From assembly GCA_946410125.1 (NCBI GenBank), contig CAMJZF010000001.1, positions 3,005-67,004 of the forward strand: a stretch of 64,000 bases of DNA. Direction: 5' to 3'. The position numbers and the translations under genes are program-made. The notes beneath the pieces are model-generated. The model was not told the origin of the DNA and made no database searches. It saw nothing but the letters and a program-made list of their open reading frames with translations. This stretch comes from an uncultured Prevotellaceae bacterium (GTDB lineage Bacteria; Bacteroidota; Bacteroidia; Bacteroidales; Muribaculaceae). Shown piece after piece: positions 1 to 64,000 of this stretch. How positions within the stretch are numbered: the stretch's first letter is position 1; each line of letters begins with the position of its first letter.

Positions 1-530
1 GCAGTTGGATCCTTCTCGGGGTCGGCGGTATAGATGCCGTCAACGCGGGTGCCCTTGAGCATTACGTCGGCTTCCACCTCGATGCCGCGCAACGCGCTGC
101 CGGTGTCGGTGGTAAAGAACGGATTGCCGGTACCGCACGACATGATAGCCACCTTGCCCTGCTCCATAGCTTCGATAGCACGCCACTTGGTGTACTGCTC
201 ACCCACGGGAGTCATGGCAATGGCAGTGAAAACCTGGGCTGGCTGCCCCTTGGCCTCAAGAGCCGACGACAGGGCAAGCGAGTTGATTACCGTTGCGAGC
301 ATCCCCATCTGGTCGCCCTTGACACGGTCGAAGCCCGCAGCAGCCCCCGACAGACCGCGGAAGATGTTGCCACCGCCAATCACGATGGCCACCTGCACGC
401 CGGCATCTACTATTTCCTTGATTTGCTCGGCATAGTCGTCAACACGCTGGCGGTCGATGCCGTAACCCTGATTTCCCATGAGCGATTCACCGCTCAGCTT
501 CAACAGAACTCGCCTGTATTTTGTTTCCAT
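1..530 (-). CDS. pyrH: UMP kinase (3' end runs off the window)
   Basis: Manual minus-strand translation from ATG at 530: METKYRRVLLKLSGESLMG...GGGNIFRG...GDQMGMLAT...GTGNPFFTTD, the PyrH signature. Confidence 0.95.
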   Translation of the reverse strand, partial: METKYRRVLLKLSGESLMGNQGYGIDRQRVDDYAEQIKEIVDAGVQVAIVIGGGNIFRGLSGAAAGFDRVKGDQMGMLATVINSLALSSALEAKGQPAQVFTAIAMTPVGEQYTKWRAIEAMEQGKVAIMSCGTGNPFFTTDTGSALRGIEVEADVMLKGTRVDGIYTADPEKDPT

Positions 531-583
531 AGTTATTGTGTGTTTATTATTATGCTTCAAGCGAAGCAACATTCATTAAGATG

Positions 584-622
584 AAAAAAAGTTGGACAAA
601 GCGACAAGTCGCCATGTCCAAC
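584..622 (-). terminator. Intrinsic terminator downstream of TPR gene
   Basis: GTTGGACA..GCGAC-AA-GTCGC..TGTCCAAC hairpin preceded by A7 (U-tail on minus strand). Confidence 0.6.
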
Positions 623-657
623 ATTCATATTGTTAACCAAAATCTCACAAGAATAAG

Positions 658-1326
658 TTATTTTGCGCCGAGAGCTTTAGCACGCTCAATTTGAGCATCC
701 ATTGAACCGGGACCATAATACTTGGTCTCAATCTGCTTATAGATGGCAAGCTCTTCGTCATATTTCTTAAGGCTGTGAAGAACATTAGCCTTCTTTAGCA
801 TGAACGAAGGAACATAGCTCTTGTTATCGCCGGCAAGCTTAATAGCCTTGTCGTAGGCCGAAACTGCCTTCTCAAGTTGCTTTGCGTTTACATAGCAGTC
901 GCCAAGCAACGATTGCGAAGCGGGTCCAACCACCTTGCCCTTGGGCGAATAGTCCTCAAGATATTTCAGGGCTTTCTTGTTGTCACCCTGTGCATAGAGG
1001 ATGGTTGCGGCCTTAAGCTTAGCGAGGTTTCCTGCCGCGTTGCTGTAGTTCTTTGCCACCTTTTCATATCCCTTGAGAGCTGCAACAGAGTCTTGCTTCA
1101 TGATAAGCTCGGTGTCGGCCTTGGCAAGCTCATTGTTGGCCTTCTCAAGATTTGGTCCATAGATAAATTTAAAGTATCCCCAAATGAGGAGAGCGATAAT
1201 AAGAACGGCCATTACTGTCCAGTAAATCACGTTCTTGTGTTGCTCAAATTTCTGCTCGATACCCGATAATGAGTCATTAAATTCCTCAAGTTTGGTACGG
1301 GTTTCTTGGTTTTTCTTTTTTGCCAT
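658..1326 (-). CDS. Membrane-anchored tetratricopeptide-repeat protein (YfgM-like)
   Basis: N-terminal TM helix followed by TPR-like helices (LLGDCYVNAKQLEKAVSAYDKA). Confidence 0.8.
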   Translation of the reverse strand: MAKKKNQETRTKLEEFNDSLSGIEQKFEQHKNVIYWTVMAVLIIALLIWGYFKFIYGPNLEKANNELAKADTELIMKQDSVAALKGYEKVAKNYSNAAGNLAKLKAATILYAQGDNKKALKYLEDYSPKGKVVGPASQSLLGDCYVNAKQLEKAVSAYDKAIKLAGDNKSYVPSFMLKKANVLHSLKKYDEELAIYKQIETKYYGPGSMDAQIERAKALGAK

Positions 1327-1461
1327 AATATGTATAAAATCAGTGTTTTTAATTCCGCTTTTTATTTTTGCGGTGCAAAAGTAATAGATATTTGCCTAAT
1401 ATAAAAGCAAATCGCAAAATTAATTCAAAAAATCGTCAAAAAAAACCATATTGGCGTCTCC

Positions 1462-1580
1462 ACATCAGCCCCCTCTCAACTTTTTTCAAACGATTAATGA
1501 CGATTAAAAACTAAATACTTAGATGCATGAAGCGTAGCCATTCGGCTTTAGGTCATTAAGAACAATTGAGAGGTGGGCTT
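1462..1580. repeat. MITE-like element with imperfect terminal inverted repeats; left ~55 bp repeated inverted at 4796-4850
   Basis: AGCCCCCTCTCAA ... TTGAGAGGTGGGCT ends; 1462-1514 matches the reverse complement of 4796-4850. Confidence 0.55.
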
Positions 1581-1594
1581 GTATTTACTGAGAA

Positions 1595-3559
1595 CTACTT
1601 AACCGTCAGTTTATTGCCATTCATGCGGTTCATGTATTGCTGGACGAGAGCTTTGAGTCGCAGCTCCAAGTCGCGCTCAATGGCGGTCTTGCCCTTGAGA
1701 TTGTGGCGGAGCATTGGATCGCTCTTGAAGTCGTAGAGAGCCTTCACCCTCTCCCCATCGTGCTGTAGCATGTAAGAGCCTTTAAGGTACTGGTAGATGC
1801 CGTTGTTGTAGCTGAAAGCCCAGGTGTCGCCGGCGGGCATGTTCATCACGTCGCAGCCAAATGCAAGATAAGGCTCGTCGTAGTGAAGGATGCCCAAGAT
1901 GGTGGGCATAATGCTCGCCTGCTGCATCACCACATCGTCGCGCACAGCAGCCGCCACACTGCCGTCGGGGGTGAAGAAGGCGATAGGAATCGAGTAAAGC
2001 CCAAGGTCGGTCTTATACACCTCGTGCGTGGTCTGGTTGGTGTGGTCGGCAACAAGGACAAAGAGGGTGTTGTGGTACCACGGCTGACGCGAGGCACTCT
2101 CAAAGAAGCGGCGCAACGCCATGTCGGTATATCGCACGCACTTGTGAATGGGCTGCCCACCTTCGTCGGGAAACTGTTGCTCAAGTTGTTCGGGCACCGC
2201 AAACGGGTGGTGGCTCGAAGCAGTGAACACCGTAGCCATGAAAGGCTCTTTATAGTCGTTGATCTTGTTCACCATGAATTGCAGGAACGGCTCATCCCAA
2301 ATAGCCCACATGCCGTCGTAGTCACGGTCGCCGTTGAAATGCTTGTCGGCATTAAACTCGGTGCGACCCAGGTAATGCTCATAACCCGTGGCGCGGGCAA
2401 ACGCCTGAAAGCCCATTGAGCCGTTCTGCGCCCCATGGAAGAAGGCTGTGGTATAGCCCTTCACATCGAGGTAGCTCGCCAGGCCGCTAAGGTCGTTCAT
2501 CGATGCCGGCGTGAGGAAGAAAGGCTCTATCATCATGGGAATGCCCGAGAGTATCGACGGCATGGCATCAATGCTCTTGCGTCCGTTGGCAAAGCTGTAC
2601 TTGAAAGTAAGCGACTGGCTCAGCAACGAGTCGACAAATGGGGTATAACCCTTGTAGCTGCCGCCGTCAAGGTCATGGTTGAAGAAGCCAGTATACTCTT
2701 TGCCATAGCTCTCCACGATGATTACCACCACATTCTTGGGCGTGAACGAAGCCGAGTCGCTGGGCTGATGCACTGGAGTATATATCGATTCCAACTTGGC
2801 CTCGTCGGTAAAATAGTGCGGGTCGTGATACACGTTCTTGCCCAGAGTGCGCAGTATTGAGAATGGGGTGTTGAGCACCAAGGCGGCGTCAACGGGGCGG
2901 TCAACATACTGGTTGGCATTGCTCACGGTAATGGGGCGCACCGCATGTGCCAAGCCTCCGCGCATACCGCCTATCACGGCAGGAATCATCGCTACCAGGC
3001 TCACCAGCATTGCCACATAGTATCGCCAGCTGCGGCACTTGCGCGATTCAAGGCGCGGCATTACATAGAGCTTCCACATGAGCCACACCAGCACTAAGGC
3101 AAGCAGCACAAGATACCAGTGACGAAGCATTTCGGTGCCAAAGATTCCCGCGAGATTACCCTCATGGCTGAACTCGCTGAACACCGTGCTGGTGGTGCGA
3201 CGGCTGGTGTACTGGAAATACACCGCATCCATCAGGTTCATGACGAGTGCAATGGTGTTGACAATGACAAAGATCCACTTGCACACCTTGTGATAGCCCA
3301 GCCGCTCCTTCAAGTGCAACGGCAAGAGCATGAGCACGATGTAGAGCACACAGGTGTACATGATTGCCGAGGAGTCGAACATCACTCCCCCTTTAAATGC
3401 CGTCATAAGCCCGCCTGCGTCAAGCCCCTGCGAGAAAATGCTGTAATTCTCAAGCAGATAAGCCACACGGGCAATAAAGTAGACTACATAGGCTATAAAC
3501 AGGTTGCAAACTACCGCTACCAGCGGTGCAAATGGCGATGTCAATATCTTGCGCTTCAT
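1595..3559 (-). CDS. LTA synthase family / sulfatase-like membrane phosphotransferase
   Basis: N-terminal TM helices, NVVVIIVES motif, SSHHPF and VADH metal ligands. Confidence 0.88.
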   Translation of the reverse strand: MKRKILTSPFAPLVAVVCNLFIAYVVYFIARVAYLLENYSIFSQGLDAGGLMTAFKGGVMFDSSAIMYTCVLYIVLMLLPLHLKERLGYHKVCKWIFVIVNTIALVMNLMDAVYFQYTSRRTTSTVFSEFSHEGNLAGIFGTEMLRHWYLVLLALVLVWLMWKLYVMPRLESRKCRSWRYYVAMLVSLVAMIPAVIGGMRGGLAHAVRPITVSNANQYVDRPVDAALVLNTPFSILRTLGKNVYHDPHYFTDEAKLESIYTPVHQPSDSASFTPKNVVVIIVESYGKEYTGFFNHDLDGGSYKGYTPFVDSLLSQSLTFKYSFANGRKSIDAMPSILSGIPMMIEPFFLTPASMNDLSGLASYLDVKGYTTAFFHGAQNGSMGFQAFARATGYEHYLGRTEFNADKHFNGDRDYDGMWAIWDEPFLQFMVNKINDYKEPFMATVFTASSHHPFAVPEQLEQQFPDEGGQPIHKCVRYTDMALRRFFESASRQPWYHNTLFVLVADHTNQTTHEVYKTDLGLYSIPIAFFTPDGSVAAAVRDDVVMQQASIMPTILGILHYDEPYLAFGCDVMNMPAGDTWAFSYNNGIYQYLKGSYMLQHDGERVKALYDFKSDPMLRHNLKGKTAIERDLELRLKALVQQYMNRMNGNKLTVK

Positions 3560-3593
3560 ATTTATTAGTATAATGATTTTTTTTGTGGGGAGA

Positions 3594-4343
3594 TTAGCGG
3601 CGACTGTTGCGACGCATCTCGGCAGCCTCCTCGTCGGTCATGCCAAAGGGCTCGTTGTTCTGTTTCATCTTGCGCCAACGGGCTTTCTCTTCTTTGGTCC
3701 ACCCCTTGAATTTATCGTTTTTCTTCTTGTTCTTCACCGTGGCATTTTTCTTGGCCACATCTTGAGGAACATCGCGGTTGCCACGGCGCAACTGCGCGGC
3801 CTCCTCGTCGGTCATTCCAAAGGGTTCGTTATATCGATTATTGTTATCAAGCCCTCGTGGGACATCCTCACCCGAATTTTCGGCTTCCTCTTTCTTGCCG
3901 CCGAAGAAGCTGTTGTCGTCATCATCGCCATCATCGGTCGAGAAACTCTCGATGTCGTCTTCATCATCATCGCTCAACGAGAAAGACGTTACATCGCTAT
4001 TTTTATCGAGCGAGGGCTTGATGACATATTTATATACTGCCCAACTGCCAACGCCAAGAAGTGCCAACGCCAAGATGACAATCAGGGCGATGATGCCGCC
4101 CTTCGATTTCTTGCGAGGCAAGGGTGCCACATTAGGGGCGTAATACCCGGCAGGTCCCTGTTGATAAGGCATGGGTGAAGGTGGTGGAGCCTGCTGGTAG
4201 GGCATGTGCGGAGGTCCTGCCTGAGGCTGGACGGGTGGTGCCTGCTGATATTGGGGCTGCTCAACTGGCCGGGCACAGCCAGGGCAGAACCGAGCGCCCG
4301 CCGGTATCTCACTGCCACAATAGTTACATCGTGAAGTATTCAT
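3594..4343 (-). CDS. Zinc-ribbon membrane protein with Pro/Gln linker and duplicated C-terminal motif
   Basis: CNYCG...FCPGC ribbon, single TM, acidic stretch, NEPFGMTDEEAA twice. Confidence 0.75.
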   Translation of the reverse strand: MNTSRCNYCGSEIPAGARFCPGCARPVEQPQYQQAPPVQPQAGPPHMPYQQAPPPSPMPYQQGPAGYYAPNVAPLPRKKSKGGIIALIVILALALLGVGSWAVYKYVIKPSLDKNSDVTSFSLSDDDEDDIESFSTDDGDDDDNSFFGGKKEEAENSGEDVPRGLDNNNRYNEPFGMTDEEAAQLRRGNRDVPQDVAKKNATVKNKKKNDKFKGWTKEEKARWRKMKQNNEPFGMTDEEAAEMRRNSRR

Positions 4344-4500
4344 GGTTAAAATTTTTGATAATTATTTCTACTCCACAAATATATACATAATTCGGGAATT
4401 ATAAGCCAGTCGAAATAAAGAAATTGTTTTTTTCTTATAGACCGACACCTTTTTTGACAGACCGACAAACAGTTAATTTGCCTTAGATACCGTTTTTGTC

Positions 4501-4696
4501 AAACCAAGAAAACCAAAGAAAACCAAAAATAAGAAAAACAACTGATTAATCTGATTTTAATATTTCAAACCAATATAACAAAATAATTAGACAGGAGAGA
4601 CAGGAGAGACAGGAGAGAACAAGAGAACACAAGAGAATCATGTCACTCTTGTACATCATGTCTGGAAATAGACGGGAGAAACAGGAGAACACAAGG
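4501..4696. repeat. Short purine-rich tandem repeats (AAACCAAGA-like x3; AGACAGGAG x3 plus degenerate copies)
   Basis: Read directly from sequence. Confidence 0.7.
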
Positions 4697-4755
4697 TAGC
4701 GTCGCAAAAAGGTGGAGCAGGCTGTAAGACGAAGACTTGTCTCCTTGCGCAGCCA

Positions 4756-4789
4756 GCCTCTCCCCTTGAGGGGGAGACCGAGAGGGGGC
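4756..4789. repeat. REP-like GC-rich palindrome
   Basis: GCCTCTCCCCTTGAGGGGGAGACCGAGAGGGGGC with CTCCCC/GGGGAG stem. Confidence 0.5.
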
Positions 4790-4795
4790 GGCCTG

Positions 4796-4850
4796 TTAGT
4801 TTTTAATCGTAATTCATCGTTTGATAAAAAAATTGAGAGGGTGCTGATGT
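4796..4850 (-). repeat. Inverted copy of the 1462-1514 repeat
   Basis: About 49/55 identity by manual alignment. Confidence 0.7.
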
Positions 4851-4928
4851 ATTTTTTTCTATATTTGTGTGATTTTTTTGAGAGCCGTGCGTCTAATGGT
4901 CAGAAATCAGTTTTAAAACATCAAAAAA

Positions 4929-5411
4929 ATGAACGATTTAGAAAGCAAATTTGCTCAAACCATCAAGCAGAACAAGAGCACCATCTACACCGTGTGCTAC
5001 ATGTTCTCGCGCGATGCCGACGAGGTGGCCGACCTCTTCCAGGAATCGGTCATCAACCTGTGGCGGGGTTTCGAGAAGTTTGAGGGCCGCAGCGATGTAA
5101 AAACGTGGATTTACCGTGTGGCACTCAACACCTGCATCTCGCTCGACCGCAAGAACAAGAAACGCCGCAACGCTACCGAGCCACTGGAAATGAACATCAA
5201 TCTCTTTGAGGATCACGACGAAGACACGCGTCAGGTCGACATGCTGCACCGCCGCATCAGCCGTCTGAAGCCATTCGACCGCGCCATAGTGCTGCTGTGG
5301 CTGGAAAACATGCCCTATGAGGAGATTGGCCAAGTGGTGGGAATATCTACCACCAACGTGAGCAGCCGCCTCTACCGCATCAAAGAACAACTTAAAAAAA
5401 TGAACGACTAA
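4929..5411 (+). CDS. ECF sigma-70 factor
   Basis: Region 2 (DLFQESVINLW..F..RSDVKTWIYRVALN) and region 4 (YEEIGQVVGISTTNVSSRLYR). Confidence 0.92.
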   Translation: MNDLESKFAQTIKQNKSTIYTVCYMFSRDADEVADLFQESVINLWRGFEKFEGRSDVKTWIYRVALNTCISLDRKNKKRRNATEPLEMNINLFEDHDEDTRQVDMLHRRISRLKPFDRAIVLLWLENMPYEEIGQVVGISTTNVSSRLYRIKEQLKKMND

Positions 5412-5424
5412 AACTCTCAAAATT

Positions 5425-6006
5425 ATGGACTTCGAACTTGACGAAATGCGCCAACAAATGGCGATACTGAAAAATAAACTCGAGAAACAGACGATAGTTG
5501 ACGAACGCATTATCCGCCGTGCCATCAAGCACAGCGCGAGCACAATCAACAAGCGATATCTCGTCATTTCTATCATCGCATTAGCCATGATACCCTACGG
5601 TTACTGGGCTTTTGTAAAACTAAATGGACTATCGATACCACTGTGGATTGCTTCGTGCGTGATGATGCTCTTGGTAGTGGGCTTCTGCTTCTTCAACGGA
5701 CGTGCCATGCGCGACCCGCTGCTTGCCGAAGGCAACCTGCACGACACCTTACACCGCGTGGTTGCTGCCAAGCGCCGCGACAACAACTGGCAGTGGTTCG
5801 GAATACCCACAGTTACAGCTTGGACAGTATGGGTAGGATGGGAAATGGCTCAGAAGATGGGTGCCGAGCACTTCAAGTTTTTCATGCCATTCTTCATCAT
5901 CTGCATCGTGGCAGGAATCATCATAGGACTCACTGTGCACTTCAAGACTCAGCGCCACTTCCGCGACATCATCGAGCAAATCGAGGATGCCGAAGGCGAG
6001 AAATAA
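5425..6006 (+). CDS. Four-TM membrane protein, putative anti-sigma partner
   Basis: Directly downstream of the ECF sigma; 4 hydrophobic segments; function is inference. Confidence 0.65.
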   Translation: MDFELDEMRQQMAILKNKLEKQTIVDERIIRRAIKHSASTINKRYLVISIIALAMIPYGYWAFVKLNGLSIPLWIASCVMMLLVVGFCFFNGRAMRDPLLAEGNLHDTLHRVVAAKRRDNNWQWFGIPTVTAWTVWVGWEMAQKMGAEHFKFFMPFFIICIVAGIIIGLTVHFKTQRHFRDIIEQIEDAEGEK

Positions 6007-6022
6007 AGCTCTCAGGAAAAAA

Positions 6023-6937
6023 TCAAAACCTCAGGCTCAGCTTAGCGCCATCGTCGTTCACAGTTAGTGAGGCGATGGCGCCTTCTACTATAGGAACGTT
6101 GCGCTGAATGTGCCCTATCGGGAAGTTGAAGGCTACGGGATAGCCGTAGGGGGCAACCATGTCGTGAATCATGTCGGCCATCGCCGTGGTGTCCTCACCG
6201 CGATGCTTGGTGAACTGCCCAACGACAAGCCCGGCAAGATTGGGCAAGATGCCAGCCAGACGCAGGTGATAGAGCAGCCGCTGCACCTGATAGACCTGTT
6301 CCGACACATCCTCAATGAAAATAATGTGTCCGGGCTTGATGAGATTAAAGGGCGTGGCAAGCAAGCCCATGAGCACCGCCAGATTGCCGCCCGTTATGGT
6401 GGCTGTGGCACTGCCGTGACGGTTGTGACAATGGGCAGGCACATGATATTCAGGCAACTTGCCGCAAGTCATGATATCGTAATTGATGCGGTTAATCTCG
6501 TCGTCGATGCCATAGAGGGTGAGGTGCTTGGCCATGGGCGAGTGAATGCTCACCACGCCGGCACGGTGCCATGCGGCATGAAGTGCCGAGATGTCACTAA
6601 AGCCCACTATCCACTTGGGATGCGTGGCGATATAGTCAAGGTCAAGATGCTCCAGCAACTGCACTGCTCCATAGCCCCCACGGCTGCACAGGATGGCTTT
6701 CACCTCGGGGTCGCGAAGGGCACGGTCTAAATCGTTAAGCCGGTTCTTCCACGACGCGCTTTGGGTGATTACACCATAGCTATTGTATTCCTCCCTGCAA
6801 TGCTCGCCCTGCACGGGCACAAATCCCCATTGCTCAAAGGCGCTTACGGCACCGTCGACCCTTTCGGAAAGCACCGTGCCCGATGGCGACACAATGGCTA
6901 TCTTGTCGCCTGGTTTTAAAAAAGGAGGAATTATCAT
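6023..6937 (-). CDS. ldcA: LD-carboxypeptidase (peptidase S66)
   Basis: RGGYG, GFSDIS (catalytic Ser), GGNL, IEDV, FPIGH motifs. Confidence 0.9.
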   Translation of the reverse strand: MIIPPFLKPGDKIAIVSPSGTVLSERVDGAVSAFEQWGFVPVQGEHCREEYNSYGVITQSASWKNRLNDLDRALRDPEVKAILCSRGGYGAVQLLEHLDLDYIATHPKWIVGFSDISALHAAWHRAGVVSIHSPMAKHLTLYGIDDEINRINYDIMTCGKLPEYHVPAHCHNRHGSATATITGGNLAVLMGLLATPFNLIKPGHIIFIEDVSEQVYQVQRLLYHLRLAGILPNLAGLVVGQFTKHRGEDTTAMADMIHDMVAPYGYPVAFNFPIGHIQRNVPIVEGAIASLTVNDDGAKLSLRF

Positions 6938-6951
6938 TGTGGATAGGATAG

Positions 6952-7022
6952 GAGTGGCTAAGAGTGACTATGAATGGCTATGAGGTGATTGTGCATTGAG
7001 CATTGTGAATTGTGCTTTGTGG
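6952..7022. repeat. 10-mer (GAGTGGCTAA-like x3) and heptamer (ATTGTGC-like x5) tandem repeats
   Basis: attgtgc attgagc attgtga attgtgc tttgtgg at 6988-7022. Confidence 0.7.
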
Positions 7023-7023
7023 A

Positions 7024-7890
7024 TTACCGTTGGTCGGCACCCCACAGGAGCTTGTCGCGCAGGGTGGTGGCAAAGTTGTGGTCATGCTTTTGGATAACGG
7101 TGAGTTTGTAAGGCGCTTGCGCTATCTTCACCGTGCTGCCGCTGGGCAGAGTCATCGCCATGCCGTCGACACTCACCTGAATCCACTTGGCACGGGTGTT
7201 GATAGTTACCTCTATCACCGAATCGTCGCCAACGACGATGGGCCGCATGTTGAGCGAGTGAGGCGAGATGGGCGACAATGCCAGGCAGCTTGTCGAGGGG
7301 TTAATGATGGGCCCGCCCACGCTCATGTTATAGGCGGTAGAGCCCGTTGGAGTGCTTATTACCAGTCCGTCACCCTTGTAGGTGGTGAGCATGGTGCCGT
7401 TAATTGTCGTGGGCATCGAAATCATTGATGTGGTGTCCTGGCGCAGGATTGCTATCTCGTTGAGGGCTATAACGTTGTTGCATGGCTTGCCATTGATTTC
7501 CACCAACTGGAGCATGGTGCGCTGCTGCAAGCGGCAATTGTTCTGCTCTATAGAGGTTATCATTTCCTTAGCTTCGTTGAGGCGACAAGCGGTGAGATAG
7601 CCCAGATGGCCGGTATTGATGCCCACCACAGGGATGCCGCGCGATGCCAGCAGTGCCGCTTTGCCCAAGAGGGTGCCGTCGCCGCCAATGCTCACTGCCA
7701 GCTCGGCTCCTCCAAAGTTTTCCAAATCAAAGGTTGCAGCCCGGCCCAAGTCGATGCCTAACGAAGTGACATAGGCCGCAAAGTCGCTCTCCACGCTTAG
7801 TGTGTGAGATTCTTGCAAGTAACCCACAAAGTCGCTCAGCAGTGACTTGTATTTCTCTTGATACCTATTTCCAAATAAAGCTATGTTCAT
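7024..7890 (-). CDS. nadK: NAD kinase
   Basis: GGDGT, GHLGYL, NE, DGLVISTPTGSTAYNMSVGGP. Confidence 0.95.
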   Translation of the reverse strand: MNIALFGNRYQEKYKSLLSDFVGYLQESHTLSVESDFAAYVTSLGIDLGRAATFDLENFGGAELAVSIGGDGTLLGKAALLASRGIPVVGINTGHLGYLTACRLNEAKEMITSIEQNNCRLQQRTMLQLVEINGKPCNNVIALNEIAILRQDTTSMISMPTTINGTMLTTYKGDGLVISTPTGSTAYNMSVGGPIINPSTSCLALSPISPHSLNMRPIVVGDDSVIEVTINTRAKWIQVSVDGMAMTLPSGSTVKIAQAPYKLTVIQKHDHNFATTLRDKLLWGADQR

Positions 7891-8115
7891 AGTGCTTTAA
7901 TAATGCGTTTCGAGTGAAGAAAAATTTGTAAAAAACGTTGAAAAATATTTTTTAAGTGCTATAATGTTTTCATTTCTCACTCTTTTCTTTTACTTTTGTG
8001 ACTTGTTAAAGTAGAATACTTTAATTTTTAGACGGCAAATATAGTAATTTTTGCCCACATTTATGCACTAACAAGAGAAAACAACACGTTATAAAAATAC
8101 AAGTCACAGAATTTT

Positions 8116-8832
8116 ATGGTAAATTTAAGTGTAAACGTAAATAAAATAGCAACGCTGCGCAATGCGCGCGGTGGAAATATGCCCAATGTGCTGCAGGTAG
8201 CACTCGACTGCGAGAAGTTTGGTGCCGACGGCATTACCGTTCATCCACGTCCCGACGAACGGCACATCACACGTGCCGACGTTTACCAGCTACGCCCTGC
8301 AGTGCACACCGAATTCAATATCGAAGGCTTCCCCGATGAGCGATTCATGGAAATCGTGCTTCAGGTAAAGCCACATCAGGCCACCCTTGTGCCCGATGCA
8401 CCCAATGTGCTCACCTCGTCGCAAGGATGGCCCATTGAGGAAAACCGCGACTTCCTGTGCGACATCGTCGACCGCCTCAAGGAGGCCGGCATCAGGGTGA
8501 GCATCTTTGTCGATGCACTTGAGGAGCGAGTGCGTCAGGCGGCAAGCGTGGGAGCCGACCGCGTGGAGCTTTACACCGGCCCCTATGCCGAGATGTTCAC
8601 CACCAACCCCGAGCAGGCAGTAGAGCCTTACCACAAAGCGGCTCTCGTGGCCCACAGCGTGGGGCTGGGATTGAATGCAGGCCATGATCTTAACCTGCTC
8701 AACCTAAAGTATTTCAAGGACAACGTTCCTTATCTCGACGAAGTGTCGATAGGACATGCCCTGATATGTGACGCCCTATACCTGGGTCTTGAAAACACCA
8801 TCGCAGCCTACCGCAAGTGCCTGCGCGACTAA
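8116..8832 (+). CDS. pdxJ: Pyridoxine 5'-phosphate synthase
   Basis: [40 protein letters not shown]. Confidence 0.96.
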
Positions 8833-8869
8833 CTGAAATTAATAACCACAAAATAATAATCTAAGCATC

Positions 8870-9571
8870 ATGGCATTACTTAGCATGATAGTAGCCCAAG
8901 TGGCAACTCAAGGCGCCCAGAGCGGCGCTGTATCAACGGCAATCTCGGTGTGGAACCTCACTCTCAAGGGTGGCTGGCTCATGATACCACTGGCATTGCT
9001 GCTGCTCGTGAGCATTTACATTTTCTTCGAACGACTGTTTGCTACAAGTCGCGTTACCAAAACCGACTCTACTTTCCTTCAGAACATCAAGGACCTGATT
9101 CAGGCAGGCAAAATCGACGAGGCTAAGCAATTGTGCAATAACACCAACACCCCCTACGCCCGCATGATTGAGAAAGGCGTGTCGCGCATTGGCCGCCCCA
9201 TGAACGACGTGCTCGTGGCCATCGAGAACGTGGGTAACATGGAAATCGCCAAGATGGAAAAAGGCTTCAACTGGCTCGCCACCACCGCTGCCGGCGCTCC
9301 AATGATTGGATTCTTGGGTACCGTTACCGGTATGGTGCAGGCTTTCTACTCTCTCGCCAGCGCAGGCCAGAACAGCAACGTGAGCATTCTCGCCAGCGGT
9401 ATCTATGAGGCGTTGATGACCACCGTTGCAGGTCTTGTAGTGGGCATTCTGGCACTGTTTGCCTACAACTACCTCACCTCACGAGTTAACAAAATCATGA
9501 ACCGCCTCGAGGGCAACACCATGGAGTTTATGGACCTCTTGAACGAGCCCGCCCAAGCTCCCAAAAAGTAG
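8870..9571 (+). CDS. exbB: MotA/TolQ/ExbB proton channel
   Basis: APMIGFLGTVTGMV and ALMTTVAGL motifs. Confidence 0.92.
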   Translation: MALLSMIVAQVATQGAQSGAVSTAISVWNLTLKGGWLMIPLALLLLVSIYIFFERLFATSRVTKTDSTFLQNIKDLIQAGKIDEAKQLCNNTNTPYARMIEKGVSRIGRPMNDVLVAIENVGNMEIAKMEKGFNWLATTAAGAPMIGFLGTVTGMVQAFYSLASAGQNSNVSILASGIYEALMTTVAGLVVGILALFAYNYLTSRVNKIMNRLEGNTMEFMDLLNEPAQAPKK

Positions 9572-9580
9572 TATCAGGCT

Positions 9581-10150
9581 ATGGCACTAAAGAGACAACA
9601 CAAAACATTGTCGATGTTTAGCATGGCTTCGATGACCGATGTCATCTTCCTGCTGCTCATCTTCTTTATGGTGACTTCAACCTTCGTCTTCCCATCGGCG
9701 ATGGAGGTGAACTTGCCACAAAGTAGCCAGCAGACCGCCATCAAGCCCACTACGCGCATCTTCATCGACAAGGACATGAACATGTTTGCCACTCAGGGCG
9801 ACTCTATCACAGCCGGCGACCTCAAGCCGCTGCCTGCCGACCAGCTCTACGGCTTCCTGCAGGCTGTAAAGCAGAGCGACCCCACTCAGTTTGTCGCCTT
9901 GCATGCCGATCAGGACGTGCCCTACGGCAAGATTGTCGACATTCTCGACAAGGGTTCGAAGGTGGGCATCAAGGTGGTGCTTGCCACCAAGCCCGCAAGC
10001 GACAGCTATGCCAGTCCCGAACCCGAACCTGAATCCGCATCAGAGCCTCAGGTTGAAGGCACTACTACAGTGACCGAGATTCCCGCCGGGCAACCGGCAC
10101 CGCAGGTGGGCAATGCGCCTGAGCCTGTGACTACCGTCACCGTGCAATAA
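9581..10150 (+). CDS. exbD: ExbD/TolR protein with Pro/Glu-rich tail
   Basis: SMTDVIFLLLIFFMV, LHADQDVPYG. Confidence 0.92.
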   Translation: MALKRQHKTLSMFSMASMTDVIFLLLIFFMVTSTFVFPSAMEVNLPQSSQQTAIKPTTRIFIDKDMNMFATQGDSITAGDLKPLPADQLYGFLQAVKQSDPTQFVALHADQDVPYGKIVDILDKGSKVGIKVVLATKPASDSYASPEPEPESASEPQVEGTTTVTEIPAGQPAPQVGNAPEPVTTVTVQ

Positions 10151-10167
10151 TCAAAACAACGACTTAA

Positions 10168-11046
10168 ATGGCTAACAATAACGACAATAGAAATAAAGCT
10201 CTCTCGCTGCTCCTCACCTTGCTGATGGGTGCCGGAATCGTAGCGTTGCTGCTCTTCACGAGTCTGCACTACGATTATCCTCCCAAGGATGCCGAGCTGC
10301 AGCAGCTGCTTCAGGACTCTATCGTCTTTGGCGGTGAAGAATATGTCGCGCTGGGCGACCTACTGGAGCCTGTCAACAGCGATGACATGGCTCCCAACGG
10401 CGAAGACACTCCGCAAGAGAATGAAGCGGTCGACGACGACTCCCCACAGGACGTGGGGCAGAACGACCTCAAGGACCAGGGAGCCATTGATGAGCCTCCC
10501 AAGCCGCAAGTGGCGCGCACCCAAGAGTCGCCCATGAAGGTTAAGGAGCAACAGCCCAAGAAGCCACAAGCCGAGAAAAAGACCGAGCAGCCTGCTCCTG
10601 CGCAAAAGAAAGCCAATCCCAAGGAACAGACAGCTCCCAAAAAGACCGAGAACCCCAAGCCGGCAACTCCTGCCCCACCAAGCGAGGCGAGCAACCGCAT
10701 CAAGAATGCCTTTGGCAACAAGGGTGGCTCAGGCAGTGGCAAGCAGGGCTCGCCCAACGGTTCAGAGAACAGCAGCACCGTGGGGCGGCCTGGAGTGGGT
10801 GGTCTCGACGGTTACACTCTGGCCTATTTCCCCACTGCAAAATGTCCAGGTCCTGGAACAGTGGTGGTAAGGGTAACGGTGAGTCCCACAGGACATGTGA
10901 GCAACGCCACGGTAACCGGTGGCTCGCTGCGTTCCAATTCACGCGCCTGCGGCATCTGCCTGAACCTTGCACGCCAGTCGCGATTCAGCGTCCCCAAGGG
11001 CCAGAACATAGAACGCTCAGGCACCCTCACTTACACTATCAGGTAG
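10168..11046 (+). CDS. tonB: TonB family energy transducer
   Basis: N-terminal TM, Pro/Lys-rich linker, C-terminal GTVVVRVTVSPTGHV...GTLTYTI; follows exbBD. Confidence 0.75.
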   Translation: MANNNDNRNKALSLLLTLLMGAGIVALLLFTSLHYDYPPKDAELQQLLQDSIVFGGEEYVALGDLLEPVNSDDMAPNGEDTPQENEAVDDDSPQDVGQNDLKDQGAIDEPPKPQVARTQESPMKVKEQQPKKPQAEKKTEQPAPAQKKANPKEQTAPKKTENPKPATPAPPSEASNRIKNAFGNKGGSGSGKQGSPNGSENSSTVGRPGVGGLDGYTLAYFPTAKCPGPGTVVVRVTVSPTGHVSNATVTGGSLRSNSRACGICLNLARQSRFSVPKGQNIERSGTLTYTIR

Positions 11047-11047
11047 T

Positions 11048-11096
11048 GAAGAGGGAAGAGGGAAGAGAGAAGAGAGAAGAGAGAAGAGAGAGGAGA
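11048..11096. repeat. Heptamer tandem repeat GAAGAG(A/G) x7
   Basis: Read directly, immediately after the tonB stop. Confidence 0.85.
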
Positions 11097-11132
11097 GAAA
11101 ACGCTGCCAAATCAATTTGACAGCGTTTTTTT
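11097..11132. terminator. Bidirectional intrinsic terminator
   Basis: AAAACGCTGCCAAATCAATTTGACAGCGTTTT plus T-run, between convergent genes. Confidence 0.75.
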
Positions 11133-11172
11133 TGTTGACCTTCACTATTATATATGTCGTGCATGCTGAAGT

Positions 11173-11565
11173 CTATCCACATGCTTCTTTACTCATGTCT
11201 GCAATCATTCTTTCGATTACTTCCTTCATCTTTGGCACATCTTGTTGCACAGTCAGGAACACGACATCGGTGTCAATCTCGAAGTAGTGGTGGACTATTT
11301 TGTCTCGCATGCGCATAACGCCGCTCCAATAGACTTCGGGATATCGAGGCAACAGCTGACCATGTGTCAGCTTTTCAAGTCCCTTCACAGCTTCACCCAA
11401 GGCTATCAAGTTCATACATATAGCATCAAGGCGCATCATGCCTCCTGGCGAACAAAGCAGTTCGTTTGGGTCAGTGACCACAGAGGCACGTTCCAGAATA
11501 GTTTCGATAGCCTTGCGAATCTTCAGCAAGCTGTCCATTACAATCTCATGGTCAAACATAGACAC
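11173..11565 (-). CDS. hepT: HEPN/DUF86 ribonuclease toxin (HepT-like)
   Basis: RDKIVHHY matches the RX4HXY motif; overlaps MNT gene. Confidence 0.88.
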   Translation of the reverse strand: MSMFDHEIVMDSLLKIRKAIETILERASVVTDPNELLCSPGGMMRLDAICMNLIALGEAVKGLEKLTHGQLLPRYPEVYWSGVMRMRDKIVHHYFEIDTDVVFLTVQQDVPKMKEVIERMIADMSKEACG

Positions 11566-11845
11566 CCTCCTCCTGTATGCGTTGTTTTAGAAGACTGTTC
11601 ATGCCGTCACGGATGCGCACCAAATCGACTCGACTTTCAAGAAGCTTCTCCAAGTCGGTCTGAATAAGGTCGAGCGTGAGTAGCGTCGGCACACGTCCCT
11701 CATAGCACACGTCCACATCGCTGTCCTCATTATGCTCATCACGAGCAACTGAACCAAAGATGCCCAGACGTGTCAGCCCATACTTGCTCTGTGCCGTAGG
11801 CTTGTAGAGGCTCAGCAGGTGCAGTATTTCACTCTTCGTCTTCAT
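11552..11845 (-). CDS. mntA: Minimal nucleotidyltransferase antitoxin (MntA-like)
   Basis: GSVARDEHNEDSDVDV matches GSX10DXD; 97 aa. Confidence 0.88.
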   Translation of the reverse strand: MKTKSEILHLLSLYKPTAQSKYGLTRLGIFGSVARDEHNEDSDVDVCYEGRVPTLLTLDLIQTDLEKLLESRVDLVRIRDGMNSLLKQRIQEEGVYV

Positions 11846-11990
11846 ATATTGCTTCGTTTTTATAGTTTAACGTTGCAAATTTATAACTTTTTTGTGAGAT
11901 AATGTTCGTTTTGCTATCACCTTTTGGTTATTATTAGGTAAACATGGCTCACTTTGCATACCCTGCTTGGTTCGTTCTTACAGATTTAAA

Positions 11991-12716
11991 TTATTTTGTC
12001 AAGAACTTGCTGTTGATGTAGGCATTGAACTGGTCGCGGTAGCTGTCGCCAATGGGAATGTCGATGTCCTCGCCAAGCACAATGCGGTTCCTGCTCACTT
12101 CTTTTATCTTCTTGAGGTTAACGATATAAGAGCGGTGCACACGCATGAAGCTGTTCTTGGGCAAGCGTTCTTCCATCTTCTTCATGCTCAACAGCACAAT
12201 GATGGGGCGTGAATTGTCCTCAAGGTAGATGCGCAGATATTCGCTCATCGCCTCCACATAGCGGATGTTACCAATGTTGATGCGCACGATTTTATATTCC
12301 GTCTTGAGGAAAATGGCGTCATCTTCATCAATTTGGCTAACTTCCTGCAACTTGCGCTGTGCCTCATAACGCTTCCTTACCTTCTCGGCGGCACGCAGCA
12401 TCTCATCAAAGCCAAAGGGCTTGAGAAGATAGTCAACGGCATTAAGTTCGAAACCCTTGACGGCATACTCACTATAGGCAGTCGTAAACACCACCATTGG
12501 TGGATTATCGAGCGACTTGACGAAGTCAAGGCCATTGAGTTCGGGCAAGTTGATGTCGCAGAACATGGCGTCAATTCTTTCTTTTTCAAGCAACAAGCGT
12601 GCATCAACAGCACTCTGGCATGAAGCCACCAGCTCCAAGTAAGGGATTTTCTTTATAAAAGCCTCCATTTGCTGCAATGCCAGAGGCTCATCATCGATTA
12701 TAATGCAACTAATCAT
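11991..12716 (-). CDS. LytTR family response regulator
   Basis: REC domain plus FMRVHRSYIVN LytTR motif. Confidence 0.93.
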   Translation of the reverse strand: MISCIIIDDEPLALQQMEAFIKKIPYLELVASCQSAVDARLLLEKERIDAMFCDINLPELNGLDFVKSLDNPPMVVFTTAYSEYAVKGFELNAVDYLLKPFGFDEMLRAAEKVRKRYEAQRKLQEVSQIDEDDAIFLKTEYKIVRINIGNIRYVEAMSEYLRIYLEDNSRPIIVLLSMKKMEERLPKNSFMRVHRSYIVNLKKIKEVSRNRIVLGEDIDIPIGDSYRDQFNAYINSKFLTK

Positions 12717-12766
12717 TTTTTGGGGTCCTTTATTAATTATGCTTTGAATATTTTGAATTAGCTATT

Positions 12767-13948
12767 TCAAGATGGGGCGCCTGTCTTGACAGGAATGTCC
12801 ATTTCTATAGCATACTCCTCTACACCGTCGTTGATAGTGAGAGTGTAATTGTTGCCAAACATAAGGTCGAGGCGACCCTTGATGTTAGAAAGTCCCACAC
12901 CGCTGGCTTCGTTAACAGCCTTGGCACTATCCGACTTGATGTGCTTGCTGTTGCGGCAAGTGTATTGAAGCCGGGTCTCACCGTTATCACTTGTGTAAAC
13001 ATGCGACTTGATGTCGATAAACGATTCCTTGTTGGGACACACGCCATGCTTAAAGGCATTTTCCACAAAAGAAATGAAAATCAAAGGCGGAATCCAAATG
13101 CCCTTGCCGTCATCATTGTTGTTGACGGTAAATCTTAACTTATCGTTAAAACGGATGCGCATAAGCCTTACATAGTTCTCCATGAACTCTACCTCCTGAT
13201 AGGCAGGGACATATTCGTGATCGCTCTCATACAGGATATACCGCATTAGCTTCGACAAGTCGATGATGCACTTTTGAGCTTTCACAGGGTCTATATCCAC
13301 AAGGGCATGGATGTTGTTGAGAGTGTTCATGAAAAAATGCGGGTGAAGCTGATAGCGAAGCTGAACAAGGCTCTGCTTCAGGTTCTCTTTCTCAAGCTCC
13401 TCCAACTGCTTGCGCGCTCCAATCGACAGGAAATAGAACTTGATGCCTATGTTGGTGCCTATGCCAAAGAGGAACAGCACCATCGATATAATATCGTGAC
13501 GGCGAATGGGAGGAGGTGCCACAGGCTTCATATTTTCACCAGGCGGCGCAGGCGGCATCTTGGCGCCAAAGTCTATTTCGCTTGGCTTTGGTGAAACCTT
13601 GCCGGCTCTATTCATCGATTCATTTAAAATGCGCGGTGGCTGGCTGGGACGGCCGTTGCATTGATACAGCATGAACACGCAGGCAAGTGCCACCACCCCC
13701 AGGAAATAGTACCACGGTTTGTGCTTGTAGACAAGCAATGGAGCAATAAACACATCGTGAATGGCAAAGGCAATGACATAGACGATAATTGCTTTCCAAC
13801 TGTTAAGCAAATCATGCCACAGAAACTCGGTGTCATCAATTTCGTGGCCATGAAACAGTGTGCTCACTGTGGGTGCCAGGAGAATAATGAGCAGCAATAT
13901 CGCATAAACCAGATATTCAATCCTATGTAACCGCTTTTTCTGTTCCAT
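12767..13948 (-). CDS. LytS-type sensor histidine kinase
   Basis: QLHPHFFMNTLNNI, VENAFKHG, GVGLSNI; N-terminal TMs. Confidence 0.92.
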   Translation of the reverse strand: MEQKKRLHRIEYLVYAILLLIILLAPTVSTLFHGHEIDDTEFLWHDLLNSWKAIIVYVIAFAIHDVFIAPLLVYKHKPWYYFLGVVALACVFMLYQCNGRPSQPPRILNESMNRAGKVSPKPSEIDFGAKMPPAPPGENMKPVAPPPIRRHDIISMVLFLFGIGTNIGIKFYFLSIGARKQLEELEKENLKQSLVQLRYQLHPHFFMNTLNNIHALVDIDPVKAQKCIIDLSKLMRYILYESDHEYVPAYQEVEFMENYVRLMRIRFNDKLRFTVNNNDDGKGIWIPPLIFISFVENAFKHGVCPNKESFIDIKSHVYTSDNGETRLQYTCRNSKHIKSDSAKAVNEASGVGLSNIKGRLDLMFGNNYTLTINDGVEEYAIEMDIPVKTGAPS

Positions 13949-14313
13949 TGACGTTGATTTTTTATAAATTGCCTGGGGTGAAACTGTATTATTTATATTA
14001 CATGCCCTACAAAGTTACTATTTATTATAAAAAATTTCAACCATTTTCAGCAAAAAAAAGAAAATCATCAGTCAATGCTACATTACCTCACCTTAACGGC
14101 ACTTCTCAATTTCACGCAAGAGGCACAGTTTTACACAAAGTGTAACTAAATGCCGAGCCGGTGATAAGAAAACTCGTTACTTTTTTGTTTGAAATAGATA
14201 TTTGTTATAATTTTGCAAGTGAATTAAAGCCTAATAGCCTATTAGGCCCTATTTGAGTAGGTTCTTTGAAAGAACATGAAAAAAATGACTATCAACAACC
14301 AAAAAACTTGTAT

Positions 14314-15615
14314 ATGAGTATCAAATGCCCTAACTGTGGTCAGACTTTGCCCGACGATTCAGCATTCTGCAACCGTTGCGGCAGTCGCATCGACCTTGAC
14401 GGTAGCAATAGCCGTCGCAACCGTGAACGTGATTATGAAGACTGGAGCGATGACCCTCAGCCCAGGGAGCATCGCTACGACTCCAAGAAGAGCAACAATA
14501 AAACCCTGTGGGTGGTAATAGGCATTGCCGTAGCGGCTTTCATCGCCATTTTTGCCATCAACAAGATGTTCTTCAGCGGCAACAACGACAATAGAGATGC
14601 CGAGCCCGTGAGCATTGTCGACAACAGCAACAGCGCTGCTGCCGATGCCCTGCAACGTGCCCTCACCGACAACAACTATGTGGGCGACGGTGCCCGCATC
14701 GTCTATGCCATGCGCATCTCGGGGAGCGAGCCTGGCAAGAACGACAAGATTATAGGTATCACACATGGCGATTCGTTCTACAAGCTATATGAACTGCTGC
14801 AAAATGGCGAGCGTTGGACCATCGACCCCGAGCACATCAAGACTATCAACACCACGGGATGTGATGTGTCGTTCGACCAAGACAAGCTCAAGGCAGGTGT
14901 CGACATGGTGCCTCAGGCTCCAGAAATAGGCGGCAAGAAATACTTCTATTATGCTTATCTGAGCCAGCCCAGCGGCAACACGAGCATGGCAAGCGTGGTG
15001 ATGAACCTCTATGACCTGGAAAGCCGCACCATCACCTCAACAACCTATGAAGGTACTTTCCAAAACGTTAACGGCGAGCAAGCCATCGTGTGCAACCCCG
15101 CCAGCGGCTCAAGCGAGACAGTGAAGTGGATGAACGAGCAAGCACGCAACTTCATTCGCATCTTGAGTCTCAAGGGCTATGAAGAAAAGCCGGTTGAGGA
15201 ACAAAAGCCTGTAGAACAACCTGTAGAACAGCCTCAGCAAGTCACCGAGCAGCCGACCGAGCAGCCTCAACCCGCAGCTTCAAGCATTGGTGAGGAAAAA
15301 GACAAAGACACCCCAATGTTCAAGAAAGAAGACATTGTAGAAACCAAGCAGGCGGGCAACTACAAGGTGTTCCGTCTCAAGGACGGCAGCGTAGTGCGCT
15401 ATGACCGCTCTACCGGCAAGAACACCAAGATACATCAAGGTGGTGCCGAAGCCATTGGCTTTGAAGATACCGAGAAAGGCATCCTCAACATTCGCAAGAG
15501 TGATGGCAGCCGTGAGCAAATTAACCTCAACAACGGCCAGAAAACCTCTAAGCCAGCTTCTGCCACAAAACCTGCCGAGACCAAAGGGGAGACAAAGCCC
15601 CAGACACAACCTTAA
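14314..15615 (+). CDS. Zinc-ribbon membrane protein with large extracytoplasmic domain
   Basis: CPNCG...FCNRCG, TM helix, PVEQ repeats; ATG at 14314 preferred over 14266. Confidence 0.75.
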   Translation: MSIKCPNCGQTLPDDSAFCNRCGSRIDLDGSNSRRNRERDYEDWSDDPQPREHRYDSKKSNNKTLWVVIGIAVAAFIAIFAINKMFFSGNNDNRDAEPVSIVDNSNSAAADALQRALTDNNYVGDGARIVYAMRISGSEPGKNDKIIGITHGDSFYKLYELLQNGERWTIDPEHIKTINTTGCDVSFDQDKLKAGVDMVPQAPEIGGKKYFYYAYLSQPSGNTSMASVVMNLYDLESRTITSTTYEGTFQNVNGEQAIVCNPASGSSETVKWMNEQARNFIRILSLKGYEEKPVEEQKPVEQPVEQPQQVTEQPTEQPQPAASSIGEEKDKDTPMFKKEDIVETKQAGNYKVFRLKDGSVVRYDRSTGKNTKIHQGGAEAIGFEDTEKGILNIRKSDGSREQINLNNGQKTSKPASATKPAETKGETKPQTQP

Positions 15616-16055
15616 TGGATTTTATAACGCTTGAAAACATAATGGCACGCGATGAGAAAAGCATCTCGTCGCGTGCTTTATATTTACTGCAACAGCCTCT
15701 TGTAGAACAGCTTATCGCAATGCGTGACAACAACGGTGGCGGTGGCGACCTCACCCTGAGTTCGGTTGAGATTGACGAGAAACACAAGGCAGTGCGGGTG
15801 ACAAGTGCCTGCAGCGATGAAACCCGCTGCATCATGGCCTATGGCAACCTACTGCTCACCGCCCTGGGGCACAGCAACTATGGCAACAAGCGCCTGAGGT
15901 CGATAGCCCACTGGTGCTCACAGGGCGAAATAGATAGCCTGGAGCAGGTTCACCTGCTGCTTGAGCGCATGGTGAGCCGCAGCATCTACAAGATGATTCT
16001 CGCTATCATTGCTATAGCCCTCACCATCATGGCACTCGTCCATTATCTCGTATAA
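15615..16055 (+). CDS. Hypothetical membrane protein resembling a degenerate Ser/Thr kinase C-lobe
   Basis: Overlaps upstream stop; C-terminal TM; kinase resemblance by eye only. Confidence 0.5.
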   Translation: MDFITLENIMARDEKSISSRALYLLQQPLVEQLIAMRDNNGGGGDLTLSSVEIDEKHKAVRVTSACSDETRCIMAYGNLLLTALGHSNYGNKRLRSIAHWCSQGEIDSLEQVHLLLERMVSRSIYKMILAIIAIALTIMALVHYLV

Positions 16056-16198
16056 TTCTTTATTGAAATTAACCAAATAAGAAGAAAAACACATTTTCAC
16101 TACCATTTTTTATCGCCAATTGCCTTTTATTTTAGATTTTATCATTAATTTTGCGCTGCTAAAAAGTTGATTGCCGGCGCATCAACTTTTTCCTTACT

Positions 16199-18961
16199 AT
16201 GAACACTATAAAAAGACATATAAAACTTGTACTGCTGTTAACCTTTATCCTTATAGGCTGGGGGCAGGTCGATGCCGTCTTCAAAGAAAGAGACTTTGGC
16301 AAGACCATCGACGTGCTTTGTGCCGAGCTGGAGCTAAAATACAAGGAGCAGAAGGATATCATGCAACGCTATGACCTCAATGCCAAGAAGCAGCACGAGC
16401 TACTGGTTGCCATGATGCAGCAAATCGACCAGCTATCACTCATTCTCTATTCACAGAGCAGCGAGTTTACCTTCGACATGGCCTATGCCTGCCAGCAAGC
16501 TACCGACCTGTATCATAACAACAAAATCATGCACCTGCCTTTCAACAGGATCATTTCGAGGCTTGATGCCGAGGTGGAGCGCTACGACAGTCTAATCTAT
16601 GTCCTAAAGCACATTGCACCTGCCATCGATGACAGCAAGCTTCAAATTTCCACTACCACTACCGGCAATGAAAACACTCTGGCCATCGAGCACATCGCCG
16701 ACAGCATCATGGAAACTCAGCAGGCCACTCACAATGAAAAATATAATCCTAACGCTCAACAGAGCATCAACAATACTATCCAGTCAAAAGATGCTGCCAA
16801 CACCGAGAAAGAAGACCTGTATGTGCTTAACGACCACGAGAAAGAAATTCGCGAATTGTGCCTTATCTATGCTCAGGCACTGCGCAACAACATCATGCGC
16901 GTGAAGCTCAAGATCAACAAGGATAAGGAATTCTACGACGAAGTGTCAGTAAAGCTTAAGTCACTCAACAACTATGCCCTCAAGAAATATGAGGAACTAC
17001 AAAACAGCATCTTCAAGAACGGAGGCAGCAACTACTTTAGTGTGCTGGAATCCTTTGGACGCAATTTAAATCGCATAAAAGCCGAAATCAACGACAAGTA
17101 TGGTGTCTTGCACCGCGACGGAGAGAAAGGAAATATCAAGAGCCAGTGGCGAGGACCCGTCATTGTCATGACATCGGTATTCATCCTCTTTTACATCTTC
17201 ATAGCAACCATTCTAAGCGGCATCGTCCTCAGGTGGTTCCTCCCTAAGAGAATAAGAGAAAAAGAATCCTACAAGAGCAAGCAAGGAGTAATATGGCTCA
17301 CCTGTGGTGTGTTCCTGTTCACGGTGTTTATATCTATTGCCAATACCATCATGCACCACAATTTCATTGTCATGGCCACCGGCATCACCATCGACTACTC
17401 CTGGCTGTTGCTTGTGATACTGATTTCATTGCTCATCAGGCTCTCAAGCAATCAAATAAAGGCTGGCGTAAAGGTCTACACCCCGTTCATGCTCATGGCT
17501 TTTGTGGTGATAGTGTTCCGCATCATCTTCATTCCCAACAATGTGGTGAACCTCATTTATCCGCCATTGCTGCTCTTGTTCACCTTCTGGCAGCTAATGG
17601 TGATAAAAAAGAGGAATACCAAGTTGCCCACCAGCGACGTGGTGTTCTCTATAATTTCTCTCATCACAATGATTGTGAGCTGCATTCTTGCATTCATTGG
17701 CTACACACTGCTGGCTGTGCAAATCATGGTGTGGTGGTCGTTCCAGCTGGCTTGCATCCAAACCATCATCTGCCTCTACGACCTTGCCATGATGCATGAG
17801 AAAAAATATATTCTCAAGCGCATTAAGAGAAATCTCATGTCGTTGCGTCAAAACCGCAAAAAGAAGATGACCGATGATAAAATCTATGCCAAGCTACTTG
17901 AGCAGGCCAAAGCCGGCGACCACATTTCCAGCACATGGGTGTTTGACTTCTTCATCAAGGTGGCATTGCCAGTGTTTGCCGTCATTTCCTTCTTATGGAG
18001 CATTGAGTTTGCAGCCAAAATGTTTGACATGAAGCAGCTGTTGATTAAAATTTTCTTCTATAACTTTATTGACCAGGAAGGGCTGCTGCAGCTCTCGCTC
18101 TACAAGATTGTGCTGGTGCTGGCTCTCTTCTTCCTGTTCTACTATATCAACTATCTTGCTCATGCTCTTTATCGCAAATTCAAGAAACAGAGCACCAAGA
18201 ACGACTCTTCGAAGCGACCAAATTTCACGCTTGCCAACAATATCATTACCATACTTGTGTGGGGCAGCTACTTCATCTTTGCCCTGGTATTGTTCCGCGT
18301 GCCCAAGAGCGGCATCTCGCTAATCTCGGCTGGTCTCGCTACCGGTCTCGGATTTGCGATGAAAGACATTCTCGAGAATTTCATCTATGGACTCTCGCTC
18401 ATGTCGGGACGCTTGAGAGTGAGCGACTACATCGAGTGTGACGGCATTCTGGGCAAGGTGGAGAGCATTGGCTATCAAAGCACACAGATTGTTACCCTCG
18501 ACGGCAGCATCATCGCTTTTCTCAACACCTCGCTCTTTAACAAGAATTTCAAGAACATGACCAAGAACCACAGTTACGAGTATGTGAAATTGCCCGTTGG
18601 AGTGGCCTATGGCGTTGACGTGGAACACGTGCGTAAACTTCTTGTGGAAGAGCTTAACAAACTTGGAGAGCTCACCAATGCTGCCGGGCGTCCTATTTTG
18701 CAAAAGAAGCAGAGCTTTAATGTTTTCTTCAACGATTTTGGAGACAATTCGGTCGACCTCTTAGTTACATTCTGGGTGCTTGTTGAGGAGAAGATTTCTT
18801 TTGTTTACAAAGTGAAAGAAATAATTTACAACACTCTCCAAAAGAATAATATAGAAATTCCTTTCCCACAGCAAGATGTTTACATCAGGAAGATAGTAGC
18901 CGCTAAGGCTCCTGCCACCAAGGCTCCTAAGGCTACTACTGCCAAAAATAATAATAAGTAA
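16199..18961 (+). CDS. Large MscS-family mechanosensitive channel
   Basis: GLGFAMKDILENFIYG, DYIECDG..GKVESIG, NIEIPFPQQD; large N-terminal periplasmic and TM region. Confidence 0.9.
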   Translation: MNTIKRHIKLVLLLTFILIGWGQVDAVFKERDFGKTIDVLCAELELKYKEQKDIMQRYDLNAKKQHELLVAMMQQIDQLSLILYSQSSEFTFDMAYACQQATDLYHNNKIMHLPFNRIISRLDAEVERYDSLIYVLKHIAPAIDDSKLQISTTTTGNENTLAIEHIADSIMETQQATHNEKYNPNAQQSINNTIQSKDAANTEKEDLYVLNDHEKEIRELCLIYAQALRNNIMRVKLKINKDKEFYDEVSVKLKSLNNYALKKYEELQNSIFKNGGSNYFSVLESFGRNLNRIKAEINDKYGVLHRDGEKGNIKSQWRGPVIVMTSVFILFYIFIATILSGIVLRWFLPKRIREKESYKSKQGVIWLTCGVFLFTVFISIANTIMHHNFIVMATGITIDYSWLLLVILISLLIRLSSNQIKAGVKVYTPFMLMAFVVIVFRIIFIPNNVVNLIYPPLLLLFTFWQLMVIKKRNTKLPTSDVVFSIISLITMIVSCILAFIGYTLLAVQIMVWWSFQLACIQTIICLYDLAMMHEKKYILKRIKRNLMSLRQNRKKKMTDDKIYAKLLEQAKAGDHISSTWVFDFFIKVALPVFAVISFLWSIEFAAKMFDMKQLLIKIFFYNFIDQEGLLQLSLYKIVLVLALFFLFYYINYLAHALYRKFKKQSTKNDSSKRPNFTLANNIITILVWGSYFIFALVLFRVPKSGISLISAGLATGLGFAMKDILENFIYGLSLMSGRLRVSDYIECDGILGKVESIGYQSTQIVTLDGSIIAFLNTSLFNKNFKNMTKNHSYEYVKLPVGVAYGVDVEHVRKLLVEELNKLGELTNAAGRPILQKKQSFNVFFNDFGDNSVDLLVTFWVLVEEKISFVYKVKEIIYNTLQKNNIEIPFPQQDVYIRKIVAAKAPATKAPKATTAKNNNK

Positions 18962-19002
18962 TTAACTAAACTCTTAATATAACTTAACTTTTTATCATTG
19001 AC

Positions 19003-20139
19003 ATGACTATTGGATTTGATGGCATAAGGACTGTAGACAAAAACTCACCTTTGAGTTACTACGACAGGCTTACAATAGCTTCACTGGGTATGGAATACCC
19101 ACGTGAGACTTTCATGGTTTATTCTCCCAACAGTACCGACGATAGAGGAATGTCGTGGCTATTGTCGATAGCTAACGTACACAACAAGACTCCTTACAAA
19201 GCTTACAGTAAATGGAGATGGCGCAACCGCAGCGGCATCTATACCGACCTGCATCGTCACGGAGTGAAAGTTTATCACGGCCTTGACTCTATTCTACCCA
19301 CAGGAAAGAATAAGGATAATGTGAAAATGGTAATTACCGTGCGCGACCTCACCTTCAAGCGCTTGATGAGTGACTACTCGTGGTATGACCGCATTACACG
19401 CAACTCACGCATCAGGAAGGCTTGCGCTAAAGCCGACCGCGTGATAGCCACAAGCGAGTTTATCAAGCAGCAAATCATTGACCGTTACGGCACCAATCCC
19501 GATAAGATTGACGTCATCTATACTGCCTTTCGCCAAGAATATGCAACCAGCAAGAAAGATGAAATTTTCCTTAACAACGTGAAGAATAAATATCACATGC
19601 CTTCACGGTTTATACTGGCTATTACCTATTTCAACTCGCTTAGCAATCTCGAGACACTGTACAGGGCTTTTGCAAAATTGGAAGACAAGAAAATAGATCT
19701 GGTTTTAATAGGTAGGAAAAACGACAATTACCGCAAGCTCAAGCGACTGGCGAGCGAACTCGGCATCAGCGACCGCATTGTGAGAGTGTCGTCGGTCAAC
19801 AAGCACAACTTCATGGCATTATATGCACTTGCCAAAGCTTTTGTCGACACTTCAATTGAAGATGGTATTGGGCAAACTGCCATTGAGTCGATGATAATAG
19901 GCACTCCAGCAATTATCAGCGACAGCGGATGCCACCGAGAAGTGGGTGGTGACGCAGCTCTATATTTCAACCCCAACGATGACAACATGCTCGCAAAACA
20001 CATCAATACTGTTCTCAATGACGAGGCCAAAAAGCAAAGCATGATAGATGCCGGCATTAAGCAAGCCGAGCAATTTACCCAGCAAGCCATGGCACAAAAC
20101 ATCATGCACACCTATAACCGCGCTCGCGGCAGGGAATAA
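19003..20139 (+). CDS. Glycosyltransferase family 4 (GT-B)
   Basis: DGIGQTAIESMIIGTP variant of the EX7E motif, ADRVIATSEF. Confidence 0.85.
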   Translation: MTIGFDGIRTVDKNSPLSYYDRLTIASLGMEYPRETFMVYSPNSTDDRGMSWLLSIANVHNKTPYKAYSKWRWRNRSGIYTDLHRHGVKVYHGLDSILPTGKNKDNVKMVITVRDLTFKRLMSDYSWYDRITRNSRIRKACAKADRVIATSEFIKQQIIDRYGTNPDKIDVIYTAFRQEYATSKKDEIFLNNVKNKYHMPSRFILAITYFNSLSNLETLYRAFAKLEDKKIDLVLIGRKNDNYRKLKRLASELGISDRIVRVSSVNKHNFMALYALAKAFVDTSIEDGIGQTAIESMIIGTPAIISDSGCHREVGGDAALYFNPNDDNMLAKHINTVLNDEAKKQSMIDAGIKQAEQFTQQAMAQNIMHTYNRARGRE

Positions 20140-20169
20140 TCACACGCATTTAAAAAACATTATTATACT

Positions 20170-20204
20170 AAAAAACTACTGATTTTTTCAATCAGTAGTT
20201 TTTT
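20170..20204. terminator. Bidirectional terminator
   Basis: AAAAAACTACTGATT-TTTC-AATCAGTAGTTTTTT perfect inverted repeat between convergent genes. Confidence 0.85.
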
Positions 20205-20929
20205 CATTTTACTGGCAAGTGCCGCCACAGGGGGCGGGGAATGCGTCGCCACAGTGCAGTGACAATGCGCCACCGCCAGTCAATTACCCACACGTGCCTG
20301 CGTTGATTTATAGCCTTAACTATTTCCTTGGCAACTTTTTCGGGCTTGAGGAGCATGGGATATTTAGGGCTGTCACCCAGCAACGGAGTGCTCACAAAGC
20401 CTGGTCGAAGGTCGGTAAACCTTATTTTAAGGCCACGCATCCTTGCCTGCTGCTCAAGCGACTGGATGTAGGTGTTCTGAAAAGCCTTGGTAGCCGAGTA
20501 AGAAGGAGCAGCTCCTAATCCTTTAGTTCCGGCAATGCTGCTAATGGCAGCGATGTGACCACCGCCATGCTCAGCCATGTATCGGTAAGCAGCACCTATC
20601 ATTCTCGTGAATCCCATGCCGTTGGTAAGCACTGTGTCAAGCTCTATTCCAGGCTCCAGCTCCATGTTCTGCTTTCCTACACCCGAAGTATAGAAAAAGA
20701 GGTCTATCCCCCCTACCCTGTCTATCAGCTTCTCCAGTTTCGAGGGTGCATCACTTCCGGTAACATCAATGCACTGCATTTCCACCCGGTCGGGAGCAAG
20801 TTTCTTTATTTCTTCAAGTTTGTCGACACGGCGTGCGGCAACACCAAGCTGCCAACCGCCTGCAAGCAACAGTTTTGCTACTTCTTTGCCGAGCCCCGAC
20901 GAGGCTCCAATGATTATTGCCTTTCTCAT
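20204..20929 (-). CDS. Short-chain dehydrogenase/reductase
   Basis: GASSGLG and YSATK motifs. Confidence 0.92.
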   Translation of the reverse strand: MRKAIIIGASSGLGKEVAKLLLAGGWQLGVAARRVDKLEEIKKLAPDRVEMQCIDVTGSDAPSKLEKLIDRVGGIDLFFYTSGVGKQNMELEPGIELDTVLTNGMGFTRMIGAAYRYMAEHGGGHIAAISSIAGTKGLGAAPSYSATKAFQNTYIQSLEQQARMRGLKIRFTDLRPGFVSTPLLGDSPKYPMLLKPEKVAKEIVKAINQRRHVWVIDWRWRIVTALWRRIPRPLWRHLPVK

Positions 20930-21510
20930 CGTTGCGCAAGAAACTGGGTCAATTTAGCTACCGCGCGGCCACGGTGGCTGATTCGGTTTTTCTCCTCGGC
21001 ACTCATTTCGCCAAAGGCACAGTCGGCCTCTACAGGCTTGAAAATAGGGTCATAGCCAAAACCTCCCGCACCATGACGCTCGGTGAGAATGTGTCCTTCA
21101 ACCTTGCCTTCAAACTCATGCACCTCGCCATCCATAATGAGAACTATGGCTGTGCGAAAACGGGCAGTGCGTTTTTCCATAGGCACATCCTTGAGCAACC
21201 GCAGCACCTTTTCAATGTTGCGCTCACTGTCATGAGCCACGCCACCATAACGTGCCGAGTGAACTCCTGGCTCACCGTTTAATGCATCTATTTCAAGACC
21301 GGTATCATCGCTGAAACAGTCATAACCATATTTTTCCTTAACCCACCGAGCCTTGATCATGGCATTACCCTCAAGGGTCGATGCAGTCTCGGGTATGTCG
21401 TCGTGGCAACCAATATCGGCAAGGCTAAGCACATTAAATTTTCCTGCCATAATTTGGCGCAACTCGCTGAGCTTGTGCTCGTTATTAGTTGCAAAAACTA
21501 TATCTTTCAT
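20926..21510 (-). CDS. rdgB: Non-canonical purine NTP pyrophosphatase
   Basis: ATNNEHK, DDTGL, GFGYDPIF, KNRISHR. Confidence 0.95.
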   Translation of the reverse strand: MKDIVFATNNEHKLSELRQIMAGKFNVLSLADIGCHDDIPETASTLEGNAMIKARWVKEKYGYDCFSDDTGLEIDALNGEPGVHSARYGGVAHDSERNIEKVLRLLKDVPMEKRTARFRTAIVLIMDGEVHEFEGKVEGHILTERHGAGGFGYDPIFKPVEADCAFGEMSAEEKNRISHRGRAVAKLTQFLAQR

Positions 21511-21585
21511 TATATTGAAGTTTACTTATAAATTTATCCGCCTGAAATATTGTGAATTTCAAGCGGATAAAGGTAAAAAATATTA

Positions 21586-24357
21586 CTAAACTACCACATT
21601 TACAATTTTATTGGGAACCACAATTACCTTCTTGGGTTGCTTGCCATCGAGCCAGCGGGCGGCACCTTCGTGAGAGAGCGCCAAGCGCTGAACCTCGTCG
21701 CCTGGAGTTCCAGCAGCAACCTCTATATTGAAACGTGGCTTACCATTGAAGAGCACCGTATATTTCACTACGCTCTCCTTGAGATATTCCTCGTTCCAAA
21801 CAGGCCATTGTGCGTCACACACTGTTCCCTCCTCACCAAGCACATGCCACAATTCCTCGGCAATGTGAGGAGCAAACGGCGACAGCAGAACCACAAAGTC
21901 GCGATAAACACTCTTGCTGCGGCACTTCATGGAGCTGAGCTCGTTGACGCAAATCATAAATGCCGCTACACTGGTGTTATAAGAGAACTGCTCAATGTCT
22001 TGCGACACTTTCTTGATGAGTTTGTGAATAGACTTCAATGCCTCGGCACTTGGCTTCTCGTCGATGAGTTGCATAGTGTCGCCCTTGAATACAAGGCCCC
22101 ACAAGCGTTTCAGGAAACGATTAACACCGTCAATGCCGTTGGTGTCCCAAGGCTTGCTTGCCTCAACAGGACCCAAGAACATTTCGTACAGGCGCAGCGT
22201 GTCGGCACCATAACGAGCCACTATATCGTCGGGGTTAACTACGTTGAACATCGACTTCGACATCTTCTCTATTGCCCAGCCACAAATGTATTTTCCATCT
22301 TCAAGAATAAACTCAGCATTGGCAAACTCAGGCCTCCAAGCCTTGAAAGCGTCGATATCGAGAACATCGTTGGAAACAATGTTAACATCTACATGAATAG
22401 GAGTTGTGTCATAGTCTTTCTTAAGATTGAATGACACAAATTTATTAGTATCCTTGATGCGATAAACAAAGTTGGAACGACCTTGAATCATACCTTGATT
22501 AACGAGCTTGCGGAAAGGCTCGGCCTCACACACATAGCCGTAGTCATAAAGGAATTTATTCCAAAAACGACTGTAAATCAAGTGACCGGTAGCATGCTCG
22601 GTACCACCCACATAGAGGTCTACCTGACGCCAATATTCATTGGCTTCCTTGCTCACAAGGGCTTTATCGTTGTGAGGATCCATGTAACGAAGATAATAGG
22701 CACTCGAACCTGCAAAACCGGGCATGGTGTTCAATTCCAACGGTCGGCCGTTGCCTGCCACCCAGTTCTTGGCGCGTCCCAATGGTGGCTCGCCGGTCTC
22801 GGTGGGCAAGAACTTATCAACCTCAGGCAACTGCAATGGCAATTCACTATCATCAAGACACTGTGGCTGGCCATCCTCGTCGTAATATATTGGGAATGGC
22901 TCACCCCAATAGCGCTGACGGCTGAAAATGGCATCACGCAGACGGTAGTTTACCTTTACCTTGCCTATTCCTGCTTCTTCTATATATTTCTTAGTCTTGG
23001 CAATGGCTTCCTTAACCTGCAAGCCATTAAGCTGCAGACGCTCGTTGCTGGAATTCATCATTATTCCATCCTTGGCATCAAAACTCTCCTCACTGATGTC
23101 GGCACCTTCGATAAGTGGAATAATAGGCAAGTCGAAGTGACGTGCAAAGGCATAGTCACGGCTATCGTGAGCAGGCACTGCCATGATGGCTCCGGTACCA
23201 TAGCCGGCAAGCACATAGTCGCTGATATAAATAGGAATTTCCTTGCCAGTAACAGGATTGATGGCATAGCTGCCGCTAAACACACCACTCACCTTCTTCT
23301 CGATGAGGCGCTCACGCTCAGTCTTGTGCTTTACTTCATCGAGATAAGCATCTACTGCGACACGCTGGTCATCGGTAACTACCTTCTCCACATATTCACT
23401 CTCGGGAGCAAGTACCATGAACGTAACACCAAAAATTGTGTCGGCACGGGTTGTGAAAATCAACAACTGTTCATCGCTGCCAACAATGGGGAACAACATC
23501 TCGGCACCCTCGCTATAGCCAATCCAGTTCTTTTGGGTCTCCTTTATCGACTCGCTCCATTCTATGGTTTCAAGGTCACGCAAGAGGCGACCTGCATAGG
23601 CACTCACCCGCAAGCACCACTGGCGCATAACCTTCTGCTCAACAGGATATCCGCCACGAATCGAGATGCCCTCGCTCACCTCATCATTGGCAAGTACAGT
23701 GCCAAGTTTCGGACACCAGTTAACCATTGTGTTGCCAAGATAAGCGATGCGATAGTTCATGAGAGTCTGGCTCTGCTCAGCTTTTGTCATGCCATTCCAT
23801 TGCTCGGCGGTAAATTCCTCCTTGGCATTGGTGTGAGCATTGCAACCTTCACTGCCGTTTTTAGCAAAATATTCAACAAGTTCGTCGATGGGGCGCGCCT
23901 TGTCGAGAGCAGTATTGTAATAGCTCTTGAACATTTGTAGAAAAGCCCACTGAGTCCACTTGTAATAGCTTGGCTCACAGGTGCGCACCTCACGGTCCCA
24001 GTCATAACAGAAACCTATTTTATCGAGCTGTTCACGATAACGCTTTATATTTTTTTCGGTAGTAATTTCAGGATGTTGACCAGTTTGAATGGCATATTGC
24101 TCTGCCGGCAAGCCAAAGGCATCATAGCCCATGGGATGCAGCACGTTAAAGCCTTTTTGACGCTTATAGCGAGCATAAATGTCACTGGCAATGTAACCCA
24201 GAGGATGCCCTACATGCAATCCTGCACCACTTGGATAAGGAAACATGTCAAGAACATAAAATTTGGGCCGACCATTGTCAATGTCTACTTTATAAGTATT
24301 GTGATCTTTCCAATACTGCTGCCACTTTTTCTCAATTTCTTTAAAATTGTAGTCCAT
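21586..24357 (-). CDS. leuS: Leucine--tRNA ligase
   Basis: [19 protein letters not shown]. Confidence 0.98.
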
Positions 24358-24382
24358 CTTTTATTATTTTTTCATTTCAAAC

Positions 24383-24434
24383 TGCAAAGATAGTGAATAG
24401 TTTTCAGTTAACAGTTGCCAGTCACCAGTTTTTT
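24383..24434 (-). promoter_or_regulatory. leuS promoter: TATCTTTG -7 box preceded by 7-bp-period ACTG repeats
   Basis: Minus strand AAAAAACTGGTGACTGGCAACTGTTAACTGAAAACTATTCACTATCTTTGCA. Confidence 0.7.
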
Positions 24435-24450
24435 GTGAATGGAAAAGTCT

Positions 24451-25584
24451 TTATCTTCTTCTCGATAGCCAAAGATTAAGCAACGGGTCGGTAATAGAAT
24501 AAACTTTTTCTTTGCGTGTTATTAGGTCATATTCAAGCAGTTTTAGTGCTGCCGACTGTGTTGAGCTGGGCGAGCGCAAGCTATATTTCCTATTAAAGGC
24601 CGACGATGTAATGCTTTGCACTTTCCCTTCGGCATGAATAGCATAAAGAAGTTCCTTCTGCGGTTCGGTAATGAATGACAGCTGTTCACGTATGTAAGAA
24701 TCACTCTCGCTAACAAACTTTTCTATCAATTGCTTAATGCTTTTTATATCGCATTTTGCTCTCACTGATGTTTCGGCAAAGGCATCTTTCATGATACGCT
24801 GCACATAGAAAGTAACGCCAAAAAAAGTATCATACACATGGTAAAAAGCATCAGAATCAAGACTTTTACCAGCTTGCTTGAAATGGCCTATAGCGAAATC
24901 TTTATATACTTCTCTATCAATTGCTTCAAGCTTTATTAATTTGGCACTCTGAAAAAAAGGACGTTTTGAAGAGAAGAACATTTCTTCCATCAATCTGCGC
25001 CTGCTTCCAGCAAACACAAAATTAGCATTAGAGAGCTTTTGAATGTGAGTTCTAAGGAGTGCTTCTACATTCTTTTCGGGATAGCGAGTAATTTGCTGAA
25101 ACTCGTCAATCACCACCAAGCAACGTTTATCCACATTTTCTAAATACTCAAATATCTCAGCAAGAGTGTATTCTGGACGCAGAATATCTCCTAACTTAAC
25201 ATCAAAGGTTGGGGTGTTTTGCAATGGATCATATCCAAACGAAGCACTCAGCGATTTGAGTAAAGTAATGAACTGCTTGCGCAATTTCTTGCTGCGAGTC
25301 GCAACGCTGTCGAATACCGCATTTCCAAAGGAAAGTATGAACTCTCTAAATGTAGTAGTGTGTAGAATATCAACGGTTATGGTTATATATTCGTCTTTAA
25401 TTGCTGGCTTATCAAAGACAAAATCCACAAGCGCAGTTTTTCCCATGCGTCGCGCCTATGTCAGCACCACGTTCAACTCGTTGAGAAGTGCTTGTTCAAG
25501 CTCAACAGCTTCCTTTTCCCTGTCGCAGAAATATTCTGGAAGTATTTTACCCGATACTATAAATGGATTATTTATTTTGGCCAT
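24451..25584 (-). pseudogene. AAA/archaeal-type ATPase with C-terminal wHTH, interrupted by in-frame TAG at 25456-25458
   Basis: From ATG 25584: MAKINNPFIVSGKILPEYFCDREKE...VVLT*ARRMGKT, in frame with the 331-aa ORF; VVIDEFQ Walker B. Confidence 0.85.
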
Positions 25585-25621
25585 AATAACTTATTTTTGT
25601 GCAAAAATAATTATTAATTTT

Positions 25622-25661
25622 AAATTACCAAAATAAAATTACCAAAATAAAATAAAATTAC
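25622..25661. repeat. Direct repeats AAATTACCAAAATA upstream of the ATPase promoter
   Basis: Two perfect 14-bp units plus a partial, next to a TATTTTTG box on the minus strand. Confidence 0.6.
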
Positions 25662-25730
25662 ACGAACCTCTGCCGCTACATGCTGCATAAACTCATTGAC
25701 TGGAAAACATAGCCTGGCAGGACAATACAA

Positions 25731-25767
25731 AAAGTTTTACCACCAAATGACTTAGTGATAAAACTTT
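25731..25767 (-). terminator. Terminator after glutathione peroxidase
   Basis: AAAGTTTTACCAC...GTGATAAAACTTT hairpin. Confidence 0.55.
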
Positions 25768-25789
25768 CAACTATAAATATTTAACTACA

Positions 25790-26425
25790 TTATTTACAGC
25801 AGCAACAGCTCTTGCCGTCGATCAATTTAGCTATGTCTTGCTCAATGAGCTTGATGTCGTGGGTTGGCTCGTAGCGTGCCACCACTTTGCCGTCTTTACC
25901 AACCAAGAATTTGGTAAAATTCCACTTAATGTCGGGCTTGCTGGCATAGTCGGGATCGTTTTTCTCCATCATTTCGGCAAGTATCTTGCCAATGGGATGC
26001 TCAAGATTGAAACCCTCAAAACCTTTCTCCTTCTTGAGGAAAGTGAACAATGGATCCTCGCCCGGGCCATTTACCTCTATCTTCTTGAACTGGGGAAACT
26101 CGGTGCCATAGTTGAGCGAGCAAAATTGCGCTATCTCCTCGTCGGTGCCCGGAGCCTGGTTGCCAAACTGATTGCAAGGAAAGTCGAGAATCTCAAGACC
26201 CTTGTCTTTATAAGCCTTGTAAAGAGCTTCCAGCTCCTCATATTGAGGGGTGAAACCACACTTTGTGGCAGTATTTACTATGAGCAACACTTTACCCTTG
26301 TATTCACTCAAGGCTACATCATTGCCCTTGCGGTCTTTCACTGTAAAATCAAGTACACTGTTCTGTGCCATAACGGTTGTAATGTTTAATATTATTATGG
26401 TTAATAATAAAATAGTTCTTCTCAT
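25790..26425 (-). CDS. Glutathione peroxidase family protein (Cys type), with signal peptide
   Basis: VNTATKCGFTPQY, FPCNQF, IKWNFTKFLV. Confidence 0.93.
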   Translation of the reverse strand: MRRTILLLTIIILNITTVMAQNSVLDFTVKDRKGNDVALSEYKGKVLLIVNTATKCGFTPQYEELEALYKAYKDKGLEILDFPCNQFGNQAPGTDEEIAQFCSLNYGTEFPQFKKIEVNGPGEDPLFTFLKKEKGFEGFNLEHPIGKILAEMMEKNDPDYASKPDIKWNFTKFLVGKDGKVVARYEPTHDIKLIEQDIAKLIDGKSCCCCK

Positions 26426-26459
26426 TGTGCTTAATTGGTATTATTGATAATTAAAAAAA

Positions 26460-27449
26460 TTATTTCTTGATGAGTCCCAGGCGATTTGAAATTTCAAGCA
26501 TTCGCTCAATGGGACGCACGGCTTTAACGCGTGTTTCCTCATCTACCTCGATAGCTGGAGCCAGATATTTTAGCGAGTTGTAAAGCTTTTCAAGGGTTAT
26601 AAGCTTCATGTAGGCACACTCGTTGCATGCACAGCCGGCATCGTCGGGAGGAGCAGGAATAAATTCCTTGTCGGGGCAGCGTTTCTTCATCTCATAGATT
26701 ATACCGCTCTCGGTAGCCACAATAAACTTGTTGCAGTCGCTCGCCACCGAATAGTCGAGCAATGCCTTGGTGGAGCCAATTTTGTCGGCAATGAGGCGAA
26801 TGGGCTTGGGACACTCAGGATGCACAAGCACATGAGCATCGGGATGCTGCTTCTTAAGTTCTATAATTTTCTCTATCGAGAATTTCTCATGCACTTCGCA
26901 ATATCCATCCCACACTATCATGTTTCGCCCTGTAATGCTGTTGATATAGTTTCCAAGATTGCGGTCGGGTCCAAAAATCAGTTTCTCATCTTCAGGAAAA
27001 CTGTCAACAATCTGCTTGGCATTGCCACTGGTTACTATTACATCGGTGAGAGCCTTCACCGCGGCACTGGTATTAGCGTAGCTAATAACAGTGTGACCCG
27101 GATGCTCCTTGATAAATGCCTCAAATTCATCGGCAGGACAACTGTCGCTCAGCGAGCAACCGGCATTGAGGTCGGGAACTATAACAGTTTTTTCAGGGCA
27201 CAGAATCTTAGCCGTCTCGCCCATGAAATGCACGCCGCACAGCACTATAACCGGTGCCTCTACATCCTGTGCCAGCTGTGCCAGTGCCAGGCTGTCGCCA
27301 ATGTAGTCGGCGAGATCCTGAATTTCATCGCGCTGATAGAAGTGCGCCATTATCACGGCATTTTTCTCCTTCTTTAGTCGCAATATTTCTTCTTTGAGGT
27401 TGATTCCTTCAGGAATAGGAGCCTCCACATATCCGTTGTCAACATTCAT
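26460..27449 (-). CDS. nadA: Quinolinate synthase
   Basis: AHFYQ, CGVHFMGETAK, AGCSL, HPEC, CAYMK. Confidence 0.96.
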   Translation of the reverse strand: MNVDNGYVEAPIPEGINLKEEILRLKKEKNAVIMAHFYQRDEIQDLADYIGDSLALAQLAQDVEAPVIVLCGVHFMGETAKILCPEKTVIVPDLNAGCSLSDSCPADEFEAFIKEHPGHTVISYANTSAAVKALTDVIVTSGNAKQIVDSFPEDEKLIFGPDRNLGNYINSITGRNMIVWDGYCEVHEKFSIEKIIELKKQHPDAHVLVHPECPKPIRLIADKIGSTKALLDYSVASDCNKFIVATESGIIYEMKKRCPDKEFIPAPPDDAGCACNECAYMKLITLEKLYNSLKYLAPAIEVDEETRVKAVRPIERMLEISNRLGLIKK

Positions 27450-27930
27450 AATATTATTATTCTTTATTTATTTTATTATTTAATTAAAAATTATATTGAT
27501 GATAATAGCCTGTGAATTTAGTTGAAAACTTTTTCTAAAAACTATTGACTTTTGTGTTATTAAAGTTTTAGCTTTAGTTATTAATAGGTTATTTACAACT
27601 TTAAAAATTGATTTATAGTAAATTGCGTAGTTTATCAACACTATGTTTACAACTTGCAAAGTTAATAAAATTATTGAATAATAATAAACAAAAACAGTCT
27701 AAAACTTGTGCAAAATAAGATTGAAATATTGTGAACTTAAAATTTGGAAATAGCTAACTATTTTATAAGCCGATGCAGTTAGGAAAAAGCAAATTTTTAA
27801 TGAACATTTTTTGAAAAAGTTTTACACGGCTTTTCACACAGTTATCAACAATTTGTGAATAGTATGCAAAAAGTGGGTAAATTACACATTATTAGTAATT
27901 TATCCACTTTTATATATAGATTGTGTGAAT
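27450..27930. other. oriC: Putative chromosomal replication origin (oriC)
   Basis: Very AT-rich 480-bp intergenic region with DnaA-box-like 9-mers: TTATCAACA 27632 and 27842, TGTGAATAG 27854, TTATCCACT 27900, TTATTTACA 27589; parS sites and mnmG nearby. Confidence 0.7.
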
Positions 27931-28311
27931 TTATTCTACTGCAATCATTTCAATTTCAACGAGTGCTCCCTTTGGAAGGTCTTTTACGGCAAAAGCCGAG
28001 CGTGCGGGGAATGGCTGTTCAAAGAACTCGGCATAAACCTCGTTCATGGGGCCAAAGTTGGCGATGTCGCTCAGCAGCACGGTAGTCTTTACCACATTGT
28101 TAAGGTCAAGGCCCTCACTCTTGAGAATAGCCTGGGCATTGAGAAGTGACTGACGAGTCTGTTCCTTGATGCCGCCTTCGGGAAAAGCGCCGGTAGCTGG
28201 GTCGATGGGAAGTTGACCAGAGAGAAAAAATGTTTTGCCTTGGGCTGCGATACCCTGGCTGTAAGGACCTATAGCTGCAGGTGCAGCGGCAGTGTTTAAA
28301 GCAGTTTTCAT
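27931..28311 (-). CDS. ridA: RidA/YjgF enamine deaminase
   Basis: APAAIGPYSQ, SGQLP, FPARS, VEIE. Confidence 0.93.
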   Translation of the reverse strand: MKTALNTAAAPAAIGPYSQGIAAQGKTFFLSGQLPIDPATGAFPEGGIKEQTRQSLLNAQAILKSEGLDLNNVVKTTVLLSDIANFGPMNEVYAEFFEQPFPARSAFAVKDLPKGALVEIEMIAVE

Positions 28312-28593
28312 TGTAATGTTGTTGTTTTAAAGATTTTAATTGAATATTAGTTTTGTGCAAAGTTACAAAAAATTTTCTCAAACAAAGAATTACATATAAA
28401 ACAATTTTGGTTGGAAACAATATCTTTTCTGTGTGTAAAGCCAGAACAGCGACTTGAGTGCATAATAAACAGTATAAAGAAGAACGAAAAAAAGAAATAA
28501 AATCTATGCAAATATGCAATTAAACTGCAAATTTGCATAGTTTTTTTTTCCTGGTTATCAAGTAGCGGTGTATTCCTTTACAAGCCGACGTTA

Positions 28594-28630
28594 TAAAAAA
28601 AAAATGCTCCGAATTTGGAGCATTTTTTTT
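28594..28630. terminator. Intrinsic terminator after SPFH gene
   Basis: A-run TGCTCC GAATTT GGAGCA T-run. Confidence 0.8.
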
Positions 28631-28647
28631 TAATAACATACGTAACA

Positions 28648-29610
28648 TTAATCGGCCATCTTGAACATGTCCTTGATGCCGCCAATGCTGCCCATGAGGT
28701 TGCTTGCCTCGTAGGGGAGATATACAGTCTTGGTAGCCGGACCGCCTGCAATGGTCTGCAATGTCTCGATATAATTCTTGGCGAGCAGATAGTTGGCTGG
28801 ATTGGCACTTTGCCCCACAGCCTCGGCCACCTGATTGATGGCAATAGCCTCGGCTTCGGCGCGGCGAATGCGGGCCTGGGCTTCACCTTCGGCAGCAAGG
28901 ATGGCTTTCTGCTTCTCGGCCTCGGCACGGTTGATGGTCGAAGTCTTTTCACCTTCCGACTGCAAGATTACGGCTGCTTTTTCACCCTCGCTGGTGAGAA
29001 TGGTGGCACGCTTGTTACGCTCGGCCTGCATTTGTTTTTCCATTGCCTGGAGCACACTTGCAGGTGGCATAATATCCTGAAGCTCAACACGGTTAACTTT
29101 CACTCCCCACTTGTCGGTAGCATCGTCGAGCACGGCACGCAGCTTGCTGTTGATGGTATCGCGTGATGTGAGTGTCTGGTCAAGTTCCAGTTCACCGATG
29201 ATGTTACGCAGGGTGGTCTGCGTGAGTTTCTCGATAGCGTTGGGCAGGTTGCTGATTTCATAAACCGACTTGAACGGATCTACAATCTGGAAATAGAGCA
29301 GCGCATTGATTTGCATCTGAATGTTATCTTTAGTGATAACATTCTGCTTGTCAAAGTCATAGACTTGTTCTCGCAGGTCAATCTTGTTGGTATAGGCATA
29401 TCGTCCGTTGGTAAGCGAGATGATATTCTTGGGCCTGTCAATGAAAGGAATGATGATGTTGATGCCCGGCTTGAGAGTAGCGTGGTATTTACCAAGTCGT
29501 TCTACAATCTTAGTCTCGCTCTGCGAGATTATCACGAGGCTCATCTTGATGAAAATGAGCACCAGCACCACGAGGGTGATAAGAATAATGAGAGATGTGT
29601 TAAGTTCCAT
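28648..29610 (-). CDS. SPFH/band 7 (paraslipin/QmcA-like) protein
   Basis: IVERLGKY, IDLREQV, VITKDN, MEKQMQAER. Confidence 0.93.
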   Translation of the reverse strand: MELNTSLIILITLVVLVLIFIKMSLVIISQSETKIVERLGKYHATLKPGINIIIPFIDRPKNIISLTNGRYAYTNKIDLREQVYDFDKQNVITKDNIQMQINALLYFQIVDPFKSVYEISNLPNAIEKLTQTTLRNIIGELELDQTLTSRDTINSKLRAVLDDATDKWGVKVNRVELQDIMPPASVLQAMEKQMQAERNKRATILTSEGEKAAVILQSEGEKTSTINRAEAEKQKAILAAEGEAQARIRRAEAEAIAINQVAEAVGQSANPANYLLAKNYIETLQTIAGGPATKTVYLPYEASNLMGSIGGIKDMFKMAD

Positions 29611-29619
29611 AATTATTTG

Positions 29620-30081
29620 TTATTTAGAGTTATTATCGGTTGTTACAGTGATGATAGTGCTGTTTATTTCGGTAACTTTTACCCGTTCACCTTTTTCTAT
29701 GGCAATGTCATTCACGCCACATGCTTTCCATGAGTCGCCGTCGATTTTTACACGTCCGTAGCCTTTGGCGGGAATAGAATCGGTTACCACGCCTTGACGG
29801 CCTATGATGGCATCTACATTACTGGGGCGGTCCTGATCTTTTCGGTGAAAATACTTTAGTGCCAGTGGCCTTACAAATAGCAGGCAAAGTAGCGAAGCAA
29901 TAGCAAATACTATTATTTGTGCAGTAAAACTTGGAACAAATATAGCTACTATACCAGTAATAAAAGCTCCTATCGAGAAACACATTATAAAGAAGTCACC
30001 TGAGGTGAGTTCAAGAATGAGGCAAATCACACCAATGAGTGTCCAAAATTGCCACAAATTGCTTTGAAAATACTCAATCAT
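29620..30081 (-). CDS. NfeD family protein
   Basis: TM segments plus C-terminal OB-fold (GRVKIDGDSWKA); canonical SPFH partner. Confidence 0.9.
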   Translation of the reverse strand: MIEYFQSNLWQFWTLIGVICLILELTSGDFFIMCFSIGAFITGIVAIFVPSFTAQIIVFAIASLLCLLFVRPLALKYFHRKDQDRPSNVDAIIGRQGVVTDSIPAKGYGRVKIDGDSWKACGVNDIAIEKGERVKVTEINSTIITVTTDNNSK

Positions 30082-30265
30082 AATAGTATAGTTTTTATTT
30101 ATTATTAATTATTAATTATTGGCTTTTAATGCGTAAAAGTAACCATTAAATATGTTTTTGCAAAATAATTTTTAAAAAGAAGCATTTACTGAAATATATG
30201 CAAAAAACGTGCCAAATGTAAAAAAATAGAAATTAGTAACTCTTTATAATATAATTAAGGAGTTA

Positions 30266-31450
30266 TTATCGTGCCATGAGATAGATGTCGCGCATGGCTT
30301 GGGCATCGATAATTTCCATGGCACCCACGGTGATGGTGCCGCCACGCGAGCACTTCTCGACCATGGTGTCAATTTCCTCGTCGGTGATATCACGGCCCAG
30401 CAGCTCATGAATGTTGGTGGGCATACCTATCTGGCGATAAAACTCCTCAACGGCACAGATGCCGTGCTCGGCAGTCTCATCGGGATGGGAGAAATCGTTG
30501 GGAACTCCCATTACGTTGACGGCAAATTGTACAAATCGGTTCAAATGCTTGTCTTTGACATAACGTGCCCACGAGAGCCAAATAGCAGCAAGTCCAGCTC
30601 CATGAGTAACTCCAAAGAGCGCACTCAACTCATGCTCAAGACGGTGGGTGGCAAAGTCTTTCTCAGTGCCACACTCGGTAAGGTCGTTGTGTGCCAATGA
30701 TCCAGCCCACATGATTTGGGCACGATGGCGATAATCCTCAGGGTTGCGCATCACCACCAGCGCCGAATCCTTGACGGTGCGCAGCAGAGCCTCGCTGATG
30801 GCATCGGTAAGAGTCATATCCTCATATTTCGAGAAATAGCGCTCCATGGTGTGCATCATTATATCGGTAGCGCCTGCTGCCGTCTGGTAAGGAGGTAAGG
30901 TGAAGGTGCGCTCGGGATTCATCACGGCAAATCGGCAGCGGCACAGGTCACTGTTGATGCCACGCTTGAGCAGCCCTTCGTCGGCAGTGATGACGCAGCT
31001 CGACGACATCTCGCTGCCGGCAGCAGGGATGGTAAGCACCACGCCTATGGGCAGGCACTGCGCGGGCACCGCTTTTCCAGCCCAGAAGTCCCACACATCG
31101 CCGTCGTAAGGCACACCATAGCCTATTGCCTTTGAAGAGTCAATAACACTGCCGCCACCCACTGCAAGAATAAAGTCTACAGCTTCGCGACGGCACAATT
31201 CTATGCCTTCTCTAACCTTCGACAACAATGGGTTGGGCACAACGCCGCCAAGTTCGCAAAATGCGATGCCGGCATCACGTAGCTGCTCTCTCACCACGTC
31301 GAGCAGTCCCGAACGCTGCGCCGAGCCGCCTCCATAGTGAATTAAAACCTTCTTGCCACCGTTGGCAGCCACCAGCTGACCTATCTTTTTTTCTGACTCA
31401 CGACCGAACACAACCCTTGTGGGTGCATAGAAATTGAAATCTTTTATCAT
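30266..31450 (-). CDS. Iron-containing alcohol dehydrogenase (butanol dehydrogenase-like)
   Basis: GGGSVIDSSK, DIMMHTME, HRLEH, HGAGLA. Confidence 0.92.
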   Translation of the reverse strand: MIKDFNFYAPTRVVFGRESEKKIGQLVAANGGKKVLIHYGGGSAQRSGLLDVVREQLRDAGIAFCELGGVVPNPLLSKVREGIELCRREAVDFILAVGGGSVIDSSKAIGYGVPYDGDVWDFWAGKAVPAQCLPIGVVLTIPAAGSEMSSSCVITADEGLLKRGINSDLCRCRFAVMNPERTFTLPPYQTAAGATDIMMHTMERYFSKYEDMTLTDAISEALLRTVKDSALVVMRNPEDYRHRAQIMWAGSLAHNDLTECGTEKDFATHRLEHELSALFGVTHGAGLAAIWLSWARYVKDKHLNRFVQFAVNVMGVPNDFSHPDETAEHGICAVEEFYRQIGMPTNIHELLGRDITDEEIDTMVEKCSRGGTITVGAMEIIDAQAMRDIYLMAR

Positions 31451-31541
31451 AATTTTATTGTGTTATTACTTTTTCGCAAATATACAACTTTTTGGGGAAT
31501 TATAGGCACAAATATCTTTTCATCTTAGCCAAGATAAAATG

Positions 31542-31608
31542 ATTTATCCAGTTATTCCTTCGAAAAAATGTAAAGATTACCCAATTATTCCTTCGAAATA
31601 GTGTAAGA
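31542..31608. repeat. 33-bp direct repeat x2, core TTATTCCTTCGAAA
   Basis: Cores at 31552 and 31585. Confidence 0.75.
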
Positions 31609-31638
31609 GTTCATGAAATTATGATATATAGCTAAATC

Positions 31639-31671
31639 AACCCTGCTGGGCAACATGAGCCAGGCAGGGTT
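31639..31671 (-). terminator. Probable terminator hairpin
   Basis: AACCCTGC...GCAGGGTT. Confidence 0.5.
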
Positions 31672-31718
31672 GCATTTATTGATAAAGCAGGGTTAATTGC
31701 TAAGTTATTAGTTATGGA

Positions 31719-32636
31719 TTAGTGGCGCTTGTGGTGACGGTGGGGGAAGCCTCGCAGCACGAGGCCCAGGGTCCAGCGGTTCTTGATTTCAGGACCCCAG
31801 CCTTCTTTCATCACACTCTGTGGGGCGTAGCGGAAGTACATGCCCAGGCCCCCCCAGCTCAGCATTGCGATGCCGTCGAACGAAATCTTGCGCTGGTTCA
31901 AGCCGCGAGTGGTCTCGCTGTAGTCGCTCTTGCCAATGCGATAGGTGTCTTTGTAGTCGGCAAAGAAGTTCCAGTTCATAACGGCACCCACAGCCACGTT
32001 CCAGTTCTTGCCTAAAGATTGGTTGAACATAAGTGGAACCTGCATTGAGCGAACCAGCAATGTGGCACGATGCTTATCGTGTTTCTCGGTGAGCTCGCTG
32101 AAGAAAAGCGCACCATCGTCACTGCGACTCCAGATATAGGGCTTCTCCAGTCCGTAGCGGTGCCAGTTGAAACCAATACCTAACGACACGCGTGAGCGTC
32201 CCTGGTTAAACACACGCGCCAAAGACACGAGATTCAAGATACCTATTTCGCTCATCGACTTCTTCATGCGGTCACGGTCGGCGTCGGCAACACTGTGCCC
32301 TCCCCAGCCAAACATAAGGTCGCTCGTGAACACTTCCCAGTGTGGCTTCTTGTAGTTGGTGTCGCATTTCGAGAATGGATGACGGAACCTCACTTGGCCG
32401 CCCTCGCTCTCTTGAGCATAGAGTTTGCCGTTGACATCGGTAGTGACTTTATATTCATACCGGTAATCTTTGTTTTCCTTGCTGCCGTCCACATTCAGTT
32501 TCATCTTGCCTTCACCCTTTGTGATGGTAACTTTGTCGGGATTGTTGATGATCTTCACTGTGTCGGTTGCCTCAGTGCCACTCATGCAGGGAACTGTAAT
32601 TGCTGCAGCAAGCAGCAGTAAGTAGACTTTTTTCAT
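31719..32636 (-). CDS. Outer-membrane beta-barrel (PorT-like) protein
   Basis: Signal peptide; alternating aromatic beta-strands in C-terminal half. Confidence 0.65.
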   Translation of the reverse strand: MKKVYLLLLAAAITVPCMSGTEATDTVKIINNPDKVTITKGEGKMKLNVDGSKENKDYRYEYKVTTDVNGKLYAQESEGGQVRFRHPFSKCDTNYKKPHWEVFTSDLMFGWGGHSVADADRDRMKKSMSEIGILNLVSLARVFNQGRSRVSLGIGFNWHRYGLEKPYIWSRSDDGALFFSELTEKHDKHRATLLVRSMQVPLMFNQSLGKNWNVAVGAVMNWNFFADYKDTYRIGKSDYSETTRGLNQRKISFDGIAMLSWGGLGMYFRYAPQSVMKEGWGPEIKNRWTLGLVLRGFPHRHHKRH

Positions 32637-32690
32637 CTTAATAATAAATTTAATTATAATTATGTAATTATTAAATATTAACGTGAATTA

Positions 32691-32903
32691 TTATTCGTTA
32701 TTGTCGGGGCGATACTCCAGTATATCGCCTGGAGTGCAGTCGAGGGCTCGGCAAATGGCGTCGAGAGTGCTCAGACGCACCGCCTTGGCTTTGCCGTTTT
32801 TCAGTATCGAGAGGTTGGCGAGGGTGATTCCCACATGCTCGCTAAGTTCGTTTAGCGACATCTTGCGCCGCGCCATCATCACATCAAGATTAACTACAAT
32901 CAT
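32691..32903 (-). CDS. Cro/C1-type HTH regulator (YozG-like)
   Basis: LNELSEHVGITLANLSILKNGKAKAVRLSTLDAIC..LDCTPGDIL. Confidence 0.92.
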   Translation of the reverse strand: MIVVNLDVMMARRKMSLNELSEHVGITLANLSILKNGKAKAVRLSTLDAICRALDCTPGDILEYRPDNNE

Positions 32904-32916
32904 AGTGTGCAACGTT

Positions 32917-33399
32917 TTAAATTGTTAGTTTTTGTTCTTCGGCAACGTCGTAGGCTATCTTGTAGAGCGATGCGATTATCAGTGCCACCAGTGGATAGAG
33001 AAACATATTGTCGGTAACAACTATTGCGAGATTGTTGGTGCGCTCACAGGCGATGCTTATGTTGTCGCTCAAGAAGGAGTAGAAAGGCAACACAAGCACC
33101 ATTACCCAGAGCAGTATCACGTTGGCACGGCTAAAGATTGTGCCGTCTTTTAAATACCTTAATATATTAACAATAAAGGCGGTGAAGAGCCCAGCCATAG
33201 TGAGCATGGCAAGACGATGCAGGATAAAGAAGGTCAATTTTACCCCTATGCGTGGAGAGTCCCAGTTTATCACGCCGTCGCCACTGCCGGTGGTGAGAAC
33301 GAAGTAGGACTGAACACCGTAGAAGATGATCCACAACGGGATTAGTGCCAATATCACGTAGCACACGATTTTCAAGAATTTTACTGTTGTCTTGTTCAT
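32917..33399 (-). CDS. DUF2975-type membrane protein
   Basis: 4 TMs, C-terminal EEQKLTI, upstream of YozG-like HTH. Confidence 0.8.
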   Translation of the reverse strand: MNKTTVKFLKIVCYVILALIPLWIIFYGVQSYFVLTTGSGDGVINWDSPRIGVKLTFFILHRLAMLTMAGLFTAFIVNILRYLKDGTIFSRANVILLWVMVLVLPFYSFLSDNISIACERTNNLAIVVTDNMFLYPLVALIIASLYKIAYDVAEEQKLTI

Positions 33400-33681
33400 A
33401 ACGAAAAATATTAAGCCCAAGCTCGGGCAGGGTTAAACAATTGATTTCGCTGGCAAAGATATATAGTATTTATCGAAAAACAATAAAAATATCTCGAAAT
33501 TTAATATATTTTAATTTTTTTACGGAAAAAGATGCATATTGAAAATAGTAAACTCATGAAATGGCTCAATAATTTTTTACCACCTTGGTCTTGTTTTTTT
33601 CTTGGTTTGATAATTATCTTCTTTCGACATAATTAGTCATAACTGTATCATTAGACTATGTCAGTCAAAAAAAAGGCGAAT

Positions 33682-33733
33682 AAAAAACTGACAACTGATA
33701 ACTGGAAACTGAAAACTTTTTACTACCTTTGCA
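33682..33733 (+). promoter_or_regulatory. ybeY-mnmG promoter: TACCTTTG -7 box preceded by 7-bp-period ACTG repeats
   Basis: AAAAAACTGACAACTGATAACTGGAAACTGAAAACTTTTTACTACCTTTGCA. Confidence 0.7.
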
Positions 33734-33747
33734 TTTTGCTTTTTTAA

Positions 33748-34191
33748 ATGGTAGTTATGGAAGTTTACTGCATGACCCAGAATGTTGAGATGCCTCCCAT
33801 CAACATCGATAAGGTGAAGGAATGGATAGAGGCTGTTGCCCGCAATCAAGACAAGAACGTGGGTACCCTGACCTATATATTCTGTGACGATGAGTACATC
33901 CTTGCTACCAACAGGCAATTTCTCCAGCACGACTACTATACCGACATTATCACCTTTGACTACAGCAACAGGCACCGCATCAGCGGCGACATGGTGATTT
34001 CGCTCGACACCGTCAAGAGCAATGCCGAGCAGCTTGGCGTGGACTATGATGGCGAGCTGTTGCGTGTAATAATCCATGGAGTGCTGCACCTGTGCGGCAT
34101 CAATGACAAGGGTCCTGGAGAGCGCGAAATTATGGAGCGTCACGAGAATGAGGCGCTTGCACTACTTCCCGAAAACATTTTCATGCAATGA
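33748..34191 (+). CDS. ybeY: rRNA maturation RNase YbeY
   Basis: TDIITF and HGVLHLCGIND motifs. Confidence 0.93.
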   Translation: MVVMEVYCMTQNVEMPPINIDKVKEWIEAVARNQDKNVGTLTYIFCDDEYILATNRQFLQHDYYTDIITFDYSNRHRISGDMVISLDTVKSNAEQLGVDYDGELLRVIIHGVLHLCGINDKGPGEREIMERHENEALALLPENIFMQ

Positions 34192-36065
34192 GGTTTGACT
34201 ATGATGTCATAGTGATTGGTGCGGGACATGCCGGCTGTGAGGCGGCATGTGCTTCGGCACGACTGGGCTCGTCAACCTTGTTGATAACAATGGATATGAA
34301 CAAGGTGGCGCAGATGAGCTGTAACCCTGCCGTGGGAGGTATTGCCAAGGGACAGATAGTGCGTGAAATTGATGCCCTGGGCGGGCAAATGGGAATTGTC
34401 ACCGACCTTTCGTCAATCCAGTTCCGCATGCTCAACCGCAGCAAGGGTCCCGCGATGTGGAGCCCACGCAGCCAGAGCGACCGCACGCGCTTTATCGAGA
34501 ATTGGCGCAAAATCCTTGACAGCACACCTAATTTATACCTGTGGCAAGACAGTGCCACAAGCCTTGTCATCGACAGTGGCGAGGTGAAAGGTGTGAAAAC
34601 TGCCTTTGGCGTGACGTTTAATGCCAAGGCGGTAATCCTTACGGCAGGCACTTTCCTTAACGGATTGATGCATGTGGGTAGCGTGCAGGTAGAGGGCGGC
34701 CGTGTGTCGGAACCTGCCTCACGTGGCATCACCGAGCAACTTGTGGAGCTGGGCTTTACTTCTAACCGCATGAAGACCGGAACGCCCGTTCGCCTTGATG
34801 CCCGCACCATCGACTACACTCAAGCCACTCGTCAGGATGGCGAGAACGACTTCCATCATTTCTCGTTCCTGCCTGGGGTGCGCAGCCAGCTCAAGCAACG
34901 CCCATGCTGGATAGTGTTCACCAACGAGGAGGTGCACCAGGTGCTTCACGAAGGGCTCCCCTACTCTCCCCTCTACAACGGGCAGATTCAGAGCGTGGGT
35001 CCGCGTTATTGCCCAAGTATAGAGACTAAATTGGTGACTTTCCCCGACAAGGATTCTCACCAACTTTTCATAGAGCCCGAAGGTGAGACCACGCAGGAAA
35101 TGTATCTCAATGGTTTCTCCTCGTCGATGCCCTGGGATGTGCAAATCGAGGCTTTGTCGCGCATTCCCGCCTTGCGCAATGCGCAGGTCTACAGGCCAGG
35201 GTATGCCATAGAATATGATTTCTTTGACCCTCGCCAGCTTAACCATAATCTTGAGACTAAGCTGGTCAAGAACCTCTTCTTTGCAGGTCAGGTCAACGGC
35301 ACCACAGGCTATGAGGAGGCTGCCGGACAAGGTCTTGTGGCTGGCATCAACGCTCACCTTAACATTAATGGCAAGCAGCAGTTTGTACTTGGCCGCGATG
35401 AAGCCTACATTGGCGTCCTTATTGACGATCTTGTGACTAAAGGGGTTGACGAGCCTTACCGCATGTTCACTTCGCGTGCCGAGCACCGCATCTTGCTGCG
35501 TCAGGACGATGCCGACATGCGCCTCACTCCGCGCGGCTATGAGCTTGGTCTTGCTTCTCAGGAGCGTTATGACCTCATGCTCTCTAAGAAAGAACAGGTT
35601 GAGGGGCTGGTTCAGTTTGCCCGCGACTTCTCGGTGAAGGCTTCTATAATAAATCCGGCTCTGCAAGAGGCTGGGCTTCAACCACTTAAACAGGGTATGA
35701 AATTATATGACCTCTTGTTGCGTCCACAGCTTGATTTTCAGCAACTTGCGCAGTTTATTCCTGCTCTTGACCAGCAGCTCAGCTCTCTTGAGGCAGAGCG
35801 TCGTGACGAGATTATTGAGGCTGCCGAAATCAAGATAAAATATCACGGCTATATCCAGCGCGAGGAACTTATAGCCGAGAAAATTAGTCGGCTCGACCGA
35901 CTCTATATTAAGGATAAGTTTGATTACTCTACCATATTGCAAATATCAACCGAGGCAAGGCAGAAGTTGGCACGCATCAACCCCGAGACGATTGGCCAGG
36001 CATCACGCATTCCTGGCATCTCCCCAAGCGACATCAACATCCTTCTCGTACTTATGGGTCGATAA
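34188..36065 (+). CDS. mnmG: tRNA uridine 5-carboxymethylaminomethyl modification enzyme
   Basis: GAGHAGCEAA, MSCNPAVGG, GPRYCPSIE, GQVNGTTGYEEAA. Confidence 0.98.
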   Translation: MRFDYDVIVIGAGHAGCEAACASARLGSSTLLITMDMNKVAQMSCNPAVGGIAKGQIVREIDALGGQMGIVTDLSSIQFRMLNRSKGPAMWSPRSQSDRTRFIENWRKILDSTPNLYLWQDSATSLVIDSGEVKGVKTAFGVTFNAKAVILTAGTFLNGLMHVGSVQVEGGRVSEPASRGITEQLVELGFTSNRMKTGTPVRLDARTIDYTQATRQDGENDFHHFSFLPGVRSQLKQRPCWIVFTNEEVHQVLHEGLPYSPLYNGQIQSVGPRYCPSIETKLVTFPDKDSHQLFIEPEGETTQEMYLNGFSSSMPWDVQIEALSRIPALRNAQVYRPGYAIEYDFFDPRQLNHNLETKLVKNLFFAGQVNGTTGYEEAAGQGLVAGINAHLNINGKQQFVLGRDEAYIGVLIDDLVTKGVDEPYRMFTSRAEHRILLRQDDADMRLTPRGYELGLASQERYDLMLSKKEQVEGLVQFARDFSVKASIINPALQEAGLQPLKQGMKLYDLLLRPQLDFQQLAQFIPALDQQLSSLEAERRDEIIEAAEIKIKYHGYIQREELIAEKISRLDRLYIKDKFDYSTILQISTEARQKLARINPETIGQASRIPGISPSDINILLVLMGR

Positions 36066-36075
36066 AAATAGTAAT

Positions 36076-36091
36076 TGTTTCACGTGAAACA
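36076..36091. promoter_or_regulatory. parS: parS site (perfect palindrome)
   Basis: TGTTTCACGTGAAACA. Confidence 0.9.
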
Positions 36092-36142
36092 TTCACCGCT
36101 ACCCCACTCTGCCAAAACTCAACTAAAAAAATAAATACTGAC

Positions 36143-36685
36143 ATGGAAAAAGAAAAAATCGAATTTGTAAAAAGTAAAGTGAGGAATATTCCAGATTTTC
36201 CTGTAAAGGGAATTCAGTTTAAGGACCTGACGACTGCATTCAAAGATTCAGAGTCGTTGCGCATCATGTGTGATGCTCTCATTGAGCTTTATAAAGACAA
36301 GGGTATCACCAAGGTGGTGGGCATCGAGGCGCGTGGATTTATCTTCGGCTCGATTCTTGCAGCGGGTCTTGGGGCAGGTTTCGTACCCTTGCGCAAACCA
36401 GGCAAGTTGCCGGCAAAGACCATCCAGAAAACTTATACAAAGGAATATGGTGAGGACACCATCGAGATTCATGAAGATTCCATCAACGAGAACGATGTGG
36501 TGCTCATGCACGACGACCTGCTTGCAACGGGCGGCACAATGGCTGCGGCTCTCGACCTGGTGAAGACGATGAACCCCAAGAAGGTTTATATAAACTTTAT
36601 TTGCGAACTCGTCGACCTTAAGGGACGCTCGCTGTTCCCTGCCGACGTGGAGGTGACTTCTCTCTTCGATTTCGAAGGTGAGTAA
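36143..36685 (+). CDS. apt: Adenine phosphoribosyltransferase
   Basis: IPDFP..GIQFKD, EARGF, RKPGKLP, DDLLATGGT. Confidence 0.96.
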   Translation: MEKEKIEFVKSKVRNIPDFPVKGIQFKDLTTAFKDSESLRIMCDALIELYKDKGITKVVGIEARGFIFGSILAAGLGAGFVPLRKPGKLPAKTIQKTYTKEYGEDTIEIHEDSINENDVVLMHDDLLATGGTMAAALDLVKTMNPKKVYINFICELVDLKGRSLFPADVEVTSLFDFEGE

Positions 36686-36935
36686 AGGTGTCAAGAATGG
36701 GGACGAGGCACACACCTCTCCCCTATTCTTTCTAAAAATGTTTCATGCTGCTTTTGCGTGGAAATATCTTACACAAAACAGGGAGGCTATATCAAAATTT
36801 CACTAATCCAACAAATTAATTATATATAATAAGTAATGCTTGATTTTGTAATGATTTGTTTGATTTCTCGCCAAAGGCGACTAAGATAGCATTTTGGCAC
36901 ACACACTTCGATAACCCATAAACTTCAAATTAATT

Positions 36936-38750
36936 ATGCGCGACGAGTTGAAACTGAAGATATCGCTGCTGCCTACAAGTCCAGGTGTGTATCAATACCT
37001 GAACCGAGAAGGCACGGTAATCTATGTGGGCAAGGCCAAGAATCTCAAGCGGAGGGTCAGCTCCTATTTCAACCGTGTGCATCCGGTAGTGCGAACCAAT
37101 CTGCTGGTGCGCAATATATGGGACTTGAAATATATCGTAGTCAACAGCGAGGAGGAAGCTCTTGACCTTGAAAACAGCCTTATAAAGGAATATCAGCCTC
37201 GATACAATGTGCTGCTCAAGGATGACAAGTCTTATCCCTGGATTTGTGTTACCAAGGAGCTATTTCCACGTGTCTATATAACCCGCGACAAGCACACTAA
37301 GGGGGCTAAGTATTTTGGACCTTACCCTAAAACCGAGGTTGCACATGCACTTCTCGACACCATCAAGCAGCTCTACCCTATCCGCACCTGTCGCCACCCG
37401 CTCACAGTTGATAATATAGAGGCACGAAAATACAAACTTTGCCTCCAGTATCACATTAAGAATTGTGAAGGATGTTGCCAGGGAATTGTTTCACATGAAA
37501 CATATTCTTCCTACATCGATAACATTATCAAGATTCTCAATGGCGATACCAAGCAGGTGAGCGATTTTCTCATGCAGGAGATGATGAAACTGGCAGGGCA
37601 ACTTAAGTTTGAAGAAGCCGAACTCCTTAAACGCAAGTATCAGTTATTAGAGAAATATCGGGCAAAATCGGTTATCGTAAATCCTACTATTCACAACATC
37701 GATGTTTTCACTATCGTGCGTGACGACAGTGCCGCCTACGTCAATTTCATGCATCTGCGCAACGGATCAATTGTCCAGAGCATGACAGTGGAATATAAGT
37801 TCCAGGATGCTGGCTCCGACGAGACCAACGAGGAGATTCTGTCAACTGCCGTGCGCGACATGCGTGAGCGCTTCAGCGACATCTACAAGCATGAAAAGGT
37901 AAGGGAAATTTTGGTAAATATTGTACCCGACTTTGAGATTGAGGGGGTGGAATATGTGGTGCCTCAGCGGGGCGATAAGCGCAAACTGGTGGCTATTTCA
38001 CTTAAAAATGCCGAGCAGTACCGCACCGAGAAATACAAGCGCATGGAGAAACTCAATCCCGAACAGCGTGTAACACGCACTCTCACTACCATGATGAAGG
38101 ACTTGCATCTCAACGAGCTGCCGCGCCACATTGAGTGCTTTGACAACAGCAGCATTTCGGGAACCAATGCTGTGGCTTCGTGCGTGGTGTTTAAAAATGG
38201 CAAGCCCTCCAAGAAGGACTATCGTCATTTCAATATAAAGGAGGCCGACGGCAGCGACGACTATGCCTCGATGCGTGAAGTGATAAATCGTCGTTACACT
38301 CGACTTGTTGCCGAGGATGCCGAGTTGCCGCAACTGCTTGTGGTTGATGGAGGAAAAGGACAGCTCAATGCAGCGGTCGAGGTCCTTGACCTGCTGCAGC
38401 TGCGTGGAACAATTGCAGTTATTGGCATCGCCAAGAGGCTCGACGAGATATATTTCCCCGGCGACAGTGTGCCATTGTTTATCGACAAGAACAGTGAGAC
38501 ACTGCGCATCATTCAGCATCTGCGCGACGAGGCGCACCGCTTTGGCATTACTCATCATCGCAACAAGCGCAGCAAGTCGCAAATTCACAGTCAGCTCGAC
38601 GACATCAAGGGCATTGGTCCACAAACCCGCAATGCCTTGCTCAGGCATTTCAAGAGCGTGAAACGCATCAAGGAGGCATCGCCCAACGAAATTGCGATGG
38701 TGGTGGGTGCCGCCAAGGCAAAACTCGTACTCGCGGCTCTTGTGGAATGA
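36936..38750 (+). CDS. uvrC: Excinuclease ABC subunit C
   Basis: GIY-YIG (GVYQY..IYVGKAKNL), ECFDNS, DGGKGQ, RDEAHRF, HhH. Confidence 0.97.
   Translation: MRDELKLKISLLPTSPGVYQYLNREGTVIYVGKAKNLKRRVSSYFNRVHPVVRTNLLVRNIWDLKYIVVNSEEEALDLENSLIKEYQPRYNVLLKDDKSYPWICVTKELFPRVYITRDKHTKGAKYFGPYPKTEVAHALLDTIKQLYPIRTCRHPLTVDNIEARKYKLCLQYHIKNCEGCCQGIVSHETYSSYIDNIIKILNGDTKQVSDFLMQEMMKLAGQLKFEEAELLKRKYQLLEKYRAKSVIVNPTIHNIDVFTIVRDDSAAYVNFMHLRNGSIVQSMTVEYKFQDAGSDETNEEILSTAVRDMRERFSDIYKHEKVREILVNIVPDFEIEGVEYVVPQRGDKRKLVAISLKNAEQYRTEKYKRMEKLNPEQRVTRTLTTMMKDLHLNELPRHIECFDNSSISGTNAVASCVVFKNGKPSKKDYRHFNIKEADGSDDYASMREVINRRYTRLVAEDAELPQLLVVDGGKGQLNAAVEVLDLLQLRGTIAVIGIAKRLDEIYFPGDSVPLFIDKNSETLRIIQHLRDEAHRFGITHHRNKRSKSQIHSQLDDIKGIGPQTRNALLRHFKSVKRIKEASPNEIAMVVGAAKAKLVLAALVE
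37487..37502. promoter_or_regulatory. parS: parS site inside uvrC (1 mismatch)
   Basis: TGTTTCACATGAAACA. Confidence 0.7.
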
Positions 38751-39092
38751 TAATTGAGATTGACCTAAAATCATTACCTTATGTCGCCTAATAACTGATT
38801 TGGGTTTAAAGTAGGGGAGTGGTCGTTTTTTAATTTTTCTGGCGATTTTCTGCCATGAGTCATAAAATCGTCCTAAAATATTGGGAAACAAATTAATATT
38901 AGCTAATTATGCCCCATTTAACTCGTTTTCCTTGCGATTTTTGAGGATTACCCAATGGTTGGTCGAATTTCGGACGTGTAAAAAGGTTATTTTTGATGCT
39001 CTTTGGGCAAAAAGTGGAGCATTTTTTTATTTTCTCAAAAATAATTGCTATCTTCGTCACATCAATTTTTTTATGACTTCACAAGTAATATC

Positions 39093-40196
39093 ATGATAAA
39101 TGTTTTTCACATAGTCTCGAGCAAGACGTGGGGCGGCGCTGAGCGATATGCAAGCGACCTCGTGGCTCACATGCGGCATGACCCTGATTTCTATGTCGAG
39201 GTGGTAAGTGCCAAGCATGACCACATCATCGAGCAGTTTCAAAAGATGGATATTCCAGTGTCGATACTCCCGCTTAAGGGAATACGTGACCTTGACAGCC
39301 CTGTGAGGCTGGCACGCATGTTGCGCAAGGGCAGGAACATCGTCCATGTGCACACCTATCGTGATGCTGCTACTGCCGTTATGGCGCGCATCATCAGCGA
39401 TAATCCCAGTACCAAGGTTGTTTTTACACCTCATGGCCTAAAACGTCCTTCTCTTAACTATATATCAAAGAAGGTGTACCGCAATATCGACCGATATGTG
39501 TTTGTGTCCCATTTTGCCTATGACTATTTTCTTGCCCATTATCCGCGCATGAATAAGTCGCAGACTCTTGTCATTCCTGAGAGTGTTCTCCACATCGACA
39601 CTAGCGACCAGGAGCGTGTGCCAGATTTGAGAAAAAATCTAAAGATGGATGACTCACAGGCACTTATAATGTTTCATAGTCGTTTGAATCGTGACAAGGG
39701 AATTGACGTGCTGCTCAAGGCTATAACGAGGATTGACAAGAGTAAGTACAGGCTTGCGATTCTGGGCGAGGGCCAACCTAAAGTGGAGTCAAGACTTAAA
39801 AGCTATATAATTGAAAATAACCTCGTTGAAAATGTAAAACTGCTTGGTTTTCAACGTAATATAAGGGGATACCTGAGCCAGTGTGACTTCGGCGTTCAGC
39901 CTTCGACTGTTGCCGAGGTGCAAGGCATCAGCAACTTGGAGTACATGAAGAAAGGGAAGCCTGTAATCACTACTTCTAACGGTGCTCAGCCCGAGTATGT
40001 GGCGCACATGGAGAACGGAATTCTTGTCAAGCCCAACAACCCTGAAATGCTTGCCGAGGCTATTGAGATGCTGTGTGACGACAAGGAACTACGGCTAAGG
40101 CTTGGCAGGCAGGCAAAGCAGGATTTTGACACGAAGCTGAATTACGACAACTTCTACAAGAAGATAACAACCCTGTATAACAGCCTGTTTGACTGA
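39093..40196 (+). CDS. Glycosyltransferase family 4
   Basis: WGGAERY, RLNRDKG, EVQGISNLE. Confidence 0.9.
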   Translation: MINVFHIVSSKTWGGAERYASDLVAHMRHDPDFYVEVVSAKHDHIIEQFQKMDIPVSILPLKGIRDLDSPVRLARMLRKGRNIVHVHTYRDAATAVMARIISDNPSTKVVFTPHGLKRPSLNYISKKVYRNIDRYVFVSHFAYDYFLAHYPRMNKSQTLVIPESVLHIDTSDQERVPDLRKNLKMDDSQALIMFHSRLNRDKGIDVLLKAITRIDKSKYRLAILGEGQPKVESRLKSYIIENNLVENVKLLGFQRNIRGYLSQCDFGVQPSTVAEVQGISNLEYMKKGKPVITTSNGAQPEYVAHMENGILVKPNNPEMLAEAIEMLCDDKELRLRLGRQAKQDFDTKLNYDNFYKKITTLYNSLFD

Positions 40197-40222
40197 ATGA
40201 TAGGGTAGTGGTGATATAAAAC

Positions 40223-40267
40223 AAAGAGGATGTGACTTTTACTTTTTTGGCACACCCTCTTTTTTTC
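40223..40267 (+). terminator. Terminator hairpin related to a dispersed GGGTGTGCCAAAA repeat
   Basis: AAAGAGGATGTG...CACACCCTCTTT plus T-run. Confidence 0.6.
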
Positions 40268-40558
40268 TGCTTCTTTGTGTGAACCGATATTGAAATGTTC
40301 ACAAGGTGTTTTTTTGTCGACTTCGGCGAGAAATCTAACAAATTATAACAAATCAAGCAATATTTAATGAATTGATTCTAAGTAAATTATTTATTTGTTA
40401 GATTTTTAACTATTTGAATGATTTCTGCGCGAAGCGCACTAATTCTGAGTTTTGGAACAGCCTCAATGTGTTCTGCCAAAATTTAATGTAGTTTATCCCG
40501 CCAACAGGTAATTACAGGTAATTATTATCCTTTCCGTCGCTTAATGACCGATTGGGGT

Positions 40559-41086
40559 TTAATTGCCTTGCATGTTGAATGTGGAATCATAGAATTTCTG
40601 CACCTCTGCAGCGGTGATTGCAAAGTCCTTTTCCTGTCCCAGAATTTCCATGTTTTCGCTGTTTTTGCAACGACAGCGAATAATGTTGTCTTCGCTTGGA
40701 ACATAGAGGATAACATCTTCAACCGAAGCATCAACAAGATAGTTGCTTAACTTGAGAAGATAGAACTTCACACCGTTATGATTAAACTGATAGGCCGAGC
40801 CGGCAAGGCCGTTCATGTTTGCCACGAGATGACCAATCTGGGCACGGTTCACAAAGTCTTTGTTGGCAACAAGTTGGTTGATTTGGCGATAAGCTCCTTC
40901 CCTACCCACGGCAGCACTTATCAGCTCATCGATACTCTTGGTGCTCGCCGGGGCGGCAGCAACGGGCTGGCTCACTGCAGTGGTTTTGGCTTTTTTCTTC
41001 ACGACTTTCTTCTTTGGAGCTGCATCAACATTGAAAGCAACCAATAACGTCAGTAAACACGCAATAATTGTTAGAACTTTTTTCAT
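40559..41086 (-). CDS. Secreted hypothetical protein
   Basis: Signal peptide followed by Lys-rich segment. Confidence 0.65.
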   Translation of the reverse strand: MKKVLTIIACLLTLLVAFNVDAAPKKKVVKKKAKTTAVSQPVAAAPASTKSIDELISAAVGREGAYRQINQLVANKDFVNRAQIGHLVANMNGLAGSAYQFNHNGVKFYLLKLSNYLVDASVEDVILYVPSEDNIIRCRCKNSENMEILGQEKDFAITAAEVQKFYDSTFNMQGN

Positions 41087-41169
41087 TGTAGTATCATTTT
41101 TGGTTAGAAAATAGTTTTATTGGTGCAAATATAGTGTTTTTCTTTAAAACATAAGGATTTAGGATTATA

Positions 41170-41203
41170 AAAAAAGACCTCAACAAAAAATTCTGTTGAG
41201 GTC
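41170..41203 (-). terminator. Terminator after tRNA-Tyr
   Basis: A6-GACCTCAACA...TGTTGAGGTC. Confidence 0.75.
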
Positions 41204-41223
41204 AATGATTGCTTTTCGGTGAG

Positions 41224-41306
41224 TGGGTAGAGATGGATTCGAACCACCGAAGCGATGACGCAGCAGATTTACAGTCTGCCCCATTTGGCCACTCTGGAAT
41301 CTACCC
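41224..41306 (-). tRNA. tRNA-Tyr(GTA)
   Basis: GGGTAGATTCCAGAGTGGCCAAATGGGGCAGACTGTAAATCTGC...GGTTCGAATCCATCTCTACCCA; long variable arm; no encoded CCA. Confidence 0.97.
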
Positions 41307-41524
41307 ATTTGCCTTATTGCGGTTGCAAAGGTAATACTTTTTTTCCAAAATGCAAATTTTTTTCTCACATTCACGCTTGCTGCAGTTTTATTTGATATAG
41401 AAACAGAATGAACTTCCTCGCGATTTTTTATCTTTTTTGGCAAATTAATGCAGTCATTGATGGTGAATTTCTAAAAAGTTTCATAACTTTGTAGCATAAA
41501 TAACAAGCAACATCATTGTTGACG

Positions 41525-42214
41525 ATGGATAACGAACAAGATAACATAGAATATAACGGCATCGAAGCTCCACGCAAGAAGGGTAGGGGAGCTAAGATTT
41601 TAAATGCGGTGCTCCTTTTGCTGCTCATAGCAAGTTGGGCTGGTGGGTATTATCTTTTTAAGGACTCAGGCACTGCCAAAGCAGGTCTTAGGAATGCCAA
41701 CGGCAAAGTAGCTGAGTTGCAGAGGAAGAACAATGCACTCAGGAGTGAACTTGACACTACAGCCATAAGCTTGCAACGCGAGCGACTGGCTCATGAGCGG
41801 CTACAGCTTGAAAATGACTCTCTAAAGACGCTTTATCCCGTCAATGTCACCAAGCTTGAGGTGGCTAATGCCGACGGGAAGGGCAATGCTGTTTCGCCCT
41901 ATGGAAAGGACATCGTGGCATCTAATTCTATGTATCTCATGCCACGCATCACCTATTGGGGGCTGAAAGTGGGCGAAACGATAACTCTTAATGTTAGGCT
42001 CTATGACCATGAGGGCAAACTTGTGACCGGAACCTCTTCGCCGGCTGGATATTCGTTCTCGTGCAAGATTGATCCTGTGCTTCCCGGCGAGAACTCGCAG
42101 GCGCTAAGTGGATGGGGCGGTGCCGACCGCGGCCACTTCAGGGCAGGAACCTACCGATATGAGGTGTGGTACGACGACATGTGCTTGAAGCAAGTGGAAT
42201 TTAAGCTCAAATAA
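41525..42214 (+). CDS. Membrane-anchored coiled-coil plus beta-sandwich hypothetical protein
   Basis: TM, heptad coiled coil, C-terminal GTYRYEVWY. Confidence 0.7.
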   Translation: MDNEQDNIEYNGIEAPRKKGRGAKILNAVLLLLLIASWAGGYYLFKDSGTAKAGLRNANGKVAELQRKNNALRSELDTTAISLQRERLAHERLQLENDSLKTLYPVNVTKLEVANADGKGNAVSPYGKDIVASNSMYLMPRITYWGLKVGETITLNVRLYDHEGKLVTGTSSPAGYSFSCKIDPVLPGENSQALSGWGGADRGHFRAGTYRYEVWYDDMCLKQVEFKLK

Positions 42215-42289
42215 CCATAGCTGGGTGTGCCAAATGCTGAGCTGTAGCATTTTTCACACCTTTCTTATATCTTGTGACATTCCATGAAA

Positions 42290-42442
42290 AGAAGTCAATG
42301 ACGGTAGGCACAAGGGGCCCTTATCTCGACGCTGGCTTAACATGCCAAGATATTCATGCACAGTTTCGGGAATGGCAATAATCAGCACTTCAAGTGGGCT
42401 CATCGTCCCTCTCCCCCCGATGTGGCTGTGACCGTTAGAGCA
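42290..42442 (-). ncRNA. ssrS: Probable Bacteroidales-1 / 6S RNA
   Basis: GC-rich intergenic tract with closing stem ACGGT-CACAG / TTGTG-ACCGT; core GACGATGAGCCCACTTGAAGTGCTGA...CCATTCCCGAAACTGT resembles the Bacteroidales-1 motif from memory; not searched; ends approximate. Confidence 0.6.
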
Positions 42443-42472
42443 AAAAAATAGTATAATGATAAACTGAAAGAT

Positions 42473-43288
42473 ATGAAAGCATTCTCAAGAGTTTATACTC
42501 TAATAATGATTGTGATGGCTGTTGGTGCAAGTGTTTTGATGCCGGCATGTTCGGGCTCCGACAGCAAGTTGCAGGATTACATCAATAGAGCCAATGAGGA
42601 GTGCCCCATTAGTTTTGAGACCGGCACTCTCACAAGCCTGACAAGCGAGGGTGGGGCAGTGGTGTTTAACTATCAGACCGATGAAAATGTCATCCCTTTT
42701 GCCAAGCTAAAAGATAATACCGACGTGGTGAAACAGCTATGGAAAATAGCTTTTCTCGATGACAAGAGCGGTAATAAAGGTGAATTTGTCAGCAACGTGA
42801 TTTCGTCGGGATGTGACGTGGTGCTTAAGTATACCGGCAATGACCCACAACAGAAGTTTGAAGTGAAATTCAGCAACGCTGAGCTCAAGGCGCTTGCCGG
42901 GAAAAACTCTAATCTTGCTGAGCTGATTGAAATACAAATCAAGCTTACCAATCTCACCCTTCCACGCCAGCTCGACAAGGCCACTACAATGGTCGAGACC
43001 AAGCTTAAAGACGGGTTTATGGTCTATGCCTATGAAATAGATGAGAGCCAGCTCACTATTGCAAAGATGGAGAGCGAGAAGCTCACCTACCACGACAATA
43101 TTTTGGCTAGCGTTAAGCGCGAGTTTGCCAATCCTGCGTCGGCTGTGTCGGCATTTTTCAAGCAGGTTGCCAGTTCAGGGCGAGGGCTGCGCTATAGCTA
43201 TCGTGGCAACACCAGTGGCAGCACTCTCAACATCGATATTCCAAATACTGAGTTACGGCAATTGGCAATGGACATTCCTGCCAGGTGA
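42473..43288 (+). CDS. Lipoprotein with two tandem homologous domains
   Basis: Lipobox MPAC; NEECPISF..VFNYQTDE vs NLTLPRQL..VYAYEIDE. Confidence 0.7.
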   Translation: MKAFSRVYTLIMIVMAVGASVLMPACSGSDSKLQDYINRANEECPISFETGTLTSLTSEGGAVVFNYQTDENVIPFAKLKDNTDVVKQLWKIAFLDDKSGNKGEFVSNVISSGCDVVLKYTGNDPQQKFEVKFSNAELKALAGKNSNLAELIEIQIKLTNLTLPRQLDKATTMVETKLKDGFMVYAYEIDESQLTIAKMESEKLTYHDNILASVKREFANPASAVSAFFKQVASSGRGLRYSYRGNTSGSTLNIDIPNTELRQLAMDIPAR

Positions 43289-43333
43289 TGGTTGAGTTTA
43301 GCTTTTATTGTGATTGCAAAATCAATACTTACT

Positions 43334-44359
43334 ATGACAGAAAAAAGATTTAAGCGTGTGCTTGCGCACTGCATGTTGCTGCTCACGGTGGTGATGCTTG
43401 GCAGTTGCACGAGCGATAAATTTGAAGCGAAGATAGCACTCAAGGGCTTAGGCAATCAAAATGTTCACGTGGTGTATTGCGGGCCCGATGGGGGAGTGGT
43501 CGACACGTGGATGATGGCACAGAGCGACCGCTTAGAGATAGCGGGCAGTTGTGCCAGTCCGTCGCTGCTGGTGCTTTATAACGGCATGAATGTTCCCATC
43601 ATGCGGCTTGTGGTGAGTGGCGGCGACAAGGTGAAGGTGAGTGGCGACTTGATAAATCTCTATGATGCTAAGGTCGAGGGGTCCGTCGCTCTTGAGAAAT
43701 GGTATCTCTTCATGTCGAAGCACAAAACGGCTTATCAGATGATGAATTATCAAATGCTGAATCCTGAAATAGAAAAGTATGTAAAGGCCAATCCCAAGGG
43801 CTTGGAATCGACATTTATGCTACTTTTTGACTATTTTCCTAATGATGTAGCCAAGGTGGATAAATTGCTTGAAAGCATCGACGAGAGCGCTAAGCCTGAA
43901 TCTCTGCTCGAGAGCTATGAGATGATAAAGGGGCGACAAGCCAAGCCCTCGACTCAGATTGGCACATTGAACCTGCTGGAAATGTCGAGCGACGACTTTG
44001 AGATGGCTTCGTTTGTGGGCAGTAGGCCCAGTGTGCTGTTCTTTTGGGATAAGGATGTGGAAAAACTGGAGCGCAGTGCCGTTATTGATGAACTGAAGAT
44101 GCTCGACAGCACGCGCGTCCACATCGTGGATGTCAACATTGACGGCGACTCGGTGTCGTGGCATAGCTTAGTGGCGAGCGACGGCACTTCTTGGAAGCAC
44201 TATTGGGTGCCCGGGTCGATGATGAACAGCGAGGTAATTCGTATTCAAATCACAAGCACTCCCACGATTATTGTCACCGACTCGCTTGGCAAGCAGCAAT
44301 ATCGTGGCAATGATGCCATAGAAGCCCGTCTGGCTGTGGAAAAAATCAATGGTAAGTAG
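43334..44359 (+). CDS. DUF4369 plus thioredoxin-like (TlpA) lipoprotein lacking CxxC
   Basis: Lipobox LGSC; C-terminal VLFFW...TPTIIVTDSLG thioredoxin-fold pattern. Confidence 0.7.
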   Translation: MTEKRFKRVLAHCMLLLTVVMLGSCTSDKFEAKIALKGLGNQNVHVVYCGPDGGVVDTWMMAQSDRLEIAGSCASPSLLVLYNGMNVPIMRLVVSGGDKVKVSGDLINLYDAKVEGSVALEKWYLFMSKHKTAYQMMNYQMLNPEIEKYVKANPKGLESTFMLLFDYFPNDVAKVDKLLESIDESAKPESLLESYEMIKGRQAKPSTQIGTLNLLEMSSDDFEMASFVGSRPSVLFFWDKDVEKLERSAVIDELKMLDSTRVHIVDVNIDGDSVSWHSLVASDGTSWKHYWVPGSMMNSEVIRIQITSTPTIIVTDSLGKQQYRGNDAIEARLAVEKINGK

Positions 44360-44378
44360 TAAGTAATAAGTAGTAAGT
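44351..44378. repeat. Heptamer repeat AGTAAGT x4 across the stop codon
   Basis: ggtaagt agtaagt aataagt agtaagt. Confidence 0.75.
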
Positions 44379-44448
44379 GGAGGGCATAATACTTTTTTAG
44401 AGAGAGTTGCACAAAATATTCACTTGTTCATTAACCTGTAATCAAATT

Positions 44449-45861
44449 ATGTTCACAAAATTCAAACACTTTGCCCTGGCATCGATATGCCTCGCTTTGA
44501 CAGCTAATGTGGAAGCGCAGAATCTTAATGCCGTGGGCAACAATGAGATTATTCTACATGCCTGGTCTTGGTCGTTCAACACCATTTCCCAGCACCTGCA
44601 AGAAATAAAGGATGCCGGATATACAATCGTGCAGACGTCTCCCATTAATGAATGTTTCGTTGGCGACAACGGCGGGCGACAGCTCTTTGGCAATGGAAAG
44701 TGGTACTATCACTATCAGCCCACCGATTGGACCATTGGCAACTATCAACTGGGTACTCGCGACGAGTTTAAGGACATGTGCGACAAGGCTGGCAAGCTGG
44801 GCTTGCGGGTCATTGTCGACGTTCTTCCTAACCACACCGTGATTGACCGCTCTCACATCAATGCGCGTCTCGACAGTGCCGTGAACGGGCGTGAAAATCT
44901 GTTTCATGCCAATGGACTATGGCCCATAAATGACTATAGCGACCGCTATCAGTGCACTACCGGCGAGATGGGAAGGCTGCCCGACGTGAATACCGAGAAC
45001 CCCGATTTCCAATATTATTACATGCAATATGTTAACGATGTGCTGGCATGTGGGGCCAGGGGATTCAGATATGACACCGCCAAGCACATAGGCCTGCCCG
45101 ATGAACCACGCGACCCTAAATCGCCACAAAACGACTTTTGGGATGTGGCAACCGGGCGCAAGGCGGTGAAAGGGTTGTGGCTGTCGGTGCCTCGCGAGGA
45201 ACTTTTCATCTATGGCGAGGTGTTGCAGGACAGGAATGTCCCTGAGCAGGGTTATGCCCGGTATATGGACCTCACGGCAAGCAACTATGGATGGGTGTTG
45301 CGCAATGCTCTCAACAAGCACGATGCCAAGGCTGGTGACTTGCTAAGCTGGCATCATAGTGTGGATCCTGCCCACTTGGTGACATGGGTGGAGTCGCACG
45401 ACACCTATTGCAATGACCATGCCTCGGCGGGCATGAGCGATGAACTGGTGCGCCTGGGGTGGGTATTTCTCACCGCACGCCGCTTTGGCACGCCTCTGTT
45501 CTATTCTCGTCCTCATGGAAGCACACGCGATAACTACTGGGGCGACAACGAGATTGGAAAGGTTGGCAATGATGAGTTCAAGCATCCTGTTGTGCGTGCT
45601 GTCAACGAGTTCCGCCATGCCAATGCCGCTGAGCCCGAAAACATCATTTTTAGCGACAATGGCAAGCAAATCATTGTGGAGCGGGGCAAGAAAGCTACAG
45701 TGATTATCAATCTCGACGAGCAGGCTGCCACAGTTGCCATTGCTGTAACTGTTGAAAATGGCAAATATCGTGATGCAGTAACTAAAAAAATCCTGCAGGT
45801 GAAGAAGGGCGTGCTCAACGCCACTCTCGACCCCATGACAGCCTATATCCTAAGCAAGTGA
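44449..45861 (+). CDS. Secreted alpha-amylase (GH13)
   Basis: DVLPNH, GFRYDTAKH, YGEV, WVESHD conserved regions. Confidence 0.92.
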   Translation: MFTKFKHFALASICLALTANVEAQNLNAVGNNEIILHAWSWSFNTISQHLQEIKDAGYTIVQTSPINECFVGDNGGRQLFGNGKWYYHYQPTDWTIGNYQLGTRDEFKDMCDKAGKLGLRVIVDVLPNHTVIDRSHINARLDSAVNGRENLFHANGLWPINDYSDRYQCTTGEMGRLPDVNTENPDFQYYYMQYVNDVLACGARGFRYDTAKHIGLPDEPRDPKSPQNDFWDVATGRKAVKGLWLSVPREELFIYGEVLQDRNVPEQGYARYMDLTASNYGWVLRNALNKHDAKAGDLLSWHHSVDPAHLVTWVESHDTYCNDHASAGMSDELVRLGWVFLTARRFGTPLFYSRPHGSTRDNYWGDNEIGKVGNDEFKHPVVRAVNEFRHANAAEPENIIFSDNGKQIIVERGKKATVIINLDEQAATVAIAVTVENGKYRDAVTKKILQVKKGVLNATLDPMTAYILSK

Positions 45862-45918
45862 TAAACTAATTTTGCATATATATTTTTTGTATTTCATAAT
45901 CTAAAAAACTAATTCCTA

Positions 45919-47460
45919 ATGCTTTCAAGAATCATCGCTGCTGCAGTACAGGGCATCGACGCCATCTCGGTCGATATTGAAGTCTCGGTGGAGTGGGGCA
46001 CTGGTGCCGTAATGGTGGGGCTGCCCGACACTGCCGTGAAAGAGAGTACCGAACGCGTGCGATGTGCCATTGGCAACGCAGGCTATAAATATCCCCGAAA
46101 GGCTGTGGTGATAAACTTGTCGCCAGCCGATATCAAGAAGGAAGGCTCGGCCTATGACCTGCCTATCGCTATTGGCATTCTTGCCGGCAACGAGGAAATC
46201 AGTTGCGACAAGCTGGAGCGTTACATGCTCATGGGCGAGTTGTCGCTCGACGGCTCGCTGAGGCCCATCAAGGGCGCGTTGCCCATGGCAATTCTTGCCC
46301 GCGAGATGAAGCTCGACGGCTTTATCCTTCCTAAACAGAATGCTACCGAAGCCGCTGTCGTCAACAACCTTAATGTGTATGGGGTCGACAACATCATTGA
46401 GGTGATAAAATTCTTGAACAACGAAATTGAACTTGAACCCACGATAGTTGACACGCGAGCCGAGTTCGCACAGGCTCAAGGGCTGTTTCCTTACGATTTC
46501 AGCGAGGTGAAGGGGCAGGAGCAAGTTAAGCGGGCCTTTGAAGTGGCTTGTGCCGGTGGACACAACATTCTGCTCATTGGCTCTCCGGGTAGCGGCAAGT
46601 CGATGATGGCGAAGCGACTGCCTTCTATCTTGCCACCGCTCACCCTGAGCGAGGCACTCGAGACAACCAAGATTCACAGCGTGGCAGGCAAGCTCTCGCA
46701 GGGCACCACGCTGCTTTCGGTCCGTCCTTATCGCGCCCCGCATCACACCATTTCGCCCGTCGCCTTAGTTGGTGGTGGCACTTATCCCACGCCTGGGGAG
46801 ATCTCGCTGGCGCACAACGGTGTGCTCTTTCTTGACGAGTTGCCTGAGTTTAACCGCTCTGTTTTAGAAGTAATGCGGCAGCCGCTGGAGGACCGCCACA
46901 TCTCGATTTCTCGCGCCAAGTACAGCATCGACTACCCCGCCTCGTTCATGCTCGTGGCTTCGATGAATCCGTGCCCGTGTGGCTACTACGGTCATCCAAC
47001 GAAGCAGTGCATCTGCACACCGCATCAGCGGCATCAATATATGAGCAAGATTAGTGGGCCATTGCTGGATAGAATCGACCTGCAAGTCGAGGTTCAGCCC
47101 GTCAACTTCGACCAGATGTCGAGCAAAGCACCGGGCGAGCCAAGCGCCGCAATCCGCGAGCGCGTTATCAAAGCGCGCGCCATCCAGAGCCTGCGCTTCA
47201 AGAACCACCCCGGCGTACACTGCAATGCCCAGATGACCCCCTCGCTGCTGCACCAGTACGCCGAGCCTGACGCCGAGGGCATGGCACAGCTGCGCCAGGC
47301 CATCACCAGCATGAACATGAGTGCCCGCGCCTACGACCGCATCCTAAAAGTCGCCCGCACCATCGCCGACCTCGACGGCAGCGTCACCGTCCGCTCCCCC
47401 CACATCATGGAAGCCATCGCCTACCGCAACCTCGACCGCAGCAACTACTTTAACCTTTAG
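45919..47460 (+). CDS. comM: ComM/YifB Mg-chelatase-like AAA+ ATPase
   Basis: [70 protein letters not shown]. Confidence 0.95.
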   Translation: MLSRIIAAAVQGIDAISVDIEVSVEWGTGAVMVGLPDTAVKESTERVRCAIGNAGYKYPRKAVVINLSPADIKKEGSAYDLPIAIGILAGNEEISCDKLERYMLMGELSLDGSLRPIKGALPMAILAREMKLDGFILPKQNATEAAVVNNLNVYGVDNIIEVIKFLNNEIELEPTIVDTRAEFAQAQGLFPYDFSEVKGQEQVKRAFEVACAGGHNILLIGSPGSGKSMMAKRLPSILPPLTLSEALETTKIHSVAGKLSQGTTLLSVRPYRAPHHTISPVALVGGGTYPTPGEISLAHNGVLFLDELPEFNRSVLEVMRQPLEDRHISISRAKYSIDYPASFMLVASMNPCPCGYYGHPTKQCICTPHQRHQYMSKISGPLLDRIDLQVEVQPVNFDQMSSKAPGEPSAAIRERVIKARAIQSLRFKNHPGVHCNAQMTPSLLHQYAEPDAEGMAQLRQAITSMNMSARAYDRILKVARTIADLDGSVTVRSPHIMEAIAYRNLDRSNYFNL

Positions 47461-47477
47461 TGATATTATATACTAAC

Positions 47478-47510
47478 AAGCGCAGGGGCAATAACCTCCT
47501 GCGCTCGTTT
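47478..47510. terminator. Terminator between comM and fructokinase
   Basis: AGCGCAGGGG...CTCCTGCGCT. Confidence 0.7.
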
Positions 47511-47547
47511 CGATGTTATATTATTTAGTGTGCGTATTGCTAGATTA

Positions 47548-48435
47548 TTACATGTTGCGCAATGATGCTGGGATGGTGGGCATGGCGCCATTTTGGGTGC
47601 ACACATAAGCGCTTACCTCTACAGCCAACTTATGGGCATCGACAACTGGCATGCCATTAAGTATTGCAGCGCAGAAGGAACCTGTGAATGAATCGCCAGC
47701 GCCTACGGTGTCGGCAACCTCTACCTTTGGTGTCTCCTGGAACGACATCTGTCCACGCTTGAACACATAGGAACCGTTGGTTCCACAAGTGAGTACGAGC
47801 ATGTCGAGGTCATACTTTCCAAGAATAAGCCAGCACTTGTTCTCAATGTCTAGTCCTGGATAGCCAAACATTCGTCCAATTATCACAAGTTCCTCGTCAT
47901 TGATCTTTAACACGTTGCATCGTCGCAATGACTGTTGAATAATTTCTTTGCTATAGAAATTTTGACGCAAATTGATATCGAAAATCTTCATACAGTCGGC
48001 TGGCGTAGCATCGAGGAAACGCTGTATGTTCTCTCTTGATACCACATTTCGCTGAGCCAGTGAACCGTAGCATACGGCACGGCATGAAGCGGCAATCTCT
48101 TCAATCTCGGGAGTGAAAGGGATGTTGTCCCAAGCCACGTTCTCCTTGATGTCATAGATGGGTATGCCACCCTCGGCAAGTGTCACCTGCACTGTGCCTG
48201 TGGGATAAGGTACCCGTGGCATGAGATACTTGAGCTGATGCTCATCAAGAGCCTCAATAGTCTCTTCGGCAAGCTTGTCGTCACCAAGTGCGCTAATAGC
48301 AATGGTGTTGTCCTTGCCCAAGAACTGCCCAGCGTGATAAGCGAAATTGGCGGGAGCTCCACCCAGTTTTTTCCCTTCGGGAAGCACGTCCCATAAGGCC
48401 TCACCCAGGCCTACTACATAACGTTTTTCAGCCAT
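47548..48435 (-). CDS. Fructokinase (PfkB family)
   Basis: GGAPANFA, DTVGAGDSF; PUL context (BT1757-like). Confidence 0.9.
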   Translation of the reverse strand: MAEKRYVVGLGEALWDVLPEGKKLGGAPANFAYHAGQFLGKDNTIAISALGDDKLAEETIEALDEHQLKYLMPRVPYPTGTVQVTLAEGGIPIYDIKENVAWDNIPFTPEIEEIAASCRAVCYGSLAQRNVVSRENIQRFLDATPADCMKIFDINLRQNFYSKEIIQQSLRRCNVLKINDEELVIIGRMFGYPGLDIENKCWLILGKYDLDMLVLTCGTNGSYVFKRGQMSFQETPKVEVADTVGAGDSFTGSFCAAILNGMPVVDAHKLAVEVSAYVCTQNGAMPTIPASLRNM

Positions 48436-48439
48436 AATT

Positions 48440-49603
48440 CTATTTAGTAGTTTTAAGTTGTTTAATGTAGGTCAATAAGTAAACGACACCCACTGCCATA
48501 ACAGCAACGGCGCCAGCCTGTCCCATTTCATCACTGGCAAAGCCCATGATGAGCGGGAAGATAGTGCCACCAAAGAGGCCCATAATCATCAGTCCCGACA
48601 CCTCATTCTGCTTTTGAGGCATTGAGGTCAACGCCTTAGCGAAGCAAATTGAGAACACATTAGAGTTGCCATAACCCACTAGCGCGATAGAAGTGTAGAG
48701 AATCCACTTCTCGGTGCCAAAGAACAGTCCAACCATGGCAAGTGCCATCATTATCACGCTGATGATGAAGAATGCGCGATCTTTCAGCACTCTGAGCAGG
48801 TAAGATCCTGTCAAGCAGCCAATGGTACGGAAAATGAAGTAAAGTGAGGTAGCAAAAGCCGCATCATGGATAGTCATTCCCAAGCGCTCCATGAGAATTT
48901 TAGGAGCGGTGGTGTTGGTGCCCACGTCAATACCTACGTGGCACATGATGCCCAGGAACGAGAGAAGCACAATGGGAGTTCCCAAGAGCTTGATGCACTC
49001 GATAAACGAAGATGGCTTGCCTTCAATCTTTGTCTCCTTAATGGGAGTAACCACAAGCAGTAAGGTAGAGAAGATTCCTACCACAAAATAGATTGCGAAG
49101 AGCACCCTCCAGTTGAGTCCAAACGAAGGGATGACAGCAGTGGCTCCCCACATTGCCAGGAAGGGTGCCAGGAACGATGCTATAGCCTTCACAAATTGTC
49201 CAAAGGTGAGAGAAGAAGAGAGATTACCGCTACCCATTACTGTTGCAACAAGCGGATTGAGTGAGGTTTGCATCAGTGCATTGCCAATTCCCAATAACGA
49301 GAAAGAAACCAGCATAATGCCAAAGTTATTCCCGAAGAGAGGGATTAGCAGCGAGAGCACTGTTACAATAAGCGATAATACAACAGTTTTCTTGCGGCCA
49401 ATTTTGTTCATGAGCATGCCAGTGGGCACACTGAAAATTAGGAACCAGAAGAACACCAGCGATGGGAACACATTGGCCACCGAGTCGGTGAGATGCAAAT
49501 CTTCTTTCACATAGTTGGATGCGATGCCCACAAGGTCAACAAATCCCATGCAGAAGAAGCACAGCATTACAGATATTATCGCGACTTTATTAGTTTTAGC
49601 CAT
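48440..49603 (-). CDS. MFS monosaccharide (fructose) permease
   Basis: About 12 TMs, QTSLNP; BT1758-like position. Confidence 0.88.
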   Translation of the reverse strand: MAKTNKVAIISVMLCFFCMGFVDLVGIASNYVKEDLHLTDSVANVFPSLVFFWFLIFSVPTGMLMNKIGRKKTVVLSLIVTVLSLLIPLFGNNFGIMLVSFSLLGIGNALMQTSLNPLVATVMGSGNLSSSLTFGQFVKAIASFLAPFLAMWGATAVIPSFGLNWRVLFAIYFVVGIFSTLLLVVTPIKETKIEGKPSSFIECIKLLGTPIVLLSFLGIMCHVGIDVGTNTTAPKILMERLGMTIHDAAFATSLYFIFRTIGCLTGSYLLRVLKDRAFFIISVIMMALAMVGLFFGTEKWILYTSIALVGYGNSNVFSICFAKALTSMPQKQNEVSGLMIMGLFGGTIFPLIMGFASDEMGQAGAVAVMAVGVVYLLTYIKQLKTTK

Positions 49604-49625
49604 AAAAAGAATTTTTCTTGATTTG

Positions 49626-51287
49626 TTAGAAGTTTATGTTATAAATAGTTGCCTTACCGCCTTTCACCTTAATTTCGGTGAAAGGAGCAGTCGGGAACAC
49701 GAGGTTGGTCATTGCCATGCGGCCATCGGCATCAAATGCCTCGATGCTGCAGCGGTCAATGAAGATGCGCAGTTGCTTGATTACACCGTGAGTGGGAGCG
49801 ACAGTCACAACAGGGAAAGCCTCGCTGAATGAAGCGTCACCACTGACAGTTCTGTCCATAGCAAACGTCTGCTTGGCAGCATCATAAGTCATCACCACCT
49901 GTTCGCCGTTGGCGTTAGATAGAATTAATTCCATCGAGTTTTTCACGTCCACGACGATTTCGCAGGTCTCGGTAGGTTTCTTCACCTTGTCGCCACGTGC
50001 AGCGAGCATCTCGGGTGATGGTTTCACGCTAACGTAGGTTTCCTCGCCATCGACAAACAAGCCCAGATCACGTGGAATGGAATTGGCACTGCGGAACTGG
50101 CGGGTTGGAACTTGATTGGCATACTGCCAGTTGGACATCCATGCCAGCACCACATGACGGCCAGCAGGGGCGTTATAGAACGATACCGTAGCATAGTGAT
50201 CCTTACCATAGTCGAGCCACTTTGTGACCTTAGGCATAGACTCACATGTAAACTTGTGACCGTCGAAGTCGCCCACGAAGTACTGAGTCGCCGAGCCGCC
50301 AAAAGGTCCACCGGGATTGATGTTGCACAGCAGCACCCACTTGCCGTCGATTTTCATCAGGTCGGGGCACTCCCACACGCCACCATGATTGCCATACTCC
50401 TTGCCGAAAGAACTCTCATATTTCCACTCCTTCAGGTCACGAGATGAGTAAATGCGCATCTCCTGCCCTGCGGCAAGAATCATATTCCAGCAGTTGACAT
50501 CGGCATTCCAGAAAGGATTTGGATCACGGAAATCGGGAACATCGCTTGCCAAGACTGGGTTACCCTCATACTTGTCGAAAGTCAAACCATTGTCGTGCGA
50601 AATTGCGATAGACTGTGTCTGGTTCTGCCCAGCAGAAGTATAGATGGCCACTACATCGTCACCACTGGTCACACACGACCCCGAGAAGATGGTTCCCAAC
50701 GCATCAGGTTCGATGGCGATGGGTTGTGGAGTCCAATGAATCAGGTCGGTCGAAGTGGAGTGTCCCCAAGTCATGTTCTCCCATTGAGAGCCATAAGGGT
50801 TGTACTGATAGTACAGATGCCAAACGCCATCCTTGTAGAACATGCCGTTAGGGTCGTTCATCCAGCCATAGGCGGGAGTGTGGTGATAGGCAGGACGAAA
50901 TCGCTCGCGGTTGGTCGCGTCGAACGAGTCGTTGACCTGCATCTCTCGCCAGCATACGAAATCCTTCACTGCACCCGTTGTGCGACGGTCACCGTGGAAA
51001 GTCACGTCGAGCAGCACCTTCTTGTTGCCGAAGCGCTGTATGTCAAGGGGCACATAGTAGTCCACCTTATCGACAGCGAGGCGCACATTGAGAGTCTGCA
51101 CCTGCTCATTGTCAACGATGACACGCACATTAGCCACCTCCTCCTTTTCCTGAACGGGAAGCATGATGTATTTGCCTGTAGCGTCAACCCGCAACATAGC
51201 GTGATTGTCGCTCAATATCTGGGGAGCCAGTGCCGTGGCCGAGAAAGCCACGAGCACTGCCGCCAGAATAGTTAATAATCTGTTCAT
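49626..51287 (-). CDS. GH32 beta-fructofuranosidase/levanase with N-terminal DUF4980-like domain
   Basis: WMNDPNG, FSGS, FRDP, WECPD. Confidence 0.93.
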   Translation of the reverse strand: MNRLLTILAAVLVAFSATALAPQILSDNHAMLRVDATGKYIMLPVQEKEEVANVRVIVDNEQVQTLNVRLAVDKVDYYVPLDIQRFGNKKVLLDVTFHGDRRTTGAVKDFVCWREMQVNDSFDATNRERFRPAYHHTPAYGWMNDPNGMFYKDGVWHLYYQYNPYGSQWENMTWGHSTSTDLIHWTPQPIAIEPDALGTIFSGSCVTSGDDVVAIYTSAGQNQTQSIAISHDNGLTFDKYEGNPVLASDVPDFRDPNPFWNADVNCWNMILAAGQEMRIYSSRDLKEWKYESSFGKEYGNHGGVWECPDLMKIDGKWVLLCNINPGGPFGGSATQYFVGDFDGHKFTCESMPKVTKWLDYGKDHYATVSFYNAPAGRHVVLAWMSNWQYANQVPTRQFRSANSIPRDLGLFVDGEETYVSVKPSPEMLAARGDKVKKPTETCEIVVDVKNSMELILSNANGEQVVMTYDAAKQTFAMDRTVSGDASFSEAFPVVTVAPTHGVIKQLRIFIDRCSIEAFDADGRMAMTNLVFPTAPFTEIKVKGGKATIYNINF

Positions 51288-51301
51288 AATTGCAAAGATA
51301 A

Positions 51302-52906
51302 TCAATTACCAGATTGCTGTGATACCTTTAGGTCAGAAATGGTGATTTTGCCACCATAATTATTGATGCTCCAGCAATTCTTCTGAATGCCGTAGATGCG
51401 GTTGGTATAAGCGCAAACGTCATTGATATACATCACCATGACCGAGTTGTCGGTGTAGATGTTGATGTGATAAACGTTGTTGTCGGGGCGCTGGAATATG
51501 TAGCCATCGATACCCTCGATAAAGCCCTTACCCTCACTGCCTTCCTGCTCAAAGTTCACCTTACGGTTAAATTCGCCCTCGGGATTAACAACCATAGTGT
51601 AATAGCGATCAGAGTCGGAACCACGAACCAACGAAATACCGAAACGGTCCCAGTTGTTGGATGTTGTCACGGTGAACGATATATGGTTACATGTTCCAAG
51701 ACGGTTGTACAGCACATAAGCGTCATCTCCCGTGAGAGTGCCATTAACACCACTCATTTGAGCACCATTGCTGTCCATCACCCTGACGTTCTGCTCTTTG
51801 TTGTACTTAGCTGCAATAGCAGGCACCTCGCCAAGAGTCAAAGTTCCGTCAGCATGCTGAATGATCTTGTGGCATACCAGTGCGCCCGACCAGTTAGGCT
51901 CGCCGCCAGCACCAACATTGATGTTCTTGTCATGGATGGTGGTACCTGTGCGATATGGGCACCAACCCCAGATGTAGCGGTCTTGACCATTGCTTGCTGT
52001 CTTGCCGGCATAGAAAGCACGGCTGTCGAGCACACCCTCATGACCATCATGTGGCCAGTTGGCGCCTGGATCGTTGAAGCAGGCCTTCAGTCCCTCGAAG
52101 GTAGGAGCCATCATGTATTTAACTTTGCGGCTCCAAGAGGCACGATAACCCTCACTATACACGCAATACCAGTAGTTGCCCATCTTGAAGATGTCGGGGC
52201 ACTCACACATGCGGTCCCAAATCATGGGGAAATTGCCAACGTGTTCCCACGCCTTCAGATCGCTGGACTTGAATTCGGCAAATTTCAGGTTGCTTGAGAT
52301 AACCATGTGGTAAAGGCCGTCGTCAGCAACAAAAATTTGAGGATCACGGAAGTCGTTGTCAGAGTAACCATAAGTCGAACCCTTAAGCATCCACAAGGCA
52401 TCTTTAGACCAATCTTTGAAATTGGGAGAAGTAGCCCTCATCACTGCCTCGCGGCCATAGCGGTCATGACCTGTGTAATAGATGTAGTATAAGCCATCTT
52501 TCTCATTATAGATACAGCAACCTGTACCCAGAGCGGCGTCCTGCTCGTCGGGAGAGGTTCCTGTAGGCAACACCTCGCCCAGTGACTGGTAGTTGGCGCC
52601 ATCAACAGTCGATACACACCAGAATGGGTGGTAGTTGAAAGCTGCATTGTTGTCATATTCCTGCAGATAGAGCACCTTGAAGTCGCCTCCCTTTGGATCA
52701 AAGAAAGGCATAGGGTCACCACAGCGGCCAATTGATGGATTGTAGTAGGTTAGGAAGCCAGCATCGTCTACCGAGTTAAAGAATGTGGTAGTGTTGTCCC
52801 AATCTTTTGGAGCATCGGGAGCGAAGTTGTCCTCGCTGCATGCCGACGAAGTGACCACAAAGCAACACAGCAGCAATGCGCTGAAAATATTCTTGAACTT
52901 TTTCAT
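51302..52906 (-). CDS. GH32 lipoprotein, probable endo-levanase (BT1760-like)
   Basis: Lipobox SSAC; GDPMP, FRDP, CECPD. Confidence 0.85.
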   Translation of the reverse strand: MKKFKNIFSALLLCCFVVTSSACSEDNFAPDAPKDWDNTTTFFNSVDDAGFLTYYNPSIGRCGDPMPFFDPKGGDFKVLYLQEYDNNAAFNYHPFWCVSTVDGANYQSLGEVLPTGTSPDEQDAALGTGCCIYNEKDGLYYIYYTGHDRYGREAVMRATSPNFKDWSKDALWMLKGSTYGYSDNDFRDPQIFVADDGLYHMVISSNLKFAEFKSSDLKAWEHVGNFPMIWDRMCECPDIFKMGNYWYCVYSEGYRASWSRKVKYMMAPTFEGLKACFNDPGANWPHDGHEGVLDSRAFYAGKTASNGQDRYIWGWCPYRTGTTIHDKNINVGAGGEPNWSGALVCHKIIQHADGTLTLGEVPAIAAKYNKEQNVRVMDSNGAQMSGVNGTLTGDDAYVLYNRLGTCNHISFTVTTSNNWDRFGISLVRGSDSDRYYTMVVNPEGEFNRKVNFEQEGSEGKGFIEGIDGYIFQRPDNNVYHINIYTDNSVMVMYINDVCAYTNRIYGIQKNCWSINNYGGKITISDLKVSQQSGN

Positions 52907-52913
52907 GAGTCAA

Positions 52914-54344
52914 TTACTTAGTTAAATAGTTGATAGCATTCTTAGTCATAATCTCTATATTCGTGTGGTACTTCTCGGTGTATCCAGCCTCGTAAGTATA
53001 AGAATACCAGTCGTAACAGCCCGAACCGATGCAAATGATGCCACCCTTGCCATCACGAGCGGGATACTCCCAAAGCACGATAGCGCCATCTCCACCAACA
53101 CCGAGCACTATACCACCAGTGCGGTTGGTCCAAGCATCATAATTGTCATAGCCTCCCCAGTCGGTACCGATGTGGTACTGAGCAGTAGAGTTGGTAATGT
53201 GATAACCGGCATCGGTACAGTAAACCTCGTTGGGGTTATCACCTGCAACAAGACCTTGATAGATTGCATGTCCTGCCTGGCCGTTGAAGATGTGGAATGT
53301 CCATGGGCCACCACACAACTCGGCATAGGCCTCATCCTGGCCCCAGCAGTTGTTAGGTGTAGTCCACTCGTCGTCACCAGTAGTGCCAATGAATGATGGC
53401 AGGTTAACGGCATAGCGAGTGAGCAGCAGAGCACCACCGTTCTCATAGAACTGACGCAACTCATTGAGAGTATTCATAGCATCGGTAGCCTTGGCGACAA
53501 AATTGTCATGTCCATCTACACCGCCATCAACATGCCAGTGCCACCAGATGAGCTTGCACTCCGACAAATCAAGAGTACCAGCGCGCAAGTCGGCAAACGA
53601 AGCATACAGTGAGCTCTCAACATTGCCAAGCATCCACTGACAAGCAGCCTGAGCCTCAGGATCAAGTTCACTCATAGTAGGAGCTGAACCCAAGAAGAGG
53701 GCTTTAGGCTTACTGATAGCGATAACCTTAACAGTATAAACACTTTCGGCCGAATTGTTCTTCACTGTGTAAGTTACTGGCTGAGAGAAATCCTGAGCAA
53801 CACCCGACGATGGAGTGATCGTAGCATTTACACTATAAGTAATTGTGGGCACCAGATTAGTGATGTCGAGCGATGCAGGAACATAGACAACAATCGACTT
53901 GGTTTCTTGATCGATGCTGCCAGTATAAATGTCGTTGATCACAAACTCTGTGATTCGTGCCTCATCGTGGAGAACCGACAATGTCCAGTCAAGATAAACA
54001 TCACCATGTTTCACGTGCAGAACTTTAGCTGCGTCCATGTTGATGGTTTCACCCTGGCGAACGTTACAAACGGCACCGTCCGACATCTTTAATGACGTAA
54101 CCTTCATAGCCGATGTTTCATAAACCTCGGGCAAGCGTACAATGATGGATCTTGACGGCAAGTCGATGATACCCTCAAAGTTATCGAGGGAGATTTGTTC
54201 AATCATGCAGTTACCCGACAACTCCAGATCACTGACGTTGTCATCGGAGCATGAACTGAGCATTGATGCGAATCCGCAGCATGCAAGACACGCACATAAT
54301 ATATATAATATCTTAGTTTTCATATTCATTGATATTTTATTCAT
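52914..54344 (-). CDS. Surface glycan-binding lipoprotein (DUF4960, BT1761-like)
   Basis: Lipobox LSSC, Ig-like repeats (QDFSQPVTYTV), Trp-rich C-terminal domain; follows susD. Confidence 0.82.
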   Translation of the reverse strand: MNKISMNMKTKILYILCACLACCGFASMLSSCSDDNVSDLELSGNCMIEQISLDNFEGIIDLPSRSIIVRLPEVYETSAMKVTSLKMSDGAVCNVRQGETINMDAAKVLHVKHGDVYLDWTLSVLHDEARITEFVINDIYTGSIDQETKSIVVYVPASLDITNLVPTITYSVNATITPSSGVAQDFSQPVTYTVKNNSAESVYTVKVIAISKPKALFLGSAPTMSELDPEAQAACQWMLGNVESSLYASFADLRAGTLDLSECKLIWWHWHVDGGVDGHDNFVAKATDAMNTLNELRQFYENGGALLLTRYAVNLPSFIGTTGDDEWTTPNNCWGQDEAYAELCGGPWTFHIFNGQAGHAIYQGLVAGDNPNEVYCTDAGYHITNSTAQYHIGTDWGGYDNYDAWTNRTGGIVLGVGGDGAIVLWEYPARDGKGGIICIGSGCYDWYSYTYEAGYTEKYHTNIEIMTKNAINYLTK

Positions 54345-54368
54345 CTGAATTTAACTATGTTGCTGTGA

Positions 54369-56108
54369 TTACCAATTACCAATGTTCTGCTTGTAATGGC
54401 CGTTAGAGGCTGAAATCTGACTGAACGGAATAGGCAGGTACTCGTCCTTGTTAGCAGTGAAATGTGCGGCACTGTAAATAGAACAGTGGCTGATTTCCTC
54501 GGCAAAATACTTGTTAAGCACCGTGGCAGCATCACCCCAGCGCACGAGGTCGAAGAAACGCTCGCTCTCCATGGCCAATTCCAGACGGCGTTCCATCTTT
54601 ACAATCTTCACGACATCTTCTTTAGAATAACCGGGGCGATAGGTGCTTATGTATATATCCACACCAAAGGCGTTAGGATAGCTTGAAATCATCTGAGTGC
54701 TAGTAGCTGCACGCGAGCGCAACTGGTTCACCAAATTGATGGCTTGGTCAGTCTGTCCCAACTGAGCATAAGCTTCAGCACGCATCAACAGCACGTCGGC
54801 ATAGCGGAAGACGATGCGGTTCATTGAGCTTGCCCAGTAAGAACCCTTAATGAGGTAGCTGCCAATGAGAGCAGGGTCAACATTGTGCTTGAGTGACACA
54901 TAGTAGCCATACAGACCATTACTGCGGCTCCAGATACTGGTCTCCTCCATCATGAATTTGCGGTTAAACATGTAGGGCAAGCCTGGCATTCCCACTGTGA
55001 GGAACAAGCGTGGGTCGGCATTGTCGGTACTCATGTCATAATCTTTGTCATTGAAATCATTAATCAATGGCAAGCCATCGGCACCAGTGCGGAAAGCATT
55101 AACAAGATTCTGCGAAGGCTTGTAGAAGTCGCAACCGCCATCGGTAGCACCAGGAATGTTGGGTGGAATCAAGCCATAACTCCAATTCAGGTTACCATAG
55201 GTAGAGCCATCGTTGCGTGAGTATTGGATAGCCCAAATGCTCTCGATACCGTTCTCATATTCTTCCTCAGGGCGGAAGTTGTTATGGATATCTGCCTCAA
55301 GACCATAGTTGGCATACAGAGAAGGATTGGTAAACTCAATTACCTTCTGCAGGTCTTCTTGATTGATGCTTGTCACCTGATTGCTGCTTGCGTCATCCTG
55401 ACGATAAGCCTTGTAAAGATATACTTTAGCCAGAAATGCAGCTGCGGCAGCACGGGTTGGGCGTCCCTTGTCCTGCTGAACTTCGGGAAGAGTGTTATAG
55501 GCTTCCATCAAGTCATCGATGATGAGTTGCCAGCCTTCGTCATTGGTATATTGAGTGTTAGACAGCTCGTTATACTCATCGTAGGTCAAGTTCTCATTAA
55601 TTACAAAAGGTATGTTTTTGTATAAGCGCTTGAGCAAGAAGTGGCCATAGGCACGCAAGAACTTCATCTCGGCCAGGCGCTGATTCTTCATAGCGTAGCT
55701 GTCATCGGTTTCATTGAGCAGGGCGATGGCGCTGTTCACACGCGACAGGCTGTTATACAACCTCACCCACATGTCGTTAATGTTCCAGTTGGTGGTGAGA
55801 ACACCTTGCTGAACCTCAAGCTGATGGAACACGTCACCGTCGCTGGTGCCGTTGCCACCCTTATAGGCATCATCACTACGCACATCATAGTTCCACATCG
55901 AGAACGATGAATTGATGTCCTCGGCCGTGGTAAATATAGCGTAGGCCGAGATTGCCATAGCCTCAGCATTCTCAGGAGTCTTCACTTGATCATCACTTAG
56001 TGTGGCCTGGGGCTTGTGCTCGTCAAGAAAATCTTCACAAGATGTAAACAATGTGGTGGCACTACAACAAACCAGACCAACACATAATATATTAAATATC
56101 TTTTTCAT
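54369..56108 (-). CDS. susD: SusD/RagB family lipoprotein
   Basis: FTSC lipobox, FLRAYGHF, RYADVLLMRAEA, ERRLELAME..RFFDLVRWG. Confidence 0.95.
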   Translation of the reverse strand: MKKIFNILCVGLVCCSATTLFTSCEDFLDEHKPQATLSDDQVKTPENAEAMAISAYAIFTTAEDINSSFSMWNYDVRSDDAYKGGNGTSDGDVFHQLEVQQGVLTTNWNINDMWVRLYNSLSRVNSAIALLNETDDSYAMKNQRLAEMKFLRAYGHFLLKRLYKNIPFVINENLTYDEYNELSNTQYTNDEGWQLIIDDLMEAYNTLPEVQQDKGRPTRAAAAAFLAKVYLYKAYRQDDASSNQVTSINQEDLQKVIEFTNPSLYANYGLEADIHNNFRPEEEYENGIESIWAIQYSRNDGSTYGNLNWSYGLIPPNIPGATDGGCDFYKPSQNLVNAFRTGADGLPLINDFNDKDYDMSTDNADPRLFLTVGMPGLPYMFNRKFMMEETSIWSRSNGLYGYYVSLKHNVDPALIGSYLIKGSYWASSMNRIVFRYADVLLMRAEAYAQLGQTDQAINLVNQLRSRAATSTQMISSYPNAFGVDIYISTYRPGYSKEDVVKIVKMERRLELAMESERFFDLVRWGDAATVLNKYFAEEISHCSIYSAAHFTANKDEYLPIPFSQISASNGHYKQNIGNW

Positions 56109-56123
56109 AGTGAATCTGAATTT

Positions 56124-59100
56124 TTAGAATGAAACATTAAGACCGAAAGTAACATTTAGCGGGATAGGATAGCCAAAGTTGGGATTCTCGGGATCCACAC
56201 CAGTGAACTTTTTGCTCTTGATGGTTAACAAGTTCTGGGCCGATACATACAAGCGCAAGCGTGCGAGGCGCATCTTGTCACACACGTTGCTGCCAAAGTT
56301 GTAACCAATCTGGACGTTTCGCATTTTAGCATAGGAACCATTCTCAACAAAGTAGGTGCTGACGCGCTTCTCATTGTTGTTGTCCATTGTGCTGACAGCA
56401 GGAATGTTGGAGTTTGGATTTAAGGGAGTCCATGCATCGAGCAAGCGACGGCCCTTGTTCAAGTTAGAGATATTCAGACCACTCCACAAGTCGGTCTCGC
56501 GCTTCAGGTCACTGATCACGTCAACACCCTGTGCACCCTGCCAGAACATGGTGAAGTCCCAATTCTTGTATTCGAGATAGATGTTAAGACCCCAAGAGAA
56601 ATCGGGCACTGGCGAGTAAATCCATTGCTGGTCTGTCTCGTTAATGACTCCATCTTCATTCAGGTCTTTCCAGCGGATGCGACCAAGGCCAGCACCATCT
56701 TGTGCGGCGTGGTTGTCAATCTCGTCTTGACTCTTAAAGATACCGTCATAGACATATCCTACTTGAGCACCCATTGGATGTCCCACTACGCTCTCAACAC
56801 CATTGCCACCGAAAGCGCCGTTGGCTGCCAGAGTCTCGGGAAGCTTGGTCACCTTGTTGCGATAAGTACCGATGTTACCAGAGATGTCATAATGGAAATC
56901 GCCAGCCGAACCACGATAACCGATGTTCAACTCAATACCCTTATTGGTCATCTCACCAGCATTAATCCACTGGCTACTACCCTCTCCCATCACACCGATG
57001 CCGGGCATGTTAACCAAGATGTCGGTAGTCTTCTTGTAGTACCACTCAAACGAGCCATACAACGCATTGCGCAAAAAGCCGAAGTCAAAACCAAGGTTGG
57101 TCTGTGTCGTGGTCTCCCACTTGAGGTTATCGTTACCTAACTGGTTGCGCTTGAAACCACTGGCAAGGGTTTGGCCGCCATTGGTGCCGGCAATATCATA
57201 ACTGGTACCGTAGCTCTGGCCACCGAAACCAGCCTCGCCATAATTGCTCTCAAAGATAGTGTAGCGGGCAATATTGGAGATCTCCTGGTTACCAGTCTGT
57301 CCCCAAGATGCTCTCAGCTTAAAGTTATCGAGCCACTCAAGTCCCTTCATGAATGGTTCCTCACTGATACGCCAACCAGCACTCACCGATGGGAAGGTAC
57401 CATAACGGTTGTTGCGACCAAAGCGGCTTGAACCATCATGACGGATAGTTACACTAGCCAGATAACGGTCGTTATAGGTATAGTTCACTTTGCCGAAGAA
57501 GGAAACCAGAGAGTAGCCTTCGCCAGAACCATAAGCCTCAGCTTTGCCAACTGCAGAGTTGGGCCACATGTAATTTGGATTCAACACAGCAAAGTCATAA
57601 GCCTTGCCGCTGAGCCATGAGTCGTCCTCACGGTTGAGCTCGACACCAACCATGATGTCACCGCGATGCAAATCGCGTTCCAAATTGTAAGTGGCAATCG
57701 CGTTCCACATCCACTTGGTCCAGTGCTCCTGCTTGGCCTCAACAGCGTTGATAGGATTGGCAACTGTACCCTCGGTAATAGGATAAGTGAAAATGCGTTG
57801 CTGTTTTTGAGCATAGTCAAGACCGAAGGTTGTCTTGATGTTGAAATTAGCAAAGGGATTAATGTTGATGAATGCATCACCAAACATACGCCAATAGGTG
57901 TAGCGGTTGTCGCTGTTGCGGTCAAGACGAGCAACAGGGTTCTCACGGTCGGGATAACCGCCTACTGGACCAGCATAATGGCCATCGGTAGTATAAACAG
58001 GTAACGATGGGTTAAACTGAAGCACATTCTCAAGGAATCCGCCAGGAGCCTGAAGCTCATTGGTGCGGTTTACTGTGAAATGCTCACCCACAGTAATAAG
58101 TTTGCGCTCTCCTACGTTCAATAGCTTGTAAGTTGTATTCATACGAGCCGAGAAGCGCTGGAAGTCAGACTGCTTGATGATACCTTTATTTTTATAATAA
58201 CCGAGAGAGAAGAAAGCAGAACCATTCTCAGTGCCATTGCTCAGCGACACATTATATTGCTGAACTAAGCCAGTGCGAGTGGTCTCTTTGAACCAGTCGG
58301 TATCGGCAGCGGGTGTCGTGCCGGCAGGATCGAGGAACTTGTTCATTGTGATGCCGTTGAGCACGGGAACACCGTTGGCATTGTAGCTCCAGTCATAATG
58401 ATATCCCAAACCATTCAAATTGGGGTTCAGGCCATCATTGACATAACCTTGCCACATCATTTGGCCAAACTCTTTGGCATTCAACACTTTCATCTTGTTG
58501 GCATAGGTCTGTACCGACAGGCTGGCATCAAAGTCAATTTTCACTTTTCCGTCTTTGCCGCCCTTGGTGGTAATGATAATCACACCGTTGGCAGCACGGC
58601 TACCGTAGATAGACGCCGAAGCGGCATCCTTGAGCACCTGGATGCTCTCGATGTCGTTGCCGTTGAGTTCGTGCATACCGGCTTTGGTGGGAACACCGTC
58701 AATGATGTAAAGAGGGTCGTTGTTGTTGAGCGTGCCAGTACCACGAATACGGACTGTTGCAGCACCCGATGGGTTACCGTCGGCCGCGATGTTCATGCCT
58801 GGAACACGGCCCTGCATCGCCTTGATGGGGTTGTTCTCGTTCTGTTTTGCCAGATCGTTCACACTAACTACCGACACAGCTCCGGTCAGGTCGGCCTTGC
58901 GCTGGGTGGTGTAACCCGTCACAACAATCTCGTTCAGAGAAATTGCATCCTCTTTCATGGTGACTACCATGCCGTCACTAGCGGGCATCTCAACATCGAG
59001 GTAACCCACATAGGAGAAAACGAGAACTGCTCCGGGATTCACTTTGAGGGCAAAACTGCCGTCAAAGTCGGTCACTGTACCATTAGTGGTACCTTTCTCA

Positions 59101-59234
59101 ATCACTGATGCACCGATGACGGTTTCACCCGTTTCATCTACGACTGTGCCAGTGATCTCGGTCTGTGCGTACGATATCAGGTTACACACAAACACGAGAG
59201 CTAAGCTCAATAGAAATCTTTTAGGTTTTCTCAT
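56124..59234 (-). CDS. susC: SusC/RagA TonB-dependent transporter
   Basis: PLYIIDG, IQVLKDAASASIYGSRAANGVIIITTK, LKWETT, terminal F. Confidence 0.97.
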   Translation of the reverse strand: MRKPKRFLLSLALVFVCNLISYAQTEITGTVVDETGETVIGASVIEKGTTNGTVTDFDGSFALKVNPGAVLVFSYVGYLDVEMPASDGMVVTMKEDAISLNEIVVTGYTTQRKADLTGAVSVVSVNDLAKQNENNPIKAMQGRVPGMNIAADGNPSGAATVRIRGTGTLNNNDPLYIIDGVPTKAGMHELNGNDIESIQVLKDAASASIYGSRAANGVIIITTKGGKDGKVKIDFDASLSVQTYANKMKVLNAKEFGQMMWQGYVNDGLNPNLNGLGYHYDWSYNANGVPVLNGITMNKFLDPAGTTPAADTDWFKETTRTGLVQQYNVSLSNGTENGSAFFSLGYYKNKGIIKQSDFQRFSARMNTTYKLLNVGERKLITVGEHFTVNRTNELQAPGGFLENVLQFNPSLPVYTTDGHYAGPVGGYPDRENPVARLDRNSDNRYTYWRMFGDAFININPFANFNIKTTFGLDYAQKQQRIFTYPITEGTVANPINAVEAKQEHWTKWMWNAIATYNLERDLHRGDIMVGVELNREDDSWLSGKAYDFAVLNPNYMWPNSAVGKAEAYGSGEGYSLVSFFGKVNYTYNDRYLASVTIRHDGSSRFGRNNRYGTFPSVSAGWRISEEPFMKGLEWLDNFKLRASWGQTGNQEISNIARYTIFESNYGEAGFGGQSYGTSYDIAGTNGGQTLASGFKRNQLGNDNLKWETTTQTNLGFDFGFLRNALYGSFEWYYKKTTDILVNMPGIGVMGEGSSQWINAGEMTNKGIELNIGYRGSAGDFHYDISGNIGTYRNKVTKLPETLAANGAFGGNGVESVVGHPMGAQVGYVYDGIFKSQDEIDNHAAQDGAGLGRIRWKDLNEDGVINETDQQWIYSPVPDFSWGLNIYLEYKNWDFTMFWQGAQGVDVISDLKRETDLWSGLNISNLNKGRRLLDAWTPLNPNSNIPAVSTMDNNNEKRVSTYFVENGSYAKMRNVQIGYNFGSNVCDKMRLARLRLYVSAQNLLTIKSKKFTGVDPENPNFGYPIPLNVTFGLNVSF

Positions 59235-59282
59235 TCTTGCTTGGTTTTGATTAGTACATTAATTAATAAAAAATATTTTTGG

Positions 59283-59290
59283 CAAAGATA
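59283..59290 (-). promoter_or_regulatory. susC operon -7 promoter box
   Basis: TATCTTTG on minus strand about 50 bp upstream of the start. Confidence 0.7.
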
Positions 59291-59348
59291 AACGGTTGGA
59301 AGGCAAAGAAATATAAAAAATAGTTCTTATGGTATTAAAATTGTTTCA

Positions 59349-59381
59349 ATGCAACATATTTAATAGCAAATGAAACATTTT
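59349..59381. promoter_or_regulatory. Putative HTCS operator (direct repeat, 21-bp period)
   Basis: ATGCAACATATT 59349 and ATGAAACATTTT 59370 upstream of the susC promoter. Confidence 0.5.
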
Positions 59382-59420
59382 TGTCGTGTCTTTATTGGTC
59401 TTTGCATTAACTTTGTAATA

Positions 59421-59510
59421 CAAAAAAAGAAGGTGTGGACTCATGACATTTCACTTTCTGAACCAGGTCTGCGACAACCGTTGAGAATAGATGAAATGTT
59501 GGTCCACACC
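59421..59510 (+). ncRNA. Candidate structured small RNA A
   Basis: TAACTTTG box 59408-59415; stems GGTGTGGAC/GTCCACACC and ACATTTCA/TGAAATGT; apical CTGCGAC. Confidence 0.5.
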
Positions 59511-59539
59511 ATTATTATGTTATATAATATGGTGAAACC

Positions 59540-59636
59540 CTGAACTCTCTATTCTCATCTTACCAAGGTCGCAGTTTGGTTCAGAAAAGAGTCAGCAACT
59601 CATTTTGCCAGAATGTTATTACTCTCTCATAGAGTA
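59540..59636 (-). ncRNA. Candidate structured small RNA B (same loop motifs as A)
   Basis: TATATTTG box 59643-59650 (minus); CTGACTCT/AGAGTTCAG and ACCAA/TTGGT stems; apical CTGCGAC. Confidence 0.5.
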
Positions 59637-59760
59637 TGAGTGCAAATATAACGATTTTTTCTTGTTTTTAAAATGCCATGAATAAAAAACCGAAAACTTA
59701 TGCACTAAAAAAATGAAAAACAACAAATTTGTACATTCCTACCAAAAATATTAAACTGAA

Positions 59761-61956
59761 TTATTTCTTGCGGCACTCGCCTGGCACTGTTCCATACTCA
59801 TCCTTGTAGCATTTAGTAAAATAGGATGGAGAGCCGAATCCTACCTTATAGGCAATCTCGCTCACTGTCATTGCTGTGGTGGTGAGCAATTGATACGCTG
59901 CCTGTAGTCGAGCCCTGCGCAGCAAATCGACAGGCGTGTTTCCAGTGATCGCTTTTATCTTGCGATAGAGTTGCACACGGCTAAGCCCAATCTCTCGGCT
60001 TAGGTCCTCAACGCTCAATTCGCTGTTGCCCATTTTGCTTTCCAGAATAGTCTTAAAGCGCTCGATGAAGGGATCGCTGATATAATCTACGGCCGATTCA
60101 GACTGTTCGCTTGCAGTTTCGGCAGGAAGCTTGGCGCTCCACAAGTCTTTTAACTGATGTCGGCTCTGAAGCAGATTGGCAATGCGGGCTAGCAGCAAAT
60201 CGCTTGAGAAGGGTTTCGTGATATAGGCATCGGCGCCACTCTCATATCCTTCAATCTGATGCTCACTCAGTGCCCTCGCCGTGAGCAGTATTACTGGGAT
60301 GTGGCAAGTGATTATATTGGTTTTCACACTTTGGCAAAACTCCAGGCCGTTCATGTTTGGCATCATTACGTCCGACACAATGATATCGGGCACCAGCTCT
60401 TCAGCGATTTCTAATCCATGCTGCCCGTCGCAGGCCTCAAGCACTTTATATTTCCCTTTAAGGATAGAATTGAGATAAGCTCGAATGTCGGCATTGTCGT
60501 CAACAATCAGCACGGTGGACGCATTCTCGTCAATCTCGTCAACACTAGATACAGTATCAACTGGGCGAGTTACTATCATTGCGTCTATCTCATCGCCATC
60601 CATGCTCGAACTGGGAGCTCCCACTTGGGCGTCAAGCAACTTTGAGATAAGTTTAGTAAGATGCCGTGTGTTGCGTCTCACTATAGAAAAGATGCCATTA
60701 GTTTCCTCGCTGGCGTTTTTAATCTCAGGGGTTTCGGCAAGCTGTTCAAGTGGACCTTCAATAAGGGTAAGTGGAGTGCGCAGCTCATGACTGACTTGGG
60801 TGTAGAAATCAAGTTGGTCTCGCTCCATCTGCCGGCGCTCATCCTGTATTTTTGCGCGTTGCAGATAATACATGTAAATGCCTAGCAACAATGTGAGCAA
60901 CAGCCCTATTGCCACCAAGGCAAGCCATGAAATCGTGCGCTGGCTGTTGAGTTCACGCATATATCCGCTGGCTTTCTCGTGCAGCTGCTCAATATTCTTT
61001 GACTGCCTTATCACCTCATCACTCTCAAGCTTGAGCACGCGAGCATTGTCATGAGTGACCAAGGCCGACATGAATTTTGTCTCTTTCTTATAGGGCTTGC
61101 CCTCAAGAATGTCTACTGCAAGCTGTATCAGCTGGTCGCCATGAGTAGGATAAATATAGGACGCCTCAAGCAACGAGTCGCGCACTAGCCTGATACCGCC
61201 ATCCTCGCCTGGCAAACCGTCGATTCCACAAAACAGAGGCAGCTTCTTGCCTTTCTCACTAAATGCCTTGCGTGCGCCCATCGCCGAACGGTCGTTCATG
61301 CCAAACACTAAATCAACGTCAACACCATCGTGGGCATCAAGCCATTGTTTTACTATGGAGTAGGCAGTTGGTTCAGTCCAGTCGCCCTGAAGGGTCGATA
61401 CCACCTCTATGCCAGGATGCTGCGATATGGCACTCACAAAGCCATCGTGACGCTCAATAGCTGGCGAAGAGCCCTTCAGACCCATCACTTCCATTATCTT
61501 TCCCTTTCCGTTGAGCCTCGTGGCAATATATTCGCCCATCAAGCGCCCCATCTCATAGTTGTCGGCACCCATATATGCCGTATATTTCTTAGAGCTCGTC
61601 TTCCGCTCAAACACGATGACCGGAATGCCCTTGTCATAGGCCCTATCAATCGCCGACGAGATAGTAGAAACCTGATTAGGCGCAACAATCAGTAAGTCGA
61701 TACCACAGTCTATGAGGCTGTCGATCTGCTGAATCTGACGCTCGTCGCTATCGTAGGCCGCCGCAAAACGCAACACAACATTATCATGAAAATAGGCTCC
61801 AATTTTCAATTCTGAGTTTTGTTTGTTGCGCCAAATATCATCAGAGCACTGCGAAACACCTATTCTATATTTCTTAGTGCCATGAGAGCAAGAGGCCAAA
61901 ATTGCTAAAAATAAAACTATGATTATCCAATAAACATTTCTCATGTTTTTATACAT
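59761..61956 (-). CDS. Fructose-sensing hybrid two-component regulator (BT1754-like) lacking the HATPase domain
   Basis: Periplasmic-binding-protein sensor (GVSQCSDDIWR), TM, HisKA (SHELRTPL), REC (DVMMP), AraC HTH. Confidence 0.88.
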   Translation of the reverse strand: MYKNMRNVYWIIIVLFLAILASCSHGTKKYRIGVSQCSDDIWRNKQNSELKIGAYFHDNVVLRFAAAYDSDERQIQQIDSLIDCGIDLLIVAPNQVSTISSAIDRAYDKGIPVIVFERKTSSKKYTAYMGADNYEMGRLMGEYIATRLNGKGKIMEVMGLKGSSPAIERHDGFVSAISQHPGIEVVSTLQGDWTEPTAYSIVKQWLDAHDGVDVDLVFGMNDRSAMGARKAFSEKGKKLPLFCGIDGLPGEDGGIRLVRDSLLEASYIYPTHGDQLIQLAVDILEGKPYKKETKFMSALVTHDNARVLKLESDEVIRQSKNIEQLHEKASGYMRELNSQRTISWLALVAIGLLLTLLLGIYMYYLQRAKIQDERRQMERDQLDFYTQVSHELRTPLTLIEGPLEQLAETPEIKNASEETNGIFSIVRRNTRHLTKLISKLLDAQVGAPSSSMDGDEIDAMIVTRPVDTVSSVDEIDENASTVLIVDDNADIRAYLNSILKGKYKVLEACDGQHGLEIAEELVPDIIVSDVMMPNMNGLEFCQSVKTNIITCHIPVILLTARALSEHQIEGYESGADAYITKPFSSDLLLARIANLLQSRHQLKDLWSAKLPAETASEQSESAVDYISDPFIERFKTILESKMGNSELSVEDLSREIGLSRVQLYRKIKAITGNTPVDLLRRARLQAAYQLLTTTAMTVSEIAYKVGFGSPSYFTKCYKDEYGTVPGECRKK

Positions 61957-61999
61957 TCATGTATATTGCTATAAATTTTTAGAATGCAAATTTCATAAA

Positions 62000-62117
62000 A
62001 ATTCCATTATCCTCCAAATCTATTCAACAAAAATACATTTCATCCCCTTTTTAAAATCAAAACCACACATAAAAACCTAACAGCCCCGTCCATCTAAATT
62101 TGAAGAATAATGGAATT
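62000..62117. repeat. 23-bp imperfect inverted repeat upstream of the HTCS
   Basis: AATTCCATTATCCTCCAAATCTA (62000-62022) vs TAAATTTGAAGAATAATGGAATT (62095-62117), 20/23. Confidence 0.65.
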
Positions 62118-62337
62118 AAAGAATTGAGACAATTGCCCAACATATACAAAATTTCGGTTTACTAAAATTCTCGAGCGTATAAAATATGGCTTATGTTACA
62201 AACCTCCGTCAAATAATATTGAAGATGAGATTTTTAACTAAAAATCAAAATTTTCAAAACAACAAAAAATGGCATTAAGTCATTGAAAACCAACCAACAA
62301 CACAGTTCTAATCCCACCACATAATCGTACACTTGTG

Positions 62338-62473
62338 CCGTAGCCTTAGTTGGTGGCGGCACTTATCCCACGCCGGGAGAGATTTCGCTGGCTTACAACG
62401 GTGTCCTTTTCCTTGATGAGTTGCCTGAGTTCAACCGCTCGGTGCTTGAGGTGATGCGGCAGCCGCTTGAGGA
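62338..62473 (+). pseudogene. comM: Internal comM fragment (att-like remnant)
   Basis: Encodes [45 protein letters not shown]; 117/136 nt identical to 46757-46892. Confidence 0.92.
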
Positions 62474-62720
62474 TGATTATATGGATTATCAGTGGTTTGA
62501 TTTTAATGAATTTACCCACTGCTATTGCCCAACTCTATGAACTTGTGGTCATGCTAAACTACGCGAAGAATTGGCTATGGTTCTTTACTATCATTATCAG
62601 TAGGGTGAGCGCACTTGCTGTTACACAACACTTTAACAAAGTTAATAACCGACCCATTGGCAGAATCAAGTGTGCGCCCGCTTAATTCCACCAGCGGGTA
62701 AATATAAGCATTTTGGGTGG

Positions 62721-64000
62721 TTAATCCTTCAAACAACCGATAGGCACAACCATTACGCCATCTGTTCTCATGTAAGCATATTGTCCTACGGCAGTTAAAA
62801 CCATCTTAAATGATGGTTTCTTCATTCTTGTTGTGTCTATCTTTTCAGCCAAATTGTTTAGATTGGCAGCCCCTTCCGCAATAAGTGTATCACCACCCAG
62901 TTTTATCTCAATGAGACCATAGCTGCCGTTTCTCAAATGCATAACAGTGTCACATTCAAGACCACTCTTGTCTCTGTAATGGAACACATCTCCATCGTTG
63001 GCTTCGGCATACACACGAAGGTCTCGCACACAGAGCGTTTCAAAAAACAAGCCCAAAGTGTTCAAGTCGTTAAGCAAGTCATCAGGTCCTATGCCTAAAG
63101 CCGCAATAGCCAAAGATGGATCCACAAAATAGCGTGTGTCGCTGGTTCGTATGGCGGTTTTTGAACGCAGATTGGGGTTCCAGGCTGGCATGTCCTCTAT
63201 CACGAAAATCTTTTTCAATGCCTTGATATATGACGAGACTGTTTCGTCGCTCATGTTTTCAGGCTCATTCGTTTTCATGTCCTCTATGATAGTAGGTATA
63301 CTGGCCATAGCTCCTTGTAATCGTGCATAGGAGCGCATAAGCCTCTTGGCACGGAACTCATCTCTTTCAACTCCGTCAACTCTTGAAATGTCAGAGCGTG
63401 TTATGGCTTCAAAATACTCTGTGACTTGACGAAGTGATGCCTTCTGACTTTTCTTGGTTAGAGATTTAGGCCAGCCACCTCGGCAAATGGCAAAAGCAAT
63501 GTCTTCCATCTTAAGCACACTTTCTCCATCAACCTTTTCTGGCTTAGCAAAAAGAGCCCTGACACTCACATCTCCTGAAGATTCTCCCGATTCCCACAAC
63601 GTCATGGGGCGCATGGTGAGCCATGCAAAACGACCAGCACCAGTATGGCGAATTCTTGATTTATCTGCAGGAACGGCCGAGCCTGTAAGTATGAACAAAC
63701 CATCATCCTTTTTGTGGTCTGCTTCAAACCTTACGGCATCCCATATTTGAGGAGCTATCTGCCATTCGTCAATAAGTCTCGGTGTGGCACCTTGAAGCAG
63801 TCGTTTAATGTTTGTTTCCGCCATCTGGAGGTTTTGCCTTATGTTTGCGGGGTCATCCATATACAGGATACTCTTAGCTTGCTGTTCTGCTGTTGTTGTC
63901 TTGCCACAAGCTTTAGGTCCTTCAATAAGAACAGCTCCCATTGCTTCTAATCTCTCTTCTAAGAGAATGTCTGCAATCCTCTTCCGATAATTGAAAGTGT
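62721..64000 (-). CDS. AAA_14/DUF4143 ATP-binding protein (start probably just beyond the window)
   Basis: GPKACGKTT, LIDEWQ, ILTGS, C-terminal YRDKSGLECD..LIEIKLG; frame open to window edge. Confidence 0.88.
   Translation of the reverse strand, partial: TFNYRKRIADILLEERLEAMGAVLIEGPKACGKTTTAEQQAKSILYMDDPANIRQNLQMAETNIKRLLQGATPRLIDEWQIAPQIWDAVRFEADHKKDDGLFILTGSAVPADKSRIRHTGAGRFAWLTMRPMTLWESGESSGDVSVRALFAKPEKVDGESVLKMEDIAFAICRGGWPKSLTKKSQKASLRQVTEYFEAITRSDISRVDGVERDEFRAKRLMRSYARLQGAMASIPTIIEDMKTNEPENMSDETVSSYIKALKKIFVIEDMPAWNPNLRSKTAIRTSDTRYFVDPSLAIAALGIGPDDLLNDLNTLGLFFETLCVRDLRVYAEANDGDVFHYRDKSGLECDTVMHLRNGSYGLIEIKLGGDTLIAEGAANLNNLAEKIDTTRMKKPSFKMVLTAVGQYAYMRTDGVMVVPIGCLKD

Follow-up and report, generated by a model that had tools for sequence, protein, structure and literature searches.

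A conserved RNA element with two predicted alternative folds, terminator and long rod, between a hybrid regulator gene and susC in rumen Prevotella-like bacteria

The stretch of DNA analysed here, called the window, is 64,000 nucleotides long and comes from an uncultured Prevotellaceae bacterium. Near its right end two minus-strand genes leave a gap of 526 bp (59235–59760), which is the seat of the element described below. The genes on either side are:

56124–59234, minus strand, SusC-like gene with its start codon at 59234
59761–61956, minus strand, hybrid regulator of 731 residues, the 3′ end of which borders the gap

In Pfam the regulator displays a periplasmic sugar-binding region, HisKA, a receiver and an AraC-type HTH, and the same check of 59761–61956 gives no HATPase_c match. 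Orthologues of the regulator are found in many loci, with about 700–745 residues aligned and 59–74% protein identity. Since these orthologues have a similar length in many loci, the HATPase-less form looks like a conserved family trait and not a truncation. On the 3′ side of susC lie susD and then five more minus-strand ORFs of 295–559 residues. Gene order and ORF sizes of the window resemble those of a fructan-type PUL; the Pfam check covered susC, susD and the regulator, and the fructan-type label derives from the order and size of the other five ORFs.

An earlier sequence-only reading of this gap described two convergent structured RNAs, A on the plus and B on the minus strand, with three identical motifs, different closing stems, a further hairpin between them and an inward-pointing promoter box for each. 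The hairpins A and B, the three common motifs, the middle hairpin and both boxes are all in place. The features of the gap are as follows, where the rod is the long fold of a whole minus-strand RNA molecule:

59643–59650, minus strand, P_B, −7 box TAnnTTTG of the minus-strand RNA, read from the sequence; an equivalent box is present in 32 of 33 unique units
59617–59640, minus strand, H1, a 5′ hairpin right after the predicted start, seen in the folds
59608–59616, minus strand, conserved 5′ motif (ACAUUGUGGGA-like in relatives), a possible partner, in the rod, of the 3′ strand of the terminator stem
59540–59595, minus strand, arm B, local hairpin or 5′ arm of the long duplex, from folds and covarying helix pairs
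59507–59534, minus strand, middle hairpin or apex of the rod; 89% of cells paired in 33 sequences
59432–59510, minus strand, reverse complement of A, terminator hairpin or 3′ arm of the long duplex, with a 9-bp G+C-rich closing stem
59422–59431, minus strand, U-run after the terminator stem; a T-run directly follows the stem in 29 of 33 units
59408–59415, plus strand, P_A, −7 box TAnnTTTG of the predicted antisense RNA A; aligned in about 30 of 33 units
59317–59382, no strand, operator-like symmetric region, from conserved blocks in a 29-locus alignment and inverted repeat I13
59283–59290, minus strand, −7 box of the susC promoter, some 50 nt ahead of the ATG (59234)

The A region consists of an outer stem (59432–59440 with 59502–59510) and a core hairpin at 59446–59499 on the plus strand. 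The 9-bp outer stem is identical in most of 46 sequences, and the few changes fall at its inner end. The 3′ strand of the middle hairpin overlaps the first 4 nt of the terminator stem. Arm B, when folded locally, has an outer stem, a conserved middle helix, an inner stem and a loop. Three blocks are common to A and B, of 11 nt (I14), 7 nt and 10 nt (I16). The 7-nt block is the loop, located at 59469–59475, and its reverse complement is located at 59568–59574. The spacing of the blocks differs between A and B, being 3 versus 2 nt and 6 versus 10 nt. None of 100 shuffles of the window contains the combined block pattern, and in the 2.38-Mb assembly a stricter pattern of three blocks hits only the A and B sites. 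The folding energy of A is −36.4 kcal/mol (z −5.8 against shuffles). That of B alone is −14.7 kcal/mol (z −0.6), which is not more stable than shuffles; the B hairpin therefore rests on comparative evidence, not on stability.

The 5′ hairpin H1 has a counterpart at the same position in most of 32 folded relatives, with unrelated stem sequences. It is more stable on the minus than on the plus strand in 25 of the 32, and 3 of 4 pairs display changes on both sides. In the close relative represented by loci L033 and L070, the unit is about 98% identical to that of the window apart from a 21-nt insertion, with a small hairpin of its own, between H1 and B. On the minus strand no terminator was found between B and the A hairpin. 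The generic promoter and terminator scan calls no terminator in this region; its loop limit of 3–8 nt excludes the compound hairpin, and its promoter model, the sigma-70 consensus, is inapplicable to Bacteroidota.

Two further observations concern the side of the regulator. Between the regulator stop and the P_B box lies an imperfect 24-nt direct repeat (59681–59704 and 59712–59735; 71% identity, 31-nt spacing), a possible control site for P_B. Judged by eye in the window, no strong hairpin is seen between the regulator stop codon and P_B, and for this reason the regulator mRNA may end at the same hairpin in the A region that would terminate the minus-strand RNA.

The sequence-only reading took the element to be undescribed, which agrees with our searches. 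A cmscan of 59000–60000 on both strands against Rfam 15, with E up to 10, returns only three chance-level matches, all outside the element. BLASTN within the genus finds the whole unit at 78–85% nucleotide identity, in relatives with 65–69% protein identity for the regulator and down to 46% for SusC. The non-coding unit is thus better conserved than the adjoining proteins. It travels with susC.

A covariance model of A and B together had been suggested. The model built from A hairpins only (R1) does find homologs: A-type copies occur in 16 of the 133 genomes searched within the genus, and 0 of 144 sampled genomes from other genera of the family contain one. The model scores B at 7–11 bits, which is the noise level, showing that A and B are not mergeable into one model. 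In the 5′ strand, MAFFT shifts B by one column relative to A, which stands in the way of a joint structural alignment of the two. The three-block pattern specific to the window has 0 matches in 200 genomes of the family, a result that is uninformative because the relatives lack one base in two of the blocks.

An exact 22-nt pattern, run over one genome per prokaryote species, identified 34 loci, every one in a MAG that bears the label Prevotella, Prevotellaceae or another Bacteroidales name; many of the isolate names refer to the rumen or to ruminants (the cattle-rumen RUG series, sheep, goat, yak and buffalo). By the design of this search, 22 nt of the A arm are fixed in the resulting set of 33 sequences. 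A metagenome scan anchored on the outer stem and U-run only is free of that bias, and it gave 27 instances (contigs), 13 of them new, after about 90 unrelated hairpins caught by the same pattern had been filtered out. Among the unrelated matches is a 72-nt palindromic hairpin with A-runs and T-runs at its flanks, which matches the outer-stem pattern on both strands; it turns up in L078, L080, L085 and some 30 further metagenome loci, and human gut is the label of several of the many assemblies that contain it. With the same stem sequence, it appears to be an element in its own right that resembles a bidirectional terminator.

The unit stands about 200 nt upstream of a SusC-like gene, in the direction of B, at every locus with the flank covered, in agreement with the earlier placement of the element at the head of a PUL. 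Where the upstream flank is covered, an orthologue of the regulator (59–74% protein identity) usually lies directly before the unit. The SusC proteins of the carriers form two clades, 80–98% or 40–48% identical. Two units each are present in G243, G293 and G301; those of G243 and G293 are on one contig, each before its own susC, and the second unit of G243 precedes the second susC with no regulator in front.

Three genomes (G233, G228 and G296) have A only, in decayed form, with no B in the sequence read of G233 and G296. The A remnants of loci L010 (1440–1560), L011 and L039 have mutated motifs, and no B is present in the sequence read of L010 and L039. The L010 remnant precedes a susC with 90% identity, and the covered part of that locus shows no regulator. 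The remnants suggest that the arms decay after loss of the partner. Within the genomes and metagenomes searched, the family is undescribed and was seen only in rumen Prevotella-like bacteria.

Two other explanations of the sequence were considered and rejected. A 57-residue ORF at 59370–59543 contains single-base indels among relatives, so it is not read as coding. An invertible promoter was dismissed since the arms enclose no more than about 40 bp, and this stretch contains no promoter.

The strand of the RNA can be read from the differences between A and B. At positions in the common blocks where the arms differ, the base is G or U in arm B and A or C in arm A. Such differences produce G·U pairs on the minus strand and A·C pairs on the plus strand, and 16 sequences contain 63 G·U versus 0 A·C. 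The direction of these differences is, in our reading of the alignments, the strongest evidence for the strand. The larger set of 46 unique sequences displays the same asymmetry. The long-range pairs comprise 1224 Watson-Crick, 141 G·U, 12 A·C and 21 other cells, and the terminator hairpin comprises 969, 108, 11 and 7 of these, respectively. Point changes in the A hairpin yield G·U on the minus strand and a mismatch on the plus strand in 5–6 lineages (G222, G299, G303, G301b and second copies). All five transitions in metagenome variant L100 replace a Watson-Crick pair of the minus strand by G·U. The minus strand also folds more stably than the plus strand in 27 of 33 sequences.

Because the motifs are identical on opposite strands, the minus strand contains both B and a segment complementary to it, the reverse complement of A. 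In the full-length minus transcript of the window these two segments pair with each other, with −72.2 kcal/mol and z −5.9. In 31 of 32 sequences the structure of minimum energy is this long-range fold, with 0 of the 9 terminator pairs. When the terminator is forced to form, the fold is less stable by 7.3 kcal/mol on average (range 0–16). RNAalifold of 16 units gives the same long-range pairing as the consensus. If B and the terminator are joined by an artificial linker in place of the apex, RNAalifold picks the local folds instead, indicating that the two states are close in energy.

Both folds are well accommodated by the sequences. In the set of 33, 95.6% of cells are paired in the long-range structure and 96.5% in the local one (B plus terminator hairpins), versus 28–52% in slid-partner controls. 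In each structure, only four pairs vary on both sides. The covariation scores exceed all shuffles (0/500), a control inflated by the relatedness of the sequences. Covariation is thin because the element is highly conserved.

For the long-range fold, one pair of positions unpaired in either local hairpin is G-C in 28 sequences, A-U in 2 and G·U in 3. A second pair, likewise unpaired locally, is A-U in 19, G·U in 12 and G-C in 2. A U-A co-insertion in the subtype of the window also supports this fold. For the local folds, the inner helix of the terminator covaries (GC 28, AU 4, GU 5), with multiple compensated changes in L128. In B, the outer stem changes from C-G to U-A, the inner stem does the same, and L193 has a G·U co-insertion in the inner stem; the local B hairpin has the most mismatches. 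A change from C to U at one position in the G223 lineage is accompanied by changes in both of its alternative partners. The comparative data thus argue that both folds are under selection.

The rod involves the terminator stem from both sides. The first four bases of this stem are taken up by the middle hairpin, and its 3′ strand by the 5′ motif, so that the terminator is fully dismantled. The last 9 nt before the U-run pair with the 5′ motif in 27 of 32 minimum-energy folds, and in the subtype of the window itself this pairing is weak. Insertions of 50–60 nt occur in the apex, between B and the terminator stem, in L047, L057 and L072; such tolerance is expected for the tip of a long hairpin.

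The identical motifs had been interpreted as loops of independent twin RNAs. That interpretation is not supported: the motifs are the paired helices of the long-range duplex that, on the minus strand, joins B to the reverse complement of A. The long duplex in a read-through transcript, mentioned in the same reading as an aside, turns out to be its best-supported feature.

The region between the terminator and susC is ordered as P_A box, half-site, central palindrome, mirrored half-site, susC −7 box, about 50 nt and ATG. The operator-like part consists of outer inverted half-sites at 59317–59328 and 59368–59382 and a central palindrome at 59342–59356. In relatives, the outer half-sites are of the TCGTTC / GAACGA type and the centre is a TGTT..AACA palindrome. 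This region is likely the binding site of the regulator. The susC box is 45–60 nt before the start codon in most loci. Measured from the terminator, the P_A box is found in 24 of 33 units; the alignment from terminator to susC raises this to about 30 of 33, with the aligned box at a fixed distance from the operator. Seven loci have a 50–70-nt insertion between the terminator and the P_A box. The second copies in G243 and G293 have an absent or degenerate P_A box and keep everything else. Both inward-pointing boxes of the earlier reading are thus conserved. The alignment and the order of the parts make P_A and the susC promoter a divergent pair around a common operator. The plus-strand RNA A, predicted to extend from 59422 to about 59520 with a length of about 95–105 nt, is probably real.

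The observed anatomy, conservation, strand bias, covariation for both folds and promoter boxes are the ground on which we infer how the element is transcribed and terminated, its default state, its trigger and its effect on susC. We lean to one two-state minus-strand RNA, terminator versus rod, that would serve mainly as a switch in cis. A and B would be the arms of a single RNA of about 205–215 nt with the same direction as susC. It would start from its own promoter P_B (59650–59643), just behind the regulator gene, and end at an intrinsic terminator, with the stem at 59510–59432 and the U-run at 59431–59422, about 190 nt before the susC start codon. One state would comprise the local B hairpin and the terminator hairpin (the reverse complement of A). 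The other would be the whole-molecule rod, with B base-paired to the loop and inner arms of the terminator hairpin. The two would be mutually exclusive, as the rod blocks the strong terminator stem, and the choice between them would determine how much transcription coming from P_B and the regulator gene continues into the control region of susC and the operon. P_A would make a DonS-like antisense RNA A that is fully complementary to the terminator arm, competes with B for it and is presumably co-induced with susC.

A fuller version is a three-part switch, in which B, acting in cis, and A, acting in trans, are rivals for one terminator arm. The P_A and susC promoters, as a pair under the control of the regulator, would then settle by way of RNA A the fate of the upstream transcript: termination, read-through or destruction. 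We regard this version as doubtful. A difficulty for the two-state switch itself is that a rod formed by default during transcription would leave the conserved terminator little chance to act, unless some factor holds B.

The conserved susC box downstream of the terminator indicates that susC needs no read-through and that the RNA could act in trans as a separate gene; it is the main argument for a trans-acting or insulating role. A stand-alone pair of RNAs acting post-transcriptionally in trans is an explanation to which we give some weight, though we think it rather unlikely. The minus-strand RNA would always terminate and refold as the rod, which would act on mRNAs or hold a protein, and RNA A would be an anti-sRNA, induced with susC from the common operator, that releases or destroys its partner by forming a perfect duplex with the terminator arm. 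In favour of this, sRNA genes usually consist of just such parts, a promoter of their own, a stabilising 5′ hairpin and a terminator, and PUL-linked sRNAs (FopS, DonS and SrcF) are known in the phylum. Thermodynamically the rod is the ground state, a conserved promoter belonging to susC lies downstream, and P_A is both conserved and tied to the operator. However, there is one copy per susC even in two-copy genomes, with orientation and distance fixed, which argues for action in cis. Loci that have lost B and the regulator retain no more than a decayed A, a further sign of linkage in cis. The second copies without P_A keep the RNA nonetheless. Pairing with the start region of susC is not above random either: RNAduplex against −55 to +45 of the cognate susC in 28 loci, a crude test, gives a mean z of +0.3 and no recurrent site.

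Two independent convergent sRNAs, A on the plus and B on the minus strand, might instead bind a common protein or ligand by the same loop motifs and differ in their closing stems. Such twins would agree with the conservation of both promoter boxes, with the three blocks identical in the window and with the fact that each hairpin can fold and has some compensatory change. They would not be expected to differ directionally, as A and B do, nor to covary where neither hairpin has a pair. The A-hairpin substitutions, which are mismatches on the plus strand and G·U on the minus strand in 5–6 lineages, also speak against them, as do the noise-level score of B (7–11 bits) under the covariance model of A and the units that lack P_A and are otherwise intact. 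Moreover, with no terminator after B and before the A hairpin, a B transcript must run into A. We consider independent twins improbable. We find it most improbable that the element acts at the DNA level only, as a protein site or a plain bidirectional terminator that insulates the regulator from the susC promoter, with B as a relic of an inverted duplication. The A hairpin does lie between convergent promoters with U-rich tracts on both sides, and the sequence of its outer stem is invariant beyond what pairing alone requires. Yet the asymmetry of G·U over A·C is a signature of RNA and not of duplex DNA, and the block spacing differs between A and B, unlike that of protein sites. B and its flanks keep compensatory changes over many species in which the neighbouring proteins diverge to 60–70%, and remnants with A only decay.

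The element can be compared with several known systems. Cao et al. in 2016 reportedly linked DonS RNAs to ECF-sigma/anti-sigma PULs for host glycans. DonS-type RNAs of Bacteroides PULs are 78–128 nt long, are encoded divergently to susC homologs and lower their expression (PMC7366714). The predicted RNA A is similar in size, lies between the regulator and susC, points away from susC, has its own TAnnTTTG box at 59408–59415 and is antisense to transcripts from the regulator side. It is thus, like DonS, upstream of and divergent to susC with its own predicted promoter. The present PUL differs in being HTCS-controlled and, judged by gene order, of the fructan type instead of the ECF-sigma/anti-sigma host-glycan type, and its sense strand has a promoter, a terminator and an internal look-alike, B. 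On this comparison, which was made with the published description of DonS, a DonS-like antisense RNA is plausible here.

The minus-strand RNA is reminiscent of an attenuator or riboswitch platform. Its G+C-rich stem followed by a U-run is typical of an intrinsic terminator. Upstream segments are complementary to both strands and the interior of this terminator, and both alternatives covary. A conserved alternative pairing excludes the terminator in 31 of 32 sequences, with the 5′ motif taking part in 27 of 32. In contrast to a short anti-terminator helix, the anti-terminator here is a whole-molecule rod of about 35 pairs. Attenuators have no promoter between terminator and gene, whereas here a separate conserved susC promoter follows the terminator. 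No aptamer or sensor was identified in the element; RNA A is a candidate selector by complementarity only.

The FopS/GibS RNAs of Bacteroides thetaiotaomicron are 65–70 nt long, consist of a single-stranded 5′ seed and a terminator, are multicopy and pair with the start region of susC (PMC11697453); the family is deposited in Rfam (PMC11697453). They have in common with the present element the tie of an sRNA to the control of SusC-like transporters in Bacteroidota. Identity was rejected, as the present RNA is about 210 nt long, almost wholly paired and present in one copy per susC, with no Rfam match, and the crude test on 28 loci gave no seed-like pairing signal with the susC start region. 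SrcF of Segatella copri is a 272-nt sRNA that is repressed by fructose via the inulin HTCS (bioRxiv 10.1101/2024.04.05.588293), and it is reported to be absent from other Prevotellaceae (bioRxiv 10.1101/2024.04.05.588293). It resembles the present element as a structured Prevotellaceae sRNA functionally tied to a fructan HTCS. Its listed coordinate, compared with the locus-tag number of its regulator, places it apparently not beside the regulator gene. Identity was rejected on locus and on the published probe primers, which have no motif in common with the element. The earlier claim of novelty thus stands against these two RNAs as well.

PUL control in Bacteroidota is understood mostly via sensor-regulators. 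To our knowledge, the RNA layers of PULs, namely DonS, FopS and SrcF, are newly emerging and all come from human-gut model species, and we know of no PUL in which the coupling of a hybrid two-component regulator to such an RNA-level switch has been described. If the element were only an insulating terminator and an old duplication, the result would be a modest annotation of a new sRNA-like locus. Its anatomy joins a two-state fold, a terminator and an antisense partner that is mimicked by the sense RNA, and from this concrete testable predictions follow. It may offer a compact natural terminator/anti-terminator module for Bacteroidota, where genetic parts are few. The element would represent the first RNA family, conserved and structured, to be linked with an HTCS-type fructan PUL among the dominant fibre degraders of the rumen.
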